Virus record (IMG/VR): IMGVR_UViG_2534681702_000002
Reading direction: 5' to 3' (one strand)
Source: a virus
Taxonomy: Duplodnaviria > Heunggongvirae > Uroviricota > Caudoviricetes
DNA: 15,630 nt
The notes under the pieces were generated by a model. It saw nothing but the letters and a program-made list of their open reading frames with translations, had not been told where the DNA came from and made no database searches. The translations under genes were made by a program, and so were the position numbers. This document shows positions 1 through 15,630 of the stretch, piece by piece. Positions within the stretch are counted from its first letter, which is position 1; each line of letters opens with the position of its first letter.

Positions 1-1164
1 TTACGCCTTCTTTATATCCTCCATAATTCCAGAGTGGGACATATTTGGGACATTATCACCAAAAATGTCGTCTATTTTCCTCGCATGCTCTGTCAAATGA
101 TTAGGCGCAAGGTGAGCATACCTACGAACCATTTCTATGGACTCCCATCCGCCCATTTCCTGAAGCACTGATAATGGGACGCCTGACTGAATCAGCCAGC
201 TTGCCCAGGTGTGTCTGAGGTCATGGAAACGGAAATCTTCAATTCCTGCACGACGACAAGCTGATAGCCATGATGTCTTGCTGTCGATGCGCATCTTCCT
301 GACCGCAGGCGTTGATGTTCCATCTGCTCGCTTAGCCGCCTTGGTATGTACAAACACCCATTTGTGATGCTTGCCTATTTGATCACGCAACACTTTACAG
401 GCGGTATCGTTCAGCGCCACACCAATGGCGCGGTTTGATTTGCTCTCTTCTGGATTCACCCAGGCAACTCGTCGCTGCATGTCGATTTGTTGCCATTCCA
501 GATTTATGATGTTCGACTTTCTCAGACCAGTTGCCAGCGCAAACTTGACGACAGATTTCAGTGGTTCGGGGCACTCATCAATAAGGCGTTTTGCTTCCTC
601 CTTTTCCAGCCATCTGACTCGCTTGTTTCTGACCGCTGGTATCTTGATGACAGGCGCTTTTTCCAGCCACTTCCAGTCGCGTTCTGCAGCACGGAGAATG
701 GCCTTTATCATGGCAAGATGCTTTGCCTTTGTCTGAGTTGATACTGGCTTTGGTTCATAAACAGGCGGTTCTTTACCTTTCCTGATGGCGGCCTGAACTT
801 TCTGTTTCCATATTTCTTTCGTCTTTCTGTTATGCATTCTGCTTACAGCAGAGTAAATCTTTGCCTCCGAGATATCTTTAAGCCTTATACCCTCAAAATG
901 TTCAAGCCAGAACTCAATCCGGCTTTTATCTGAATCGAGAGATTTTTTATCAGCTTTTTCCTCAAGCCATCTTAGGCAGGCCTCTTCAAAAGTGACATCA
1001 GGTAAATCCCCTAGCTTTTCTACTCGCCAGAGTTCTGCTTTTCGCTTGTCGTGCAACTCCTGAGCTTGCCGCTTGTCCTTTGTGCCAAGAGATTCCTTAA
1101 TTCGTTTCCCGCCCGGGAGCGAATACGAGGCATACCATATTTCATTTCTGCGGAAGAGTGACAT
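1..1164 (-). CDS. intD: Phage tyrosine integrase (387 aa), DLP12 IntD-like
   Basis: Full-length minus-strand ORF with ATG at 1164..1162 and GAGGAAAG Shine-Dalgarno upstream. C-terminal region carries the tyrosine-recombinase catalytic motifs (HDLRHT...RRY). The sequence matches my recollection of E. coli K-12 IntD. Confidence 0.88.
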
Positions 1165-1391
1165 TTTCTTTCCTCTGTTATGCCATCACCCGCGCTCACC
1201 TGGACAGTATGCAGCGGAGACTGAAGCGCCGCAATGCAGGCTTGCCGTGTTGTGAGGTAAGGAGATTTTGGCTTGGTTGGATCTTTACGTGTTGCCTGTA
1301 GGCGGCCTGTTCGTATCCAGTTGGTGGCGGTTGGTCTGGATATCTTAAGAAACTGACAGGCCTCATCGAGTGTGAGGCTGTATGATTCCAT
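1020..1391 (-). CDS. xis: Excisionase-like DNA-binding protein (AlpA/Xis family), 123 aa from the ATG at 1391
   Basis: Minus-strand ORF directly upstream of int. ATG at 1391..1389 preceded by GAGGTAACC. N-terminus [31 protein letters not shown] is a typical Xis/AlpA helix-turn-helix. The 3' end overlaps int by 145 nt, which is unusually long for xis, so the C-terminal part may not be native. Confidence 0.6.
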
Positions 1392-1641
1392 GGTTACCTC
1401 TGCTTTTTGAACGCATGTCACGTAACTTCTTAATGTGTTCTGCCGTTTCGATCTCTTCTGCTATCCGATCTGCATCAGCTTTATTCACAGGTTCAAAGTC
1501 ATGATTAAAGCGGAACATGCTGGCGATACATGTTCTGCCTTTTCGGATGTAGTGAACTTTGTTGTGGGTAGAACGCAGGATTTTGCAGGGAGTGCCGTGG
1601 TGGTCGACGTACCAGGTGTTAGGCAAAATGATTCTGAACAT
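1363..1641 (-). CDS. Hypothetical small phage protein (92 aa)
   Basis: Minus-strand ORF with ATG at 1641..1639 and a GAGGTG Shine-Dalgarno 7 nt upstream. Its last ~9 codons overlap the xis start. No recognisable motif. Confidence 0.4.
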   Translation of the reverse strand: MFRIILPNTWYVDHHGTPCKILRSTHNKVHYIRKGRTCIASMFRFNHDFEPVNKADADRIAEEIETAEHIKKLRDMRSKSRGNHGIIQPHTR

Positions 1642-1654
1642 TTTTACACCTCAG

Positions 1655-1714
1655 TTGGAAGGTATGGCGAAAACACAGGTTATGTGGCTGAAAGAGGGGA
1701 TTATTAAGGCGTGA
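1655..1714 (+). pseudogene. 3' remnant (~19 codons) of the gene normally upstream of rusA (ybcO-like), lacking a start codon
   Basis: The frame ending at TGA 1712..1714, overlapping the rusA GTG, translates ...[19 protein letters not shown]. This resembles the C-terminus of the small protein I recall preceding rusA in K-12 (ybcO). The similarity is lost upstream of about 1655. Confidence 0.3.
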
Positions 1715-2073
1715 ATACCTACAGCATCACATTACCCTGGCCTCCGAGCAATAATCGCTATTACCGCCATAATCGCGGGCGCACGCACGTCAGCGCAGAG
1801 GGGCAGGCATACCGCGATAACGTCGCCAGAATCATTAAAAACGCAATGCTGGATATCGGCCTGGCTATCCCTGTGAAAATCCGCATTGAGTGCCACATGC
1901 CGGATCGCCGTCGCCGTGACCTGGATAATCTGCAAAAAGCCGCTTTTGACGCACTCACTAAAGCAGGTTTCTGGCTGGATGATGCTCAGGTCGTTGATTA
2001 CCGCGTTGTGAAGATGCCTGTTACCAAAGGTGGGAGGCTGGAACTGACCATCACCGAAATGGGGAATGAATGA
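1711..2073 (+). CDS. rusA: Holliday-junction resolvase RusA (120 aa), GTG start
   Basis: ORF translation [37 protein letters not shown]... matches recalled RusA over its full length. GTG start at 1711 with AGAGGGG upstream. Confidence 0.92.
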
Positions 2074-2210
2074 TGTTTGAGTTTAATATGGCAGAACTTC
2101 TTCGCCACCGCTGGATGCGCCTGCGCTTATATCGTTTCCCCAGTTCTGTTTTGACCGATTACCGAATACTGAGGAATTACGCCAAAACCCTGACAGGAGC
2201 AGGAGTATGA
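2070..2210 (+). CDS. ylcG: Small protein YlcG-like (46 aa)
   Basis: Not in the ORF track because it is under 60 aa. ATGATG at 2070 overlaps the rusA stop. Translation [46 protein letters not shown] matches recalled YlcG in sequence and in position between rusA and Q. Confidence 0.6.
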
Positions 2211-2295
2211 AGTCAGAGATAACAATCAACTAATACTGTTTTATTGATTTTTGCTTGTAATTGGCGTTCTGGTCTGATTTTTGTGGAGTAAGTTG

Positions 2296-2679
2296 ATGCG
2301 TGATATTCAGATGGTTCTTGAGCGTTGGGGAGCGTGGGCGGCTAATAATCATGAAGATGTGACCTGGTCGTCCATTGCCGCCGGTTTTAAGGGATTAATT
2401 ACTTCAAAAGTAAAATCTCGCCCGCAATGTTGTGACGATGACGCGATGATCATTTGCGGGTGCATGGCCCGTCTGAAAAAGAACAACAGCGATTTGCACG
2501 ATTTATTAGTAGATTATTATGTAGTCGGTATGACATTCATGTCACTGGCAGGTAAGCATTGCTGCTCTGATGGTTATATCGGGAAAAGGTTACAGAAGGC
2601 TGAGGGCATAATTGAAGGGATGTTAATGGCATTAGATATCCGGTTAGAGATGGATATCGTTGTTAATAACTCTAATTAA
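2296..2679 (+). CDS. quuD: Late-gene antiterminator Q (127 aa), phage 82/21-type
   Basis: ATG at 2296 with GGAG upstream (the track ORF begins earlier at a TTG). Cysteine-rich region ([24 protein letters not shown]) typical of Q-family proteins. Lies between rusA/ylcG and the lysis genes as in lambdoid phages. Confidence 0.8.
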
Positions 2680-2695
2680 TATGCCAATTGTTTAC

Positions 2696-2731
2696 TAAAA
2701 ATTATTAAAAATGGGGCGTTGAGACGCCCCC
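2696..2731 (-). terminator. Putative rho-independent terminator for minus-strand (nmpC) transcripts
   Basis: Perfect inverted repeat GGGGCG-ttgaga-CGCCCC at 2713..2730, followed on the minus strand by AUUUUUAAUAAUUUUU. Confidence 0.5.
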
Positions 2732-2820
2732 AAAAATAAAGGGTAATATATAACAGAAGGTTTATATAGTTAGAAGCAAGGTTGTGCTTCTAAAGGAAGT
2801 GGCTTGAGGGAGCCACTTAT

Positions 2821-2858
2821 ATGTTGGGGAGGCAAAGCCTCCCGCAACATATCTTTTT
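2821..2858 (+). terminator. Putative rho-independent terminator downstream of Q (tR'-like)
   Basis: Inverted repeat ATGTTGGGGAGGC-aaa-GCCTCCCGCAACAT at 2821..2850, followed by a TCTTTTT tract on the plus strand. Two further short hairpins lie at 2771..2792 and 2797..2820. Confidence 0.5.
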
Positions 2859-2868
2859 CGTAATCAGA

Positions 2869-3951
2869 TTAGAACTGATACACCAGACCTACAGCGACGA
2901 TGTCGTCGGTATCAATACCAGCTGTTTTGGTAAACTTACTATCGTCAATTAAGTTGATTTTGTAATCAACAAAAGTGGACATGTTTTTATTAAAGTAGTA
3001 AGTAGCACCGACATCGACATACTTGACTAAGTCTCGGTCACCATGAACACCAAGGTCTTTACCTTTTGACTGAAGGTAAGCAACAGATGGTCGCAGACCG
3101 AAGTCAAACTGATATTGTGCTACTGCTTCAAAGTTTTGTGCTTTGTTTGCAATATGGTTATTACCAAAAACGGTCATATTCTGAGTTTCAGAATATGTGG
3201 TAGCCAGATAGATATTGTTCGCATCATATTTCAGGCCTGCAGCCCATACTTCCGCATTTTTGCCGGAGGCATTGAATTTGCTCTTACCATAGGCGACCTG
3301 ACCGTCAGTGCGATCTGATTTAGCATAGGTTGCACCCACGCCGAATCCTTCATACTCATAAGTAGTGGAGAAACCGAAACCATCACCATTGGCTTCAGTT
3401 ACGTCAGTGCGGTCATTTTTACCCTGATACTGAGCAGCAAAGTTCAGGCCATCGACCAGACCAAAGAAGTCGTTGTTACGATAGGTTGCAACACCAGTGG
3501 TGCGACCAGTCATGAACACATCTGTTTGGGTCCAGGTATCGCCACCGAATTCTGGCAGAACGTCAGTCCACGCACCGATGTCGTATGCTACACCGTAGTT
3601 ACGGCCGTAATCGATTGAGCCGTAGTCACCGAATTTCAGGCCTGCAAATGCAAGACGGGTTTTGTCTTTGGAGGAACCTTGAGATTCAGCGCGGTTGCCT
3701 TTGAATTCATATTCCCACTGACCGAAACCAGTCAGTTGATCGTTGATTTGGGTTTCACCTTTGAAGCCAAGACGGGCATAAGTAGTATCACCATCATCTG
3801 CATCGTTAGAGGAAAAGTAGTGCTTGGCATTAACTTTCCCGTACAGATCCAGCTTGTTACTGTCTTTATTATAAATTTCAGCTGCCTGAGCAGACATCGT
3901 CATCAGTACTGATGCAGCTACAGCAGAAATTGCCACTGTTAATTTTTTCAT
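2869..3951 (-). CDS. nmpC: Outer-membrane porin, OmpC/Lc family (NmpC-like), 360 aa, apparently intact
   Basis: Signal peptide [23 protein letters not shown] followed by [16 protein letters not shown] and a C-terminal ...AVGLVYQF beta-barrel terminus. This is the classic general-porin signature and matches recalled NmpC/Lc. Confidence 0.85.
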
Positions 3952-4539
3952 CGTGAGCCCTTTTTTTTGAACTATTATTAAAAAATGATGTCACTGCGCG
4001 ATAAATATTCATCTAATCAATGTGATTATTTCAAGATGTAAGTTTTAGTTTCTCATTTAATTTGTGAAGTAGATCTCTATTTTTATCTGAACTTTTTCTA
4101 TCGAAACCTATTTATGGCTCTTATTTGAACAAAAATAAACCTATTAGCTAATTTATATTAATGGCTGTTATTTATGGGGGGGCTATAATTCGGTGGTTTA
4201 ATTTAAATCAACTAAAAATAACGCCGGAAATTATTTATTGGTTATTTGTTGAGGTTTTCTTATATATTTGTGGTGGTGTTTTGAACACTCGGTAGCATTC
4301 TCATAAATATCATTCAGTGGTTTACGTACGTAAAAAATTGGTTATGCTGTTAAGAGTGGTTACTTCGTCACACAGCTTAAACCCGCCGTCGAGCTGGTTT
4401 TTCCATTTTTTGAGTCTCGATATTAGCTGATAACTCAATACCTGAGTTATTCACTGACTCCGAGTCTGTTACGTTTCTGCTTTTTTGCGATACGTTGTAT
4501 TCCCTCAATTTACACCCGCTTTGTCTGCGAGGTGGGGTT

Positions 4540-4755
4540 ATGAAATCCATGGATAAGTTAACAACGGGTGTCGCCTATGGCACCTCAGCAGGTAGTGCCG
4601 GTTACTGGTTTTTACAGCTGCTCGATAAAGTCACGCCCTCACAGTGGGCAGCAATAGGTGTGCTGGGTAGCCTGGTATTTGGCCTGCTGACGTACCTGAC
4701 AAACCTTTATTTCAAGATTAAAGAAGATAAGCGCAAGGCTGCGAGAGGTGAATAA
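4540..4755 (+). CDS. essD: Class II holin (pinholin), S21-like, 71 aa
   Basis: [71 protein letters not shown] matches recalled phage 21 S / EssD. Real start is the ATG at 4540, inside the longer track ORF. Confidence 0.85.
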
Positions 4756-5252
4756 TGCCTCCATAATTACGAAAAGCCGTTGCTGCTGCTATTGGTGGCG
4801 GAGCAATTGCTATAGCATCAGTGTTAATCACTGGCCCAAGTGGTAACGATGGTCTGGAAGGTGTCAGCTACATACCATACAAAGATATTGTTGGTGTATG
4901 GACTGTATGTCACGGGCATACAGGAAAAGACATCATGCTCGGTAAAACGTATACCAAAGCAGAATGCAAAGCCCTCCTGAATAAAGACCTTGCCACGGTC
5001 GCCAGACAAATTAACCCGTACATAAAAGTTGATATACCGGAAACAACGCGCGGCGCTCTTTACTCGTTCGTTTACAACGTGGGCGCTGGCAATTTCAGAA
5101 CATCGACGCTTCTTCGCAAAATAAACCAGGGCGATATCAAAGGCGCATGTGATCAGCTACGTCGCTGGACATATGCTGGCGGTAAGCAATGGAAAGGTCT
5201 CATGACTCGTCGTGAGATTGAGCGTGAAATCTGTTTGTGGGGTCAGCAATGA
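4755..5252 (+). pseudogene. rrrD: SAR-endolysin (R21/RrrD-type lysozyme) with an in-frame TAA at codon 4; only a GTG at 4821 could restart, giving a 143-aa product without the N-terminal SAR domain
   Basis: The ATG at 4755..4757 overlaps the holin stop (TAATG coupling) and is followed by CCT CCA TAA. The same frame continues as [32 protein letters not shown]... (SAR hydrophobic segment) into the lysozyme domain. Recalled RrrD starts [12 protein letters not shown]..., so codon 4 TCA has become TAA. Confidence 0.6.
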
Positions 5253-5710
5253 ACAGAGTAACCGCGATTATCTCCGCTCTGGTTATCTGCATCATCGTCT
5301 GCCTGTCATGGGCTGTTAATCATTACCGTGATAACGCCATTACCTACAAAGCCCAGCGCGACAAAAATGCCAGAGAACTGAAGCTGGCGAACGCGGCAAT
5401 TACTGACATGCAGATGCGCCAGCGTGATGTTGCTGCACTGGATGAAAAATACACGAAGGAGTTAGCTAATGCGAAAGCTGAAAATGATGCTCTGCGTGAT
5501 GATGTTGCCGCTGGTCGTCGTCGGTTGCACATCAAAGCAGTCTGTCAGTCAGTGCGTGAAGCCACCACCGCCTCCGGCGTGGATAATGCAGCCTCCCCCC
5601 GACTGGCAGACACCGCTGAACGGGATTATTTCACCCTCAGAGAGAGGCTGATCACTATGCAAAAACAACTGGAAGGAACCCAGAAGTATATTAATGAGCA
5701 GTGCAGATAG
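5249..5710 (+). CDS. rzpD: Spanin inner-membrane subunit Rz (153 aa)
   Basis: ATG at 5249 overlaps the rrrD stop. N-terminal transmembrane segment followed by coiled-coil sequence. Matches recalled RzpD. Confidence 0.85.
5469..5651 (+). CDS. rzoD: Spanin outer-membrane lipoprotein Rz1 (60 aa), embedded in rz in the +1 frame
   Basis: Lipoprotein signal with lipobox LVVVGC, followed by a proline-rich mature region ([15 protein letters not shown]). Entirely nested within rzpD. Confidence 0.8.
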
Positions 5711-5741
5711 AGCTGCCCATATCGATGGGCAACTCATGCAA

Positions 5742-6035
5742 TTATTGTGAGCAATACACACGCGCTTCCAGCGGAGTATAAATGCCTAAAGTAATAAAAC
5801 CGAGCAATCCATTTACGAATGTTTGCTGGGTTTCTGTTTTAACAACATTTTCTGCGCCGCCACAAATTTTGGCTGCATCAACAGTTTTCTCCTGTCCAAT
5901 TCCCGAAACGAAGAAGTGATGGGTGATGGTTTCCTTTGGTGTTACTGCTGTCGGTTTGTTTCCAACAGTAAACGTCTGTTGAGCACATCCTGTAATAAGC
6001 ATTGCCAGAGCGGCAGAAAACAACATTTTTTTCAT
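5742..6035 (-). CDS. borD: Bor lipoprotein (serum-resistance family), 97 aa
   Basis: Real start is MKKMLFSAALAMLITGC..., inside the longer track ORF. Lipobox LITGC. Matches recalled lambda Bor / BorD. Confidence 0.85.
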   Translation of the reverse strand: MKKMLFSAALAMLITGCAQQTFTVGNKPTAVTPKETITHHFFVSGIGQEKTVDAAKICGGAENVVKTETQQTFVNGLLGFITLGIYTPLEARVYCSQ

Positions 6036-6394
6036 CTTATTATCCTGCATTGTTAAAAACGGCAGAATCCTATGTGACAACAATTAAACGATAGTTAAAT
6101 GGATTGATGAAAATTAAAACTATATAGGTGGATGCTCAGCCTATTGGAGGAGGGGGGCACTCAGAATCCTGTGGAATGAAATAAACCGCTCTTTCTGTCC
6201 ATTACCCTTTTAGCTGCGCTGTATCGTCGCCGTATTCCCGCATTAACCATGACCGTAGCCCGACGGGGAATTCCTTCTGCGTGAGTGTGCGGGAATAATC
6301 AAAAACGATGCACACCGGGTTTTACTGTGCTGACAGACGCAGGGTTACCCTCATAGTCGCTTTTCCGGTGCGATGGTGGAAGAAACCGGGATGT

Positions 6395-6589
6395 TTATTC
6401 ATCATCACTCTGGATTGATGTATATGCTCTCTTTTCTGACGTTAGTCTCCGACGGCAGGCTTCAATGACCCAGGCTGAGAAATTCCCAGACCCTTTTTGC
6501 TCAAGAGCGATGTTAATTTGTTCAATCATTTGGTTAGGAAAGCGGATGTTGCGGGTTGTTGTTCTGCGGGTTCTGTTCTTCGTTGACAT
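6395..6589 (-). CDS. ylcI: Small basic protein (64 aa), YlcI-like (DUF3950-type); possible ribbon-helix-helix DNA binder
   Basis: Arginine-rich N-terminus MSTKNRTRRTTTRNIRFPNQMIEQINIALEQKGSGNFSAWVIEACRRRL. Sits immediately upstream of cos/nohD, where I recall ylcI in K-12. The assignment is from memory. Confidence 0.45.
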   Translation of the reverse strand: MSTKNRTRRTTTRNIRFPNQMIEQINIALEQKGSGNFSAWVIEACRRRLTSEKRAYTSIQSDDE

Positions 6590-6749
6590 GAGGTTGCCCC
6601 GTATTCAGTGTCGCTGATTTGTATTGTCTGAAGTTGTTTTTACGTTAAGTTGATGCAGATCAATTAATACGATACCTGCGTCATAATTGATTATTTGACG
6701 TGGTTTGATGGCGTAGATGCACGTTGTGACATGTAGATGATAATTATTA

Positions 6750-6977
6750 TCATTTTGCGGGTCCTTTCCGGCGATCCGACAGGTTACGGGGCGGCGACCT
6801 CGCGGGTTTTCGCTATTTATGAAAATTTTCCGGTTTAAGGCATTTCCGTTCTTCTTCGTCGTAACTTAATGTTTTTATTTAAAATACCCCCTGAAAAGAA
6901 AGGAAACGACAGGTGCTGAAAACGAGCTTTTGGGCCTCTGTCGTTTCCTTTCTCTGTTTTTGGCCGTGGAATGAACA
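6750..6977. other. Lambda-type cos site (cosQ-cosN-cosB) with lambda right-end-like flank
   Basis: GGGCGGCGACCT, the lambda 12-nt cohesive-end sequence, lies at 6789..6800. It is preceded by ...CCGACAGGTTACG (lambda right terminus) and followed by CGCGGGTTTTCGCTATTTATGAAAATTTTCCGGTTTAAGG... (lambda left-end cosB region), running up to the Nu1 start. Recognition is against the lambda sequence as I remember it. Confidence 0.8.
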
Positions 6978-7523
6978 ATGGAAGTCAACAAAAAGCAGCT
7001 GGCTGACATTTTCGGTGCGAGTATCCGTACCATTCAGAACTGGCAGGAACAGGGAATGCCCGTTCTGCGAGGCGGTGGCAAGGGTAATGAGGTGCTTTAT
7101 GACTCTGCCGCCGTTATAAGATGGTATGCCGAAAGGGATGCTGAAATTGAGAACGAAAAGCTGCGCCGGGAAGTTGAAGAACTGCGGCAGGCCAGCGAGA
7201 CAGATCTCCAGCCAGGGACTATTGAGTACGAACGCCATCGACTTACGCGTGCGCAGGCCGACGCACAGGAGCTGAAAAATGCCAGAGACTCCGCTGAAGT
7301 GGTGGAAACCGCATTCTGTACTTTCGTGCTGTCGCGGATCGCAGGTGAAATTGCCAGTATTCTCGACGGGATCCCCCTGTCGGTGCAGCGGCGTTTTCCG
7401 GAACTGGAAAACCGACATGTTGATTTCCTGAAACGGGATATCATCAAAGCCATGAACAAAGCAGCCGCGCTGGATGAACTGATACCGGGGTTGCTGAGTG
7501 AATATATCGAACAGTCAGGTTAA
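6978..7523 (+). CDS. nohD: Terminase small subunit Nu1 (181 aa)
   Basis: MEVNKKQLADIFGASIRTIQNWQEQGMPVLRGGGKGNEVLYDSAAVIRWYAERD... is near-identical to recalled lambda Nu1 across its length. Confidence 0.92.
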   Translation: MEVNKKQLADIFGASIRTIQNWQEQGMPVLRGGGKGNEVLYDSAAVIRWYAERDAEIENEKLRREVEELRQASETDLQPGTIEYERHRLTRAQADAQELKNARDSAEVVETAFCTFVLSRIAGEIASILDGIPLSVQRRFPELENRHVDFLKRDIIKAMNKAAALDELIPGLLSEYIEQSG

Positions 7524-7713
7524 CAGGCTGCGGCATTTTGTCCGCGCCGGGCTTCGCTCACTGTTCAGGCCGGAGCCACAGACCGCCGTTGAATGGGCGG
7601 ATGCTAATTACTATCTCCCGAAAGAATCCGCATACCAGGAAGGGCGCTGGGAAACACTGCCCTTTCAGCGGGCCATCATGAATGCGATGGGCAGCGACTA
7701 TAACTGTTATTAA
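7498..7713 (+). pseudogene. Terminase large subunit (gpA) N-terminal fragment, about 66 native codons then divergence and a stop
   Basis: MNISNSQVNRLRHFVRAGLRSLFRPEPQTAVEWADANYYLPKESAYQEGRWETLPFQRAIMNAMGSDY matches the recalled lambda gpA N-terminus. Downstream of about 7700 the sequence is unrelated (NCY*). The start overlaps the Nu1 end as in lambda. Confidence 0.85.
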
Positions 7714-8626
7714 TGAAAATCCGACAGCACAAGGATATCAGGCAATTGCTGTAAACACGAATGATGCTTACACCTGCCCGGCAGGTTCTTATACGACGAT
7801 ATCGTGTCTGACGAAAAGTGATAATTCCCGGTGTCGTGCAAGGTTCGGAAAAATGTCTGATAATGGTGCGTTTGTTTTTCATTCAGATGCAGTTCTGGAT
7901 CCTGTTACGGGAAATGTTGTTCATGGAAATAATGTGACGGTGACGGCAGAAAGAGTCGGTGAATGGTGGTTGTTTACCGCCACTCTTTTTGCAGATGCGG
8001 AAATGATAATCAGCTCAAGATTTGAAATCCTGGCGATGCCTGGAATCAGTATTATCCCCAATGGCTCTACGTTAGATATTGCGATGCCTCAGGCGGAGAT
8101 TGGGTCGTACAGGACGTCATTTATCATTACTGAAGGGGCTCCTGGCACTCGCTCCAGCGACATGGTGACAATACCTGTAAGAAACAATATTCACCGATTA
8201 CCATTCAGTGCTCTTGTTGAAGTTAATAAAAACTGGGATATCCCTCCCAGCAAATCACCATTAATCTTTAATGTTAAAGATTATCAGGAAAATGGTCTGT
8301 TCACGCATGGATTCCGTGGTAATAATTTCTCTGATGCCGGTTCTCCTTTTATTTCTATGGGAGGGTGTAATAAATATGTGGCAACAACCCAGAGGAAAAT
8401 CATTTCAGGCTTCCGTTGTGGCGCTGATGGAGATGTTCAGGCCGTATGTAATGGTGAATTATCTGTTGCGGCAAAAACAACATGGACTTCAATTGTTCCA
8501 CGGGCAGTATTGCGAATTGGAGGGCAGGGCACTAATGGGGAGTATCATCTTTTTGGTCATATCCGTAATCTGCGTATCTGGCATAAAGAATTAACTGATG
8601 CGCAAATGGGGGAGAGTATTAAATGA
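7682..8626 (+). CDS. Chimeric ORF (314 aa): C-terminal fragment of a phage fibre / receptor-binding-type protein with a ConA/LamG-like C-terminus; its first 7 codons are terminase-A sequence read out of frame
   Basis: C-terminal ...NGEYHLFGHIRNLRIWHKELTDAQMGESIK resembles the end of LamG/concanavalin-like lectin domains. The ATG at 7682 has no convincing Shine-Dalgarno and sits inside the gpA remnant. Domain call is pattern recognition only. Confidence 0.4.
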   Translation: MRWAATITVINENPTAQGYQAIAVNTNDAYTCPAGSYTTISCLTKSDNSRCRARFGKMSDNGAFVFHSDAVLDPVTGNVVHGNNVTVTAERVGEWWLFTATLFADAEMIISSRFEILAMPGISIIPNGSTLDIAMPQAEIGSYRTSFIITEGAPGTRSSDMVTIPVRNNIHRLPFSALVEVNKNWDIPPSKSPLIFNVKDYQENGLFTHGFRGNNFSDAGSPFISMGGCNKYVATTQRKIISGFRCGADGDVQAVCNGELSVAAKTTWTSIVPRAVLRIGGQGTNGEYHLFGHIRNLRIWHKELTDAQMGESIK

Positions 8627-8904
8627 AAGATTTAACACTCAAATTTGCAGACAGGGCCGACTTTTCGGCCTTTATGGAGAGTATTGGCTATTATGATGAC
8701 GAGTCGATGCAGGATGATATTCTTATTGACGTGATAGGTAACGTGTACAAAGAAACCGGAGAACTGACTGAAGATGGCGAACCGGTATGTGTTAAGGAAG
8801 ACGGATATTTTGTAAACGTGCGCATCATTAATGATGTAAAAAAATCGTCAATATTCGATAAATACGCGGTTGTTGTTGAGCATCAACTTCGTGGCTGGAT
8901 GTGA
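8623..8904 (+). CDS. Hypothetical acidic protein (93 aa)
   Basis: ATG overlaps the stop of the preceding ORF (AAATGA). No recognisable motif. Separated from the next ORF, in the same frame, by one TGA plus 9 nt. Confidence 0.45.
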   Translation: MKDLTLKFADRADFSAFMESIGYYDDESMQDDILIDVIGNVYKETGELTEDGEPVCVKEDGYFVNVRIINDVKKSSIFDKYAVVVEHQLRGWM

Positions 8905-8913
8905 GGGAGACAA

Positions 8914-9618
8914 ATGGCTACATCGACAGTAATTCCAGGAGATATCACCACGCTAAAGGGAGATGTCAGTAAAACTAAGGAAGATATTTCCTCAATTAAC
9001 GGAAAAGTATCAACGCTTCAGACTGATATGACCAGTGCAAAGCAGGATATCAGCACCAGATACACAAAAACTGAAGTTGATAATAAGCTGAAAAACAAAC
9101 TGGAAGTGAACGATCTGGAAAGCGGTCGTTATGGTGGAGATTTTTACCCGTTGACTGGCCGTGAAGCGTTTTATATGTGGGGATTGGGCACGACTACAGC
9201 GGCGGCAAACCTTTATCTTAATCCTGACCCTGCAATTTCGTCTGTACTGCGGTCAACATCGTCTATTCGCTATAAACATTCAGTAGAGACGATAGATTCA
9301 GAGCACGCCGATCTCATTTTCAGGATGCGCCCTGTGTGGTACAGGTCGCAATACGAAAATGACAGGCGTGACTGGGGATTCTACGGATTGATTGCCGAGG
9401 AAGTAGGAGAAATTGCCCCTCAGTTTGTACACTGGCGACCAGCTAACGAAGATGATGCTCCTGAAGCTATTTCCAGCAATGGCCTTGTTGCCGAAGGTGT
9501 AATGTACGAACGTCTGGTTGTTCCACTGATTCACCATATCCAGAAGCTGACTGAAAGAGTTGATGAACTTGAGTCAGAATTAAAGTTGTTATCCGTTTCC
9601 CGAAGCGATATCGGATAA
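8914..9618 (+). CDS. Tail-fibre-like protein (234 aa): N-terminal coiled coil plus C-terminal intramolecular-chaperone (peptidase S74-type) domain
   Basis: GAGGGAG Shine-Dalgarno before the ATG. C-terminal segment ...RMRPVWYRSQ...GFYGLIAEEVGEIAPQFVHW...GVMYERLVVPLIHHIQKLTERVDELESELK fits the conserved pattern of fibre/tailspike auto-cleaving chaperone domains. N-terminal 70 residues are heptad-like (KGDVSKTKEDISSINGKVSTLQTDMTSAKQDIS). Confidence 0.6.
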   Translation: MATSTVIPGDITTLKGDVSKTKEDISSINGKVSTLQTDMTSAKQDISTRYTKTEVDNKLKNKLEVNDLESGRYGGDFYPLTGREAFYMWGLGTTTAAANLYLNPDPAISSVLRSTSSIRYKHSVETIDSEHADLIFRMRPVWYRSQYENDRRDWGFYGLIAEEVGEIAPQFVHWRPANEDDAPEAISSNGLVAEGVMYERLVVPLIHHIQKLTERVDELESELKLLSVSRSDIG

Positions 9619-9628
9619 AGGAGGAGTA

Positions 9629-9922
9629 ATGGATATAACACCTTTCCTTCATGCGCTTTGTGCTGTGGCTGCGCAGCTACTGATTGGTCTTTTTACCGGG
9701 AACTGGGCTTACGGGGCGATAGCCGGTTGTACGTTCTTCATTGCGCGTGAACACACCCAGGCAGAATATCGCTGGATCGAAATGTTCGGGCATGGCAAGC
9801 GAATGAATATGCCGTGGTGGGGCGGTTTTGATACACGTGCATGGGATGTGGCAAGCCTGATGGATTTTGCTGTGCCGGTGGTGGCGTGTCTGCTGGTCTG
9901 GCTGTTGGTTAATCGTGGGTGA
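9629..9922 (+). CDS. Small membrane protein (97 aa) with two predicted transmembrane helices
   Basis: Strong AGGAGG Shine-Dalgarno 6 nt before the ATG. Hydrophobic stretches at about residues 8-32 and 77-94, with a Trp/Arg-rich loop between them. No recognisable family. Confidence 0.55.
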   Translation: MDITPFLHALCAVAAQLLIGLFTGNWAYGAIAGCTFFIAREHTQAEYRWIEMFGHGKRMNMPWWGGFDTRAWDVASLMDFAVPVVACLLVWLLVNRG

Positions 9923-9932
9923 AAAAAGGTGA

Positions 9933-10052
9933 GCTGTATATGCAACGGAGGAAGAAAACTCGTTGCTGGAAGCCTGGAAAAAGTATCGGGTGCTGCTAAA
10001 CCGTGTGGACACTTCCGTAGCACCAGATATCGAGTGGCTTATTCAACCATAA
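9933..10052 (+). pseudogene. tfaX: 3' remnant of a tail-fibre-assembly (Tfa) gene, about 39 codons, no start codon
   Basis: Open frame translates ...[36 protein letters not shown], matching the recalled C-terminus of lambda-type Tfa proteins. Position directly upstream of appY matches K-12 tfaX. Confidence 0.55.
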
Positions 10053-10596
10053 TAAACAGTATGTATATCATAGGTTATTAATTGTGAGTTTTTTCGGTGT
10101 GTTATTTGTTTGTTTGATGTTATGCTTTTGCGCCCCAAAAGGTTGTTTAGATGTATTTTATCAATTGATTTTCAATGTCGTTTAATAAAGAAAAATTAAG
10201 CAAGCTGGATGTTGGTTTTTTGTTAATTGAATGGTTCTAATAATGTTTTTTTACTGTTGTTGAATGTGACTTGATAAGAAATGCAAGTAAAAATGATACT
10301 CTTTTTATTTTAAATTCAAACGGTTGACATATATATAGCAAGAGGTTTCAGGTGCGTTGTAGTGAGTTTATGTTAATAAAAAGTATAGTAAGCGTTGAAA
10401 AATGTAACTTTGAAATACGTTAGAATAAAAACAATATACATATAATAATTTAATCTTAAATGAAATTTATTAAAATTTGCAAACTATAATTTTGTGTATA
10501 AAAATATAAATGCACATCATCCTGATTATGATTGTGTATTTAATTGGTTGTTATTTGACTGCTATCAACTTGTTTTAATTTTATGATAGGTGCAAG

Positions 10597-11339
10597 ATGG
10601 ATTATGTTTGCTCCGTAGTTTTCATCTGTCAATCATTTGATTTAATTATAAACAGGAGAGTTATCTCGTTCAAAAAAAATTCATTGTTTATTGTAAGCGA
10701 CAAAATTAGAAGGGAGTTACCAGTATGCCCCTCTAAACTAAGAATTGTTGATATAGATAAGAAAACATGTTTATCCTTTTTTATCGACGTGAATAATGAG
10801 CTGCCTGGCAAATTTACTCTTGATAAGAATGGCTATATTGCTGAAGAGGAACCTCCATTATCGCTTGTTTTTTCTCTGTTTGAAGGGATTAAAATAGCAG
10901 ACTCACACTCCCTTTGGTTAAAAGAAAGACTATGTATATCCTTACTTGCCATGTTCAAAAAACGCGAAAGTGTAAATTCATTTATACTAACAAATATAAA
11001 TACATTCACCTGTAAAATTACTGGAATAATCAGTTTTAATATTGAGCGGCAATGGCATTTAAAAGATATTGCGGAATTGATTTATACGAGTGAAAGTTTA
11101 ATAAAAAAAGATTAAGGGATGAAGGAACGTCATTTACTGAAATATTGAGAGATACTAGGATGAGGTATGCAAAAAAACTCATAACTTCAAACTCTTATTC
11201 TATCAATGTCGTAGCCCAGAAATGTGGCTATAACAGTACTTCATATTTCATATGTGCATTTAAAGATTATTATGGTGTCACGCCATCTCATTATTTTGAG
11301 AAAATAATCGGCGTCACAGATGGAATAAACAGGTAATGA
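10597..11339 (+). pseudogene. appY: AraC-family regulator AppY, disrupted by a 1-bp frameshift at an A7 run (11103..11109) and by an IS1 insertion 12 nt before its native stop
   Basis: The 172-aa ORF (10597..11115) and the 63-aa ORF (11145..11336) are in different frames, yet together form a continuous AraC-type C-terminal helix-turn-helix domain (...[19 protein letters not shown] / [25 protein letters not shown]...[18 protein letters not shown]). The native last codons (AAA ACA ATT GAC TGA) lie at 12882..12896, beyond the IS1 pair. Confidence 0.85.
11323..11331. repeat. 9-bp target-site duplication GAATAAACA, left copy, of the outer IS1
   Basis: Identical 9-mer immediately flanks both ends of the outer IS1 (11323..11331 and 12876..12884). 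Confidence 0.85.
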
Positions 11340-11378
11340 CTCCAACTTATTGATAGTGTTTTAGGTAGTGACTCCAAC

Positions 11379-11882
11379 TTACTGATAGTGTTTTATGTTC
11401 AGATAATGCCCGATGACCTTGTCATGCAGCTCCACCGATTTTGAGAACGACAGTGACTTCCGTCCCAGCCTTGCCAGATGTTGTCTCAGATTCAGATTAT
11501 GTCGCTCAATGCGCTGAGTGTAACGCTTGCTGATAACGTGCAGCTTTCCCTTCAGGCGTGATTCATACAGCGGCCAGCCATCCGTCATCCATACCACGAC
11601 CTCAAAGGCCGACAGCAGGCTCAGAAGACGCGCCAGTGTGGCCAGAGTGCGTTCACCGAAAACGTGCGCCACAACTGTCCTCCGTATCCTGTCATACGCG
11701 TAAAACAGCCAGCGCTGACGTGATTTAGCACCGACGTAGCCCCACTGTTCGTCCATTTCCGCGCAGACAATCACATCACTGCCCGGTTGTATGCGCGAGG
11801 TTACCGACTGCGGCCTGAGTTTTTTAAGTGACGTAAAACCGTGTTGAGGCCAACGCCCATAATGCGGGCAGTTGCCCGGCAT
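11379..11882 (-). CDS. insB: IS1 InsB reading frame (167 aa), expressed as the InsAB' transposase by -1 frameshifting; inner copy
   Basis: Translation matches IS1 InsB. Overlaps insA in the -1 frame. Identical at protein level to the copy at 14634..15137. Confidence 0.9.
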
Positions 11883-12076
11883 CCAACGCCATTCATGGCC
11901 ATATCAATGATTTTCTGGTGCGTACCGGGTTGAGAAGCGGTGTAAGTGAACTGCAGTTGCCATGTTTTACGGCAGTGAGAGCAGAGATAGCGCTGATGTC
12001 CGGCGGTGCTTTTGCCGTTACGCACCACCCCGTCAGTAGCTGAACAGGAGGGACAGCTGATAGAAACAGAAGCCAC
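11801..12076 (-). CDS. insA: IS1 InsA (91 aa), inner copy
   Basis: [43 protein letters not shown]... is the zinc-finger plus HTH InsA. The A6C frameshift motif (TTAAAAAAC) lies at its 3' end. Confidence 0.9.
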
Positions 12077-12104
12077 TGGAGCACCTCAAAAACACCATCA
12101 TACA

Positions 12105-12626
12105 CTAAATCAGTAAGTTGGCAGCATCACCGTGTTTTATGTTCAGATAATGCCCGATGACTTTGTCATGCAGCTCCACCGATTTTGAGAACGACAGCGA
12201 CTTCCGTCCCAGCCGTGCCAGGTGCTGCCTCAGATTCAGGTTATGCCGCTCAATTCGCTGCGTATATCGCTTGCTGATTGCGTGCAGCTTTCCCTTCAGG
12301 CGGGATTCATACAGCGGCCAGCCATCCGTCATCCATATCACCACGTCAAAGGGTGACAGCAGGCTCATAAGACGCCCCAGCGTCGCCATAGTGCGTTCAC
12401 CGAATACGTGCGCAACAACCGTCTTCCGGAGCCTGTCATACGCGTAAAACAGCCAGCGCTGGCGCGATTTAGCCCCGACGTATCCCCACTGTTCGTCCAT
12501 TTCCGCGCAGACGATGACGTCACTGCCCGGCTGTATGCGCGAGGTTACCGACTGCGGCCTGAGTTTTTTAAATGGCGGAAAATCGTGTTGAGGCCAACGC
12601 CCATAATGCGGGCGGTTGCCCGGCAT
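12105..12626 (-). CDS. insB: IS1 InsB reading frame, outer copy; C-terminus altered (…[11 protein letters not shown]) because the ORF runs into the inserted inner IS1
   Basis: About 90% identical to the inner InsB. The last two native codons (YQ) are replaced by read-through into the inner IS1 end, extending the ORF to 173 aa. Confidence 0.8.
12132..12139. repeat. 8-bp target-site duplication GTGTTTTA, right copy, of the inner IS1 (left copy at 11356..11363)
   Basis: Direct 8-bp repeat, itself part of the outer IS1 sequence, flanking the inner 768-bp element. Confidence 0.85.
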
Positions 12627-12820
12627 CCAACGCCATTCATGGCCATATCAATGATTTTCTGGTGCGTACCGGGTTGAGAAGCGGTGTAAGTGAACTGCAG
12701 TTGCCATGTTTTACGGCAGTGAGAGCAGAGATAGCGCTGATGTCCGGCAGTGCTTTTGCCGTTACGCACCACCCCGTCAGTAGCTGAACAGGAGGGACAG
12801 CTGATAGAAACAGAAGCCAC
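12545..12820 (-). CDS. insA: IS1 InsA (91 aa), outer copy
   Basis: InsA-like. Differs from the inner copy at two residues (…GLNTIFRHL versus …GLNTVLRHL). Confidence 0.9.
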
Positions 12821-12875
12821 TGGAGCACCTCAAAAACACCATCATACACTAAATCAGTAAGTTGGCAGCATCACC

Positions 12876-12884
12876 GAATAAACA
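12876..12884. repeat. 9-bp target-site duplication GAATAAACA, right copy, of the outer IS1; also restores the native appY 3' end
   Basis: Same 9-mer as 11323..11331. Reading across it gives ...GGA ATA AAC AAA ACA ATT GAC TGA (G I N K T I D *). Confidence 0.85.
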
Positions 12885-13103
12885 AAACAATTGACTGATA
12901 ATGTTTATTACAAGTTGTCTACATGTTAATTATAATATTATACAGCGTTTTTTTGATGTGATATTCTGGAACCATTAATTTGTAATTGGGTTGCTGTCGC
13001 CTATTTTATACATGCTATAATTGATGGTTTTCTATGTGATTTAGTTAATAACCTTCTGGGTTTATTTTAAGGGTTAATTGTTACATTGAAATGGCTAGTT
13101 ATT

Positions 13104-13128
13104 CCCCGGGGCGATTTTCACCTCGGGG
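13104..13128 (-). terminator. Possible weak terminator hairpin downstream of ompT
   Basis: CCCCGGGG-cgattttca-CCTCGGGG stem with one G-U pair, about 19 nt beyond the ompT stop. No convincing U-tract on the minus strand. Confidence 0.25.
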
Positions 13129-13146
13129 AAATTTTAGTTGGCGTTC

Positions 13147-14100
13147 TTAAAATGTGTACTTAAGACCAGCAGTAGTGATGAAGTTATAGTTTTCTATACC
13201 TGCTCCATTTTTGCTGTAGTCTGAAGTGTTATTATTGTGATCATAAAGTGAAGTATTACCTTTTTTATTCGTAACCCGATTCCATGCGCCTTCAACATAA
13301 ACTTTTGCGTTAGGTGTGACGTAATAACCTGCATTGACTGCAACAGAATAGTAATTTTGGTCTTTGACCTTACTGCGATAAGTGATTCTTTTTCCCGGGT
13401 CATAGTGTTCATCGTTATCAGATGATTCCACCCAGCCGCTGTATTTAAATGTGCCACCGAGTTCAAAATCTTCATAACGATAACTTCCAGTCAAGCCAAT
13501 GTAGGGCATTTTAAAACGTTGTTTGTAGCCGATTGCTCTTTCTCCATTCGGGAAGGAGCCGATATCATCTCTGAATCCCTCCTCAGAACTGTAGATATAG
13601 GAACCACCTCTGGCTGTAAAGCTATAACGGCTTTCCTGATATCCGGCCATGAGTCCCAGGCGGTAATTGGGTTCGTTGAGGAGCCAACCTTTGATATTCA
13701 GATCAAATTCGTTGGCATAATTGAGTTGTGTATCAGGGTGTCTACTTTCATCCGTCCAGGTTCCGGGGTTACTGGAATCCATCCAGTCCTGATCGACCAT
13801 ATTGCCACCTCGGCTGCCGAGAGTTGTCCAGCCAGCAGCCCCGATAGATATCTGGGGCATCAAATCCCAATTAATTGCACCTTTAATAATTGCAGCGTTA
13901 TTGAATTTCCAATCGAGTTGACTGACTTTTCGGCCTCCTTCTTCGGCTAGATAAACACGCTCTTTTGTTTTTCCGCTCAGAGTTCCAAAACTAATGTCCG
14001 CATTTATGTTGTCAGGAGTAAACGATATAGTCTCGGTAGAAGCAAAAGAGCTGATCGCAATAGGGGTTGTCAGGACTATTCCCAGAAGTTTCGCCCGCAT
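13147..14100 (-). CDS. ompT: Outer-membrane protease OmpT (omptin, protease VII), 317 aa
   Basis: MRAKLLGIVLTTPIAISSFASTETISFTPDNINADISFGTLSGKTKERVYLAEEGGRKVSQLDWKFNNAAIIKGAINWDL... matches recalled OmpT over the full length. Ends with the beta-barrel terminus ...AGLKYTF. Confidence 0.95.
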   Translation of the reverse strand: MRAKLLGIVLTTPIAISSFASTETISFTPDNINADISFGTLSGKTKERVYLAEEGGRKVSQLDWKFNNAAIIKGAINWDLMPQISIGAAGWTTLGSRGGNMVDQDWMDSSNPGTWTDESRHPDTQLNYANEFDLNIKGWLLNEPNYRLGLMAGYQESRYSFTARGGSYIYSSEEGFRDDIGSFPNGERAIGYKQRFKMPYIGLTGSYRYEDFELGGTFKYSGWVESSDNDEHYDPGKRITYRSKVKDQNYYSVAVNAGYYVTPNAKVYVEGAWNRVTNKKGNTSLYDHNNNTSDYSKNGAGIENYNFITTAGLKYTF

Positions 14101-14439
14101 AAAAGTTCTCCATTCAATCGTTTTAATGATTGAATATGTATTTTTTATATCTAACTTAATGAGTCAATTACATATTGCTCCACTGTTTATATTTTGTTTA
14201 GTATTGAATGATTATCACAATGCGCTATCTGTTTTTGGTTTAATTATCTGTTATTGTTTCATATTGCGGTTTTACTGTGTGGTTTTTTTATGCTTTTGTG
14301 GTGCTTTTATCTATTTAAGTGCCATGCCTTTAGAGGCATATAAGCGAAAATAGCATGAGGTTTATCCTCAATTACTATGTTTTTGGTGATGCTGCCAACT
14401 TACTGATTTAGTGTATGATGGTGTTTTTGAGGTGCTCCA

Positions 14440-14715
14440 GTGGCTTCTGTTTCTATCAGCTGTCCCTCCTGTTCAGCTACTGACGGGGTGGTGCGTAACG
14501 GCAAAAGCACCGCCGGACATCAGCGCTATCTCTGCTCTCACTGCCGTAAAACATGGCAACTGCAGTTCACTTACACCGCTTCTCAACCCGGTACGCACCA
14601 GAAAATCATTGATATGGCCATGAATGGCGTTGGATGCCGGGCAACTGCCCGCATTATGGGCGTTGGCCTCAACACGGTTTTACGTCACTTAAAAAACTCA
14701 GGCCGCAGTCGGTAA
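14440..14715 (+). CDS. insA: IS1 InsA (91 aa), third copy
   Basis: Protein identical to InsA of the inner IS1. Confidence 0.9.
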
Positions 14716-15137
14716 CCTCGCGCATACAACCGGGCAGTGATGTGATTGTCTGCGCGGAAATGGACGAACAGTGGGGCTACGTCGGTGCTAAATCACGTCA
14801 GCGCTGGCTGTTTTACGCGTATGACAGGATACGGAGGACAGTTGTGGCGCACGTTTTCGGTGAACGCACTCTGGCCACACTGGCGCGTCTTCTGAGCCTG
14901 CTGTCGGCCTTTGAGGTCGTGGTATGGATGACGGATGGCTGGCCGCTGTATGAATCACGCCTGAAGGGAAAGCTGCACGTTATCAGCAAGCGTTACACTC
15001 AGCGCATTGAGCGACATAATCTGAATCTGAGACAACATCTGGCAAGGCTGGGACGGAAGTCACTGTCGTTCTCAAAATCGGTGGAGCTGCATGACAAGGT
15101 CATCGGGCATTATCTGAACATAAAACACTATCAGTAA
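14634..15137 (+). CDS. insB: IS1 InsB reading frame (167 aa), third copy
   Basis: Protein identical to InsB of the inner IS1. A6C frameshift motif TTAAAAAACTC at about 14690. Confidence 0.9.
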
Positions 15138-15154
15138 GTTGGAGTCACTACCCG

Positions 15155-15630
15155 TTAGCGGATATTTGTTTGCCTCCTTTTTTTTACCCAGCATACCCCA
15201 TCCCAACAATTTGAATTAAATGTCGTAAAATTGATAACTTCTTTACCTTTTGAAAAATATGTTATTGGGCAAAACTCATCTCCACTTAATGGTTTAAAGC
15301 TGGTTATTATGTCACAATTTAATTGTTGTGATAGTGATTGAGCGATGAAATCAGTTAGAGATGGAAGATACTTGCTTTCAATCGATGTTGTTGATGTGCC
15401 GAAATCAACTTCATAAGAAAAATCAATCTTCGCTAGTAATTCAATATATTCTGCATCTTTGTCAATAAAAGATGTGTCATAAGTAATGTTTTTTTATACT
15501 CATTTACATCAAAGTAGTCATATTTTAATATCGAAAAGTCAATGTCTAGAGCATTTACAAACTTATAAATACTATCGGTTAGTTTACTTTTATCTTTATA
15601 CTCTATGAGTATACTTGATTTGGTGATCAT
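15155..15630 (-). pseudogene. Low-GC gene of unknown function, frameshifted at an A7 run (plus-strand T7 at 15489..15495); stop codon 2 bp from the IS1 end
   Basis: The minus-strand ATG sits exactly at the window edge, so the true N-terminus may lie beyond it. Frame a reads MITKSS...DYFDVNEYKK and stops at 15433. The adjacent frame continues NITYDTSFIDKDAEYIELLAKIDFSYEVDFG...CWVKKRRQTNIR* for about 113 codons with no Met, so it is a continuation rather than a separate gene. Identity unknown. Confidence 0.4.

Follow-up and report, generated by a model that had tools for sequence, protein, structure and literature searches.

Loss of the early region at a TGGA junction leaves int and xis beside rusA in a DLP12-family prophage of one Escherichia coli lineage

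DLP12 was found to be the most prevalent of the five K-12 cryptic prophages analysed, being present in 74% of 638 strains, and such elements have been described as "grounded" prophages (PMC6379469). Its rusA gene encodes a Holliday-junction resolvase in which D70 is catalytic; the gene is quiescent in K-12, and insertions of IS2 or IS10 upstream activate it (PMC1636454), in agreement with the statement in a first-pass annotation of the DNA studied here that rusA is silent in K-12 unless activated from upstream. Fuller relatives of this prophage are found in the O26:H11 strain 11368 and in the inducible phage ev243, both of which have approximately 12.4 kb between the starts of int and rusA. 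The order in ev243 is int-DUF4222-...-cI-cro-O-P-nin-rusA-Q, and in both relatives the interval is occupied by a DksA/TraR-like gene, small ORFs, exo, bet, gam, a repressor, cro, cII, genes for replication, and the nin genes up to and including ybcO.

The stretch of DNA analysed here (15,630 nucleotides, hereafter the window) is, judging by its gene content and neighbours, the left part of a DLP12-family cryptic (defective) lambdoid prophage integrated at argU. According to the annotation of genomes identical to the window, tRNA-Arg (argU) ends 15 bp ahead of window position 1, and the prophage lies immediately 3' of tRNA-Arg with int reading towards the tRNA, a geometry alike to that of K-12. 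In the sister genome M9682-C1 (O6:H16), a 47-bp perfect repeat of the argU 3' end occurs at 15042-15088 and 28851-28897 of the extracted locus (L001), and these att repeats, of which the second lies between ompT and envY, are both outside the window. A megablast search with positions 900-2300 against 5,426 complete E. coli genomes gave 100% matches, annotated as intD, HTH pseudogene, DUF4222, hypothetical protein, rusA, and ylcG. To the right of ylcG, M9682-C1 carries quuD, an intact nmpC/ompC-like porin gene, essD, rrrD, rzpD, iss/bor, ylcI, nohD, tail-fibre fragments, appY, IS1, and ompT; intD and the late genes (rusA, ylcG, quuD, nmpC, essD, rrrD, rzpD, bor, nohD, appY, ompT) are collinear with K-12, in BLAST blocks of 91-99.8% identity. 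The features that surround the junction are as follows.

1-1164, minus strand: intD, intact P22-type tyrosine integrase of 387 aa (Pfam Phage_integrase, E=5.5e-47)
1020-1391, minus strand: xis, complete P22-type excisionase of 123 aa from the ATG at 1391 (phrog_2907; Pfam HTH_17)
1363-1641, minus strand: DUF4222 gene, 92 aa, the usual neighbour upstream of xis (Pfam DUF4222, E=1.7e-19; phrog_285, E=7.7e-38)
1501-1707, plus strand: ORF across the junction, antisense to DUF4222; 'hypothetical protein' WP_236920177.1 in PGAP
1559-1714, plus strand: ORF across the junction in the ybcO reading frame
1656-1659, no strand: deletion junction, a 4-bp microhomology (TGGA) common to both parents (three-way alignment)
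1658-1714, plus strand: ybcO (DUF1364) remnant, the last 18 codons and the stop (alignment with the YbcO C-terminus of K-12 and O26)
1711-2073, plus strand: rusA, intact Holliday-junction resolvase gene, 120 aa, GTG start (Pfam RusA, E=2.1e-22)
2070-2210, plus strand: ylcG (annotation of identical genomes; PHROG match, phrog_2705 and phrog_79 covering the ylcG-quuD stretch 2070-2679)
2296-2679, plus strand: quuD, Q antiterminator (annotation of identical genomes; PHROG match)

The genes int-xis-DUF4222 read leftward and rusA-ylcG-quuD rightward, which places two modules back to back, with 546 bp between the start codons of int and rusA and 69 bp between those of DUF4222 and rusA. IntD is annotated as WP_000051902.1 in the identical genomes, and has 99.8% nucleotide identity to K-12 intD and 73% amino acid identity to P22 Int. 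The 92-aa ORF, which the first-pass annotation had left as unknown, belongs to DUF4222/phrog_285, a normal neighbour of xis; it occupies a matching position beside xis in the O26 prophage, ev243, and SfI, and has retained its ribosome-binding site (GAGGTG), the breakpoint being 15 bp upstream of its ATG. With ylcG and quuD in place, the downstream context of rusA is unchanged. An Rfam scan of positions 1-4500 for structured RNA gave zero matches.

Several further differences were observed in the remainder of the window. The nmpC/OmpC-like prophage porin gene (2869-3951, minus strand) is intact and encodes 360 aa, while the K-12 copy is split by IS5; the K-12 ybcV-ybcW segment (bor/iss to ylcI) is missing at approximately 6090-6377, and the tail-fibre region at approximately 7700-9940 is unlike that of K-12. 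In appY (ORF 10597-11115), a 1-bp deletion at approximately 11103 relative to M9682-C1 cuts AppY to 172 aa, either through a real frameshift or a sequencing error. Two tandem copies of IS1 follow appY (11363-12875), a third, inverted copy lies beyond ompT (14385-15152), and the last 478 bp (15153-15630) are not the envY side of M9682-C1 but an unannotated stretch present in 575 genomes. This suggests that the right end of the window is an IS1-bounded rearrangement, the exact arrangement of which is absent from every complete genome in the collection.

The deletion and its breakpoints can be read directly from a three-way alignment that includes the O26 prophage. K-12 (L002) matches the window at 1-1259 with 99.8% and at 1656-2400 with 98.5% identity, and the O26:H11 11368 prophage (L004) matches at 1-1659 (L004 12742-14400, 99.94%) and again at 1656-2400 (L004 26208-26952, 97.6%); ev243 gives the same left and right parental matches as the O26 prophage. 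Homology on the ybcO-rusA side begins at 1656 and homology on the DUF4222 side stops at 1659, so that the breakpoint lies within 1656-1659, where parent identity switches at TGGA. It was thus well placed by the first-pass annotation, which had put a deletion endpoint near 1655 and had described int/xis as lying directly by rusA, about 550 bp away, with the early region missing. What is absent relative to the O26 prophage amounts to one TGGA copy plus the 11,807 bp between the copies, i.e., 11,811 bp, a size that applies to this comparison, as lambdoid mosaicism means that the real ancestor may differ in the deleted interval. Because the right-hand parent departs from O26 in its details, the figure for the size and the description of the deletion as one step should both be taken as approximate. 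Alignment with K-12 DLP12, as had been proposed, does map the right edge at 1656, but K-12 fails as a parent since 1260-1655 is missing there. The layout of K-12 was accordingly ruled out as parental: nothing in its DLP12 matches this segment, and it has deletions and insertions of its own. The estimate of about 10 kb between int/xis and rusA in K-12 needs revision as well, to 7.4 kb there and approximately 12.4 kb in intact relatives.

To the right of the junction, the predicted remnant of about 19 codons of the gene before rusA proved to be 18 codons and the stop of ybcO, and the expected similarity was found, with 1658-1714 matching the YbcO C-terminus. In K-12 this C-terminus reads LEGMARTQVIWLKEGVIKA followed by the stop, and the window remnant differs from it at three positions, all conservative. 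The complete 96-aa YbcO/DUF1364 ORF is not in the window, where only those final codons remain; the ybcO stop shares bases with the GTG that starts rusA (GTGA), an arrangement also seen in the native ybcO-rusA pair. RusA itself is identical to K-12 RusA at 119 of its 120 residues (sole difference M53I), has a full-length RusA domain (PF05866, 80.5 bits against a cut-off of 22.8), and has the catalytic set D70, D72, and D91 in place (DLD at 70-72, DD at 90-91). The two ORFs that cross the junction on the plus strand (1501-1707 and 1559-1714) gave no Pfam or PHROG matches above threshold; they were rejected as family members and treated as by-products of the deletion, and the former (WP_236920177.1) is probably spurious.

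The excisionase gene has remained complete. Its ORF extends over 1020-1421, translation properly beginning at the ATG at 1391, and residues 1-116 of the product align with positions 2-117 of the 117 positions in the phrog_2907 profile (E=5.9e-46, full length), with HTH_17 at the N-terminal residues 6-36 (Pfam). All 123 aa are identical to the corresponding ORF of isolated phages, namely ev243, 2G7b, PhiR30_1, Turner, and others; identity is roughly 80% to the annotated excisionases of epsilon34 and SfI, and 78% over all 116 residues to P22 Xis. The overlap of 145 nt between xis and int reported in the first-pass annotation is correct, but it is not unusual as had been thought: by annotated coordinates it is also 145 nt in epsilon34 and is 124 nt in P22 and SfI, and it is a family trait of P22-type modules and no oddity. 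In all junction-carrying genomes, PGAP calls xis a pseudogene of 22 codons ('HTH domain, missing C-terminus'; 1326-1391, minus strand). This is an annotation under-call of a complete gene, since the ORF is unbroken over its 123 aa and has the same sequence in inducible phages. PGAP hence makes two errors at this locus, the other being the spurious ORF over the junction.

Of the 5,426 complete E. coli genomes, 29 contain the junction (query 1590-1730) as a single uninterrupted match of 100% identity. The xis-DUF4222 segment is kept in 1,091 genomes, and at least 80% of the O26-type int-to-quuD interval is retained in 132; set against these numbers, the 29 genomes indicate that the compact int-xis-rusA layout is a derived, clonal state of one E. 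coli lineage. For ten of the 29, which are the genomes that the lineage placement covers, a 2026 paper gives ETEC lineage 2, ST-4, O6:H16, CS2+CS3, isolated between 1983 and 2014 (E143, E272, E1624, E1649 (LR882973), TW10598, 2014EL-1346-6, 2011EL-1370-2, 99-3165, B2C, and F5656C1). The prophage that carries the junction goes unmentioned in this ETEC lineage 2 genome paper. Within this diarrhoea-causing ETEC lineage, the TGGA junction is a clean and stable marker, and a possible PCR target, for the lineage 2 genomes in which it occurs.

Prophages of this kind in E. coli have repeatedly lost the early region while keeping int and the rusA-Q-porin-lysis block, as is seen from the following cases.

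2017-03-3CC: traR/dksA-like remnant joined to truncated ninE (O26 ~14525 / 25827; ~11.3 kb)
14EC033 and two further strains: rusA directly preceded by a zapA-like remnant (O26 ~14847 / 26233; ~11.4 kb)
K-12: 306-bp (exoD') and 322-bp (peaD') fragments left, plus foreign genes (multi-step loss)
ECL27977: int-HTH joined to rzpD (larger loss)

This recurrence fits the published picture of "grounded" prophages (PMC6379469), and the junction described here is an ordinary lineage-specific decay allele of a well-known cryptic prophage. In 2017-03-3CC, rusA (L003 4319-4681) is interrupted by a stop codon and carries a pseudogene annotation, which shows that rusA is not always preserved.

The reading preferred here, to which a probability of about 85% is given, is that a DLP12-family prophage at argU lost roughly 11.8 kb of early region in one lineage through one illegitimate recombination at TGGA, and that rusA was not activated as a result. 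One end of the deleted stretch would lie 15 bp ahead of the DUF4222 start codon and the other inside ybcO, of which the last 18 codons are spared. Going by the intact relatives, the whole early region would have gone with it, i.e., the DksA-like gene, exo/bet/gam, the early promoters together with the repressor and cro, cII, the genes for replication, and the nin stretch as far as ybcO. Both the int-xis-DUF4222 and the rusA-ylcG-quuD modules would then be left without phage early promoters, and int and xis, though intact, would presumably not be expressed. Such a deletion would lock the prophage in place, as one of several independent decays of the early region in E. coli.

Against this, the junction could have arisen by recombination between different lambdoid prophages that brought in a foreign rusA-Q segment, with the loss of DNA following or accompanying the exchange. 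The window is 100% identical over 1656-1730 to the rusA modules of other lambdoid prophages, and a lambda-like prophage at ybhC, in which ybcO is already truncated, has a RusA with the same accession (WP_001099705.1) as that of M9682-C1, a genome identical to the window across rusA; moreover, identity to O26 and K-12 drops from 99.8-99.9% on the left side to 97.6-98.5% on the right. The gene order of the late region downstream is typical of DLP12, however, and 4 bp of homology at the junction points to illegitimate joining and not to homologous exchange, which makes this origin unlikely; the early region is lost in either case. That the short int-xis-rusA arrangement is ancestral and the longer versions arose by insertion is vanishingly improbable, given the rarity of the junction among complete genomes, the identity of the remnant as the 3' end of a ybcO gene that is complete elsewhere, and the presence of the full 12-kb early region at this place in inducible phages and fuller prophages; the first-pass annotation was right to propose a deletion and not a common ancestral layout. 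An assembly artefact has a next to negligible chance of explaining a junction that 29 complete genomes, assembled independently in several laboratories, share in identical form.

It is quite unlikely, too, that the deletion has put rusA under new transcription, either from a promoter at the junction or by read-through from argU, 1.7 kb upstream on the same strand, with constitutive RusA as in rus-1/rus-2 as the outcome. The quiescence of rusA in K-12 and its activation by upstream IS elements speak for such a change, as does the near-consensus argU promoter (TTGACT-16-TATAAT; L001 14951-14978, plus strand) just left of the window; this is the sole strong rightward promoter nearby and points into the antisense strand of int, and the only terminator-like structures on the way to rusA are two modest hairpins (window 414-431 and 712-727). 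The hairpin at 414-431, the first on the plus strand, stands in the path of read-through with its 5 G-C pairs and T-rich tail. No IS is present in 1165-1710, where an activating element of the rus type would be expected. A consensus scan found no sigma-70-like site on the plus strand between int and rusA; the best score in a PWM scan of 1100-1715 (plus strand) was 7.1, below the mean best of shuffled sequences (9.3, sd 1.5) and with lacP1 at 10.4 on the same scale, although promoter prediction is weak evidence on expression. Upstream of DUF4222 on the minus strand, consensus and PWM scans likewise found no sigma-70-like site, and the idea that the deletion gave rise to a promoter in or close to the junction, on either strand, was rejected, as nothing rose over the shuffle background. 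The phage early promoters and the ybcO start have been deleted, and translational coupling of the rusA GTG to ybcO has probably been lost.

The suggestion that the new context could change rusA expression consequently finds no support in the sequence, with nothing promoter-like in 1100-1715 (plus strand) and no IS. Since no promoter was gained and the coupled ybcO reading frame was lost, rusA would be expressed no better than in K-12, and is expected to be as quiet as it is there or quieter. An expressed rusA at this locus would amount to a natural ruv-bypass allele; the sequence gives no pointer that way. It is a long shot that read-through from the constitutive argU promoter gives this globally successful ETEC lineage a low constitutive level of RusA, matching in nature what the rus suppressor alleles do in the laboratory, in which case the repeated independent deletions, with rusA-Q-nmpC always spared, would reflect selection to keep these genes.

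Compared with known systems, the window resembles the rus-1/rus-2 alleles (IS2 or IS10 upstream of rusA) in that the DNA upstream of rusA is altered; those alleles gain an outward-reading promoter, whereas the window has lost DNA and has neither an IS nor a promoter-like site. The P22 int-xis module is similar in that xis overlaps int in another reading frame, but the window Xis is 7 residues longer on the C-terminal side, and the attachment site is argU and not thrW, which is the attachment site of P22. The closest relatives are ev243 (genus Nesevirus) and the O26:H11 11368 prophage, the latter likewise at argU. They are 99.94% identical to the window in int-xis-DUF4222 and 97.6-97.7% identical in rusA-ylcG-Q, but their 12-kb early region (DksA-like gene, exo/bet/gam, N, cI, cro, cII, O, P, nin) is missing from the window. 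With K-12 DLP12, the window shares the argU site and the late order rusA-ylcG-quuD-nmpC-essD-rrrD-rzpD-bor...nohD...appY-ompT. The 7.4-kb gap between int and rusA in K-12 (6.1 kb without IS3, which accounts for 1.26 kb) contains exoD', peaD', renD::IS3, emrE, ybcK-L-M, ylcH, ybcN, ninE, and ybcO, of which all but the ybcO remnant are missing from the window. Conversely, K-12 is without a counterpart of window 1260-1655 (the xis N-terminus and DUF4222), both of which are complete in the window, and its xisD is a pseudogene that has lost the N-terminal part and abuts the exoD fragment. The prophage of the window and K-12 DLP12 would hence be independent decay products, and K-12 DLP12, being itself derived, is a poor reference for the DLP12 prophage family.

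Follow-up and report, generated by a model that had tools for sequence, protein, structure and literature searches.

Here we describe a premature ochre codon in the signal-anchor-release (SAR) endolysin gene rrrD (ybcS) of the cryptic prophage DLP12, in a 15,630-nucleotide stretch of E. coli prophage DNA, hereafter the window. A single substitution, A in place of C at position 4765, converts Ser4 into a stop, and the lysis cassette as written would be left with a pinholin, two spanins and no endolysin. The reading we favor, at a probability of roughly 0.55, is a private nonsense mutation that reflects recent neutral decay in one strain.

The finding is of a kind already known: in a well-characterized gene of a prophage that was already defective, either a nonsense point mutation has made a pseudogene or a base was miscalled. 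Its significance is low and goes little beyond annotation: rrrD should be flagged here as a pseudogene interrupted by an internal stop, and the 143-aa open reading frame from the GTG at 4821 should not be called a lysozyme. Knowledge of SAR endolysins, pinholins and prophage domestication is unchanged. Should the A be genuine, this strain would carry a natural endolysin-null form of the DLP12 lysis module. In K-12 the module has been connected with vesiculation, biofilm and maintenance of the cell wall, phenotypes for which the strain could then provide a natural control.

The rrrD reading frame and its relatives

The open reading frame content showed that the window comes from an ETEC-like E. 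coli and covers the region of its cryptic prophage DLP12. The nearest complete genomes are those of the enterotoxigenic (ETEC) strains FORC_031 and E2386, with an identity of ~99.95%.

Table 1. Features of the window. Gene names are taken from the annotation of the closest complete genomes (FORC_031, E2386 etc.).
Feature	Coordinates	Strand	Basis or remark
intD	1-1164	-	
quuD, Q-type late antiterminator, intact	2296..2679	+	annotation in relatives; upstream of lysis cassette
rusA		+	listed alongside quuD
nmpC/ompC-like porin gene, intact, 360 aa	2869-3951	-	
private GG (4181-4182) and invariant TATAAT (4184-4189), candidate late promoter	4181..4189	+	putative assignment
essD, 71-aa class II holin, phage 21 S type (pinholin), intact	4540..4755	+	PF04971
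Shine-Dalgarno GAGGTG for rrrD	4744..4749	+	sequence reading; 5 nt before ATG, within essD 3' end
rrrD (ybcS), DLP12 SAR endolysin gene, pseudogene as written	4755..5252	+	translation, PF00959
premature ochre TAA, codon 4	4764..4766	+	base 4765 A versus C (TCA, Ser4) in relatives
SAR TM domain coding segment, residues 8-27	4776..4835	+	cut off from start codon
GTG, codon 23, first in-frame canonical start past stop	4821..4823	+	open reading frame list; 143-aa signal-less product
rzpD, inner-membrane spanin (Rz), sequence intact	5249..5710	+	PF03245, 4.3e-54
rzoD, outer-membrane lipoprotein spanin (Rz1), intact	5469..5651	+	in +1 frame of rzpD; PF06085, 2.9e-20
bor/iss		-	after rzpD/rzoD
ylcI		-	after rzpD/rzoD
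nohD and tail-fibre fragments		+	after rzpD/rzoD
appY		+	after the tail-fibre fragments
IS1 copies			after the tail-fibre fragments
ompT		-	after the tail-fibre fragments

The original prediction, made from the letters alone, placed an in-frame TAA at codon 4 of rrrD, ahead of the SAR domain, and reading and translation of the sequence confirmed it. As was also claimed, the start codon overlaps the holin stop in the form TAATG: the essD stop occupies 4753-4755 and the rrrD ATG 4755-4757. The frame then continues with CCT (4758-4760), CCA (4761-4763) and TAA (4764-4766), so that the translation ends after Met-Pro-Pro; the base that follows the TAA is a T. Beyond this stop the same frame encodes the whole SAR segment and the lysozyme domain, up to the TGA at 5250-5252. 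The lysozyme domain matches Pfam PF00959 (1.3e-45) and has the E-x8-D-x5-T triad of GH24 phage lysozymes as E35, D44 and T50, in frame downstream of the stop; the same three catalytic residues are listed for both PDB 4ZPU and PDB 3HDE (PMC8228626).

Base-by-base alignment revealed A at 4765 in the window and C in all sequences compared, which comprised ETEC E2386, FORC_031, strain C and further loci. This base is the sole difference from the close relatives across 4183-10426, and in those relatives rrrD is annotated as intact, with 165 aa. When C is restored and the protein is aligned to K-12 RrrD (PDB 4ZPU), a check that had been suggested, 164/165 residues are identical; the identity to the phage 21 endolysin (PDB 3HDE) is also 164/165. 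The proposal that one C-to-A change (TCA to TAA) explains the lesion was thus substantiated both by the alignment to relatives and by the identity of the repaired protein.

With TAA in place of the TCA found in all relatives examined, and with the remainder of the gene colinear, the window allele has the form of a nonsense pseudogene. Two features separate it from working SAR endolysins: the Gly/Ala-rich TM segment is encoded, yet it lies 3' of the codon-4 TAA with no in-frame start before codon 23, and the reading frame from start to stop is interrupted. As written, the window rrrD is a pseudogene of the SAR endolysin family (R21/RrrD type) and not a functional member of it.

A megablast search of 5,426 complete E. 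coli genomes found no exact copy of a 61-mer centered on the stop. It could be located in 3,061 complete genomes, 3,054 of which matched at 60/61, one base off. Exact-pattern scans of GTDB species-representative genomes, IMG/VR and JGI metagenome contigs did not find the TAA allele, and TAA was seen in 0/25 loci fetched. Among the public sequences searched, the allele is a singleton, private to the window.

Loss of the rrrD N-terminus by other routes is common in E. coli. The 143-aa product from the GTG is indexed on two short contigs only, both with other lesions and with foreign sequence joined inside the gene. A 105-aa product that begins with the ATG of codon 61 occurs in 383 indexed blocks; at the ten places inspected, homology breakpoints fall at window-equivalent 4766-4919, with adjoining IS3-family transposases or deletions and, in one case, a 2-bp frameshift. 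In the places inspected this product arises through IS insertion, deletion or frameshift, and in none through a TAA. Among the 5'-truncated rrrD-like loci L016-L025 (e.g. L017 961-1318, L020 832-1318, L018 593-1318), breakpoints are spread across the first 55 codons; L018 (593-1318) has a 2-bp deletion in place of the 5' loss in its rrrD-like gene. Like the window allele, these other E. coli pseudogenes have lost the endolysin N-terminus in prophage remnants. The losses elsewhere in E. coli and Shigella are insertions, deletions and frameshifts, several of them widespread, whereas the window carries a point nonsense seen only here.

Predicted consequences for the DLP12 lysis cassette

The holin gene essD matches Pfam PF04971, "Bacteriophage P21 holin S", with an E-value of 2e-35 over 63/64 profile positions, and opens with the dual start ATG AAA TCC ATG (4540-4551), encoding M1-K-S-M4. 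Its product is identical to the "phage lysis protein EssD" of the relatives (WP_000839596.1). P21 holin S membership and the dual-start motif (antiholin/holin) together assign EssD to the pinholin family. S21 is a pinholin that forms heptameric channels of ~2 nm (PMC9239132, PMC9636201); it is unable to substitute for lambda S and partners Sec-exported SAR endolysins (PMC9636201, PMC9239132), which are held tethered and inactive and are released upon depolarization (PMC9239132, PMC9636201). The profile match, the MKSM motif and the S21 literature bear out the suggestion that the partner holin is of the S21 type, a pinholin in the phage 21 paradigm.

Downstream, rzoD lies wholly inside rzpD, the arrangement of a two-component embedded spanin, and its translated sequence has a lipoprotein-type cysteine in ...VVVGC. 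The rzpD product is identical to WP_001301134.1 of the relatives, and none of essD, rzpD and rzoD has a single base difference from the closest relatives. The rzpD ATG overlaps the rrrD stop as ATGA (5249-5252). The active lambdoid phage mEp332 has the same gene order, nmpC(-)-S-R-Rz-bor(-)-Nu1, with 99.4% identity over holin and endolysin; since mEp332 is active with this arrangement, the intact form of the cassette is a working phage lysis cassette.

In the window, ribosomes would load at the good Shine-Dalgarno sequence and at the ATG that overlaps the holin stop, and would terminate after three residues. By analogy with phage 21, an enzyme without the SAR domain would not be exported by Sec, would find no passage through S21-type pinholin channels of ~2 nm and would adopt a catalytically inactive conformation. 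Given these three barriers, the cassette would be without endolysin, and the holin could still depolarize the membrane. From the sequence and the phage 21 paradigm, we infer that the lysis cassette as written is endolysin-null. The lesion may also reach the spanins: because rzpD is coupled to the rrrD stop through the ATGA overlap and ~480 nt of message upstream would go untranslated, expression of rzpD and rzoD is probably lowered. A C/G content profile gave only a modest C>G stretch at ~4927-5090, 3' of the stop, and no decisive Rho polarity signal. The earlier claim that holin and spanins stay intact therefore holds for their sequences, which are identical to those of the relatives, but probably not for spanin expression, where coupling is lost.

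The mechanical open reading frame list gives just the 143-aa frame from GTG 4821 for rrrD, and between the TAA and this GTG there is no in-frame canonical start, only ATT and ATA codons; a restart that keeps the SAR domain is ruled out on this ground. The restart product would lack residues 1-22, which make up nearly the whole SAR transmembrane segment. The SAR core, 20 residues of which 7 are Ala, 4 Gly and 4 Ile, gives a 19-residue hydropathy maximum of 2.11, against 0.73 for the GTG-4821 product, in keeping with the claim that this product would lack the export signal. Such a protein would be cytoplasmic and, by analogy with R21, probably inactive. The PDB holds a separate SAR-less form of R21 (27-165, 3HDF) in its own crystal form. 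SAR-less R21 is reported to take up an inactive conformation, since it is the released SAR domain that, on refolding into the protein, reportedly brings a catalytic residue into place.

Conceivably, ribosomes read through the TAA or start again at GTG 4821 or ATG 4935, so that active enzyme is still made and the cassette stays lytic. The lysozyme domain with its E35, D44 and T50 is intact 3' of the stop, and short +1-frame open reading frames end at a TAG (4813-4815) just 5' of GTG 4821 and could bring terminating ribosomes there. The GTG, however, has essentially no Shine-Dalgarno sequence (best anti-SD duplex -1.9 kcal/mol); its product would be neither exported nor able to pass pinholin channels of ~2 nm, and the 27-165 form is reported to be inactive. 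The next ATG, at 4935 (codon 61), sits beyond the catalytic triad. Read-through is opposed by the context, TAA followed by T being the most efficient terminator context in E. coli. We therefore regard continued production of active enzyme as very improbable.

Other ways around the stop were rejected. Recoding of the selenocysteine type does not apply, TAA not being a recoding codon in E. coli, and a +1 or -1 slip at CCA-TAA would leave the frame unrestored. The window encodes no tRNA, and hence no local suppressor tRNA, and has no Rfam match to a structured RNA.

An endolysin-null cassette has close counterparts among known systems. The gene for K-12 RrrD (YbcS) is found at this very locus, with the operon likewise ordered essD-rrrD-rzpD/rzoD; the codon-4 TAA occurs only in the window, and nmpC is intact in the window whereas K-12-like loci carry IS5. 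Phage 21, with R21 (3HDE, full length) and S21, shares the holin family and the same SAR/pinholin logic, but in the window translation from the native start does not reach the SAR domain and the best restart product (23-165) comes near the SAR-less 3HDF construct. Nonsense mutants of lambda R (Ram) are lysis-defective: the holin still kills, and lysis does not follow. Lambda Ram and the window both have a lambdoid S-R-Rz cassette whose endolysin gene carries a nonsense codon. In lambda Ram this is a laboratory amber, the endolysin is soluble and the phage viable; in the window the codon is an ochre of natural (or artefactual) origin, the endolysin is of the SAR type and the prophage is dead. 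In Shigella the loss, again in a prophage remnant, takes in the whole DLP12 lysis module (PMC7918800).

Mutation, base-call error and selection at position 4765

We incline somewhat to the view that the strain does carry A at 4765. That rrrD is intact (TCA) as in other genomes, and that the A arose in sequencing, consensus building or editing, is less probable, although to be taken seriously. An error would fit an allele that is a singleton among the 3,061 genomes with the junction and absent from the contig collections scanned, and the window has other differences of a suspect kind. These are two 1-bp homopolymer deletions, A5 versus A6 at 10427 and A7 versus A8 at 11103, and a unique TT-to-GG change by which G5TT becomes G7; homopolymer deletions and G-run lengthening form a pattern typical of consensus errors, and the appY truncation that accompanies the deletion at 11103, present in 697 assembly blocks including K-12-like backgrounds, suggests an error-prone site. 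Position 4765, however, lies outside any homopolymer, inspection of the neighboring letters showed no Dam (GATC) or Dcm (CCWGG) site there, and substitution errors are far rarer than homopolymer indels in finished assemblies. Moreover, other private differences are certainly real (an IS1 insertion and an 8-kb deletion), and others look evolutionary: appY carries one private synonymous change, and Gly51 of IS1 InsA (at 12670), the canonical residue, agrees with the window's other IS1 copies where the relatives have Ser. From these four differences it follows that the strain has a real private branch. A consistent mutator signature was rejected, the private changes being mixed (T>G twice, C>A once, T>C twice).

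About 4.4% of the possible single-base changes in rrrD make a stop, and the window has four private substitution events; that one or more of four such changes would make a nonsense codon in some gene has a probability of ~0.11. This is within chance, so that the stop needs no special explanation and no selection is required. The alternative that the stop is real and selected, which we consider improbable, would have silencing of the DLP12 endolysin benefit a pathogen-lineage strain through less peptidoglycan-fragment release or autolysis, as a point-mutation parallel to the pathoadaptive module loss in Shigella, with the private GG as a possible second hit near a candidate promoter. Shigella has lost the DLP12 lysis module and restoring it raises peptidoglycan release and lowers virulence, and in K-12 the module is expressed and affects vesiculation (Pasqua et al., PMC7918800); these reports speak for a selected stop, as does the placement of two of the four private substitution events within the ~1.6-kb lysis unit. 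Yet the probability that two out of four events fall by chance in 1.6 kb of a 13.3-kb stretch is estimated at ~0.08, beside the ~0.11 for one nonsense among four. There is no evidence of selection on the stop, and the allele is common to no clade and gives no sign of spread or recurrence. In addition, the single-gene ybcS deletion in K-12 has a mild effect, a 1.7-fold change in an OMV marker (PMC7918800), and the late promoter is itself a candidate.

Recent neutral decay thus remains our preferred account of the stop. DLP12 here is a remnant of ~13 kb from integrase to ompT, in which repressor, replication and head genes are all absent, and with these genes gone, prophage lysis on induction is not a live phenotype. 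The original prediction of a quiet inactivation of prophage lysis accordingly stands in so far as the endolysin is predicted to be null as written, and loses significance in that DLP12 was already a non-inducible remnant. In such a remnant the most likely history would be recent neutral pseudogene decay in a single strain, and not a regulated or selected event.

The GG lies two bases 5' of the TATAAT, and this allele occurs in 0/77 complete genomes with the corresponding 62-mer; the TATAAT is invariant in four lineages, including ETEC, K-12-like and the active phage mEp332. Some 200 nt 3' of the TATAAT (window 4380-4403), K-12 and mEp332 have a terminator-like AAACCCGC-N6-GCGGGTTTTT, and in the window and its ETEC relatives a GCTGG in this element makes a stem mismatch. 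As far as the sequence goes, these elements are laid out before the holin gene in the manner of pR'/tR', the late promoter and terminator of lambdoid phages.

Neighboring genes and other differences from relatives

Positions 1-4180 of the window have zero differences from the relatives. The porin gene within this part, at 2869-3951 (-) (133-1230 in locus L026), is intact, and the K-12-like loci fetched have IS5 inside nmpC. Since mEp332 shares the porin-holin-endolysin-spanin-bor order, the nmpC porin is a phage-borne moron and no peculiarity of DLP12.

Within the lysis cassette, the ETEC O6:H16 relative CP022912.1 has a 1-bp deletion in rzpD at window-equivalent 5595, and its product is called at 133 aa versus 153. 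This is either a further small cassette lesion in a neighboring lineage or an assembly error.

Further along, the intergenic A run before appY is 1 bp shorter at 10427 (5 versus 6 in the relatives). In appY itself (10597-11115), the A run at 11103-11109 has 7 bases versus 8 in the relatives, which cuts the product to 172 aa; an identical truncated AppY is indexed in 697 public-assembly blocks of very different backgrounds, K-12-like loci included. Either this run is a hot spot of slippage or the same error recurs across assemblies.

After appY, an extra IS1 (11364-12131), missing here in the closest relatives, sits within the resident IS1B, ~25-32 bp from its end, and ~8 bp are duplicated. The extra copy and the IS1 at 14385-15152 are 100% identical and lie in inverse orientation. 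In the segment 14101-15630, the ompT upstream region directly adjoins the latter IS1, where FORC_031 has ~8.2 kb between the two, comprising envY, ybcH, nfrA, nfrB and an ISAs1 fragment. This arrangement points to an IS1-associated deletion of envY-ybcH-nfrA-nfrB in the window's strain relative to FORC_031, and ompT is now flanked by identical inverted IS1 copies.

Follow-up and report, generated by a model that had tools for sequence, protein, structure and literature searches.

Can a packaging site that has lost its large terminase and all head genes still be put to use by another phage, and why would such a site be found intact? The question is raised by a stretch of 15,630 nucleotides (IMG/VR record IMGVR_UViG_2534681702_000002; hereafter, the window) in which a cos site close to that of phage lambda and a complete gene for the terminase small subunit, Nu1, precede a destroyed gene A. 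An earlier note on this DNA had suggested that the element cannot package itself, but that its cos could allow a superinfecting lambdoid phage supplying terminase to package the adjacent DNA.

Exact alignment with the lambda genome (NC_001416) shows that window positions 6378–7700, on the plus strand, are collinear with lambda across its joined ends, namely lambda 48092–48502 followed by 1–913; a window coordinate corresponds to the lambda base pair plus 6788. Left of cosN, the segment 6378–6788 differs from lambda 48092–48502 by 17 substitutions in 411 bp (95.9% identity); right of it, 6789–7700 differs from lambda 1–913 by 14 substitutions and one 1-bp gap (98.4% identity). As judged from the alignment, a 1.3-kb match at 96–98% identity is far above chance, and the window evidently contains the ends of lambda in joined form, as in a prophage or a circle, and then Nu1 and the beginning of A. 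Fifteen substitutions and a 1-bp deletion fall into 6600–6977, the span singled out in the earlier note; the deleted base is lambda G138, whose loss is shared with phage DE3. The run from 6773 to 6841 (lambda 48487 to bp 53) contains no change and no indel, and it spans the whole of cosN and I2.

The subsites of cos were assigned using the definitions of Murialdo & Feiss 2022 (PMC9026076) and Sippy et al. 2016 (PMC4856287). CosN, defined as 16 bp (PMC9026076), is located at 6787–6802 on the plus strand. It comprises the 12-nt cohesive-end sequence GGGCGGCGACCT at 6789–6800, which occurs only once in the window (plus strand), and two flanking base pairs on each side, and is identical to that of lambda. 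The packaging-termination element cosQ (GGGTCCT), which we take to be lambda 48473–48479 (presumably as in Wieczorek & Feiss 2001), is found unchanged at 6759–6765 on the plus strand. It is part of the block CGGGTCCTTTCCGG, whose conservation in lambda, N15 and phi80 served to place it; the substitutions closest to it are at 6757 and 6772, and these, together with the one at 6745, correspond to the phi80 allele. The I2 spacer between cosN and cosB (6806–6838, plus strand; lambda bp 18–50) is also identical to lambda, and the spacing between cosN and R3 is therefore preserved. Both the spacer, the extent and essentiality of which were described by Sippy et al. 2016 (PMC4856287), and the exact cosN–R3 spacing are required for a lambda-type cos (PMC4856287, PMC9026076).

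R3, the critical TerS site of cosB, is located at 6838–6853 on the plus strand (lambda bp 50–65) and reads AGGCATTTCCGTTCTT. It contains one change, G54A at 6842, the only notable change in the whole cos. R3 is considered to be the most critical of the R sites; its contact segment, determined by NMR, comprises bp 55–63, and bp 56, 58 and 59 have been defined genetically as functional (PMC9026076). All of bp 55–65, including the contact segment and the three functional base pairs, are unchanged relative to lambda, and G54A is situated within the R3 box, one base pair outside the contact segment. The CG dinucleotide affected (6841–6842 in the window; 16698–16699 in the DLP12 locus of E. coli K-12) is altered in both elements, by G54A here and by C53T in K-12 DLP12; bp 53 and bp 54 are both conserved in R1, R2 and R3 of lambda, and the two changes are different transitions.

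The I1 region with the IHF bending site, located between R3 and R2 (6854–6896, plus strand), has two substitutions, A73G (6861) and T102C (6890). The predicted IHF site, being the best match to the consensus core (bp 79–91; 6867–6879, bottom strand), is identical to lambda, and both substitutions are outside this core, in the flanks of the probable footprint. R2 (6897–6912, minus strand; lambda bp 109–124) reads CTGTCGTTTCCTTTCT on the bottom strand and R1 (6938–6953, plus strand; lambda bp 151–166) reads CTGTCGTTTCCTTTCT on the top strand, both being identical to lambda. Owing to the absence of lambda G138, R1 is 1 bp nearer to R2 than in lambda, as it is in phage DE3; the inter-box changes comprise G134A, the loss of G138, T145G and T176G. 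The exact alignment, which the earlier note had proposed as a check on cosN and the R sites of cosB, revealed nothing disruptive in cosN, cosQ, I2 or the contact bases of the R sites. At the level of sequence, a complete cos of lambda specificity is shown to have been retained; its elements follow one another in the lambda order, cosQ–cosN–I2–R3–I1–R2–R1, and cosN, cosQ, I2, R2 and R1 are those of lambda.

The gene that follows cos (6978–7523, plus strand) is annotated as nohD in RefSeq relatives and encodes an intact terminase small subunit of 181 aa, homologous to Nu1 (TerS); its profile match to PHROG 57 (terminase small subunit) has an E-value of 5.5e-77 and extends over residues 1–181. 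There are 8 nucleotide differences from lambda, five synonymous and three non-synonymous, and the three resulting replacements (K48R, A75T and L132I) are conservative. None of them falls in the recognition helix (residues 17–24) or the wing (31–39), which are identical to those of lambda Nu1. The full Nu1 gene reported earlier is present, including the C-terminal end that binds TerL, with three changes from the lambda protein.

Gene A, encoding the terminase large subunit, persists only as a remnant at 7498–7713 on the plus strand: 68 lambda-identical codons out of 641 (full-length gpA, encoded by lambda 711–2636, has 641 aa), followed by NCY and a stop. Homology to lambda stops at 7700, and at the junction 7700/7701 codon 68 of gpA is followed directly by internal sequence of a tail gene. 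This gene (7682–8626, plus strand), which encodes a tail spike or fibre protein truncated at its 5′ end, covers only the C-terminal 320 positions (474–793) of the 793-position profile phrog_1419. According to the RefSeq annotation and the profile matches, intact genes for the terminase large subunit, portal and capsid are absent after nohD, and remnants of tail-fibre genes come next. A single deletion is thus shown to have fused A to the inner part of a tail gene, with loss of the remainder of A and of all head and tail-shaft genes. The analysis bears out the anatomy given in the earlier note, with a near-lambda cos, an intact Nu1, a truncated gpA and no head genes, and self-packaging of the element is precluded, since gpA ends after 68 codons and no head genes are located downstream. 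Among 5426 complete E. coli genomes, 31 have this junction; it is lineage-specific and can be used as a strain marker.

What the earlier note did not recognise is that the locus is already known and studied, and that the majority of E. coli carry it (PMC3945230). Over its full length, the window is 99.9–100% identical at the DNA level to E. coli chromosomes. In the annotated relative E2386, the gene order is argU, intD, rusA, ylcG, quuD, porin, essD, rrrD, rzpD, iss/bor, ylcI and nohD, followed by a partial ORF, genes of the tail-fibre type, appY, IS1 and ompT. This order agrees with the annotation of DLP12 in K-12 MG1655, argU itself being just outside the window. The locus is the cos–nohD–A′ remnant of the cryptic lambdoid prophage DLP12. 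Cos and nohD of DLP12 are annotated in K-12, so the locus is a rediscovery of a very common feature: of the 5426 complete E. coli genomes, 3996 contain a lambda-type cos, and the median is two copies per genome. As a discovery it is minor, recombination of DLP12 with lambda having been studied as well.

The DLP12 prophage of K-12 (qsr′), with its cos–nohD–aaaD, is the same chromosomal element, sharing the gene order from intD to ompT, a lambda-type cos and a NohD of 181 aa. The two versions differ by 24 substitutions over 1323 bp and in the endpoint of the deletion: in K-12, gpA is joined to tfaD at about codon 103 (about lambda bp 1020), whereas in the window it is joined to the tail-protein gene at codon 68. 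A search with the K-12 DLP12 junction yielded 368 genomes at a coverage of at least 80%, the best of the matches listed being in two pieces over about 830 bp. The Qin prophage of K-12, found at a different chromosomal location, has a cos that differs from that of the window at one position in 232 bp and shares A54. Residues 1–176 of its NohA are identical to NohD of the window, and in both prophages cos and noh are situated beside tail-fibre genes. In Qin, however, the endpoint falls within the 3′-terminal part of Nu1 (window-equivalent 7506, Nu1 codon about 176), resulting in a NohA of 189 aa with a foreign C-terminus and no remnant of A. The endpoint regions compared were window-equivalent 7506–7806, positions 3799–4368 of the K-12 Qin locus and positions 17355–17663 of the K-12 DLP12 locus; all three endpoints are joined to genes of the tail-fibre type. 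Judging by these endpoints, the DLP12 forms of the window and of K-12 are not derivable from one another by a single deletion.

That this cos allele can work is supported indirectly by its occurrence in phages with complete packaging genes. The 232 bp from cosQ to R1 (6759–6990) are 100% identical to those of Escherichia phage PhiR42_1 (PV340562), and the identity at the DNA level extends over 966 bp, from 6735 to 7700. PhiR42_1 has Nu1, A, W, B, Nu3, D and E at full length, and its Nu1 has the same amino-acid sequence as NohD; the viability of this phage is taken from its GenBank record (‘complete genome’, host ECOR13), and a literature search for a paper describing the PhiR phages (PV3405xx), PhiR42_1 included, found none. 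An exact 29-mer across the A54 allele of R3 is present in 76 IMG/VR viral contigs. Forty contigs with this allele extend at least 2.7 kb downstream; 21 of them encode a full-length gpA, with an alignment that extends at least to residue 630, and in 14 of these 21 cos does not differ from that of the window. The cos and Nu1 allele can be regarded as live because it is identical in a complete phage, and the cos with A54 is probably a widespread natural form of a functional lambda-type cos and not a decayed copy. The strain thus apparently carries the cos/Nu1 allele of a live phage, and lambdoid phages grown on it can acquire DLP12 sequence. The mosaic pattern of identity along the element suggests that the cryptic prophage has recently exchanged alleles with active lambdoid phages.

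Compared with lambda and PhiR42_1, the window is devoid of a functional gpA, of head and tail-shaft genes and of annotated replication genes, and its cos is a lone chromosomal site, with no second cos in range in the close relative. E. coli PICIs such as EcCICFT073, as well as cosmids, exploit a lambda-like cosQ and cosN with the TerL and capsids of a helper (PMC6739421, PMC9026076). PICIs, however, excise, replicate and redirect TerS by means of Rpp and a distinct cosB, whereas the element in the window keeps the cosB and TerS of a phage. A PICI-like hitcher was rejected on the basis of the annotation: there is no replication module and no rpp, and cosB is of the phage type.

Published work on K-12 is in line with an active exchange at this locus. 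According to De Paepe et al. 2014 (PMC3945230), K-12 DLP12 and lambda have in common 3353 bp at 98% identity, a stretch that includes R, Rz, cos, nu1 and A. Recombinants of lambda with DLP12 were about 100-fold commoner than those with Rac or Qin; 10 of 19 lambda–DLP12 junctions adjoined cos, which the authors attributed to double-strand breaks at cos, and recombinants with the nu1 of DLP12 were viable and active (PMC3945230). It was from this distribution of junctions that De Paepe et al. deduced cleavage of the DLP12 cos in vivo (PMC3945230). Feiss et al. 2015 chose E. coli C over K-12 hosts because it is free of cosN-lambda in defective prophage material (PMC4669245). A full-text literature search for cleavage of the DLP12 cos or for helper-dependent packaging from it returned De Paepe 2014 only.

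What a helper could do with the site depends on its surroundings. In the close relative 99-3165 (NZ_CP029981), whose chromosome stands in for the genome of the window, no second co-oriented cosQ–cosN was detected within 50 kb downstream, and the matches to cosN in these 50 kb, with two mismatches, are at the level of chance. The region comprises appY, ompT, envY, nfrAB, an Rhs/VgrG locus, cus and ent/fep. In RefSeq, the identical element is annotated with no replication module, primase or rpp. Packaging of the lambda type is completed only at a second cosQ–cosN about 38–51 kb downstream, and where the chromosome offers one cos only, the products are ‘doc’ particles, which have one cohesive end and are defective. 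The E. coli chromosome has reportedly been cleaved by lambda terminase.

By the established pathway of lambda packaging, a terminase of lambda specificity acting in trans would be expected to proceed as follows. TerS, either that of the phage or NohD, would bind R3 and R2 over the IHF bend, and TerL would nick cosN. The cosQ side would then become an exposed, recombinogenic double-strand end, while the terminase would remain on the cosB end, able to dock on a prohead. DNA would then be drawn in rightwards, beginning with nohD and the tail remnants and continuing into appY and ompT; the outcome would be, at best, defective particles with one cohesive end. Helper terminase should cut the DLP12 cos in the window, and a terminase of lambda specificity would probably break the chromosome there; the expected consequences are a chromosomal break, a recombination hotspot, exchange of alleles with phages and, at most, one-ended packaging. 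The cos–nohD module may have been exchanged repeatedly with infecting lambdoid phages through homologous recombination, serving as a reservoir of cos and nu1 alleles, and would look young for that reason. As to the packaging of adjacent DNA by a superinfecting phage, as suggested earlier, initiation and cleavage are plausible, the subsites being intact, but efficient transduction is not expected: in the absence of a downstream cos packaging cannot terminate properly, and the 50 kb searched in the relative hold no second cos. Taken together, the locus is, with high probability, a DLP12 remnant with a functional-looking cos that would undergo cleavage and allele exchange, efficient transduction from it being unexpected.

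Three other readings were weighed against this one. That the retained cos is the origin of an effective mobilisation of the adjacent chromosome by helper phages (appY, ompT, envY and beyond), resembling lateral transduction, appears unlikely. It would agree with the integrity of cosN, I2 and cosB, which point towards appY and ompT, and with the lambda ‘doc’ particles, which are said to demonstrate that in-situ packaging from one chromosomal cos is possible. Nevertheless, a second cos is missing within the packaging range in the close relative, and without an annotated replication module neither packageable concatemers nor amplification of the substrate is possible; moreover, lateral transduction is not carried out by cos phages, according to a 2026 paper (PMC12829572). 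The opposite reading, in which cos is a decayed relic and G54A, together with the changes in I1 and in the R2–R1 interval, prevents terminase from binding productively, has a barely appreciable probability. G54 is invariant among the three R boxes of lambda, R3 matters most among the R sites (PMC9026076) and K-12 DLP12 has a different change, C53T, in the same dinucleotide; yet bp 54 is outside the contact segment and is not one of bp 56, 58 and 59, and the variants near cosQ match phi80. Decay through G54A was rejected because the allele is found in complete phages and prophages: the identical 232-bp cos is present in PhiR42_1 and in the 14 IMG/VR contigs with full-length gpA.

The third reading is selection for a function that serves the host or the element. 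Under such selection the cos–noh module would be a decoy by which incoming terminase is titrated or misdirected, with abortive infection via cleavage of the chromosome, or NohD would have a cellular role; only a very slight probability can be assigned to this. The wide occurrence of lambda-type cos in E. coli genomes fits it, as do the three non-synonymous and five synonymous differences between nohD and lambda and the fact that three deletion endpoints in cryptic prophages are situated within about 300 bp to the right of Nu1. However, the endpoint pattern is post hoc and comprises three cases, the substitutions could have arisen in functional phages, and repeated gene conversion from infecting phages (PMC3945230) accounts for the conservation with no benefit to the host; a nohD phenotype was not found in the literature search. 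The clustering of the endpoints, with the same reservation as to three cases viewed post hoc, would fit a scenario in which TerL is disfavoured by selection in a prophage that has kept cos but does not excise. The more specific proposition, that cos and the small terminase are actively retained while the large terminase is selectively lost, for the benefit of the host or as a landing pad for rescue, is very unlikely. If it were true, the module would be a terminase decoy or a means of abortive infection by chromosome cleavage, or else a landing pad for rescue into incoming phages.

Several further differences from K-12 DLP12 and from related genomes were observed in the window. The lysis region (2944–6089) is only 91% identical to that of K-12 DLP12, as against 100% identity to PhiR42_1 over 6735–7700. 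The porin gene of DLP12 (nmpC; ompC in relatives), located at 2869–3951 on the minus strand, is an intact ORF of 360 aa in the window, whereas in K-12 it is interrupted by IS5. The intD–rusA segment (1259–1656) is much shorter than in K-12 DLP12 (locus 2074–9317), with emrE, ybcK, ybcL, ybcM, ybcN, ninE and ybcO missing between intD and rusA; the DLP12 variant of the window is more deleted on its left side than that of K-12. In appY (10597–11338), a homopolymer at about 11102/11103 has one A fewer than in E2386, and the resulting frameshift would end AppY after residue 172 of 246; this is either a real pseudogene or a sequencing error. Three copies of IS1 were found, at 11364–12131, 12132–12875 and 14385–15152. 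The first two are adjacent to each other between appY and ompT, the second being about 94% identical to the first, and the third is beyond ompT; related genomes have one IS1 only between appY and ompT.

Follow-up and report, generated by a model that had tools for sequence, protein, structure and literature searches.

A deletion joint between terminase and side-tail-fibre sequence in the cryptic prophage DLP12 of enterotoxigenic Escherichia coli

We analysed a stretch of 15,630 nucleotides of viral DNA (IMG/VR record IMGVR_UViG_2534681702_000002; the window) and located a deletion joint at positions 7700..7702, where nt 203 of the terminase large-subunit gene A is joined to nt 1419-1421 of a side-tail-fibre gene. 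This joint is very probably a scar of decay in the cryptic prophage DLP12, and the 314-codon open reading frame (ORF) that reads across it (7682..8626, plus strand; RefSeq WP_023486745.1) a non-functional pseudogene remnant. The decay of DLP12 is already known; what we call the ETEC joint adds one more allele to this class of scar.

DLP12 is a textbook example of a truncated prophage, and its lambda-like lysis-cos-nu1-A' block is equally well known. The window corresponds to this prophage at argU in enterotoxigenic E. coli of the O6:H16 type: positions 6900-9700 were 100% identical to the chromosomes of many enterotoxigenic E. coli, including the O6:H16 strains M9682-C1 and TW10598. Integration is at argU (tRNA-Arg) with intD (window 1-1164), and appY and ompT mark the far boundary. 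In the RefSeq annotation of the identical locus the gene order is tRNA-Arg (argU), intD, rusA, ylcG, quuD, an OmpC-like porin gene, essD, rrrD, rzpD, iss/bor, ylcI, nohD, an 'incomplete' hypothetical CDS, a gene for a 'phage head spike fiber domain-containing protein', three small genes and a tail-fibre-assembly fragment, followed by appY and ompT. The window is collinear with the DLP12 loci of K-12 and E. coli B, and carries the lysis-cos-nu1-A' block at about 98% identity to lambda. For K-12 a matching value, 98% over 3353 bp, has been published, and the recombination assays of De Paepe et al. relied on this very block of homology (PMC3945230). A second, unrelated deletion joint lies at 1656-1659 of the window.

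BLAST comparison of lambda nt 1-3000 with the window defined the left side of the ETEC joint. A block at 6789..7700 (plus strand, 98.4% identity) is collinear with lambda nt 1-913, comprising the cos end, nu1 and the first 203 nt of A, and lambda 914-3000 has no counterpart in the window. Within this block, nohD (6978..7523, plus strand; so named in RefSeq) encodes an intact Nu1-type small terminase subunit of 181 aa, which matched Pfam Phage_Nu1 over its full length (E 2.4e-101). In ungapped comparison, window 7498-7700 equals lambda 711-913, that is gene A nt 1-203, at 100% identity with zero mismatches, and similarity to gene A collapses from window 7701. The preliminary description had placed an abrupt end of the gpA match after about 66 codons at roughly 7700, and the lambda alignment bore this out, with no gpA similarity found past 7700. 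The gpA frame retains 67 codons plus 2 nt; codon 68 still reads Tyr by chance, and the frame then continues N-C-Y-stop. The resulting pseudogene is a 71-aa ORF (7498..7713, plus strand), in which three unrelated codons and a stop codon follow the gpA part. Its residues 1-68 are identical to lambda gpA and match the PHROG terminase large subunit over the same residues (E 2e-40), and RefSeq flags it as incomplete with the C-terminus missing. Ending at codon 68, the remnant lacks the P-loop KSARVGYS (gpA residue 76 on), which is the Walker A segment of lambda gpA, and with it the ATPase and nuclease domains; no Pfam terminase domain was detected in it. The P-loop is visible in the longer gpA remnant of K-12.

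The right side of the joint was traced to a full-length parent gene, which was located via the collection of E. coli genomes; a protein-database search gave mostly partial entries and did not return it. From 7700 on, the window equals position 20001 on of the E. coli B locus (L002). A 781-aa gene occupies L002 18582-20927, under the annotation 'prophage tail fiber N-terminal domain-containing protein', and position 20001 opens its codon 474. Over 7700-8626 (927 nt) there were 0 differences from the E. coli B gene, and 0 from the copy in a Rac-site prophage of strain CLSC36 (L004). Since these identities are exact over hundreds of bases, chance is of no concern. The parent occupies the same locus in E. 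coli B and occurs in other lambdoid prophages, which confirms the earlier proposal that the 314-aa frame is a C-terminal fragment of a receptor-binding or fibre-type protein. It is DLP12's own side tail fibre and no foreign gene.

The breakpoint can be placed only within 7700-7702, as judged by three-way comparison of the window, lambda A and the E. coli B fibre gene and by comparison of alleles. Microhomology at the joint amounts to 1 nt (A7700) if the terminase partner had the lambda/K-12 allele (GAC TAC ATC) and to 3 nt (ATA) if it had the MSHS 472 allele (GAC TAT ATC). The three-way comparison revealed no remnant of an insertion sequence (IS), no filler and no leftover intermediate genes. 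Since only 1-3 nt are shared and neither IS remnant nor filler is found, the joint points to illegitimate recombination at minimal microhomology. A homology-driven deletion was ruled out by the 1-3 nt in common, and an IS-mediated one by the lack of IS sequence at the joint, the IS1 copies of the window lying more than 3.6 kb downstream.

The exact 81-nt junction was present in 31 of 5426 complete E. coli genomes, the collection in which all joint frequencies were counted. That the junction is an artefact of assembly or annotation, a reading for which only the general possibility speaks, has a practically negligible probability and is excluded as far as assembly is concerned, because the identical 81 nt recur in these 31 independent genomes from several laboratories. 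The joint also occurs in DLP12 copies that differ elsewhere: those of AR_0085 and TUM9803 keep more of the nin region, and each has its own IS insertion. The joint at 7700 is therefore older than the deletion at 1656-1659 of the window.

The 314-codon ORF is the by-product of this junction. Its codons 1-6 (7682-7699, MRWAAT) are out-of-frame gpA DNA, and its codons 7-314 (7700-8623) are residues 474-781 of the side tail fibre. The ATG straddles the gpA codons AAT|GCG, and a TGA at 7679-7681 stands immediately 5' of it. These observations substantiate the view in the preliminary description that the ORF borrows its ATG from out-of-frame terminase sequence and is an accidental chimera, with six codons of terminase DNA and 308 of fibre. 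That description also spoke of a fusion of terminase to fibre, which holds for the DNA joint and not for a gpA-fibre protein, as the two ORFs overlap in different frames.

Profile searches placed the retained part of the fibre within its family. ORF residues 6-313 aligned to positions 474-793 of the 793 of PHROG 1419 ('tail protein'). The 781-aa parent consists of a phage_tail_N domain (residues 1-131), an NF048003 'GTA head spike fiber' domain (434-625) and a C-terminal domain. Pfam search detected the tail-attachment domain phage_tail_N (PF08400) only in the parent, and it is absent from the 314-aa ORF. The first retained domain, a truncated 'GTA head-spike-fibre'-type beta domain, lies at 7703..8155 (plus strand; ORF residues 8-158). 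The ORF matched NCBIfam NF048003 at 43.8 bits against a cut-off of 36, with partial coverage of the profile (positions 43-181 of 182), whereas the parent matched positions 1-181. Since the match begins at position 43, the break lies about 40 residues inside the domain and not at a domain boundary.

The second retained domain is a C-terminal ConA/LamG-like lectin-type beta-sandwich, the presumed ligand-binding end of the fibre (8159..8623, plus strand; approximately ORF residues 160-314). The ORF itself matched Laminin_G_3 (PF13385) below threshold (16.7 bits against a gathering cut-off of 27.6; E 0.0085; residues 252-308), and 21 of its 24 relatives matched at E <= 0.01. An AlphaFold2 model built from the 24 relatives predicted two all-beta domains joined by a low-confidence linker (residues 145-159), with a mean pLDDT of 78.7; both domains fold with reasonable confidence, and the C-terminal one has the beta-sandwich jelly-roll common to LamG, pentraxin and CBM40. 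The lectin-like end noted in the preliminary description is thus supported at the level of the predicted fold, and ligand binding is presumed.

Phage homologues of the ORF are C-terminal parts of longer fibres, found in T5-like Salmonella and Escherichia phages (40-44% identity), Dhillonvirus-type phages and lambdoid phages. Apart from truncated forms of the same gene, database relatives were mostly 380-550 aa long, all with N-terminal extensions, and no independently starting family of about 310 aa was found among the homologue matches. The 314-aa protein thus has no complete gene family of its own among the homologues found, consistent with its being a fragment. The parent belongs with the lambda Stf family (PF08400) through its phage_tail_N domain, and the 5' end of its gene has 83.7% DNA identity to the start of lambda stf. 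In contrast, the retained C-terminal 40% is unrelated to lambda Stf and belongs to a module that T5-like and Dhillonvirus-type phages share, with amino-acid identities of about 37-44%. Lambda orf-314, a 314-aa fibre fragment of lambda PaPa that is likewise 945 nt long, was considered as a relative and rejected (BLASTP E 2.2); the shared length is coincidence. The family profile of the NF048003 region matched the RcGTA head spike fibre Rcc01080 (PDB 6tb9; E 4.5e-17) over about 235 residues. Unlike the RcGTA head spike, the domain of the ORF belongs to a tail side fibre and is N-terminally truncated, and the RefSeq name 'phage head spike fiber domain-containing protein' denotes a domain, not a role.

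Downstream of the ORF, the fibre cassette continues with three intact genes on the plus strand, identified by Pfam and PHROG matches: a 93-aa gene (8623-8904), a 234-aa gene with a Peptidase_S74 chaperone domain (8914-9618) and a 97-aa gene (9629-9922). Together (8623..9922) they have 93.6% nucleotide identity to phage PhiR49_1, and in E. coli B, in CLSC36 and on a pLF82-type plasmid they likewise follow the full-length fibre gene. The cassette ends with a C-terminal fragment of tfa (9942..10052, plus strand; RefSeq), at which alignment with the tfaX region of K-12 resumes. This fragment is not part of the 7700 deletion, because it too lies 3' of full-length fibre copies. The cassette is mobile, with identical copies in a Rac-site prophage, a dusA-site prophage and a pLF82-type phage-plasmid and related ones in free lambdoid phages, as would suit an insertion of the fibre fragment and cassette, through recombination with another phage, beside a gpA that had lost its end earlier. 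However, in E. coli B the full fibre stands at the corresponding position of DLP12 together with this cassette, with flanks of 99.9% identity (fibre through appY) and 99.8% (upstream of the joint), and an insertion would need two illegitimate joints where one novel joint is seen. We therefore regard such an insertion as extremely unlikely and favour deletion within a resident DLP12 late region.

Other DLP12 loci show that the head and tail genes were lost in several ways. In E. coli B (65 genomes) the left break is at lambda nt 699, in nu1, which is joined to nt 631 of J; this Nu1::J locus has a near-identical fibre cassette and, unlike the window, keeps part of J and the whole 781-aa fibre. 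The GF4 type (5 genomes) is a B-type locus, with its left break at 699, that has undergone a further J::fibre deletion. It also truncates the same fibre gene, cutting at window coordinate 7861 as against 7700 in the window, and yields a 264-aa chimeric ORF (WP_225103351.1). In MSHS 472 the left break is at lambda nt 2268, joined to other DNA; this broken gene was the most complete terminase seen. K-12 MG1655 (up to 365 genomes with its joint) underwent the same kind of event: aaaD/tfaD (b4634, b0561), which lie in the same prophage at the same locus and are the annotated equivalent of the ETEC feature, combine a gpA stub with a fragment from the tail-fibre region in a chimeric ORF, and the whole head-tail module is missing. 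However, the gpA part of K-12 breaks off at lambda nt 1018 (codon ~103), not 913; the partner is the tail-fibre-assembly gene (tfa), not the fibre; and the fusion is in frame, with tfaD starting at gpA Met61, MNAMGSDYIREV... These differences in break, partner and frame indicate a deletion independent of that in the window. The alignment of the window with K-12 ends exactly at 7700, which briefly suggested a left breakpoint shared with K-12 or a hotspot; this was ruled out, since gpA in K-12 runs to lambda nt 1018 and 7700 is where the window leaves gpA.

E. coli B lacks gpA bases that the window type has, whereas the window lacks J and fibre sequence that E. coli B has. Since each keeps what the other lacks, neither derives from the other, and the two arose by independent deletions from a more complete ancestor. 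As the joints of K-12, E. coli B, GF4 and MSHS 472 all differ, the structural module was lost independently several times. The part of J in E. coli B is collinear with lambda J from nt 16135, and lom is absent; together with the stf-like 5' end of the fibre gene, this indicates that the ancestral late region was lambda-like. The ancestor would have had a late operon of the order nu1-A-head-tail-J, followed by the 781-aa side-tail-fibre gene and the small accessory genes. Illegitimate recombination would then have taken out what followed in the terminase gene, every head and tail gene and the 5' 60% of the fibre gene, a loss of about 19.5 kb (19-20 kb) if the module was lambda-sized. No intact argU DLP12-type prophage with both a complete gpA and the 781-aa fibre was found among the loci examined.

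The preliminary description held that the structural module was lost in one step. The loss itself stands; the single step would be the parsimonious reading of a clean joint. Two or more nested deletions, each removing the joint before it, are an unlikely though quite conceivable origin: DLP12 has been deleted repeatedly, GF4 adds a J::fibre deletion to a B-type locus, and the window has its second, unrelated joint at 1656-1659. However, the ETEC joint is clean, free of filler, IS remnants and intermediate genes, and no intermediate with a longer gpA joined to the fibre was present among the loci examined. Nested deletions would leave the identity of the feature unchanged. The sequence comparisons show the identities, the breakpoint, the frames, the domains present and the distribution of the joint; from them we infer a single step, a deletion of the size given above, and an ORF that is neither expressed nor functional.

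Upstream of the joint the fibre frame has no stop for six codons, up to an ATG that is out of frame in terminase DNA, and this is the reason that gene callers report a 314-aa protein. Such a product would lack phage_tail_N, the central shaft and the first ~40 residues of the first retained domain, and would have no tail to attach to. We examined signals for its expression. Anti-Shine-Dalgarno (anti-SD) pairing in the 17 nt 5' of the ORF's ATG was -3.4 kcal/mol, in the 22nd percentile of the window background, so that by this measure no Shine-Dalgarno (SD) sequence above background was found for ORF 7682-8626. The three intact cassette genes gave -8.5 to -11.6 kcal/mol, and the start of the parent fibre in E. 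coli B -5.9. However, the pairing of nohD is equally weak (-3.3), and a weak SD is therefore not decisive against translation. A candidate for translational coupling, TAATG at 7711-7715 at the end of the gpA stub, was rejected: it opens an ORF of 13 codons in another frame, which does not lead into that of the fibre. Inspection of the six-residue leader by eye revealed no secretion signal. A promoter and terminator scan of 6300-10700 gave promoter-like counts at or below the shuffled expectation and nothing informative. The DLP12 late operon is transcribed at some level according to work in K-12, and an mRNA for the ORF may exist.

The ORF was intact in the carriers examined. Selection cannot be read from substitutions, because the fragment is nucleotide-identical to intact genes and too little time has passed. 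Of the other genomes that carry the joint, TUM9803 shows a change (G286R) of a residue that hardly varies in the family, and AR_0085 has a frameshift in the adjacent 234-aa gene; these may be signs of relaxed constraint, of an anecdotal kind. The ORF is most likely untranslated or non-functional and inherited passively.

A precedent for expression of such a fragment is StfE2 of the cryptic prophage e14, likewise a chimeric ORF derived from tail fibres in a cryptic prophage; it comes from two chimeric e14 fibre genes and was reported to block T2 adsorption (PMC12529663). By analogy, the DLP12 fragment might be a domesticated, expressed lectin-like protein that masks a surface receptor or glycan and lowers the adsorption of competing phages. 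The ORF is open in 31 genomes, the confidently predicted lectin-type C-terminal domain is kept, and the downstream cassette genes are intact with good SD sequences, as this proposal would have it. However, StfE2 is the product of a regulated, site-specific inversion, and an anti-phage phenotype has been reported for it, whereas ORF 7682-8626 arose by irreversible deletion and nothing indicates a function. Its SD is not above background, its six-residue leader has no secretion signal that we noticed by eye, and its first retained domain is cut 40 residues inside. TUM9803 carries its change at a nearly invariant residue, the identity to intact fibre genes leaves nothing that indicates adaptation, and other lineages cut the fibre gene elsewhere or lost it altogether. 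We thus consider domestication highly unlikely and prefer the reading as a passively inherited remnant.

The practical value of the finding lies mostly in annotation: WP_023486745.1, which RefSeq lists like any ordinary protein, is a truncated side-tail-fibre gene with a six-codon leader of out-of-frame terminase DNA. For the comparable chimera of the GF4 type, one record gives the name 'terminase' and a second one 'phage head spike fiber domain-containing protein'. A biological role is very improbable, although by analogy with StfE2 a little protein could be made from the ORF on the late transcript of DLP12, with the lectin-like domain binding a glycan or porin on the host surface and passively lowering the adsorption of phages that need this receptor. 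A related possibility is that the fragment and the three accessory genes would serve as a recombination reservoir, a host-range module for incoming lambdoid phages. As an example of decay, the joint leaves existing knowledge of cryptic prophages unchanged. It adds to a picture in which at least four independent deletions with distinct breakpoints stripped a single prophage of its head-tail module in separate lineages of E. coli, and all of these lineages retained the lysis genes, nohD, bor/iss and the porin gene.

Comparison of the window with the DLP12 locus of E. coli B (L002) identified a second deletion joint in the window's DLP12 prophage, at 1656-1659. At this position approximately 6.6 kb of the E. 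coli B prophage (L002 2454-9071) is missing from the window, with the loss of ren, emrE, ybcK, ybcL, ybcM, ybcN, ninE and ybcO, and the joint carries 4 nt of microhomology (TGGA). Since AR_0085 and TUM9803, which both possess the gpA::fibre joint, keep more of the region deleted here, the 1656-1659 deletion is later than the gpA::fibre joint. In the window, the nmpC/ompC-like porin gene of DLP12 (360 aa; 2869-3951, minus strand) is an intact ORF. The E. coli B copy is disrupted by IS1, and that of AR_0085 by an IS4-like element (ISVsa5).

In the last part of the window (12876-15630), the ompT gene (13147-14100) has IS1 copies on both sides. Two neighbouring copies (window 11364-12875) are of different sequence types, with 94.5% and 98.8% identity to E. 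coli B IS1A, and an inverted copy occupies 14384-15156. Past this inverted IS1 the window sequence jumps to L002 33999, and envY, ybcH, nfrA and nfrB are therefore absent; all four genes are present in E. coli B and in the O6:H16 strain M9682-C1. This suggests that an IS1-mediated deletion was responsible for the loss of envY-ybcH-nfrA-nfrB. The appY gene (window 10597-11336), whose 3' end adjoins the two neighbouring IS1 copies, is frameshifted, with a stop after approximately codon 172 compared with 246-249 aa in reference proteins.

Chimeric ORFs are also present in other DLP12 loci. The annotated tfaD CDS of K-12 (L005 3035-3598) starts at gpA Met61 and encodes 43 in-frame terminase residues, including the KSARVGYS motif, followed by Tfa sequence; K-12 tfaD is thus an in-frame gpA::Tfa chimera. 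In the two GF4-type loci (L006 3972-4766 and L007 3972-4766), a 264-aa chimera (WP_225103351.1) consists of a J-fragment leader and the fibre C-terminus. The RefSeq name of this protein differs by record, being either 'terminase' or 'phage head spike fiber domain-containing protein'. The lambda fibre-fragment ORF 'orf-314' (lambda 21029-21973) and the window ORF at 7682-8626 are equal in length (945 nt, 314 aa). The two are nevertheless unrelated (BLASTP E 2.2), and the match in size, which might be misleading, is fortuitous.

Within window 8508-9950, we observed that the fibre gene has an internal mosaic boundary at approximately 8508. From here, the DNA of the last ~40 fibre codons and of the three small genes that follow is 93-94% identical to that of lambdoid phages including PhiR49_1. 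For the remaining fibre C-terminal part, relatives exist at the protein level only (37-44%); they occur in lambdoid phages and in phages of the T5-like and Dhillonvirus types. One gene of the four-gene fibre cassette encodes a Peptidase_S74 chaperone-domain protein of 234 aa, and the fibre built from the cassette may be branched or consist of two components.

Over window 7700-8510, the fibre cassette was 100% identical in the pLF82-type phage-plasmid pMTY12368_pLF82 (L009 2642-5918), a dusA-site prophage (L008) and the Rac-site prophage of strain CLSC36 (L004). The prophages carrying this cassette at other chromosomal sites have different head modules. Its presence both in these prophages and on a phage-plasmid therefore identifies the fibre cassette as an exchangeable module.

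What the first reader, a model, noticed from the sequence alone, without database searches (positions are those of the whole stretch)
8623..9922. Three intact, well-signalled small genes persist inside an otherwise eroded tail region
Amid truncated terminase, fibre and Tfa fragments, three ORFs remain intact with good ribosome-binding sites: a 93-aa acidic protein, a 234-aa coiled-coil protein with an S74-type chaperone domain, and a 97-aa two-helix membrane protein. Their retention hints at a selected function. One speculative possibility is a receptor-masking or superinfection-exclusion role for the membrane protein, by analogy with small membrane or lipoprotein genes next to receptor-binding genes in other phages. 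Separately, the 93-aa and 234-aa ORFs share a frame and are separated only by TGA plus 9 nt, so they could be one gene split by a nonsense mutation. I cannot assign any of the three to a described family from sequence alone.
Basis: inference. Interest (0 to 1): 0.6.

Follow-up and report, generated by a model that had tools for sequence, protein, structure and literature searches.

The report
Stranded side-tail-fibre accessory gene cassette
The three intact small genes are the standard tail end of a phage side-tail-fibre operon left behind by a recent deletion in a DLP12-type cryptic prophage. This is ordinary, except that the 97-residue membrane protein belongs to a widespread, strongly conserved and wholly uncharacterised phage family.

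Summary
ORFs of 93, 234 and 97 aa lie at 8623-9922 with good ribosome-binding sites, between a terminase fragment, a truncated fibre gene and a Tfa fragment. The window is a DLP12-like cryptic prophage at argU of an ETEC-type E. coli.

The trio is a fixed cassette. Plaque-forming lambdoid phages such as PhiR49_1 carry Stf-93-234-97 in the same order. Phage 21 carries Stf-92-97. T1-like and T5-like virulent phages carry fibre-92-distal fibre.

- **93-aa ORF:** a stand-alone family (phrog_1361), so 93 and 234 are not a split gene.
- **234-aa ORF:** a distal mini-fibre with a conserved N-terminal docking peptide, a coiled coil and a self-cleaving S74 chaperone with an intact Ser/Lys pair.
- **97-aa ORF:** a member of phrog_1443, a three-helix membrane family with no Pfam entry. 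It is about 60% identical in Aeromonas and Comamonas prophages.

All three evolve under purifying selection among phage alleles. Retention in this remnant is not evidence of selection. The deletion junction occurs in only 31 of 5,426 complete genomes, and the 25 best-matching genomes are 100% identical over the 2.6 kb around it. K-12-type DLP12 remnants lack the trio. A superinfection-exclusion role for the 97-aa protein is possible but untested.

The parts
6978..7523 (+). nohD, terminase small subunit (context; left edge of the eroded late region)
   Evidence: Pfam Phage_Nu1, E 2e-101. Annotated nohD in NZ_CP024275.
7498..7700 (+). 5' fragment of the terminase large subunit gene. The ORF runs on to a stop at 7713.
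   Evidence: Query bases 1-141 of 7560-7860 match 'phage terminase large subunit' genes in about 3,800 genomes. This stretch is absent from EC0026B.
7700..7701 (.). Deletion junction joining the terminase-A 5' end to the middle of the side tail fibre gene
   Evidence: Megablast matches split at query position 141, with terminase to the left and 'prophage tail fiber N-terminal domain-containing protein' to the right. Only 31 of 5,426 genomes span it. Window 7700-11331 aligns with L059 20001-23634.
7700..8626 (+). C-terminal roughly 309 codons of the proximal side tail fibre (Stf), with a GTA-spike-fibre-like domain and a lectin-like LamG-type end. The ATG at 7682 lies in terminase-derived DNA and has no Shine-Dalgarno sequence.
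   Evidence: phrog_1419 'tail protein', positions 474-793 of 793, E 1e-81. NCBIfam GTA_spike_fiber, 43.8 bits against a cut-off of 36. Weak Laminin_G_3 match. Full-length 781-aa version in EC0026B. Sequence around 7682 read.
8623..8904 (+). 93-aa acidic fibre-associated protein. Its start overlaps the Stf stop (ATGA).
   Evidence: phrog_1361, full length, E 2e-46. 183 phage records, always beside lateral fibre genes in lambdoid, T1-like, T5-like, Dhillonvirus, Queuovirinae and rV5-like phages. dN/dS 0.16-0.26 in the more divergent comparisons, 0.5-1.0 in the three closest. AF2 alpha/beta fold, pLDDT 82.
8914..9618 (+). 234-aa distal mini-fibre: docking peptide, coiled coil and self-cleaving chaperone
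   Evidence: phrog_3299, C-terminal 1147-1384 of 1385, E 6e-139. Same 234-aa gene in PhiR49_1 and IdasGreatGrand, and 57-60% identical homologues of 220-231 aa in Drexlerviridae. dN/dS 0.16-0.19.
8914..9009 (+). N-terminal docking peptide of the 234-aa protein (residues 1-32, MATSTVIPxDIxxLK...)
   Evidence: 66% identical to the N-terminus of the otherwise unrelated 346-aa Tritos allele. Also matches phrog_4563 and phrog_19752 at residues 1-32/34. The same motif heads PeterMerian gp29 and IrisVonRoten gp24.
9259..9591 (+). S74 intramolecular chaperone domain (residues 116-226), with predicted cleavage Ser116 (9259-9261) and Lys121 (9274-9276)
   Evidence: Pfam PF13884 at 116-172, 27.6 bits. 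Aligns with 8hqz_d 'L-shaped tail fiber assembly' 952-1068 and with the MYRF auto-processing domain. S-x-x-R-x-K motif found at residue 116.
9629..9922 (+). 97-aa three-helix membrane protein of an uncharacterised phage accessory family
   Evidence: phrog_1443, full length, E 3e-58. 453 clusters at 90% identity and 435 at 50%. AF2 pLDDT 91.6. No Pfam, NCBIfam, PADLOC or PDB match. dN/dS 0.07-0.28.
9746..9766 (+). Codons for the invariant R40-E41-x-x-Q44-A45-E46 motif of the 97-aa family
   Evidence: Alignments A1 and A3. Invariant H8, R40, E41, Q44, W72 and P83; nearly invariant A45, E46, R58 and D79, across sequences down to 30% identity.
9942..10052 (+). C-terminal fragment of a tail fibre assembly (Tfa) gene, a relic of an older fibre module
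   Evidence: Annotated 'tail fiber assembly protein, missing N-terminus' in NZ_CP024275. K-12-type loci match from query base 193 (window 9942) onward.

Best explanation
The three ORFs are the 3' end of the side (lateral) tail-fibre operon of a lambda/phage-21-like prophage. A deletion fused the 5' end of the terminase large-subunit gene to the middle of the fibre gene at about 7700 and stranded them.

**In a working phage (inferred).** The operon is read late, from the Q-dependent late transcript.
- The proximal fibre Stf has a lectin-like C-terminal end.
- Stf is translationally coupled to the 93-aa protein. This small acidic alpha/beta protein accompanies this fibre type in temperate and virulent coliphages. 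It most likely acts as an assembly factor or connector.
- The 234-aa protein is the distal fibre element. A conserved N-terminal peptide docks it on the proximal fibre. A coiled coil trimerises with the help of the C-terminal S74 chaperone, which then cuts itself off at Ser116. This leaves a stub of about 115 residues.
- The 97-aa protein inserts into the cytoplasmic membrane. It belongs to a mobile phage accessory family that usually closes tail-fibre operons. Its most likely role is to act on a conserved envelope or inner-membrane target, for example exclusion of incoming phage DNA. That step is inference only.

**In this window.** There is no virion to build. The genes are intact because the deletion is recent and happened to end upstream of them. 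No demonstrable selection in the host is needed.

**Shown:** the identity of the cassette, its synteny, purifying selection among phages, the junction and its rarity.
**Inferred:** the roles of the 93-aa and 97-aa proteins, and expression.
For: **Synteny.**
- PhiR49_1 (plaque-forming) has J-lom-Stf(812 aa)-93-234-97 with identical spacing.
- Tritos has Stf-93-346-97.
- Phage 21 has Stf-92-97.
- PeterMerian (T1-like) has fibre-92-231.
- IrisVonRoten (T5-like) has gp22-gp23(92 aa)-gp24. PMC11990801 models gp24 as a distal fibre attached to the proximal fibre.
- Among the 80 closest IMG/VR proviral loci, about 40 are 93-234-97, about 31 are 93-346-97 and 6 are 92-97.

**Family assignments:**

**Conserved docking peptide and Ser/Lys pair:**

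**Purifying selection:** dN/dS 0.07-0.28 for the 234-aa and 97-aa genes, and 0.16-0.26 for the 93-aa gene in the more divergent comparisons.

**Recency and lack of universal retention.**
- The junction is in 31 of 5,426 genomes.
- The 25 best matches are 100% identical over 2,601 bases.
- EC0026B carries an independent deletion (nohD to mid-J) that keeps the full Stf plus the trio.
- Only 242 genomes have the 97-aa gene beside tfa'-appY. K-12 derivatives match only from the Tfa fragment onward.

**Expression signals:** no sigma-70-like promoter on the + strand between 7400 and 10200, and no terminator-like site after the 97-aa gene.
Against: - BASEL annotators call the T1-like 231-aa homologue a 'putative lateral tail fiber chaperone', not a fibre. 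So the structural-versus-chaperone role of the 234-aa protein is open.
- Two independent deletions (this window and EC0026B) both spared the trio. That is weakly compatible with selection.
- 97-aa homologues also occur away from fibre genes and in non-phage chromosomal settings. Its function is therefore probably not fibre assembly.
- The promoter scan is a crude consensus search.
Confidence: 0.78

Rival explanations
1. The trio, or at least the 97-aa membrane protein, has been domesticated. It is kept by selection in the host because it blocks superinfecting phages, by receptor masking or by blocking DNA entry.
For: - It is a small membrane protein next to receptor-binding genes, mostly in temperate phages and prophages.
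- It is the most conserved gene of the module (dN/dS 0.07-0.28).
- Members occur in moron-like positions, including an early-gene cluster and inside a tail operon.
- Two independent deletions spared it.
- Cryptic-prophage fibre genes can block adsorption in another system, StfE2 of e14 (PMC12529663).
Against: - No PADLOC, Pfam or NCBIfam match.
- No lipobox. Cys11 is not conserved and the residue before it is Leu.
- About 60% identity from E. coli to Comamonas and Aeromonas is unlike fast-evolving receptor maskers.
- No promoter-like site on its strand.
- It overlaps the stop of late fibre or Tfa genes in other phages, which implies late expression.
- K-12-type DLP12 loci have lost it.
- The remnant with this junction is young and nearly clonal.
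Confidence: 0.15
2. The 93-aa and 234-aa ORFs are one ancestral gene split by a nonsense mutation.
For: They share a frame and are separated only by TGA plus 9 nt.
Against: - The 93-aa protein matches phrog_1361 end to end (1-93 against 1-92 of 92).
- The identical two-ORF arrangement is present in the plaque-forming phage PhiR49_1.
- Phage 21 has the 92-aa gene followed directly by the 97-aa gene.
- The 9-nt gap carries the Shine-Dalgarno sequence of the second gene.
- The N-terminus of the 234-aa protein (MATSTVIP...) is the conserved start of distal-fibre proteins in four phage groups.
Confidence: 0.02
3. The 234-aa gene is a decayed, internally deleted remnant of a long fibre gene and has no function even in phages.
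For: It aligns with only the last 238 positions of the 1,385-position phrog_3299 profile. It has no recognisable receptor-binding domain between the coiled coil and the chaperone.
Against: - The same 234-aa length occurs in 32 of 80 proviral loci and in plaque-forming phages.
- Homologues 57-60% identical and about 220-231 aa long occur in more than 40 virulent Drexlerviridae.
- dN/dS is 0.16-0.19.
- The Ser116/Lys121 pair is intact.
Confidence: 0.08
4. The remnant persists as a recombination reservoir. Its homologous flanks (the 93-aa and 97-aa genes) let infecting lambdoid phages swap in the fibre cassette. The benefit falls to phages, not to the host.
For: - Lambda acquires functional genes from DLP12 and fibre genes from Rac and Qin by homologous recombination (PMC3945230).
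- The cassette has conserved flanks around a variable middle gene: 234 aa, 346 aa or none.
- Identity to circulating phages is 93-98%.
Against: This describes a consequence, not a force that keeps the genes intact in the chromosome. No recombinant was observed here.
Confidence: 0.3
5. The 97-aa protein is a holin or lysis accessory, as with the holin genes that follow the tail-fibre genes in T4 and T7.
For: It is a small protein with three hydrophobic helices at the end of a late operon. The position of holin genes after fibre genes in T4 and T7 is from general knowledge.
Against: - No holin family match in Pfam.
- The C-terminal tail is three residues long, with no charged domain.
- The prophage has its own lysis cassette, essD-rrrD-rzpD.
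- The family has invariant polar residues and also occurs in non-phage chromosomal settings.
Confidence: 0.03

Closest known systems
Two-part lateral tail fibres of T5-like phage IrisVonRoten (Bas32): gp22 proximal fibre, gp23 (92 aa), gp24 distal fibre with intramolecular chaperone (PMC11990801)
   Same: - Same gene order.
- The proximal fibre ends in the same ...IRIGGQ..G..HLFGH.RN.RIWHKELTD.Q motif.
- The 92-aa protein is 38% identical to the 93-aa protein.
- The distal protein starts with the same M-x-T-x-TVIP-x-DI-x-x-LK peptide and ends in an S74 chaperone.
   Different: - gp24 is 574 aa with two receptor-binding domains. The window protein is 234 aa with no recognisable binding domain.
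- IrisVonRoten has no 97-aa gene.
- In the window the proximal fibre is truncated, so no fibre can attach to a tail.
Lateral fibre locus of T1-like Drexlerviridae (for example PeterMerian Bas05 gp31-gp30-gp29; PMC8594841)
   Same: Fibre, 92-aa protein (47% identical) and 231-aa protein (about 57-58% identical over 91% of the length), in the same order.
   Different: These are virulent phages with no 97-aa membrane gene. gp29 is annotated as a putative chaperone, not a fibre.
Phage 21 side tail fibre region (OL657228: CPT_21_22 to CPT_21_24)
   Same: Stf of the same family, a 92-aa protein (53% identical) and a 97-aa 'putative membrane protein' (95% identical).
   Different: No middle distal-fibre gene. 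Phage 21 is a complete, working phage.
Branched LtfA/LtfB fibres of T5-like DT57C (PMC4728585, PMC10713586)
   Same: Two fibre proteins. The second is attached through the first. Both mature through pfam13884 chaperones.
   Different: No small gene lies between them. In DT57C both LtfA and LtfB carry the chaperone domain. No chaperone domain was detected in the retained C-terminal part of the Stf here. No sequence similarity outside the chaperone and coiled-coil repeats.
Small membrane or lipoprotein exclusion factors beside receptor-binding genes (T5 Llp, Cor of phi80/N15/mEp phages, T4 Imm, HK97 gp15, P22 SieA)
   Same: A small envelope protein encoded next to, or within, tail or fibre genes. 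This positional analogy rests on general knowledge and on PMC10883804 listed.
   Different: No sequence similarity, no lipobox and no evidence of prophage-state expression. Conservation across bacterial classes is far higher.

Membership tests
S74 / intramolecular chaperone auto-processing tail-fibre proteins (for the 234-aa ORF) | C-terminal Pfam PF13884 domain above the gathering score | tested here: met
   27.6 bits against a cut-off of 22, residues 116-172. Aligns with 8hqz_d 952-1068 and with MYRF.
S74 / intramolecular chaperone auto-processing tail-fibre proteins (for the 234-aa ORF) | Catalytic Ser and Lys five residues apart at the cleavage site (S-x-x-R-x-K) | tested here: met
   S116-S-I-R-Y-K121 is found in the window and PhiR49_1 proteins. 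The equivalent motif is found in PeterMerian and IrisVonRoten gp24. The motif definition is from general knowledge of endosialidase and T5 pb1.
S74 / intramolecular chaperone auto-processing tail-fibre proteins (for the 234-aa ORF) | Trimerisation followed by self-cleavage that releases the chaperone | not testable with these tools
   Needs protein expression and SDS-PAGE or mass spectrometry.
Two-part lateral tail-fibre cassette (proximal fibre, ~92-aa protein, distal fibre) | Gene order, with the ~92-aa gene overlapping the stop of the proximal fibre gene | tested here: met
   Window 8623-8626 ATGA overlap. Same arrangement in PhiR49_1, Tritos, phage 21, PeterMerian and IrisVonRoten.
Two-part lateral tail-fibre cassette (proximal fibre, ~92-aa protein, distal fibre) | Distal protein begins with the conserved docking peptide | tested here: met
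   MATSTVIPGDITTLKGD aligned with four other phages.
Two-part lateral tail-fibre cassette (proximal fibre, ~92-aa protein, distal fibre) | Complete proximal fibre with an N-terminal tail-attachment domain | tested here: not met
   Only profile positions 474-793 of 793 remain. The junction is at about 7700. The cassette is therefore a non-functional remnant here.
Tfa / gp38-type tail fibre assembly chaperones (for the 93-aa ORF) | Sequence membership in a known Tfa family | tested here: not met
phrog_1361 and phrog_1443 (PHROG families of unknown function) | Full-length profile match | tested here: met
   The 93-aa protein matches 1-93 against 1-92 of 92, E 2e-46. The 97-aa protein matches 1-96 against 1-96 of 97, E 3e-58.
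Superinfection-exclusion or receptor-masking proteins (for the 97-aa ORF) | Homology to a described exclusion or defence protein | tested here: not met
   No PADLOC hit. No Pfam or NCBIfam hit.
Superinfection-exclusion or receptor-masking proteins (for the 97-aa ORF) | Lipobox, as in Llp and Cor | tested here: not met
   The sequence is ..H-A-L-C11.., with Leu at -1. Cys11 is not conserved in the family.
Superinfection-exclusion or receptor-masking proteins (for the 97-aa ORF) | Expression from the prophage through its own promoter (moron-like unit) | tested here: inconclusive
   No promoter-like or terminator-like site flanks the gene on the + strand. The scan is only a consensus search.
Superinfection-exclusion or receptor-masking proteins (for the 97-aa ORF) | Exclusion phenotype | not testable with these tools
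   Needs plating and adsorption assays.
Holins (for the 97-aa ORF) | Holin family match, a charged C-terminal tail and a location in the lysis cassette | tested here: not met
   No Pfam holin match. The C-terminus is N-R-G. The lysis cassette essD-rrrD-rzpD lies about 4 kb upstream.

The most novel reading that the evidence does not exclude
The 97-aa protein represents an undescribed class of minimal three-helix inner-membrane proteins, with an invariant H8 / R40-E41 / Q44 / W72 / P83 set plus E46, R58 and D79. Phages of Gamma-, Beta- and Alphaproteobacteria carry it at the end of receptor-binding operons, and it also sits in sphingomonad chromosomes. It could act as a small oligomeric enzyme or channel, or as an exclusion factor aimed at a universally conserved inner-membrane target. 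The 93-aa partner, seen with it in Escherichia and apparently in some Comamonas and Pantoea loci, might be functionally linked to it.
Probability: 0.25. Interest if true: 0.6.

Novelty: new member of a known kind. Interest (0 to 1): 0.3.

Why it matters
For this locus the result is deflationary. Intact ORFs in a decayed prophage need not mean domestication when the deletion is young and the genes are the ordinary end of a fibre operon.

Two points are more useful:
- The fibre / ~92-aa protein / distal-fibre cassette is shared by lambdoid, T1-like, T5-like and other coliphages. It has conserved joints: the docking peptide and the flanking small genes. This explains how host-range modules are swapped, and it offers handles for fibre engineering.
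- The 97-aa family is abundant (about a third of complete E. coli genomes and 435 clusters at 50% identity). It is strongly conserved and has no described function. That makes it a cheap and tractable target for finding a new phage-host membrane interaction.

Tried and rejected
**Searches that returned nothing useful.**
- Pfam, NCBIfam and PADLOC scans of the 93-aa and 97-aa proteins found nothing. A Pfam scan of 35 diverse family members gave only noise.
- PDB sequence searches with the 93-aa protein and with the 97-aa family profile found nothing meaningful.
- The afdb50 library was not available.
- A profile search of 1.84 billion representatives found only stand-alone proteins of about 60-146 residues. 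No fusions to annotated domains turned up.
- Rfam had no match in the window.
- Literature searches found no characterisation of either small family. This covered phage 21, DLP12, ECOR phages, exclusion and morons.
The scan with A1 returned only close E. coli relatives.

**Ideas considered and dropped.**
- Split gene.
- Holin.
- Lipoprotein receptor masker.
- The 234-aa gene as a decay product.
Full report
**Where the window comes from.** The window is a DLP12-type cryptic prophage at the argU tRNA site of E. coli. Bases 7500-10100 are 100% identical to several ETEC-type chromosomes, for example O6:H16 strain M9682-C1. The annotation there reads as follows:
- intD, rusA, quuD, an ompC-like porin, essD-rrrD-rzpD, iss, ylcI and nohD
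- a partial gene, then a 'phage head spike fiber domain' protein and a hypothetical protein
- a 'tail fiber domain-containing protein', a second hypothetical protein and a partial Tfa gene
- appY, IS1 and ompT

**The observation.** It holds in every detail.
- The three ORFs are at 8623-8904, 8914-9618 and 9629-9922.
- Each has a Shine-Dalgarno sequence. The first ATG overlaps the stop of the upstream ORF. The first two ORFs share a frame and are separated by TGA plus 9 nt.
- The 93-aa product has pI 4.3.
- The 234-aa product passes the Pfam Peptidase_S74 threshold at residues 116-172. Its N-terminal part resembles trimeric coiled coils of the P22 tail needle and a T5-type fibre.
- The 97-aa product has hydrophobic segments at 5-24 and 74-96, with a weaker one at 25-39. 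AlphaFold2 (pLDDT 91.6) predicts three helices, at 4-23, 26-52 and 74-96.

**What the trio is.** PHROG profiles place the upstream 314-aa ORF at positions 474-793 of a 793-position 'tail protein' family. The 93-aa and 97-aa proteins match two full-length families of unknown function, phrog_1361 and phrog_1443. The 234-aa protein matches the C-terminal end of a long fibre family. The same genes occur, in the same order, in working phages:
- PhiR49_1, a plaque-forming phage, has J, lom, Stf (812 aa), then 93, 234 and 97 aa with identical spacing.
- Tritos has Stf, 93, a 346-aa fibre protein and 97.
- Phage 21 has Stf, 92 and 97 with nothing between.
- The virulent T1-like phage PeterMerian has lateral fibre, 92 and 231 aa.
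- The T5-like IrisVonRoten has gp22, gp23 (92 aa) and gp24. PMC11990801 models gp24 as a distal fibre carried by the proximal fibre.

The 93-aa family appears in 183 phage records. It is always beside lateral fibre genes, in lambdoid, T1-like, T5-like, Dhillonvirus, Queuovirinae and rV5-like phages. Among the 80 IMG/VR proviral loci closest to the window's 97-aa gene, about 40 read 93-234-97, about 31 read 93-346-97 and six read 92-97.

**Split-gene idea.** It is refuted. The 93-aa protein is a complete member of its family. The two-ORF arrangement is present in a working phage. Phage 21 has the 92-aa gene without any 234-type neighbour. The 9-nt gap is the ribosome-binding site of the second gene.

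**The 234-aa protein.**
- Its first 32 residues are 66% identical to the start of the otherwise unrelated 346-aa Tritos allele.
- The motif M-A-T-x-TVIP-x-DI-x-x-LK also heads the T1-like 231-aa protein and IrisVonRoten gp24. This is the behaviour expected of a docking peptide.
- Residues 116-121 (S-S-I-R-Y-K) give the Ser/Lys pair of self-cleaving intramolecular chaperones. The motif definition is from general knowledge of endosialidase and T5 pb1.
- Cleavage would leave a stub of about 115 residues: docking peptide, coiled coil and a short tip.

This short form is not a decay product. It has the same length in 32 of 80 proviral loci. It occurs in plaque-forming phages. It has 57-60% identical homologues of similar length in more than 40 virulent Drexlerviridae. 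It evolves with dN/dS of 0.16-0.19. Whether the mature stub is a structural cap, or the protein mainly acts as a chaperone as the BASEL annotators guessed, cannot be decided here.

**The 93-aa protein.** AlphaFold2 gives a small alpha/beta fold (pLDDT 82). It has no informative relative in the PDB or among predicted viral structures. Its constant translational coupling to the proximal fibre gene, and its presence in virulent phages, argue for a role in fibre assembly or as a connector. This is inference.

**The 97-aa protein.** This is the most interesting part.
- The family has 453 clusters at 90% identity and 435 at 50%. Almost all listed members are stand-alone proteins of about 60-146 residues.
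- It has no Pfam, NCBIfam, PADLOC or PDB match, and no name in any source.
- Identity is still about 60% in Aeromonas, Comamonas, Leclercia and Citrobacter.
- Across members down to 30% identity, H8, R40, E41, Q44, W72 and P83 are invariant. A45, E46, R58 and D79 are nearly so.

Its genomic setting is variable:
- In an Aeromonas P2/HP1-like prophage it overlaps the stop of an 875-aa fibre gene.
- In Halomonas phage phiHAP-1 it overlaps a Tfa gene.
- In Comamonas it follows a 2,520-aa J-like protein and a 72-aa ORF.
- Four of the 30 upstream neighbours scanned match phrog_18574. The window's 93-aa protein also hits that family weakly.
- Other members lie in an early-gene cluster of a phage contig and inside a tail operon.
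- In sphingomonad and other alphaproteobacterial genomes, members lie beside ligA, herA, a cyclopropane-fatty-acid synthase, AMP nucleosidase and pnp.

This distribution fits a mobile accessory membrane protein with an autonomous activity, not a fibre-assembly factor. Exclusion of superinfecting phages is a reasonable guess. However, the protein has no lipobox, no homology to known exclusion proteins and no nearby promoter-like site. Its conservation is unlike that of receptor maskers. Membrane topology could not be settled from charge distribution.

**Is retention here a sign of selection?** The evidence says no.
- The deletion junction lies at about 7700. To the left is the 5' end of the terminase large-subunit gene. 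To the right is the fibre gene.
- The ATG at 7682 that opens the 314-aa ORF lies in terminase-derived DNA in another frame. It has no Shine-Dalgarno sequence.
- Only 31 of 5,426 complete genomes span the junction.
- The 25 best matches are identical over 2,601 bases. There has been no time for decay.
- Strain EC0026B carries a different deletion at the same locus, from nohD to the middle of J. It keeps a full 781-aa Stf and the trio. Each remnant holds sequence the other lacks, so the deletions are independent.
- K-12 derivatives match only from the Tfa fragment (window 9942) onward, so they have lost the trio. 242 genomes have the 97-aa gene beside tfa'-appY. Judged from evenly spaced sampling of the ranking, a few hundred more are of the K-12 type. 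This is an estimate, not a count.
- The trio as such is present in 723 genomes, and the 97-aa gene in about 1,900, mostly with full-length fibre genes.
- All three genes show purifying selection among phage alleles. dN/dS is 0.07-0.28 for the 234-aa and 97-aa genes. It is 0.16-0.26 for the 93-aa gene in the more divergent comparisons, and 0.5-1.0 in the three closest, where substitutions are few. That signal was acquired in phages.

A realistic side effect is that such remnants feed recombination with incoming lambdoid phages, as shown for DLP12, Rac and Qin (PMC3945230). A defence role for cryptic fibre genes has one precedent, StfE2 of e14 (PMC12529663).

**Verdict.** The finding is an ordinary stranded end of a side-tail-fibre operon, another copy of a cassette already present and annotated in many phages. 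The residual interest lies in the uncharacterised 97-aa family and, to a lesser degree, the ubiquitous 93-aa fibre companion.

Noticed in passing
window 10597-11336: appY appears frameshifted near 11115-11145, giving ORFs of 172 aa and 63 aa. It is intact in NZ_CP024275 and EC0026B. Its 3' end abuts an IS1 copy. This could be a true pseudogene or a homopolymer sequencing error.
   Followed up: partly
window 11364-12131, 12132-12878, 14385-15152: There are three IS1 copies. The first and third are 100% identical inverted copies that bracket ompT (13147-14100, - strand), like a composite transposon. The second is a tandem variant about 90-94% identical to the other copies.
   Followed up: partly
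window 15153-15559: Sequence after the last IS1 matches EC0026B DNA about 9 kb beyond ompT. So envY, ybcH, nfrA and nfrB (phage N4 adsorption genes) seem to be missing in this strain, probably through an IS1-mediated rearrangement.
   Followed up: no
window about 1656-1659: A second internal deletion in the prophage early region. About 6.6 kb present in EC0026B is absent, so the DUF4222 gene abuts the ybcO/rusA region. The missing stretch runs from the TraR-like gene through ren, emrE, ybcK, ybcL, ybcM and ybcN to ninE.
   Followed up: partly
L059 (NZ_OX460326, EC0026B) 15172-22353: An independent DLP12 decay path. The terminase small-subunit gene is fused to the C-terminal part of J, followed by a full-length 781-aa Stf and the same 93-234-97 trio.
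   Followed up: yes
L002 (PV340568, PhiR49_1) 10608-14439: A plaque-forming ECOR-derived phage carries ybcY, Tfa fragments and ompT downstream of the 97-aa gene. It is effectively a live relative of DLP12 with ompT as cargo.
   Followed up: no
window 2869-3951 (- strand): The ompC/nmpC-like porin gene of the prophage is intact (360 aa). From general knowledge, the K-12 copy is interrupted by IS5.
   Followed up: no
L045, L047, L049, L052, L055, L040 (alphaproteobacterial and other genomes): Homologues of the 97-aa protein lie next to housekeeping genes (ligA, herA, phenylalanine hydroxylase, cyclopropane-fatty-acid synthase, pnp, AMP nucleosidase). No phage genes were recognised among the few neighbours scanned.
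   Followed up: partly
L016, L018, L020 (Aeromonas chromosomes; L025 has a different upstream neighbour): In several Aeromonas species a 97-aa homologue, with a possible N-terminal extension, sits at what may be a shared chromosomal spot, with variable genes downstream. Pirin matched two of the upstream neighbours scanned, probably two of these loci. It may be a domesticated copy or an integration hotspot.
   Followed up: no

Follow-up and report, generated by a model that had tools for sequence, protein, structure and literature searches.

We asked how two IS1 elements came to lie one inside the other at the 3' end of appY, and in which order they arrived. The window, that is, the whole stretch of DNA analysed here (15,630 nt; IMG/VR virus record IMGVR_UViG_2534681702_000002), spans a DLP12-type cryptic prophage between intD and appY and, after it, ompT. 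A first-pass annotation, made from the letters of the window alone, had described one IS1 inserted into another near the appY stop codon, with a 9-bp target-site duplication around the outer and an 8-bp duplication around the inner copy, and had placed the outer insertion first. The nested arrangement and both pairs of direct repeats were found base for base as it had described them (Table 1).

Table 1. Coordinates of appY, of the nested IS1 copies with their target-site duplications and genes, and of the third IS1 in the window
Feature	Positions	Strand	Remarks
appY pseudogene	10597-11336	+	frameshift and 3' truncation by the outer IS1
Outer IS1, left 9-bp target-site duplication GAATAAACA	11323-11331		within the last appY codons
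Outer IS1, detached 32-bp insB-side end	11332-11363	-	
Inner IS1, left 8-bp target-site duplication GTGTTTTA	11356-11363		outer-IS1 sequence, positions 25-32 from its end
Inner IS1, complete, IS1X2-like mosaic isoform	11364-12131	-	768 nt
Inner insB	11379-11882	-	
Inner insA	11801-12076	-	
Outer insB	12105-12626	-	continues into the inner element
Inner IS1, right 8-bp target-site duplication GTGTTTTA	12132-12139		
Outer IS1 main body, IS1B-like	12140-12875	-	
Outer insA	12545-12820	-	
Outer IS1, right 9-bp target-site duplication GAATAAACA	12876-12884		the displaced appY end, 11 nt and the stop, comes next (to 12898)
Third IS1	14385-15152	+	inverted relative to the inner copy, 768/768 identical to it

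With the inner copy taken out together with one of the 8-bp repeats, the two outer segments (11332-11363 plus 12140-12875) joined into an element of 768 nt. In window orientation the inner IS1 starts with the bases GGTAGTGACTCC and ends with GCAGCATCACC, and the nested junctions read ...TTGATAGTGTTTTA/GGTAGTGACTCC... and ...GCAGCATCACC/GTGTTTTATGTTC... (insertion points marked by a slash). The detached 32-bp end of the outer element contains the complete 23-bp terminal inverted repeat GGTAATGACTCCAACTTATTGAT, which matches the opposite end at 18/23 positions. The inner insertion was previously said to split this terminal inverted repeat region; the repeat is in fact intact, with the insertion just inside it at outer positions 25-32. 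The insertion directly adjoins a sequence in the same 32-bp end that matches the IHF consensus WATCAANNNNTTR (TATCAATAAGTTG, 11343-11355, minus strand). At the protein level, the inner insertion changed the last two residues of the outer InsB, as the first-pass annotation had noted, from YQ (previously ...KHYQ*) to GDAANLLI; the accompanying extension by 6 aa, from an ORF of 167 to one of 173 aa, had been missed. As they stand, the conceptual InsAB' fusions are 238 aa for the outer and 232 aa for the inner copy.

Both copies are members of the IS1 family. Each is 768 nt long, has imperfect terminal repeats of the GGTGATGCTGCCAACTTACTGAT type (18/23 between ends), and carries a 91-aa InsA ORF overlapped by the InsB ORF, with the A6C site for -1 frameshifting between insA and insB' (AAAAAAC) at position 307. 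The InsAB' products of both copies matched the Pfam domains Zn_ribbon_InsA, HTH_Tnp_IS1 and DDE_Tnp_IS1 (PF03811, PF12759 and PF03400; E-values 1e-19 to 1e-76, above the curated cut-offs). IS1 typically makes target-site duplications of 8 or 9 bp (PMC12065110), and the duplications of the outer (9 bp) and inner (8 bp) copies both lie within this range. Compared with known IS1 elements (IS1B/IS1C of E. coli K-12, IS1X2-like), the nesting is the sole difference.

The two copies differ from each other at 47/768 positions (6.1%). Of these differences, 41 fall at positions 91-507 (window orientation), the insB part, where divergence reaches about 9-10%; the earlier figure of about 10% for InsB is therefore a fair one for the DNA. 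In the proteins, 14 differences were counted within the first 165 residues of InsB, and 2 within the 91 of InsA. Alignment to reference isoforms, for which the annotated IS1 copies of K-12 MG1655 and one plasmid copy annotated IS1X2 were used, upheld the assignment of the copies to different isoforms. The reconstructed outer element is IS1B-like, with 2 differences from IS1B/IS1C (766/768) and 9 from IS1A/IS1E. The inner element is a mosaic, IS1A/B-like in its insA part (no difference from IS1A at positions 1-261 from the insA end) and IS1F-like in its insB part (8 differences from IS1F after position 265, 28 before it), and is identical at 762/768 positions to the plasmid copy, the transposase of which is annotated as IS1X2 family.

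The first-pass annotation had proposed a comparison of the locus with other E. coli genomes. Among 5,426 complete E. coli genomes, both the empty site and the single-IS1 intermediate were found. A reconstructed empty-site query with one GAATAAACA was matched in 805/5,426 genomes (300/300 positions, unbroken, in E. coli C and REL606), and the 9-bp sequence is single-copy in the empty-site genomes. The junction of the appY end with the reconstructed outer IS1 was matched in one piece and at 100% identity in 29/5,426 genomes, which belong to the ETEC O6:H16 group. The best matches to the region all came from this group and have a single IS1, rather than two, between appY and ompT; in E1433, FORC_031, TW10598, B2C, 2011EL-1370-2 and others of this group, the single IS1 shares the site, the 9-bp duplication and the orientation of the outer copy, and the inner IS1 is absent. 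The reconstructed outer IS1 is identical over 768/768 positions to the single IS1 that ETEC E1433 carries at the identical appY site between the same 9-bp repeats. Because positions 1-11366 of the window are 99.93% identical to E1433, this is a comparison between close relatives. A contiguous match across the nested junction was found in 0/5,426 complete E. coli genomes. Since the empty site and the single IS1 occur in other genomes and the nested form in the window alone, the sequences place the outer insertion first and the inner one second, and the order proposed from the window itself is borne out. Excision of the inner copy with one repeat restores an outer IS1 already known from E1433, which argues for a nested insertion and not for a tandem dimer or a composite element.

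Among relatives, three sequence versions of the IS1 at this same appY site were seen (E1433, 2014EL-1346-6 and 2011EL-1370-2). One of them equals the outer copy, a second differs from it at 7 positions and is nearer to IS1A, and the third is a mosaic with inner-type (IS1X2/IS1F-like) variants in its insB part. The three versions suggest that IS1 copies underwent gene conversion once the insertion had taken place. A derivation of the 2011EL-1370-2 mosaic from the nested form was considered and rejected; a single crossover that joined the inner copy to the outer body would retain the 32-bp stub and produce an 800-bp element, which was not observed, and gene conversion from another copy appears the simpler reading. 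The loci of E1433, 2014EL-1346-6 and 2011EL-1370-2 also lack the third IS1 of the window and the deletion associated with it (see below). In 20AR0300 and WP2-S18-ESBL-07, an IS1 sits elsewhere in the AT-rich spacer between appY and ompT, roughly 90 to 120 bp further in. Because these insertions are at different positions, the appY-ompT region has been struck by IS1 independently at least three times.

The nested junction was also sought outside the complete E. coli genomes. A degenerate exact pattern that allowed either IS1 end at the same position had no match in GTDB species representatives, and the same pattern had none in metagenome contigs; among the plasmid matches listed, none was a nested junction, and all were single IS1 ends. 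Thus the nested form has no independent confirmation outside the window, and there is no sign of a recurrent hot spot. With the junction resting on this one assembly, and with IS1 present in at least about 39 places in related genomes, a kind of repeat that is often misassembled, the nested structure might be taken as an assembly artefact, in which a single IS1 at appY was wrongly represented by two stacked copies. However, a misjoin is not expected to yield a copy that is exactly 768 nt long and has perfect 8-bp direct repeats on either side, nor to leave an outer copy that can be restored to 768/768 identity with that of a relative. Moreover, the 47 differences between outer and inner copy mean that they are not one repeat collapsed or duplicated. 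We therefore consider an artefact of this kind very unlikely.

A third IS1 lies in the same window and has no target-site duplication; it is located at a deletion junction. Its left flank (14100-14384) is the ompT upstream region and matches E1433 up to the IS1, and the counterpart of its right flank (15153-15630) in ATCC 8739 is located on the far side of nfrB and an ISAs1 element. Judged from these flanks, envY, ybcH, nfrA, nfrB and ISAs1 appear to have been deleted at the third IS1. The junction of the ompT upstream region with this IS1 had no one-piece match in complete genomes. Together the inner and third copies form a perfect pair of 768-bp inverted repeats, separated by 2,253 bp, on either side of the outer IS1 body and ompT, and such a pair could support inversion by homologous recombination or movement as a composite unit. 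In E1433 (602439-603136), an IS1 identical to the inner and third copies adjoins ISAs1 on one side and a truncated allC on the other, which we read as another IS1-linked rearrangement in this lineage. A shared ancestral site for this IS1 and the third IS1 was not supported, as their flanks end 74 bp apart (ATCC 8739 coordinates). The inner isoform has other copies in the same genome, among them the identical one 2.25 kb away in the window, and E1433 has an identical copy too. The third IS1 is possibly the donor or a sibling of the inner copy. In K-12 MG1655 (279163-280111), IS1B directly adjoins a 181-bp IS30 fragment, a familiar case of one insertion sequence disrupting another.

Rearrangement through IS1 has thus taken place in this stretch, where the third IS1 without a target duplication marks a deletion, and gene-conversion mosaics occur in the appY IS1 of relatives. 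Both observations might be taken as a hint that it was not a simple insertion but recombination or replicative transposition that gave rise to the nested structure, for example through cointegrate resolution or by unequal crossing-over between IS1 copies. However, homologous recombination between IS1 copies does not flank a complete element with an 8-bp target duplication, and copies that stem from intramolecular replicative events have no direct repeats beside them, whereas here both pairs of repeats are intact. The third IS1, without flanking repeats, is what the outcome of recombination or a replicative event looks like. An origin of the nested copies by such routes is extremely unlikely.

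Two successive simple IS1 transpositions very probably made the nested structure. In the first event, an IS1B-like element would have inserted just before the appY stop in an ancestor of the ETEC O6:H16 group, duplicating the 9 bp GAATAAACA and replacing the KTID terminus of AppY by a single R. In the second, which would have occurred in the lineage of this window only, an IS1X2-like mosaic IS1 would have entered the outer copy just inside its insB-side terminal repeat, duplicating the 8 bp GTGTTTTA. Both events may be ascribed to the normal reaction of the InsAB' DDE transposase, produced by -1 frameshifting at A6C. The outer element retains both of its ends and should still be movable as a 1,544-bp unit, and the inner element is, as far as its sequence tells, intact and autonomous. 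The reading frames of both copies are intact, and either transposase may be active.

The position of the inner insertion raises a further possibility. IHF has been described at IS1 (Prentki et al. 1987, as cited in PMC11043490), and a role of the adjacent IHF site in the choice of target may be suggested on the basis of this single event. Taken further, positions 25-32 beside the IHF-consensus site would be a preferred self-target of IS1, and nested copies would be non-random and would seed variants or composite units; one such composite unit could then be the ompT segment between the two identical inverted IS1 copies. We regard this reading as highly improbable. In laboratory evolution, six IS1 variants arose from insertion of IS1 into IS1, at a frequency in line with the chance expectation (PMC12065110).

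What did the insertions mean for appY? The outer insertion changed the C-terminus of AppY from ...DGINKTID* to ...DGINR*; here the first-pass annotation had the replacement of KTID by R correct and the distance to the stop wrong, the element lying 11 nt, not 12, before the TGA. A -1 frameshift in the A-run at 11095-11102 (A7 in the window versus A8 in E1433) had escaped that annotation. The appY frame consequently ends at 11115 after 172 aa and lacks the HTH domain; the AraC-type HTH domains are encoded downstream of the frameshift, in the out-of-frame part. Strain 2011EL-1370-2 is annotated with the same frameshift, and single-IS1 relatives with an appY of 741 nt. In this window appY is a pseudogene, IS1 or not, and the change from KTID to R is without consequence here because the gene is already broken by the frameshift.

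These results bear on the annotation of the strain, in which appY should be recorded as a pseudogene (frameshift plus IS1) and the outer IS1 as a single interrupted element instead of two partial copies that have nothing to do with each other. Within the IS1-rich ETEC O6:H16 group, the nested junction could be used as a marker specific to this strain. The nested IS1 raises no new biological question, and insertions of IS1 into IS1 are ordinary events that have been documented before (PMC12065110). The main value of the locus is that of a clean worked example, in which the sequence gives the order of two transpositions and related genomes confirm it.

Among the closest known systems is the laboratory evolution of Kanai et al. 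(NAR 2025, PMC12065110), in which IS1 likewise inserted into IS1, giving nested variants, and no self-avoidance was reported. Nested copies there brought homologous repeats close together and offered several alternative transposable sub-units, and nesting is noted to favour recombination and the transposition of sub-segments (PMC12065110). The IS1 of that system had been engineered for high activity and was studied in a reduced genome, whereas the window comes from a natural isolate and combines two distinct natural isoforms. Also unlike that system, the single-IS1 intermediate survives here in related genomes.

Follow-up and report, generated by a model that had tools for sequence, protein, structure and literature searches.

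Results

IS1 copies on both sides of ompT

In the window (the whole 15,630-nucleotide stretch of DNA analyzed here), ompT lies between IS1 copies of opposite orientation, and the copy on its right, IS1-C, carries no target-site duplication, both as the earlier note had recognized. Two questions are raised by this arrangement: how a complete IS1 came to stand without a duplication, and whether the IS1-ompT-IS1 segment is a mobile or invertible unit. The coordinates of all features are collected in Table 1. The IS1 copies around ompT are confirmed as real and match each other far above chance: the arms 11364-12131 and 14385-15152 are 100% complementary over 768 nt, and complementarity is 94% between 12132-12878 and 14382-15128. 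Each of the three elements, IS1-A, IS1-C, and IS1-B as rebuilt below, is 768 bp long, as expected of an IS1 (~768 bp). Their terminal inverted repeats are imperfect and span ~23 bp (IRL, GGTGATGCTGCCAACTTACTGAT; IRR, GGTAGTGACTCCAACTTACTGAT in IS1-A and IS1-C and GGTAATGACTCCAACTTATTGAT in IS1-B), and all three copies have the A6C motif of the programmed -1 frameshift, TTAAAAAAC, at IS1 position 305. ORFs in the InsA and InsB frames are present in the IS1 copies of the window, and the corresponding genes of relatives are annotated as "IS1 family transposase, programmed frameshift."

Table 1. Features of the ompT region in the window
Feature	Position	Strand	Description
appY	10597-11336	plus	AraC-family gene; so annotated in 99-3165, FORC_031, and HKUOPY1
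IS1-B target-site duplication, left copy	11323-11331		9 bp, GAATAAACA; same 9-mer at 12876-12884
IS1-B, IRR-end fragment	11332-11363	minus	32 nt, terminal repeat plus GTGTTTTA; cut off by IS1-A
IS1-A target-site duplication	11356-11363 and 12132-12139		8 bp, GTGTTTTA
IS1-A	11364-12131	minus	Complete 768-bp IS1, nested in IS1-B
IS1-B, main body	12132-12875	minus	IS1B-type, 744 nt
IS1-B target-site duplication, right copy	12876-12884		9 bp, GAATAAACA
ompT	13147-14100	minus	Intact ORF, 317 codons
Native ompT upstream DNA, surviving part	14101-14384	minus	284 bp
Deletion joint	14384/14385		Direct fusion of the IRL end of IS1-C to DNA upstream of ompT
IS1-C	14385-15152	plus	Complete 768-bp IS1 without target-site duplication
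IS1-C original target-site duplication (9 bp), remaining copy	15153-15161		CGTTAGCGG
Right flank	15153-15630		Unannotated DNA between Rhs-associated small ORFs and ISAs1; anchored, unchanged side of IS1-C

The two left-hand copies form a nested rather than a tandem pair, IS1-A having entered IS1-B 32 nt from the IRR end of the latter. When 11332-11363 and 12140-12875 are joined, a 768-bp IS1-B is rebuilt; in the window, the insB frame of IS1-B continues into IS1-A and extends over 173 codons, compared with the usual 167. The duplications made by IS1 are 8 or 9 bp long (PMC12428005), and the duplication is 9 bp for IS1-B, 8 bp for IS1-A, and, in E1433 and other sister genomes, 9 bp for IS1-C. 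At the empty site of IS1-B in HKUOPY1, the two flanks overlap by 9 bp (positions 14536-14544 of the HKUOPY1 locus, L001), and the main body of IS1-B has only one mismatch with the IS1 found at the same site in FORC_031. IS1-B entered the 3' end of appY separately, with its 9-bp duplication, and a copy identical to IS1-C entered IS1-B afterwards, with its 8-bp duplication; both arrivals are simple insertions. The nested IS1-A/IS1-B junction was found as a single contiguous match in no complete E. coli genome searched.

IS1-C and IS1-A are identical at 768/768 nt as well as in protein, whereas IS1-C and IS1-B share 721/768 nt and differ in their InsA and InsB products. The earlier note had described the right-hand IS1 as identical in protein to the inner left copy, which holds, even at the nucleotide level, for the nested IS1-A, the more distant of the two from ompT, but fails for IS1-B, the copy next to ompT.

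The AraC-family gene at the left end had been read as envY, a placement in which ompT would look inverted relative to K-12; BLAST identifies this gene as appY. Its last codons are replaced by IS1-B, the end of which supplies the stop codon, and the copy in the window contains a -1 frameshift in an A8 run shortened to A7 near 11102. The orientation of ompT relative to appY is ancestral and collinear with that in FORC_031 and HKUOPY1, and the segment 12876-14384, comprising ompT and its flanks, is 100% identical to strain 99-3165. The native place of envY is on the other side of ompT, which puts envY among the deleted DNA described below.

A deletion joint at the IRL end of IS1-C

The region around 14385-15152 was searched again for a matching direct repeat of 8 to 9 bp, and none is present: the flanks of IS1-C read TATGTTTTT (14376-14384) and CGTTAGCGG (15153-15161). 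In HKUOPY1, a relative that is IS1-free, the two flanks are not contiguous but lie 8,864 bp apart, which bears out the view of the right-hand IS1 as a deletion joint. The IRL end at 14385 abuts position 13036 of L001, and L001 4172-13035 is absent from the window; the upstream DNA of ompT aligns collinearly with L001 as far as 13036 and with the FORC_031 locus (L003) down to 12506. Relative to FORC_031, 8,208 bp are missing at the joint. Comparison with HKUOPY1 shows that the DNA lost beside 14385 comprises envY, ybcH, nfrA, nfrB, ISAs1, and the DLP12 attR, the last of which is seen as a 47-bp copy of the tRNA-Arg end at L001 12850-12896. The joint lies 284 bp from the ompT start codon within an AT-rich run that reads, in HKUOPY1, TATGTTTTT before and TAGTACAAAAAAG after the breakpoint. 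IS1 prefers AT-rich targets.

The left joint occurs in 0 of 5,426 complete E. coli genomes and has no match in metagenome contigs or GTDB representative genomes in exact 30-mer searches; this endpoint, with the loss of envY-nfrB and the DLP12 attR, was found in no other genome searched. The opposite side of IS1-C is widely shared: its right flank (15153-15630) is 100% identical in many genomes, 12 genomes share its right junction at 100% identity, and the IS1 that FORC_031 and E1433 carry at this junction is 100% identical to IS1-C.

States of the same IS1 in sister strains

In at least 12 ETEC-like genomes, IS1-C is present as a simple insertion with the 9-bp duplication CGTTAGCGG (left junction, contiguous 100% match). 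The earlier statement that the right-hand IS1 did not arrive by simple insertion is therefore correct for the state in the window, which is a joint, but not for the arrival of the element. In E1433, CGTTAGCGG borders this IS1 on either side, whereas it is present once at the empty site of HKUOPY1. The FORC_031 IS1 and its right flank are identical to the window over 1,246/1,246 bp, and FORC_031 is 99.94 to 99.96% identical elsewhere; in this strain, the IRL end of the same IS1 adjoins a truncated ISAs1, with 656 bp lost, and this junction was found in no genome searched other than FORC_031. The deletions extending from the same IS end across relatives are accordingly 0, 656, and 8,864 bp long.

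The locus has been rearranged by IS1 in other ways too. In E1433, ompT lies within a 38-kb inversion bounded by IS1, with a 9-bp target split in inverted orientation. In 99-3165, the appY/ompT site is occupied by a cleanly chimeric IS1, of which positions 1-538 are C-type and positions 573-768 are B-type. Descent of IS1-C from the IS1 inside envY of 99-3165 was considered and rejected; that copy is IS1B-type, ~94% identical, and located at a different position. AS19-RrmA-, which we take to be an E. coli B derivative, was considered as a parallel case of ompT loss, but its ompT-envY-nfrA region is intact, with no IS1 there, and it is uninformative. nfrB is a pseudogene in FORC_031, 99-3165, and HKUOPY1 and is annotated as intact in E1433.

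Insertion followed by a probable adjacent deletion

The classical adjacent deletion by IS1 leaves the element at the joint without a target duplication. The same arrangement is found in the window, where the deletion begins precisely at one end of the IS, the element itself is kept, and no target duplication is left; a preexisting copy occupies the same position, and its right (IRR) junction is unchanged. IS1-C is very probably an old, ordinary insertion that later deleted the DNA beside one of its ends, in a one-sided, IS1-anchored manner. Comparison shows that an A/C-type IS1 inserted between the Rhs-associated small ORFs and ISAs1, giving the 9-bp duplication CGTTAGCGG; this clean insertion is still present in sister ETEC-like genomes. 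The later deletion, starting from either the intact insertion or a FORC_031-like state, would have kept IS1-C with its IRR junction and dropped one copy of the duplication plus the DNA from ISAs1 to attR. The deletion was most likely made by the transposase through intramolecular transposition. Replicative deletions by IS1 were reportedly described by Turlan and Chandler in 1995.

Compared with known IS1 adjacent (one-ended, nested) deletions, the window shows no difference in kind. The IS stands exactly at the joint with one junction kept, the other junction is at a new AT-rich site without a target duplication, and relatives have different lengths missing from the same IS end. The window also matches the deletions of 11 to 66 kb found directly beside IS1 in clinical E. 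coli, which are consistent with the joining of one IS1 end to a target within its own molecule (PMC10569738), and the order of events reported for IS150 in E. coli long-term evolution lines, in which insertion was followed by adjacent deletion and then by extension of the deletion (PMC11708052).

An end product of the same sequence would be expected if a second IS1 of the same type and orientation, bringing a duplication of its own, had entered the DNA 284 bp upstream of ompT and RecA-dependent recombination with IS1-C had then removed 8.9 kb and one IS1. Identical IS1 copies are abundant in the lineage (at least 40 matched pieces per record in relatives), and the chimeric IS1 of 99-3165 records homologous exchange between IS1 copies at this very locus. 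However, an IS1 at the 14384 position was found in 0 of the 5,426 complete genomes, the nearest copies are >200 bp away in unrelated strains, and FORC_031 shows the same IS1 end losing its flank alone, with another endpoint. Such a course also needs one event more than an adjacent deletion, and we regard it as unlikely. Far less credit still is due to an assembly artifact, in which the strain has two true IS1 copies, upstream of ompT and at the Rhs/ISAs1 site, that the assembler collapsed while skipping the 8.9 kb between them. Since IS1-A, IS1-C, and further copies share all 768 bp, they are prone to collapse, and the joint is known from one assembly only. The window differs from relatives mostly in the length of homopolymer runs, which hints at some sequencing error and suggests an imperfect sequence. 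Nevertheless, an artifact would require an IS1 insertion at 14384 that is seen nowhere else, and the window passes through IS1 three times, including a nested copy, and has exact, correct duplications at two of the three, which suggests that the reads were long enough to span an IS1. A one-step inversion of ompT, by recombination or replicative intramolecular transposition between IS1-A and IS1-C, was considered and rejected, because direct duplications are still present at both left-hand copies and collinearity with FORC_031 and HKUOPY1 is preserved for ompT as well as for IS1-B.

With adjacent deletion as the preferred reading, one IS1 copy is seen across sister strains in three states, a clean insertion, a small adjacent deletion, and a large one, and this series explains how an IS can be without a target duplication. 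The strain has lost envY, ybcH, and two genes for the adsorption of phage N4, nfrA and nfrB; because the DLP12 attR has been lost, the prophage remnant would no longer be able to excise. The event is ordinary, well-understood IS1 behavior and leaves the knowledge of IS1 unchanged. Its value lies in annotation and strain typing, with the joint serving as a lineage-specific marker.

The IS1-ompT-IS1 segment as a possible unit

Inverted IS1 pairs can form composite transposons, as in Tn1681, which carries the heat-stable toxin gene of ETEC. The earlier note had suggested such a unit around ompT, as well as inversion between the identical copies. In favor of IS1(A/B)-ompT-IS1(C) as a composite transposon or invertible cassette that moves or flips ompT, two complete, identical, inverted IS1 copies with intact terminal repeats and A6C motif surround the gene, the IRR ends on the outer sides, at 11332-11354 (or 11364-11386) and 15130-15152, are intact, and the 38-kb inversion of E1433 includes ompT. 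This reading is nevertheless highly improbable. The segment is not flanked by a duplication (GAATAAACA, or GTGTTTTA at the IS1-A end, on the left versus CGTTAGCGG on the right), all of its parts are in their ancestral chromosomal place and orientation, and a second context was not found in the 5,426 complete E. coli genomes, GTDB representatives, or metagenome contigs. No IS1-ompT-IS1 unit was found in the plasmid records searched; near-identical ompT was found only in large circular chromosome pieces, the remaining matches being diverged omptins. Inversion is possible in principle, as the E1433 rearrangement illustrates, but only the ancestral orientation of the ompT segment was seen in the one assembly.

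Tn9 has direct and Tn1681 has inverted IS1 copies, and the window resembles Tn1681 in having a gene between two full IS1 copies in an ETEC-like background. Unlike both transposons, the unit lacks a surrounding target-site duplication and a second location, the cargo gene is still in its native chromosomal surroundings, the structure was assembled in place by independent events, and one flank is an IS1 within an IS1. Similarly, the window shares with IS-bounded inversions such as that of E1433 the identical 768-bp inverted repeats, here 2,253 bp apart, but its segment has kept the ancestral orientation, and a flipped form was not observed. Three independent IS1 events in an IS1-rich genome thus left the inverted copies around ompT as a by-product; IS1-ompT-IS1 did not arrive as one unit.

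The relation to ompT lability proposed in the earlier note is weak, since ompT is intact and 284 bp of native upstream DNA are kept. It would be a long shot that ompT is a switchable or mobilizable cassette in the ETEC-like lineage, flipped by IS1-A and IS1-C or carried to plasmids by the outer IRR ends in the manner of Tn1681, and that replacement of the distal upstream DNA (>284 bp from the start codon) by IS1 may alter OmpT expression. OmpT activity has been linked to distal promoter differences (PMC6854850). In the ompT upstream DNA of the window, a promoter scan places a promoter-like site, by consensus match only, at 14167-14140.

Organization of the appY-ompT region

Up to appY, the window corresponds to the DLP12 prophage remnant running from intD to appY; the left-hand AraC-family gene was identified as appY by BLAST against 5,426 complete E. 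coli genomes. The gene envY, native to the region upstream of ompT where IS1-C now lies, is missing. Terminal repeats of the IS1 type and an A6C frameshift motif are present in all three IS1 copies. A repeat search returned two inverted pairs, one of 768 nt with 100% complementarity (11364-12131 and 14385-15152) and one with 94% complementarity (12132-12878 and 14382-15128). IS1-A and IS1-C are identical (768/768), IS1-B matches IS1-C at 721/768 positions, and the InsA and InsB products differ between the A/C and B sequence types. Within DLP12, the porin gene (nmpC-like; ompC in the annotation of relatives) at 2869-3951 on the minus strand is an intact 360-codon ORF; the gene is interrupted by IS1 in AS19-RrmA- and by IS5 in K-12.

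Features of the appY-ompT region of the window
Feature	Position	Strand or orientation	Basis
appY	10597-11336	+	sequence reading
IS1-B end fragment, 32 nt	11332-11363 (11331-11362 in the repeat search)		repeat search and sequence reading
IS1-A	11364-12131	minus	
Rest of IS1-B	12132-12875	minus	
ompT, 317 codons	13147-14100	minus	
ompT upstream DNA, 284 bp	between ompT and IS1-C		
IS1-C	14385-15152	plus	
Unannotated DNA, 478 bp	right of IS1-C		

IS1-C is the joint of a deletion upstream of ompT

The earlier note took the right-hand IS1 to lack a target-site duplication and to mark a deletion or other rearrangement, and both points are borne out. Its flanks, TATGTTTTT and CGTTAGCGG, do not match, and IS1-C thus has no duplication. 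In the IS1-free strain HKUOPY1 (L001), window positions 14384 and 15153 correspond to 13036 and 4171, and the 8,864 bp between them contain ISAs1, nfrB (a pseudogene in this strain), nfrA, ybcH, and envY, together with DLP12 attR, a 47-bp repeat of the tRNA-Arg 3' terminus (L001 12850-12896). Relative to the clean-insertion state, the loss amounts to 8,873 bp by E8 coordinates (8,864 bp plus one duplication copy). The deletion endpoint sits in an AT-rich run, and IS1 favours AT-rich targets. Annotation treats nfrB as a pseudogene (internal stop) in HKUOPY1, 99-3165, and FORC_031, and the N4-phage adsorption system may therefore have been defective already in the immediate ancestor of the deletion; nfrB is annotated as intact in E1433 (L004 4722-6959).

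The same IS1 was found in relatives. FORC_031 (L003), which shares 99.94% identity with window 1-11366 and 99.96% with 12132-14384, carries an IS1 100% identical to IS1-C and joined to the right flank at the identical point (1,246/1,246 positions agree between window 14385-15630 and L003 4297-3052); on the side of the left terminal repeat (IRL), which in IS1-C faces ompT, it adjoins a truncated ISAs1 transposase gene, with 656 bp less than the HKUOPY1 arrangement. In E1433, this IS1 (L004 41610-42377) is bordered on both sides by CGTTAGCGG, of which the empty site of HKUOPY1 has one copy. Junctions were then counted wherever a genome gave one contiguous 100% match. The right junction, common to all states, was present in 12 genomes and the left junction of the clean insertion in at least 12 (E8, E54, E1316, E1433, E1535, E1620, E1648, E1654, E1739, E2386, 254D-1, and LR883050); the FORC_031-type left junction occurred in FORC_031 only, and that of the window had no match among the 5,426 complete E. 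coli genomes, the metagenome contigs, or the GTDB representative genomes.

Across these genomes a single IS1 copy thus appears in three states: as a clean insertion, with 656 bp lost beside it, or with 8.9 kb lost. The losses always lie on the IRL side and the junction at the right terminal repeat (IRR) is constant, a pattern that marks adjacent deletion mediated by an IS. Comparison among the strains demonstrates the outcome, an IRL-side deletion. As the mechanism, we infer transposase action in preference to homologous recombination between IS1-C and a second, since-lost IS1, because an IS1 at the deletion endpoint was found in none of the 5,426 complete E. coli genomes and FORC_031 has independently lost DNA from the same IS1 end. 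The states of IS1-C follow the same pattern as IS150 in evolving E. coli lines, where insertion was followed by adjacent deletion and then by its extension (PMC11708052). The window's pattern is also that of clinical E. coli isolates with 11-66 kb deletions immediately beside IS1, attributed by the authors to intramolecular ligation of one IS1 end to a target site (PMC10569738).

Assembly collapse across identical IS1 copies could also create such a joint, and the window's left joint is seen in this assembly alone, whose few differences from FORC_031, mostly homopolymer-length changes including one that frameshifts appY, indicate imperfect sequence quality; this is nevertheless unlikely, since the assembly resolves nested IS1 copies with exact duplications. 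The structure thus combines an ordinary adjacent deletion anchored on IS1 with two simple insertions of this element, in an ETEC-like genome rich in IS1, and is a fresh instance of a well-known kind.

Nested IS1 insertions at the 3' end of appY

The left-hand IS1 "pair" does comprise two copies, but they are nested, with IS1-A inside IS1-B. GTGTTTTA lies on both sides of IS1-A (11356-11363 and 12132-12139) as an 8-bp duplication; removal of IS1-A and one GTGTTTTA copy restores a 768-bp IS1-B, which is flanked by GAATAAACA (11323-11331 and 12876-12884). Target duplications of IS1 are 8 or 9 bp (PMC12428005). At the empty site of HKUOPY1, the IS1-B flanks share a 9-bp overlap (L001 14536-14544), so that IS1-B is a simple insertion, as is IS1-A. 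Because IS1-A entered IS1-B ahead of the stop codon of its insB, the insB frame of IS1-B (12105-12626, minus) reads into IS1-A and stops six codons on, giving a product of 173 instead of 167 aa with an altered C terminus. In 99-3165, the equivalent site (L002 11233-12000) holds an IS1 that is flanked by the same GAATAAACA repeats and is cleanly chimeric, with A/C-type alleles at positions 1-538 and B-type alleles at 573-768. In this close relative, IS1 copies have thus left evidence of gene conversion or of a double recombination between them.

IS1-B is inserted in the last codons of appY (window 11332-11336), and in IS1-bearing strains the stop codon comes from the IS1 terminal repeat (GGTAATGA), AppY being 246 aa long versus 249 aa in HKUOPY1. 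A 141-bp query spanning the appY/IS1 junction was covered to 80% or more in 76 genomes, so that an IS1 here or close by seems to be widespread. The window's appY has a -1 frameshift in an A-run at ~11102-11109 (A7; A8 in 99-3165 and FORC_031), leading to a stop at 11113-11115 and loss of the C-terminal third of AppY. Further homopolymer-type differences from relatives occur at 10426 and at 4181-4182 (GGGGGTT to GGGGGGG), and the frameshift may be a sequencing error instead of a true pseudogene.

Mobility, inversion, and expression of ompT

The suggestion that IS1-ompT-IS1 could behave as a composite transposon is not supported: the unit has usable outer ends, but it lacks a flanking duplication and its parts are all ancestral in place. 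It was absent from complete E. coli genomes, metagenome contigs, and GTDB representatives, and was not seen in plasmid records with near-identical ompT, where ompT lies within large circular chromosome pieces, peccDNA113 and pF138-4 (42.7 kb, nfsB...appY-ompT-ybcH-nfrA). These two records (NZ_CP110860.1, gltIJK/IS5...DLP12-appY-ompT-envY-nfrAB-cus; NZ_OY754386.1, nfsB...IS150...appY-ompT-nfrAB-ISAs1) were deposited as circular, non-mobilizable "plasmids" and could be circles excised by IS-mediated deletions or assembly products.

As for the lability of ompT raised in the earlier note, the gene is intact and retains an upstream promoter-like site (consensus match only). An influence of IS1 at -284 on its expression is conceivable, since in uropathogenic E. 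coli the expression level has been linked to sequence differences lying over 150 bp ahead of the gene (PMC6854850). The proposed inversion of ompT has left no recorded flip, because the window shows ompT in its ancestral orientation; IS1 copies at this locus do, however, rearrange DNA in other strains. One example is the 38-kb inversion of E1433 (L004 2425-41517), spanning ISAs1, nfrB, nfrA, ybcH, envY, ompT, DLP12, tRNA-Arg, and fim/sfm, on to purK-fdrA; at its edges are two IS1 copies identical to IS1-C, between which the 9-bp target CAAAAAGTG is split in inverted orientation, with allC and fdrA cut short at the other edge. The same strain carries three IS1 copies within 2.7 kb beside an Rhs element.

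Follow-up and report, generated by a model that had tools for sequence, protein, structure and literature searches.

A one-base poly-A contraction splits the DLP12 regulator gene appY and is more likely than not a homopolymer under-call

The appY gene in the stretch of DNA analysed here (15,630 nucleotides, referred to below as the window) lacks one A in a poly-A run within helix-turn-helix 1 (HTH1) of its AraC-type DNA-binding domain, and as written it is either a pseudogene or a mis-called gene. Judging from comparison with other deposited assemblies, we lean modestly toward an error over a genuine change in the bacterium, and estimate at about 55% the probability that the A7 run is an assembly artefact, that is, a homopolymer under-call in a long-read-based assembly. 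A sequencing under-call would have left A7 in place of a true A8 at the run encoding AppY I169-R172, and the true appY of the strain would then encode a 246-aa, IS1-tailed and HTH-intact protein, as in the close ETEC O6:H16 relatives examined except 2011EL-1370-2.

appY in its prophage setting

The window comes from an E. coli strain and holds its cryptic prophage DLP12; FORC_031, E2386, 2014EL-1346-6 and similar ETEC O6:H16-type genomes match it at 99.95% identity. The gene order begins with intD and continues with rusA, quuD, a porin gene of the nmpC/ompC type, the lysis genes and the tail-fibre remnants, followed by appY and ompT (Table 1). Similar to K-12 appY (b0564, NP_415096.1), which encodes a member of the AraC/XylS family, the gene lies 3' of the tail-fibre remnants and adjoins ompT, the place expected for appY in DLP12. 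Orthology to the K-12 gene is equally clear, as nucleotide identity is 100% to codon 245 apart from one synonymous SNP (T to C at 11007) and the missing A, while the last four codons are replaced by IS1 sequence so that KTID becomes R. G+C content is 30% in the appY locus versus 44% in the window, and A/T runs are dense in the locus. The DLP12 porin gene (nmpC, annotated as ompC-like; 2869..3951) is whole and encodes 360 aa in the window, and is interrupted by IS5 in K-12. The segment from emrE to ybcO of the K-12 prophage is absent from the DLP12 of the window.

Table 1. Features of the window that bear on appY and its surroundings (positions are those of the window)
Feature	Positions	Strand	Remarks
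intD	1..1164	-	
A5 run 5' of appY	10427..10431	+	A6 in the 13 other loci readable; private to the window
appY 5' frame as written	10597..11115	+	172 codons and TAA; N-terminal domain and start of HTH1
Other A8 run within appY	10672..10679	+	codons F25 K26 K27 N28; unchanged in the window; comparison site
A7 run	11103..11109	+	A8 in K-12 and in ~97% of appY-carrying complete genomes
Rest of appY, -1 frame relative to the 5' part	11109..11336	+	R172...R246; rest of HTH1 and all of HTH2
IS1 copy A, terminal 32 nt	11332..11363	-	inserted in the appY 3' end
IS1 copy B, 768 bp	11364..12131	-	nested 32 nt inside copy A
IS1 copy A, remainder	12132..12875	-	
Displaced appY 3' end	12884..12898	+	AAA ACA ATT GAC TGA (K T I D stop)
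ompT	13147..14100	-	
IS1 copy C	14385..15152		

Loss of one A separates the two parts of the DNA-binding domain

At the site the window reads AGT TTA ATA AAA AAA GAT TAA, whereas K-12 MG1655, FORC_031, E2386 and 2014EL-1346-6 all read TTA ATA AAA AAA AGA TTA AGG. A8 is likewise found in strain WP2-S18-ESBL-07 and in all close ETEC relatives examined with the exception of 2011EL-1370-2. In the intact gene the run, ATA AAA AAA AGA, encodes I169 K170 K171 R172 in HTH1, and in the window the frame is lost at codon 172, directly after Lys170/Lys171. The resulting 172-aa product ends in ...SLIKKD* and has 100% amino-acid identity to residues 1-171 of K-12 AppY. Up to the IS1 junction, the gap of one A and the change at 11007 are all that distinguish the appY of the window from the K-12 and ETEC copies.

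An earlier note on this DNA, made from the letters alone, had proposed that the appY halves lie in different frames and that one missing A at 11103..11109 accounts for this. Alignment to intact K-12 appY, with A8 in K-12 and A7 in the window, and to the relatives agrees on both points. Its statement that the gene as written cannot produce an intact HTH also holds. HTH_18 spans residues 159-235 of intact AppY in Pfam; the 172-aa product has no Pfam domain match, and the downstream 63-aa ORF holds the second HTH. The two-HTH AraC domain (HTH_18/HTH_AraC), which occupies a single ORF in an intact regulator, is broken and divided between two frames. Insertion of one A yields a 246-aa protein that is identical to ETEC WP_001393528.1, a protein with the same IS1 site and the same GINR* end. 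The restored frame is therefore 246 aa and not 249 aa as the note had it, because IS1 replaces the KTID codons with R, and the stop of the downstream frame (11334..11336) lies 3 nt short of the end that had been placed at 11339.

The position of the contraction within the domain is of consequence, as a K170E substitution by itself eliminates DNA binding together with all AppY phenotypes that were assayed (Derdouri et al. 2023, PMC10057817). Since K170 and K171 lie at the run and K170E is enough to abolish DNA binding, appY as it stands in the window cannot encode a functional regulator.

A second contraction lies upstream of appY

Relative to FORC_031, E2386 and 2014EL-1346-6, which are mutually identical, the window has two indels. 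Both are -1 poly-A contractions within the 960-bp appY locus (A6 to A5 and A8 to A7), and zero indels were found across the other ~12.7 kb of comparable sequence. The A5 run lies ~170 bp upstream of the appY start codon and ~680 bp from the A7 run. Sixteen loci were compared at this site, and the 13 others that were readable have A6, while the A5 version has an exact match in one of 834 complete genomes (MIN14). Because A5 is almost unseen, two real contractions 680 bp apart would be a coincidence. Neither contraction is shared by any close relative, except for A7 in 2011EL-1370-2, a genome with an extra run deletion of its own. The other A8 run, the T8 run and all A7/T7 runs of the window are unchanged. 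This upstream contraction and the IS1 element at the appY 3' end are both absent from the earlier note.

Additionally, four private substitution events were found in the window, namely TCA to TAA in rrrD, TT to GG at 4181-4182, T to C at 11007 and a change at 12670. The first of these places a nonsense codon at codon 4 (4764..4766) of the DLP12 lysozyme gene rrrD (4755..5252). Not one of 5,426 complete genomes contains the TAA version; the codon is TCA in K-12 and in every relative retrieved, and when the truncated RrrD product was looked up, the matches were all unrelated contigs that lack the nonsense codon. Between the porin gene and essD, the window has G7 at 4176..4182 where relatives have GGGGGTT; this G7 is absent from the 5,426 complete genomes and was not found in any other record. 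The TT to GG change beside the G5 run could be a run-boundary base-calling error or a real double change.

The T to C change at 11007 is synonymous and, on this background, unmatched in the 837 complete genomes that carry this part of appY. Of 31 metagenome contigs, 2 of which are unreadable at the site, seven have 11007C, all together with A8. The base is also present in L011, a metagenome scaffold with A7, but as a link between L011 and the window it was rejected, given these seven A8 contigs and a difference between L011 and the window at 10980. The private markers (G7, the rrrD TAA and 11007C on this background) were also considered as a check on assembly accuracy and are uninformative, being absent from complete genomes. 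Real, clustered contractions could also stem from a defect in mismatch repair; the changed bases, only two of five being transitions, speak neither for nor against this. One of those two transitions, at 12670, matches the adjoining IS1 copy.

A7 recurs in public genomes both as a real allele and as an artefact

We surveyed 5,426 complete E. coli genomes, 837 of which carry this part of appY. A7 occurs in 19 of the 837 genomes. PGAP annotates appY there as a 'frameshifted' pseudogene, with the same contraction and the same 172-aa product as in the window. In a large protein collection the exact 172-aa product is found on 456 contigs (GenBank names such as QEF08796.1); most blocks with this product consist of short contigs, presumably from short-read assemblies. 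At least six appY haplotypes and prophage contexts carry A7, which therefore arose, or was called, many times. Contractions outnumber expansions, with 19 records against ~3-4 of A9 or longer, the latter comprising three A9 from one laboratory lineage and one longer variant; this imbalance counts toward under-calling. Metagenome contigs covering the site have A8 in 29 of 31 cases and A7 in the other two. A scan of viral_contigs for A7 gave 0 matches, and the three matches in genome_contigs are all A8. Our literature search found no description of an appY frameshift or of poly-A slippage; apart from reviews, it returned a large DLP12 deletion (DGF-298) and an appY mutation, of unspecified nature, in lines evolved anaerobically.

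The earlier note had offered a real pseudogene and a homopolymer artefact as the two possible origins, and public data contain both at this exact site. One clone has A7 in five independent assemblies in which all other runs of the locus are of normal length, and real A7 alleles therefore exist. Its members are 500010, CH10508, isolate 648 and CUVET20-PYO4, all complete, together with GCA_045574525.1. The complete genomes come from India, Pakistan, Spain and Thailand, and the members differ pairwise by 1-23 mismatches over 12-16 kb. appY with A7 is apparently a genuine, inherited pseudogene in this clone. Isolates of the clone were obtained from human hosts and one dog, and span two continents. 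Several other assemblies are also clean around the site. In ATCC BAA-196, A7 is the sole indel over 37.9 kb, with 0 mismatches to MG1655; no other indel occurs where a K-12-like draft (11.9 kb), ECCWS199 and N18-04097 could be aligned, nor across 4 kb of a metagenome scaffold. A7 in these five is probably real or an isolated event.

Other records point to miscalls. Over 28.8 kb the K-12 assembly CP047127 differs from MG1655 by 11 one-base deletions and 0 mismatches, and all the deletions fall at 583481..584256 (~800 bp, the appY locus) in runs or short repeats. These deletions include both sites contracted in the window, where true K-12 has A6 and A8, so that measured against the known K-12 sequence A7 in CP047127 is an artefact. 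Further records are artefact-like. Three runs of the appY locus have lost a base in S42, and 20AR0300 has both appY A8 runs contracted. Many homopolymer errors occur in BS-01 and in contig VOFH01000480; in PE15 envY is frameshifted too; SCU-482 has many indel calls, mostly +1; and 2011EL-1370-2, an ETEC genome of the window's lineage, has a private rzpD frameshift (C6 to C5). Thus, 7 of 14 sampled A7 records, from the 19 complete genomes, have further homopolymer indels nearby (CP047127, S42, 20AR0300, BS-01, 2011EL-1370-2, PE15 and SCU-482). In assemblies listed as 'complete' in RefSeq (NZ_CP047127.1, S42, 20AR0300 and SCU-482), clusters of miscalls are confined to the appY locus and the flanks are perfect; such clusters create false appY pseudogenes.

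The other A8 run within appY provides a further comparison. Six of 835 complete genomes have it shortened to A7. Two of them are contracted at 11103 as well, against ~0.14 expected for independent events. This excess of double contractions points to assembly quality as the driver.

Error versus genuine change in the window

We infer that the A7 of the window belongs to the same class as the miscalls described above. It is a one-base loss in a run of at least 6 nt relative to the consensus of close relatives, it is accompanied by another homopolymer deletion in the region (A6 to A5), and the same miscalls occur in a strain of known true sequence, the K-12 assembly CP047127. CP047127, S42 and 20AR0300 likewise have one-base A/T-run deletions at the very same positions of the appY locus and perfect flanks, with 3 to 11 such deletions against two in the window, and private substitutions elsewhere in the window only. 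The window assembly is probably based on long reads, because three IS1 copies, two of them identical, are resolved where a short-read assembly would normally break. In AT-rich regions, the coverage available for short-read polishing tends to be poor. Some observations speak against an under-call. Since the other 7- and 8-nt runs are unchanged, the assembly is not grossly noisy, and the strain has clearly diverged, with private substitutions, a nested IS1 and an 8.2-kb deletion in what is a decaying cryptic prophage, so that real private mutations are plausible.

A genuine pseudogene, created when slipped-strand mispairing in replication took one A from A8, is a serious possibility, though one we would bet against. 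The -1 frameshift would end translation two codons later (Asp172, stop) and cut off most of the DNA-binding domain from the N-terminal domain. The allele would be null, for a prophage regulator that is non-essential and silenced by H-NS; as K170E abolishes AppY function, truncation at residue 172 would certainly be null for DNA binding. The frameshift does fall at a homopolymer when compared with intact orthologues, and the DLP12 of the window is visibly decaying, as seen in the rrrD nonsense codon, the IS1 insertions and the envY-nfrB deletion. Indel rates in E. coli climb exponentially with homopolymer length (PMC8510543), which makes a real slip at an A8 run of a decaying prophage gene quite plausible, and a Salmonella study gives ~12% of A/T runs of at least 8 nt as mutated (PMC8538453). 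The fixation of A7 in a widespread clone, its occurrence as sole indel in otherwise clean assemblies and in one clean metagenome contig (L048) among the 31 covering the site, and the 456 contigs with the 172-aa product are also in keeping with a real allele. However, the A7 of the clone is inherited and is the sole altered run, whereas that of the window is private to one member of another lineage and comes with a second contraction, almost unseen elsewhere and matching the demonstrably artefactual assemblies. Independently sequenced close relatives do not share it by descent, those compared in detail being A8. Coverage of at least 80% of the window is reached by 58 complete genomes, and of these only 2011EL-1370-2, itself homopolymer-frameshifted, was seen to have A7; in addition, 7 of the 11 independent A7 occurrences that could be classified are artefact-like. 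These points favour a homopolymer under-call over a pseudogene.

Explanations that assign a function to the run fare poorly. Were the base truly missing, ribosomes slipping by -1, or RNA polymerase adding an A, could restore ...IKKRLR... at a low level and make the allele leaky, not null. The zero frame of the A7 allele does contain a slippery heptamer of the X_XXY_YYZ form, A_AAA_AAA, with G as the next base; after slippage at codons 170/171 reading would go on with AGA TTA AGG, and the zero-frame stop lies one codon downstream. E. coli dnaX (A_AAA_AAG) and IS1 insAB' (A_AAA_AAC) use such sites, which are likewise A-rich zero-frame heptamers with a functional continuation in the other frame. 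Unlike those sites, the run in the window has no significant stimulatory RNA structure downstream (fold z = 0.17) and no evident Shine-Dalgarno-like element upstream, and the two-frame arrangement is not conserved (~97% of orthologues are in frame), being only a mutation or error of an in-frame gene. Unstimulated slippage would be expected at ~1% or less, appY is presumably poorly expressed, and rescue of the A7 allele would be trace-level. We therefore regard recoding as very improbable, and give still less credence to a phase-variable contingency switch, in which a selected A8 repeat would toggle appY at high frequency between ON (A8) and OFF (A7 or A9). The repeat lies in the coding region, encodes a key DNA-contact lysine, and is found as A7 on at least six haplotypes and also as A9. 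Nevertheless, frequent two-way length variation was not seen, with 19 A7 and ~3-4 A9+ among 837 genomes; variant lengths amount to ~2-3% of genomes, a large share of them assembly errors. The other appY A8 run behaves alike, as expected in a gene of 30% G+C with Lys-Lys codons, AppY falls outside the surface and restriction-modification classes typical of contingency loci, and the clone with A7 keeps it stably. Phase variation by A8 runs is not known from mismatch-repair-proficient E. coli. A long shot combines elements of these proposals, with A8 as a recurrent, selected off-switch, A7 slightly leaky by -1 slippage, and the 172-aa N-terminal domain perhaps functional without DNA binding. If true, independent losses would have occurred in many lineages, including the global clone and this ETEC strain, under selection for relief of AppY-driven motility repression, for example.

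Consequences for appY and its annotation

Whichever origin applies to the window, A7 in appY is ordinary: loss of one base from this homopolymer is already known, has recurred, and affects a prophage gene that is dispensable. Were it real, this ETEC strain would be without AppY-dependent induction of hya, appCBA, gadE, gadY and nhaR, and would have lost a dispensable regulator of acid resistance, biofilm formation, hydrogenase-1 and cytochrome bd-II, as already recorded in other E. coli. The change thus carries little biological weight and its practical value is in quality control. With its high A/T content, the appY locus reproducibly invites homopolymer under-calls, and at this one site the databases contain real alleles alongside artefacts; annotations of a 'frameshifted appY' need read support before they are taken for pseudogenes.

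IS1 copies and rearrangements next to appY

The 3' end of appY has been altered by IS1. Copy A is flanked by a 9-bp target duplication, GAATAAACA, at 11323..11331 and 12876..12884. Its insertion is common to the ETEC O6:H16 relatives and changes the AppY C-terminus from GINKTID* to GINR*, with the displaced KTID end split from appY by ~1.5 kb of IS1 sequence. Copy B, nested within copy A, has an 8-bp target duplication, GTGTTTTA, at 11356..11363 and 12132..12139, and is private to the window. FORC_031, E2386 and 2014EL-1346-6 have an A8 appY that is annotated as intact, and the nested IS1, the A5 run and the T to C change at 11007 distinguish the window from them. The nested junction was found in none of the complete E. 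coli genomes, viral_contigs or genome_contigs, the 173-aa InsB variant that spans it is not on record, and our search for a sister assembly with this junction returned none.

Copy B is 100% identical to copy C and inverted relative to it. Together the two bracket ompT and the rest of copy A in a composite-transposon-like arrangement, which is reminiscent of the IS1-flanked Tn1681 of ETEC. Copy C has no target duplication (junctions at 14384/14385 and 15152/15153), and ~8.2 kb of FORC_031 sequence is missing between it and the region upstream of ompT, comprising envY, ybcH, nfrA, the nfrB pseudogene and an ISAs1 remnant; the missing segment and the lack of a duplication fit an IS1-adjacent deletion. 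Lastly, the sole difference between copy A of the window and that of FORC_031 and E2386 is at 12670, where C replaces T. The new base equals that of copy B, which suggests gene conversion between IS1 copies or cross-copy polishing.

What the first reader, a model, noticed from the sequence alone, without database searches (positions are those of the whole stretch)
15155..15630. Low-GC gene at the window edge is frameshifted at an A7 run and ends 2 bp from the IS1
Two adjacent minus-strand frames together encode about 165 residues of one protein. The second frame has no Met in about 113 codons, so it is a continuation. The switch maps to the run at 15489..15495. I do not recognise the protein, and its base composition differs sharply from the neighbouring IS1. 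It is the second homopolymer frameshift in this window after appY, which raises the possibility of systematic homopolymer sequencing errors rather than real pseudogenes.
Basis: seen in the sequence. Interest (0 to 1): 0.45.

Follow-up and report, generated by a model that had tools for sequence, protein, structure and literature searches.

The report
Broken orphan Rhs immunity gene
The low-GC gene at the window edge is the decayed leftover of an antidote (immunity) gene from an E. coli Rhs toxin cassette, broken by a real one-base loss in a run of A's that hundreds of E. coli genomes share; this is an ordinary kind of gene decay.

Summary
On the minus strand an ORF starts at the ATG at 15630. 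It shifts frame at the A7 run (15489-15495) and stops at 15155-15157, 2 bp from a complete IS1 (14385-15152).

The sequencing-error suspicion does not hold here. The same 478 bp, A7 included, is ≥99% identical in 567 of 5,426 complete E. coli genomes.

Adding one A gives a 158-aa protein. That exact sequence, with A8, occurs in a minority of E. coli draft assemblies. Homologues of 151-158 aa occur in Cronobacter, Kosakonia, Enterobacter and Superficieibacter. The start at 15630 is the true N-terminus.

In the window's lineage only the last 187 bp of the toxin gene survive, so this is a displaced orphan module in decay. Relative to ETEC strain FORC_031, an IS1-flush 8.2-kb deletion (envY to ISAs1) put ompT beside it.

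This is a new member of a known kind, of low interest.

The parts
15155..15630 (-). Frameshifted orphan rhsI (Rhs immunity) pseudogene. With A8 it would encode 158 aa plus a stop.
   Evidence: Frames. Intact homologues of 151-158 aa. The exact A8 product is in the collection. The gene lies 2-4 bp downstream of Rhs toxin tips.
15433..15630 (-). 5' reading frame as it is now translated: 65 codons, of which 48 are native and 17 are out of frame, followed by a stop codon.
   Evidence: This 65-aa product has been called on at least 1000 contigs.
15489..15495 (-). A7 run (T7 on the + strand), the site of the 1-nt loss. Intact alleles have A8.
15155..15488 (-). 3' reading frame: 111 codons with no Met, encoding native residues 49-158, then the native TAA at 15155-15157.
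   Evidence: The stop codon and the C-terminal tail ...WVKKRRQTNIR are the same as in the intact allele P0001.
15178..15185 (-). Second homopolymer, A8 on the coding strand, near the 3' end. It is in frame here, and it is miscalled as A6 in assembly G4/9.
15153..15154 (.). 2-bp native spacer between the stop codon and the IS1 end.
   Evidence: The 478-bp query that begins at 15153 matches IS1-free genomes at 100% from its first base.
14385..15152 (+). Complete IS1 (768 bp), 100% identical to the copy at 11364-12131. It has no target-site duplication: TATGTTTTT on the left, CGTTAGCGG on the right.
   Evidence: Its right junction is shared with ETEC genomes.
13593..14384 (.). ompT 5' part and 284 bp upstream of ompT, ending at the deletion junction flush with the left end of IS1.
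   Evidence: 100% identical to FORC_031 locus L003 1-792. L003 793-9000 (envY, ybcH, nfrA, nfrB, partial ISAs1) is absent from the window.

Best explanation
The segment is a decaying orphan immunity gene (rhsI) of an Rhs polymorphic-toxin module. It belongs to the E. coli rhs locus between nfrB and cusS.

**Intact form.** A 158-aa cytoplasmic protein is encoded 2-4 bp after the C-terminal toxin tip of an Rhs protein. It would protect the cell by binding and blocking that tip. The tip is a ~150-aa nuclease of the PD-(D/E)xK fold, whose closest solved relative is the Burkholderia pseudomallei 1026b CdiA-CT tRNase.

**History in the window's lineage.**
1. A different Rhs tip displaced this module. 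Only the last 187 bp of the toxin gene, plus the immunity gene, remained downstream as an orphan.
2. One A was lost from an A8 run at codons 46-48. Translation now ends after 65 codons, so most of the fold is missing.
3. An IS1 sits 2 bp past the stop codon.
4. An IS1-flush deletion of 8.2 kb brought ompT next to it.

**Shown:** the frameshift, the intact allele and homologues, the gene order, allele frequencies, the toxin remnant, and the deletion relative to FORC_031.

**Inferred:** the immunity function (from position and context), the toxin activity (from a structure model), and the loss of function of the A7 allele.
For: **Frameshift anatomy.**

**A7 is real and common.**
- 575 of 5,426 complete genomes hold the 478 bp, and 567 of them at ≥99% identity.
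- No complete genome has A8 followed by C.
- The truncated 65-aa product appears on at least 1000 contigs.

**The ancestral state was A8.**
- Intact homologues of 151-158 aa occur in five genera and align through the site.
- The intact E. coli allele reads TAT AAA AAA AAT ATT.
- The exact A8 reconstruction is on 32 contigs.
- A8+C was read in 7 of the 8 places fetched for it; L018 has A8+T.

**Immunity assignment.**
- In Cronobacter the gene starts 2 bp after a 503-aa orphan Rhs.
- In E. coli MS 69-1 it starts 4 bp after the main Rhs, at the same cusS-vgrG-rhs...ISAs1-nfrB locus.
- In Kosakonia it sits in a same-strand array with Barstar-type genes.

**Orphan status.**
- Only 7 genomes hold toxin plus immunity. 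About 570 hold only query positions 266-941, which is 187 bp of the toxin 3' end plus the immunity gene.
- The remnant encodes ...KNVNKGVGLVGDNGIVLVIR...PFWRF, matching the toxin C-terminus.

**Toxin class.**
- There are 60 representative relatives. Their matched stretches lie at the C-terminal end of proteins of many different lengths, and one relative carries a PT-HINT domain upstream.
- E51 and K90 are invariant and D79 is nearly invariant.
- The AF2 model has pLDDT 89.
- 4G6V is a PD-(D/E)XK tRNase acting on tRNA-Ala (PMC9086364).

**Locus.** nfrB/cusS is rhs locus 4 of Jackson et al. 2009 (PMC2935791).

**Deletion.**, with the annotation.
Against: - No experiment links this protein to immunity.
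- It matches no Pfam, NCBIfam or PADLOC model.
- It matches no solved structure by sequence.
- The toxin's Pfam CdiA_C match is below threshold: 14 bits against a 26.6-bit cut-off.
- The downstream frame carries no further disabling mutation. The alleles differ by only 6 substitutions, so relaxed selection cannot be demonstrated.
- A8 alleles do exist, so for the window's own strain only its reads can prove A7.
- The source strain of the window is not among the complete genomes. No record covers the ompT-IS1-rhsI junction, so the deletion junction itself is unreplicated.
Confidence: 0.82

Rival explanations
1. The gene is intact (A8) in the source strain, and the A7 in this window is a homopolymer sequencing or assembly error.
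For: - A8+C alleles of otherwise identical sequence exist in draft assemblies.
- The window also has A7 in appY where close relatives have A8.
- Other assemblies of this region do show homopolymer miscalls. G4/9 has 20 gap columns and 0 substitutions against L016. 2011EL-1370-2 is 1 nt short in both regions.
Against: - A7 is the state in the 100%-identical copies of hundreds of complete genomes produced by many laboratories and platforms.
- FORC_031 and ten other ETEC records (H82-H91) match the window at 100% over IS1 plus the gene, 1,246 bp.
- No complete genome shows A8+C.
Confidence: 0.05
2. The A7 allele is still expressed or switchable. Either RNA-polymerase or ribosomal -1 slippage on the A run restores some full-length immunity protein, or the A7/A8 tract acts as a reversible on/off (phase-variable) switch for orphan immunity.
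For: - A -1 slip after the second AAA, or one extra A in the mRNA, would give exactly the wild-type sequence. This follows directly from the sequence.
- Both A7 and A8 occur on several different locus backgrounds.
- The downstream frame is still free of stops.
- A second poly-A tract, in the ORF just upstream, is also polymorphic: A6 or A7.
Against: - The zero-frame register is U AAA AAA C, not a canonical X XXY YYZ heptamer. This is read from the sequence.
- There is no stable downstream structure: -6.8 kcal/mol, z = 0.27.
- No strong SD-like element lies upstream.
- All homologues and the intact allele are single ORFs, so the shift is not a conserved feature.
- By established knowledge, tracts of 7-8 A slip at low rates in mismatch-repair-proficient E. 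coli.
- Sequence divergence is too small to show selection either way.
Confidence: 0.06
3. The protein is not an immunity protein. It could be another Rhs-associated accessory gene, or an unrelated small gene that happens to travel with rhs tips.
For: - No family, motif or significant fold match defines its function.
- In one metagenomic contig it lies away from any Rhs gene.
Against: - Its position, same strand and 2-4 bp after the toxin tip, is the same in E. coli and Cronobacter.
- The toxin is homologous in the two genera.
- It occurs in an array with Barstar-like immunity genes.
- Known chaperone or adaptor genes lie upstream of rhs. Here that is the DcrB-like gene, annotated.
Confidence: 0.05

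Closest known systems
Orphan rhs-CT/rhsI modules left by C-terminal displacement in Enterobacteriaceae (Jackson et al. 2009, PMC2935791; Poole et al. 2011, PMC3150448)
   Same: - It lies downstream of a full-length, vgrG-linked rhs gene that carries a different tip.
- It is low in G+C.
- It keeps only a 3' piece of the toxin gene together with the following small gene.
- It is further degraded by a frameshift. Jackson et al. describe this for Serratia rhs fragments.
- The locus (nfrB/cusS) is their E. coli rhs locus 4.
   Different: - This particular toxin/immunity pair has no Pfam or NCBIfam model.
- None of the four accessions searched appears in any paper of the library.
- The toxin remnant is very short (187 bp, no rhs core), so it cannot be reactivated by simple recombination with the main rhs gene.
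CdiA-CT/CdiI of Burkholderia pseudomallei 1026b (PDB 4G6V), a PD-(D/E)XK tRNase and its immunity protein
   Same: - The spacing of the conserved acidic residues is E51-D79-D/E88, that is 28 then 9 residues. In 4G6V it is E187-D214-D223, that is 27 then 9.
   Different: - Delivery is by an Rhs/T6SS protein, not by CdiA/CdiB.
- No significant sequence match to the PDB was found.
- The Pfam CdiA_C match is below threshold.
- The immunity protein is 158 aa, against 103 in the solved chain. Foldseek did not recover that chain.
- The substrate is untested.
IS1-promoted adjacent deletions (classical IS1 behaviour; stated from established knowledge, not tested here)
   Same: - One IS1 end, next to the immunity gene, is fixed and shared with ETEC relatives.
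- The DNA on the other side is missing, flush with the IS1 end.
- There is no target-site duplication.
   Different: - The event is inferred only by comparison with FORC_031.
- No complete genome has the ompT-IS1-rhsI junction.
Frameshift sites on A runs that are decoded on purpose (IS1 insA-insB' at A6C; dnaX A AAA AAG)
   Same: An A run lies at the junction of two frames. A -1 shift would give the full-length product.
   Different: - The slippery register is not canonical.
- There is no stimulatory structure.
- The two-frame layout is not conserved in homologues.

Membership tests
Rhs immunity gene (rhsI) of a polymorphic toxin module | Encoded on the same strand immediately downstream of an Rhs C-terminal toxin-coding region | tested here: met
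   - Cronobacter L011: Rhs at 6174-7685, the gene at 7688-8152.
- E. coli MS 69-1 L015: Rhs at 4593-9452, the gene at 9457-9933.
- L009: toxin stop, then AAAAT, then ATG.
Rhs immunity gene (rhsI) of a polymorphic toxin module | Travels with one particular toxin tip type across taxa | tested here: met
   The Rhs tips upstream of the gene in E. coli and in Cronobacter are homologous, 80% and 84% identical to P0027. The immunity proteins are 58% identical.
Rhs immunity gene (rhsI) of a polymorphic toxin module | Binds and neutralises its cognate toxin | not testable with these tools
   This needs co-expression or binding assays.
Orphan (displaced) rhs-CT/rhsI module | Lies distal to a full-length rhs gene that carries a different tip, and retains only a 3' fragment of its own toxin gene | tested here: met
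   - In ATCC 8739 and FORC_031 the order is Rhs (1505 aa, different tip), an 86-aa ORF, a 95-aa ORF, the 187-bp toxin remnant, then this gene.
- The window itself ends at the ATG, so the remnant lies outside it.
CdiA-CT(1026b)-type PD-(D/E)xK tRNase toxin / CdiI pair | Toxin has the PD-(D/E)xK fold with conserved E, D, D/E and K | tested here: met
   - AF2 model pLDDT 89.
- E51 and K90 are invariant, and D79 is nearly invariant.
- This is evidence from a model, not from a solved structure.
CdiA-CT(1026b)-type PD-(D/E)xK tRNase toxin / CdiI pair | Sequence membership of Pfam CdiA_C (PF18451) | tested here: not met
   E = 0.06, 14 bits, against a cut-off of 26.6 bits. Ten remote relatives gave no hit either.
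CdiA-CT(1026b)-type PD-(D/E)xK tRNase toxin / CdiI pair | Immunity protein shares the CdiI(1026b) fold | tested here: inconclusive
   - Foldseek gives nothing significant.
- The model's pLDDT is only 76.
CdiA-CT(1026b)-type PD-(D/E)xK tRNase toxin / CdiI pair | Cleaves tRNA (tRNA-Ala acceptor stem) | not testable with these tools
   The activity of 4G6V is taken from PMC9086364. There is no assay here.
Programmed -1 frameshift / transcriptional slippage gene | Slippery motif in the right register plus a stimulatory element | tested here: not met
   - The register is U AAA AAA C.
- The 79 nt downstream fold at -6.8 kcal/mol, z = 0.27.
Programmed -1 frameshift / transcriptional slippage gene | Two-frame organisation conserved among homologues | tested here: not met
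   All 16 aligned homologues are single ORFs.
Phase-variable (contingency) locus | Both in-frame and out-of-frame tract lengths occur in otherwise identical alleles | tested here: met
   A7+C and A8+C alleles both exist.
Phase-variable (contingency) locus | Within-strain switching at high frequency | not testable with these tools
   This needs read-level or colony-level data. A tract of 7-8 A is short for high-rate slippage in E. coli (established knowledge).

The most novel reading that the evidence does not exclude
The A7/A8 tract in this orphan immunity gene, and the A6/A7 tract in the ORF just upstream of it, are not simple decay. On this reading they are reversible slippage switches, or sites of low-level transcriptional or ribosomal slippage. 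E. coli lineages could then keep a silent but quickly recoverable stock of immunity against a rare Rhs tRNase toxin.
Probability: 0.06. Interest if true: 0.5.

Novelty: new member of a known kind. Interest (0 to 1): 0.2.

Why it matters
**Annotation.**
- About one in ten complete E. coli genomes carries this unannotated pseudogene. PGAP lists nothing under it in the rows examined.
- In the error-prone assembly G4/9, PGAP called 'hypothetical proteins' whose sequences are artefacts.
- The intact form gives a name and a likely partner to a small 'hypothetical protein' family in Enterobacteriaceae. It would be the immunity protein for an Rhs-borne relative of the Burkholderia CdiA-CT 1026b tRNase.

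**For the scan.** The result separates a real, population-wide homopolymer frameshift (this gene) from one that may be private or an error (appY).

**Genome structure.** An IS1-flush 8.2-kb deletion explains why ompT lies next to rhs-locus DNA.

None of this would surprise a specialist.

Tried and rejected
**Searches that gave nothing useful.**
- Pfam, NCBIfam and PADLOC scans of the reconstructed protein and of the toxin found nothing above threshold.
- Sequence and profile searches of the PDB gave only chance-level hits for the immunity protein and for the toxin.
- A Foldseek search of the immunity model gave no significant match.
- A literature search for four accessions of this family found no papers.

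**A misleading lead.**
- G4/9, a complete genome with 'intact' ORFs, first looked like the ancestral state.
- It has 0 substitutions but 20 indel columns against an Illumina draft of the same lineage. Its A5 and A6 runs are therefore miscalls of A8 and A8.

**A wasted search.** I searched 12050-12900 believing it to be appY. It is IS1. appY is at about 10597-11346.

**Programmed frameshifting.** I considered it and found no canonical heptamer, no downstream structure and no conservation of the two-frame layout.

**Source strain.** I looked for a genome holding the window's ompT-IS1-rhsI junction. None of the 5,426 complete genomes covers it.

Full report
**1. Observation**

On the minus strand an ORF begins at the ATG that ends the window (15630). 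It runs 65 codons to a stop at 15433-15435.

A second minus-strand frame is open for 111 codons without a Met, down to TAA at 15155-15157. The two frames can only be joined at the run of seven T (+) / A (-) at 15489-15495.

A complete 768-bp IS1 occupies 14385-15152. Two bases separate it from the stop codon.

G+C is 29.8% for the gene and 52.6% for the IS1. An open frame of 111 codons at this composition has a chance probability of about 6e-5.

**2. Sequencing error or real?**

The 478 bp from 15153 to 15630 occur in 575 of 5,426 complete E. coli genomes, and at ≥99% identity in 567 of them. Most copies are 100% identical, A7 included. Carriers include ATCC 8739, E. coli C, E. coli B and many ETEC strains.

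I repeated the search with a query in which the run was lengthened to eight. No complete genome matched at 100%; the best hits all lacked one base.

The truncated 65-aa product has been called on at least 1000 contigs in the large protein collection. A7 is therefore a real, common allele and not an artefact of this assembly.

The window's appY is different. It has A7 at 11103-11109, while its closest relatives have A8 and an intact gene. That site could be a private mutation or an error.

**3. What the gene was**

Adding one A gives a 158-aa protein. It has no Pfam, NCBIfam or PADLOC match.

It does have intact homologues of 151-158 aa in E. coli, Cronobacter, Kosakonia, Enterobacter and Superficieibacter. 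The closest is P0001 at 97% identity, in a cluster of 339 members.

- The alignment runs straight through the frameshift site as EYKK(N/R)I.
- All 16 full-length homologues begin (M/V)ITK, so 15630 is the true start.
- The C-terminal tail and the stop codon are native.

An intact E. coli allele reads TAT AAA AAA AAT ATT (A8 then T). My exact reconstruction (A8 then C) is itself in the collection, on 32 contigs. I read A8+C directly in seven draft assemblies. The frameshift is therefore the loss of one A from an A8 run, and both states segregate in E. coli.

**4. Context and function**

In the native arrangement (ATCC 8739, FORC_031) the gene order is:

- cusS, vgrG, a DcrB-like gene, an Rhs gene of 1505 aa
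- an 86-aa ORF and a 95-aa ORF
- this gene
- ISAs1, nfrB, nfrA, ybcH, envY, ompT

This is rhs locus 4 (nfrB/cusS) of Jackson et al. 2009 (PMC2935791).

In E. coli MS 69-1 the same locus has a main Rhs whose C-terminal tip is followed 4 bp later by the intact 158-aa gene. In Cronobacter sakazakii the homologue starts 2 bp after a 503-aa orphan Rhs with a homologous tip. In Kosakonia it lies in a same-strand array of small genes that includes Barstar-type immunity genes.

This is the position and behaviour of an Rhs immunity gene (rhsI). The function itself is inferred, not shown.

**5. Orphan status**

Only 7 complete genomes carry the full toxin tip plus the immunity gene. About 570 match only from position 266 of a 941-bp query. 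That covers the last 187 bp of the toxin gene plus the immunity gene.

The remnant still encodes ...KNVNKGVGLVGDNGIVLVIRSSNSKNTLEEFHEFFGNFKPNNSTARVEVIDQSVLEPFWRF. This is the C-terminus of the toxin.

The module was therefore displaced by another Rhs tip and left as an orphan. This is the process described by Jackson et al. 2009 and Poole et al. 2011 (PMC3150448). The window stops at the ATG, so the remnant lies just outside it.

**6. The cognate toxin**

An exhaustive HMMER search found 60 representative relatives of the ~150-aa tip. Their matched stretches lie at the C-terminal end of proteins of many different lengths. One relative has a pre-toxin HINT domain upstream, and none has a Pfam toxin model.

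E51 and K90 are invariant and D79 is nearly invariant. The AlphaFold model is confident, with pLDDT 89.

The module therefore works like the 1026b pair. It is not shown to belong to that family by sequence.

**7. IS1 and the neighbourhood**

The window matches FORC_031 at 100% over two stretches:

- 13593-14384, which is ompT and 284 bp upstream of it
- 14385-15630, which is IS1 plus the gene

It lacks the 8,208 bp that separate these in FORC_031: envY, ybcH, nfrA, nfrB and a partial ISAs1. The break is flush with the left end of IS1, and there is no target-site duplication.

The right IS1 junction is shared with FORC_031 and ten other ETEC records. This fits an IS1-promoted adjacent deletion from a pre-existing IS1. 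That is an inference from classical IS1 behaviour. No complete genome contains the ompT-IS1-rhsI junction.

The stop codon and the two bases after it are native sequence. IS1 therefore did not truncate the gene.

**8. Alternatives**

*Sequencing error in this window.* This is unlikely for the reasons given in section 2.

*Programmed frameshifting or slippage.* A -1 slip, or one extra A in the mRNA, would restore the wild-type protein. Against it:

- the register (U AAA AAA C) is not canonical
- the 79 nt downstream do not fold better than shuffles, z = 0.27
- no homologue shares the two-frame layout

*A phase-variable switch.* This cannot be excluded. A7 and A8 both occur on several locus backgrounds. 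A second poly-A tract in the upstream ORF is also polymorphic, A6 or A7. Tracts this short slip rarely in E. coli, however, and the data show no more than polymorphism.

*The 'intact' ORFs of the complete genome G4/9.* These come from assembly errors. Against a draft of the same lineage G4/9 has 0 substitutions but 20 indel columns in 3.7 kb.

**9. Verdict**

This is a real, widespread frameshift in an orphan Rhs immunity gene. It is a textbook case of decay after C-terminal displacement, placed next to ompT by IS1 activity.

The only new content is the annotation of an unnamed toxin/immunity pair as an Rhs-borne relative of the CdiA-CT 1026b tRNase system. It is a new member of a known kind, of low interest.

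Noticed in passing
window 11340-12875: One IS1 is nested inside another. A complete IS1 (11364-12131, 100% identical to the copy at 14385-15152) is inserted into a second, 94%-identical IS1 (11340-11363 plus 12132-12875). It is flanked by an 8-bp duplication, GTGTTTTA. ompT therefore lies between inverted IS1 copies.
   Followed up: partly
window 11103-11109 (appY, about 10597-11346, + strand): appY is frameshifted at an A7 run. FORC_031 and most ETEC relatives have A8 and an intact appY. Only assembly 2011EL-1370-2 shares A7, and it is annotated 'frameshifted'. Unlike the rhsI run, this one could be a private mutation or an assembly error.
   Followed up: partly
window 14384/14385 junction; L003 793-9000: Relative to ETEC FORC_031 the window lacks 8,208 bp (envY, ybcH, nfrA, nfrB pseudogene, partial ISAs1). 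The break is flush with the left end of IS1. No complete E. coli genome has this junction.
   Followed up: yes
L001 6479-7059 (ATCC 8739), just beyond the window's right edge: The ORF upstream of the immunity gene also has a polymorphic poly-A tract. A7 gives a 95-aa product. A6 (L016, L019, L023 and the G4/9 lineage) gives a 190-aa ORF that reads on into the toxin 3' remnant in frame. Whether this chimeric ORF means anything is unknown.
   Followed up: partly
L002 (E. coli G4/9, NZ_CP060073.1) 2998-4052: This complete genome has 20 indel columns and no substitutions against an Illumina draft of the same lineage. Even so, PGAP called two 'hypothetical proteins' from it (WP_151298822.1 and WP_186998267.1). 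Their sequences are partly artefacts of homopolymer miscalls.
   Followed up: yes
L015 4593-9452 (E. coli MS 69-1): In one of the seven complete genomes that still have the cognate toxin tip, the main Rhs gene is itself annotated as a pseudogene (internal stop). The toxin may therefore be rare and partly inactive in E. coli.
   Followed up: no
L004-L007 (Kosakonia), about 6300-16400 in L004: Downstream of ssb there is a long same-strand array of small ORFs. It holds the homologue of this gene, two Barstar-like genes and a Cys_rich_CPCC gene, with no adjacent toxin. It looks like an island of stockpiled immunity genes.
   Followed up: no
L001 7349-11866 and 7056-7316: The current main Rhs of the ATCC 8739 lineage ends only about 35 residues after the DPLGL motif, with three consecutive stop codons. 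An 86-aa ORF follows. The present tip looks unusually short or split.
   Followed up: no
window 15155-15630 and the matching places in complete genomes: In every row examined except G4/9, RefSeq/PGAP annotates nothing (not even a pseudogene) under this sequence.
   Followed up: yes
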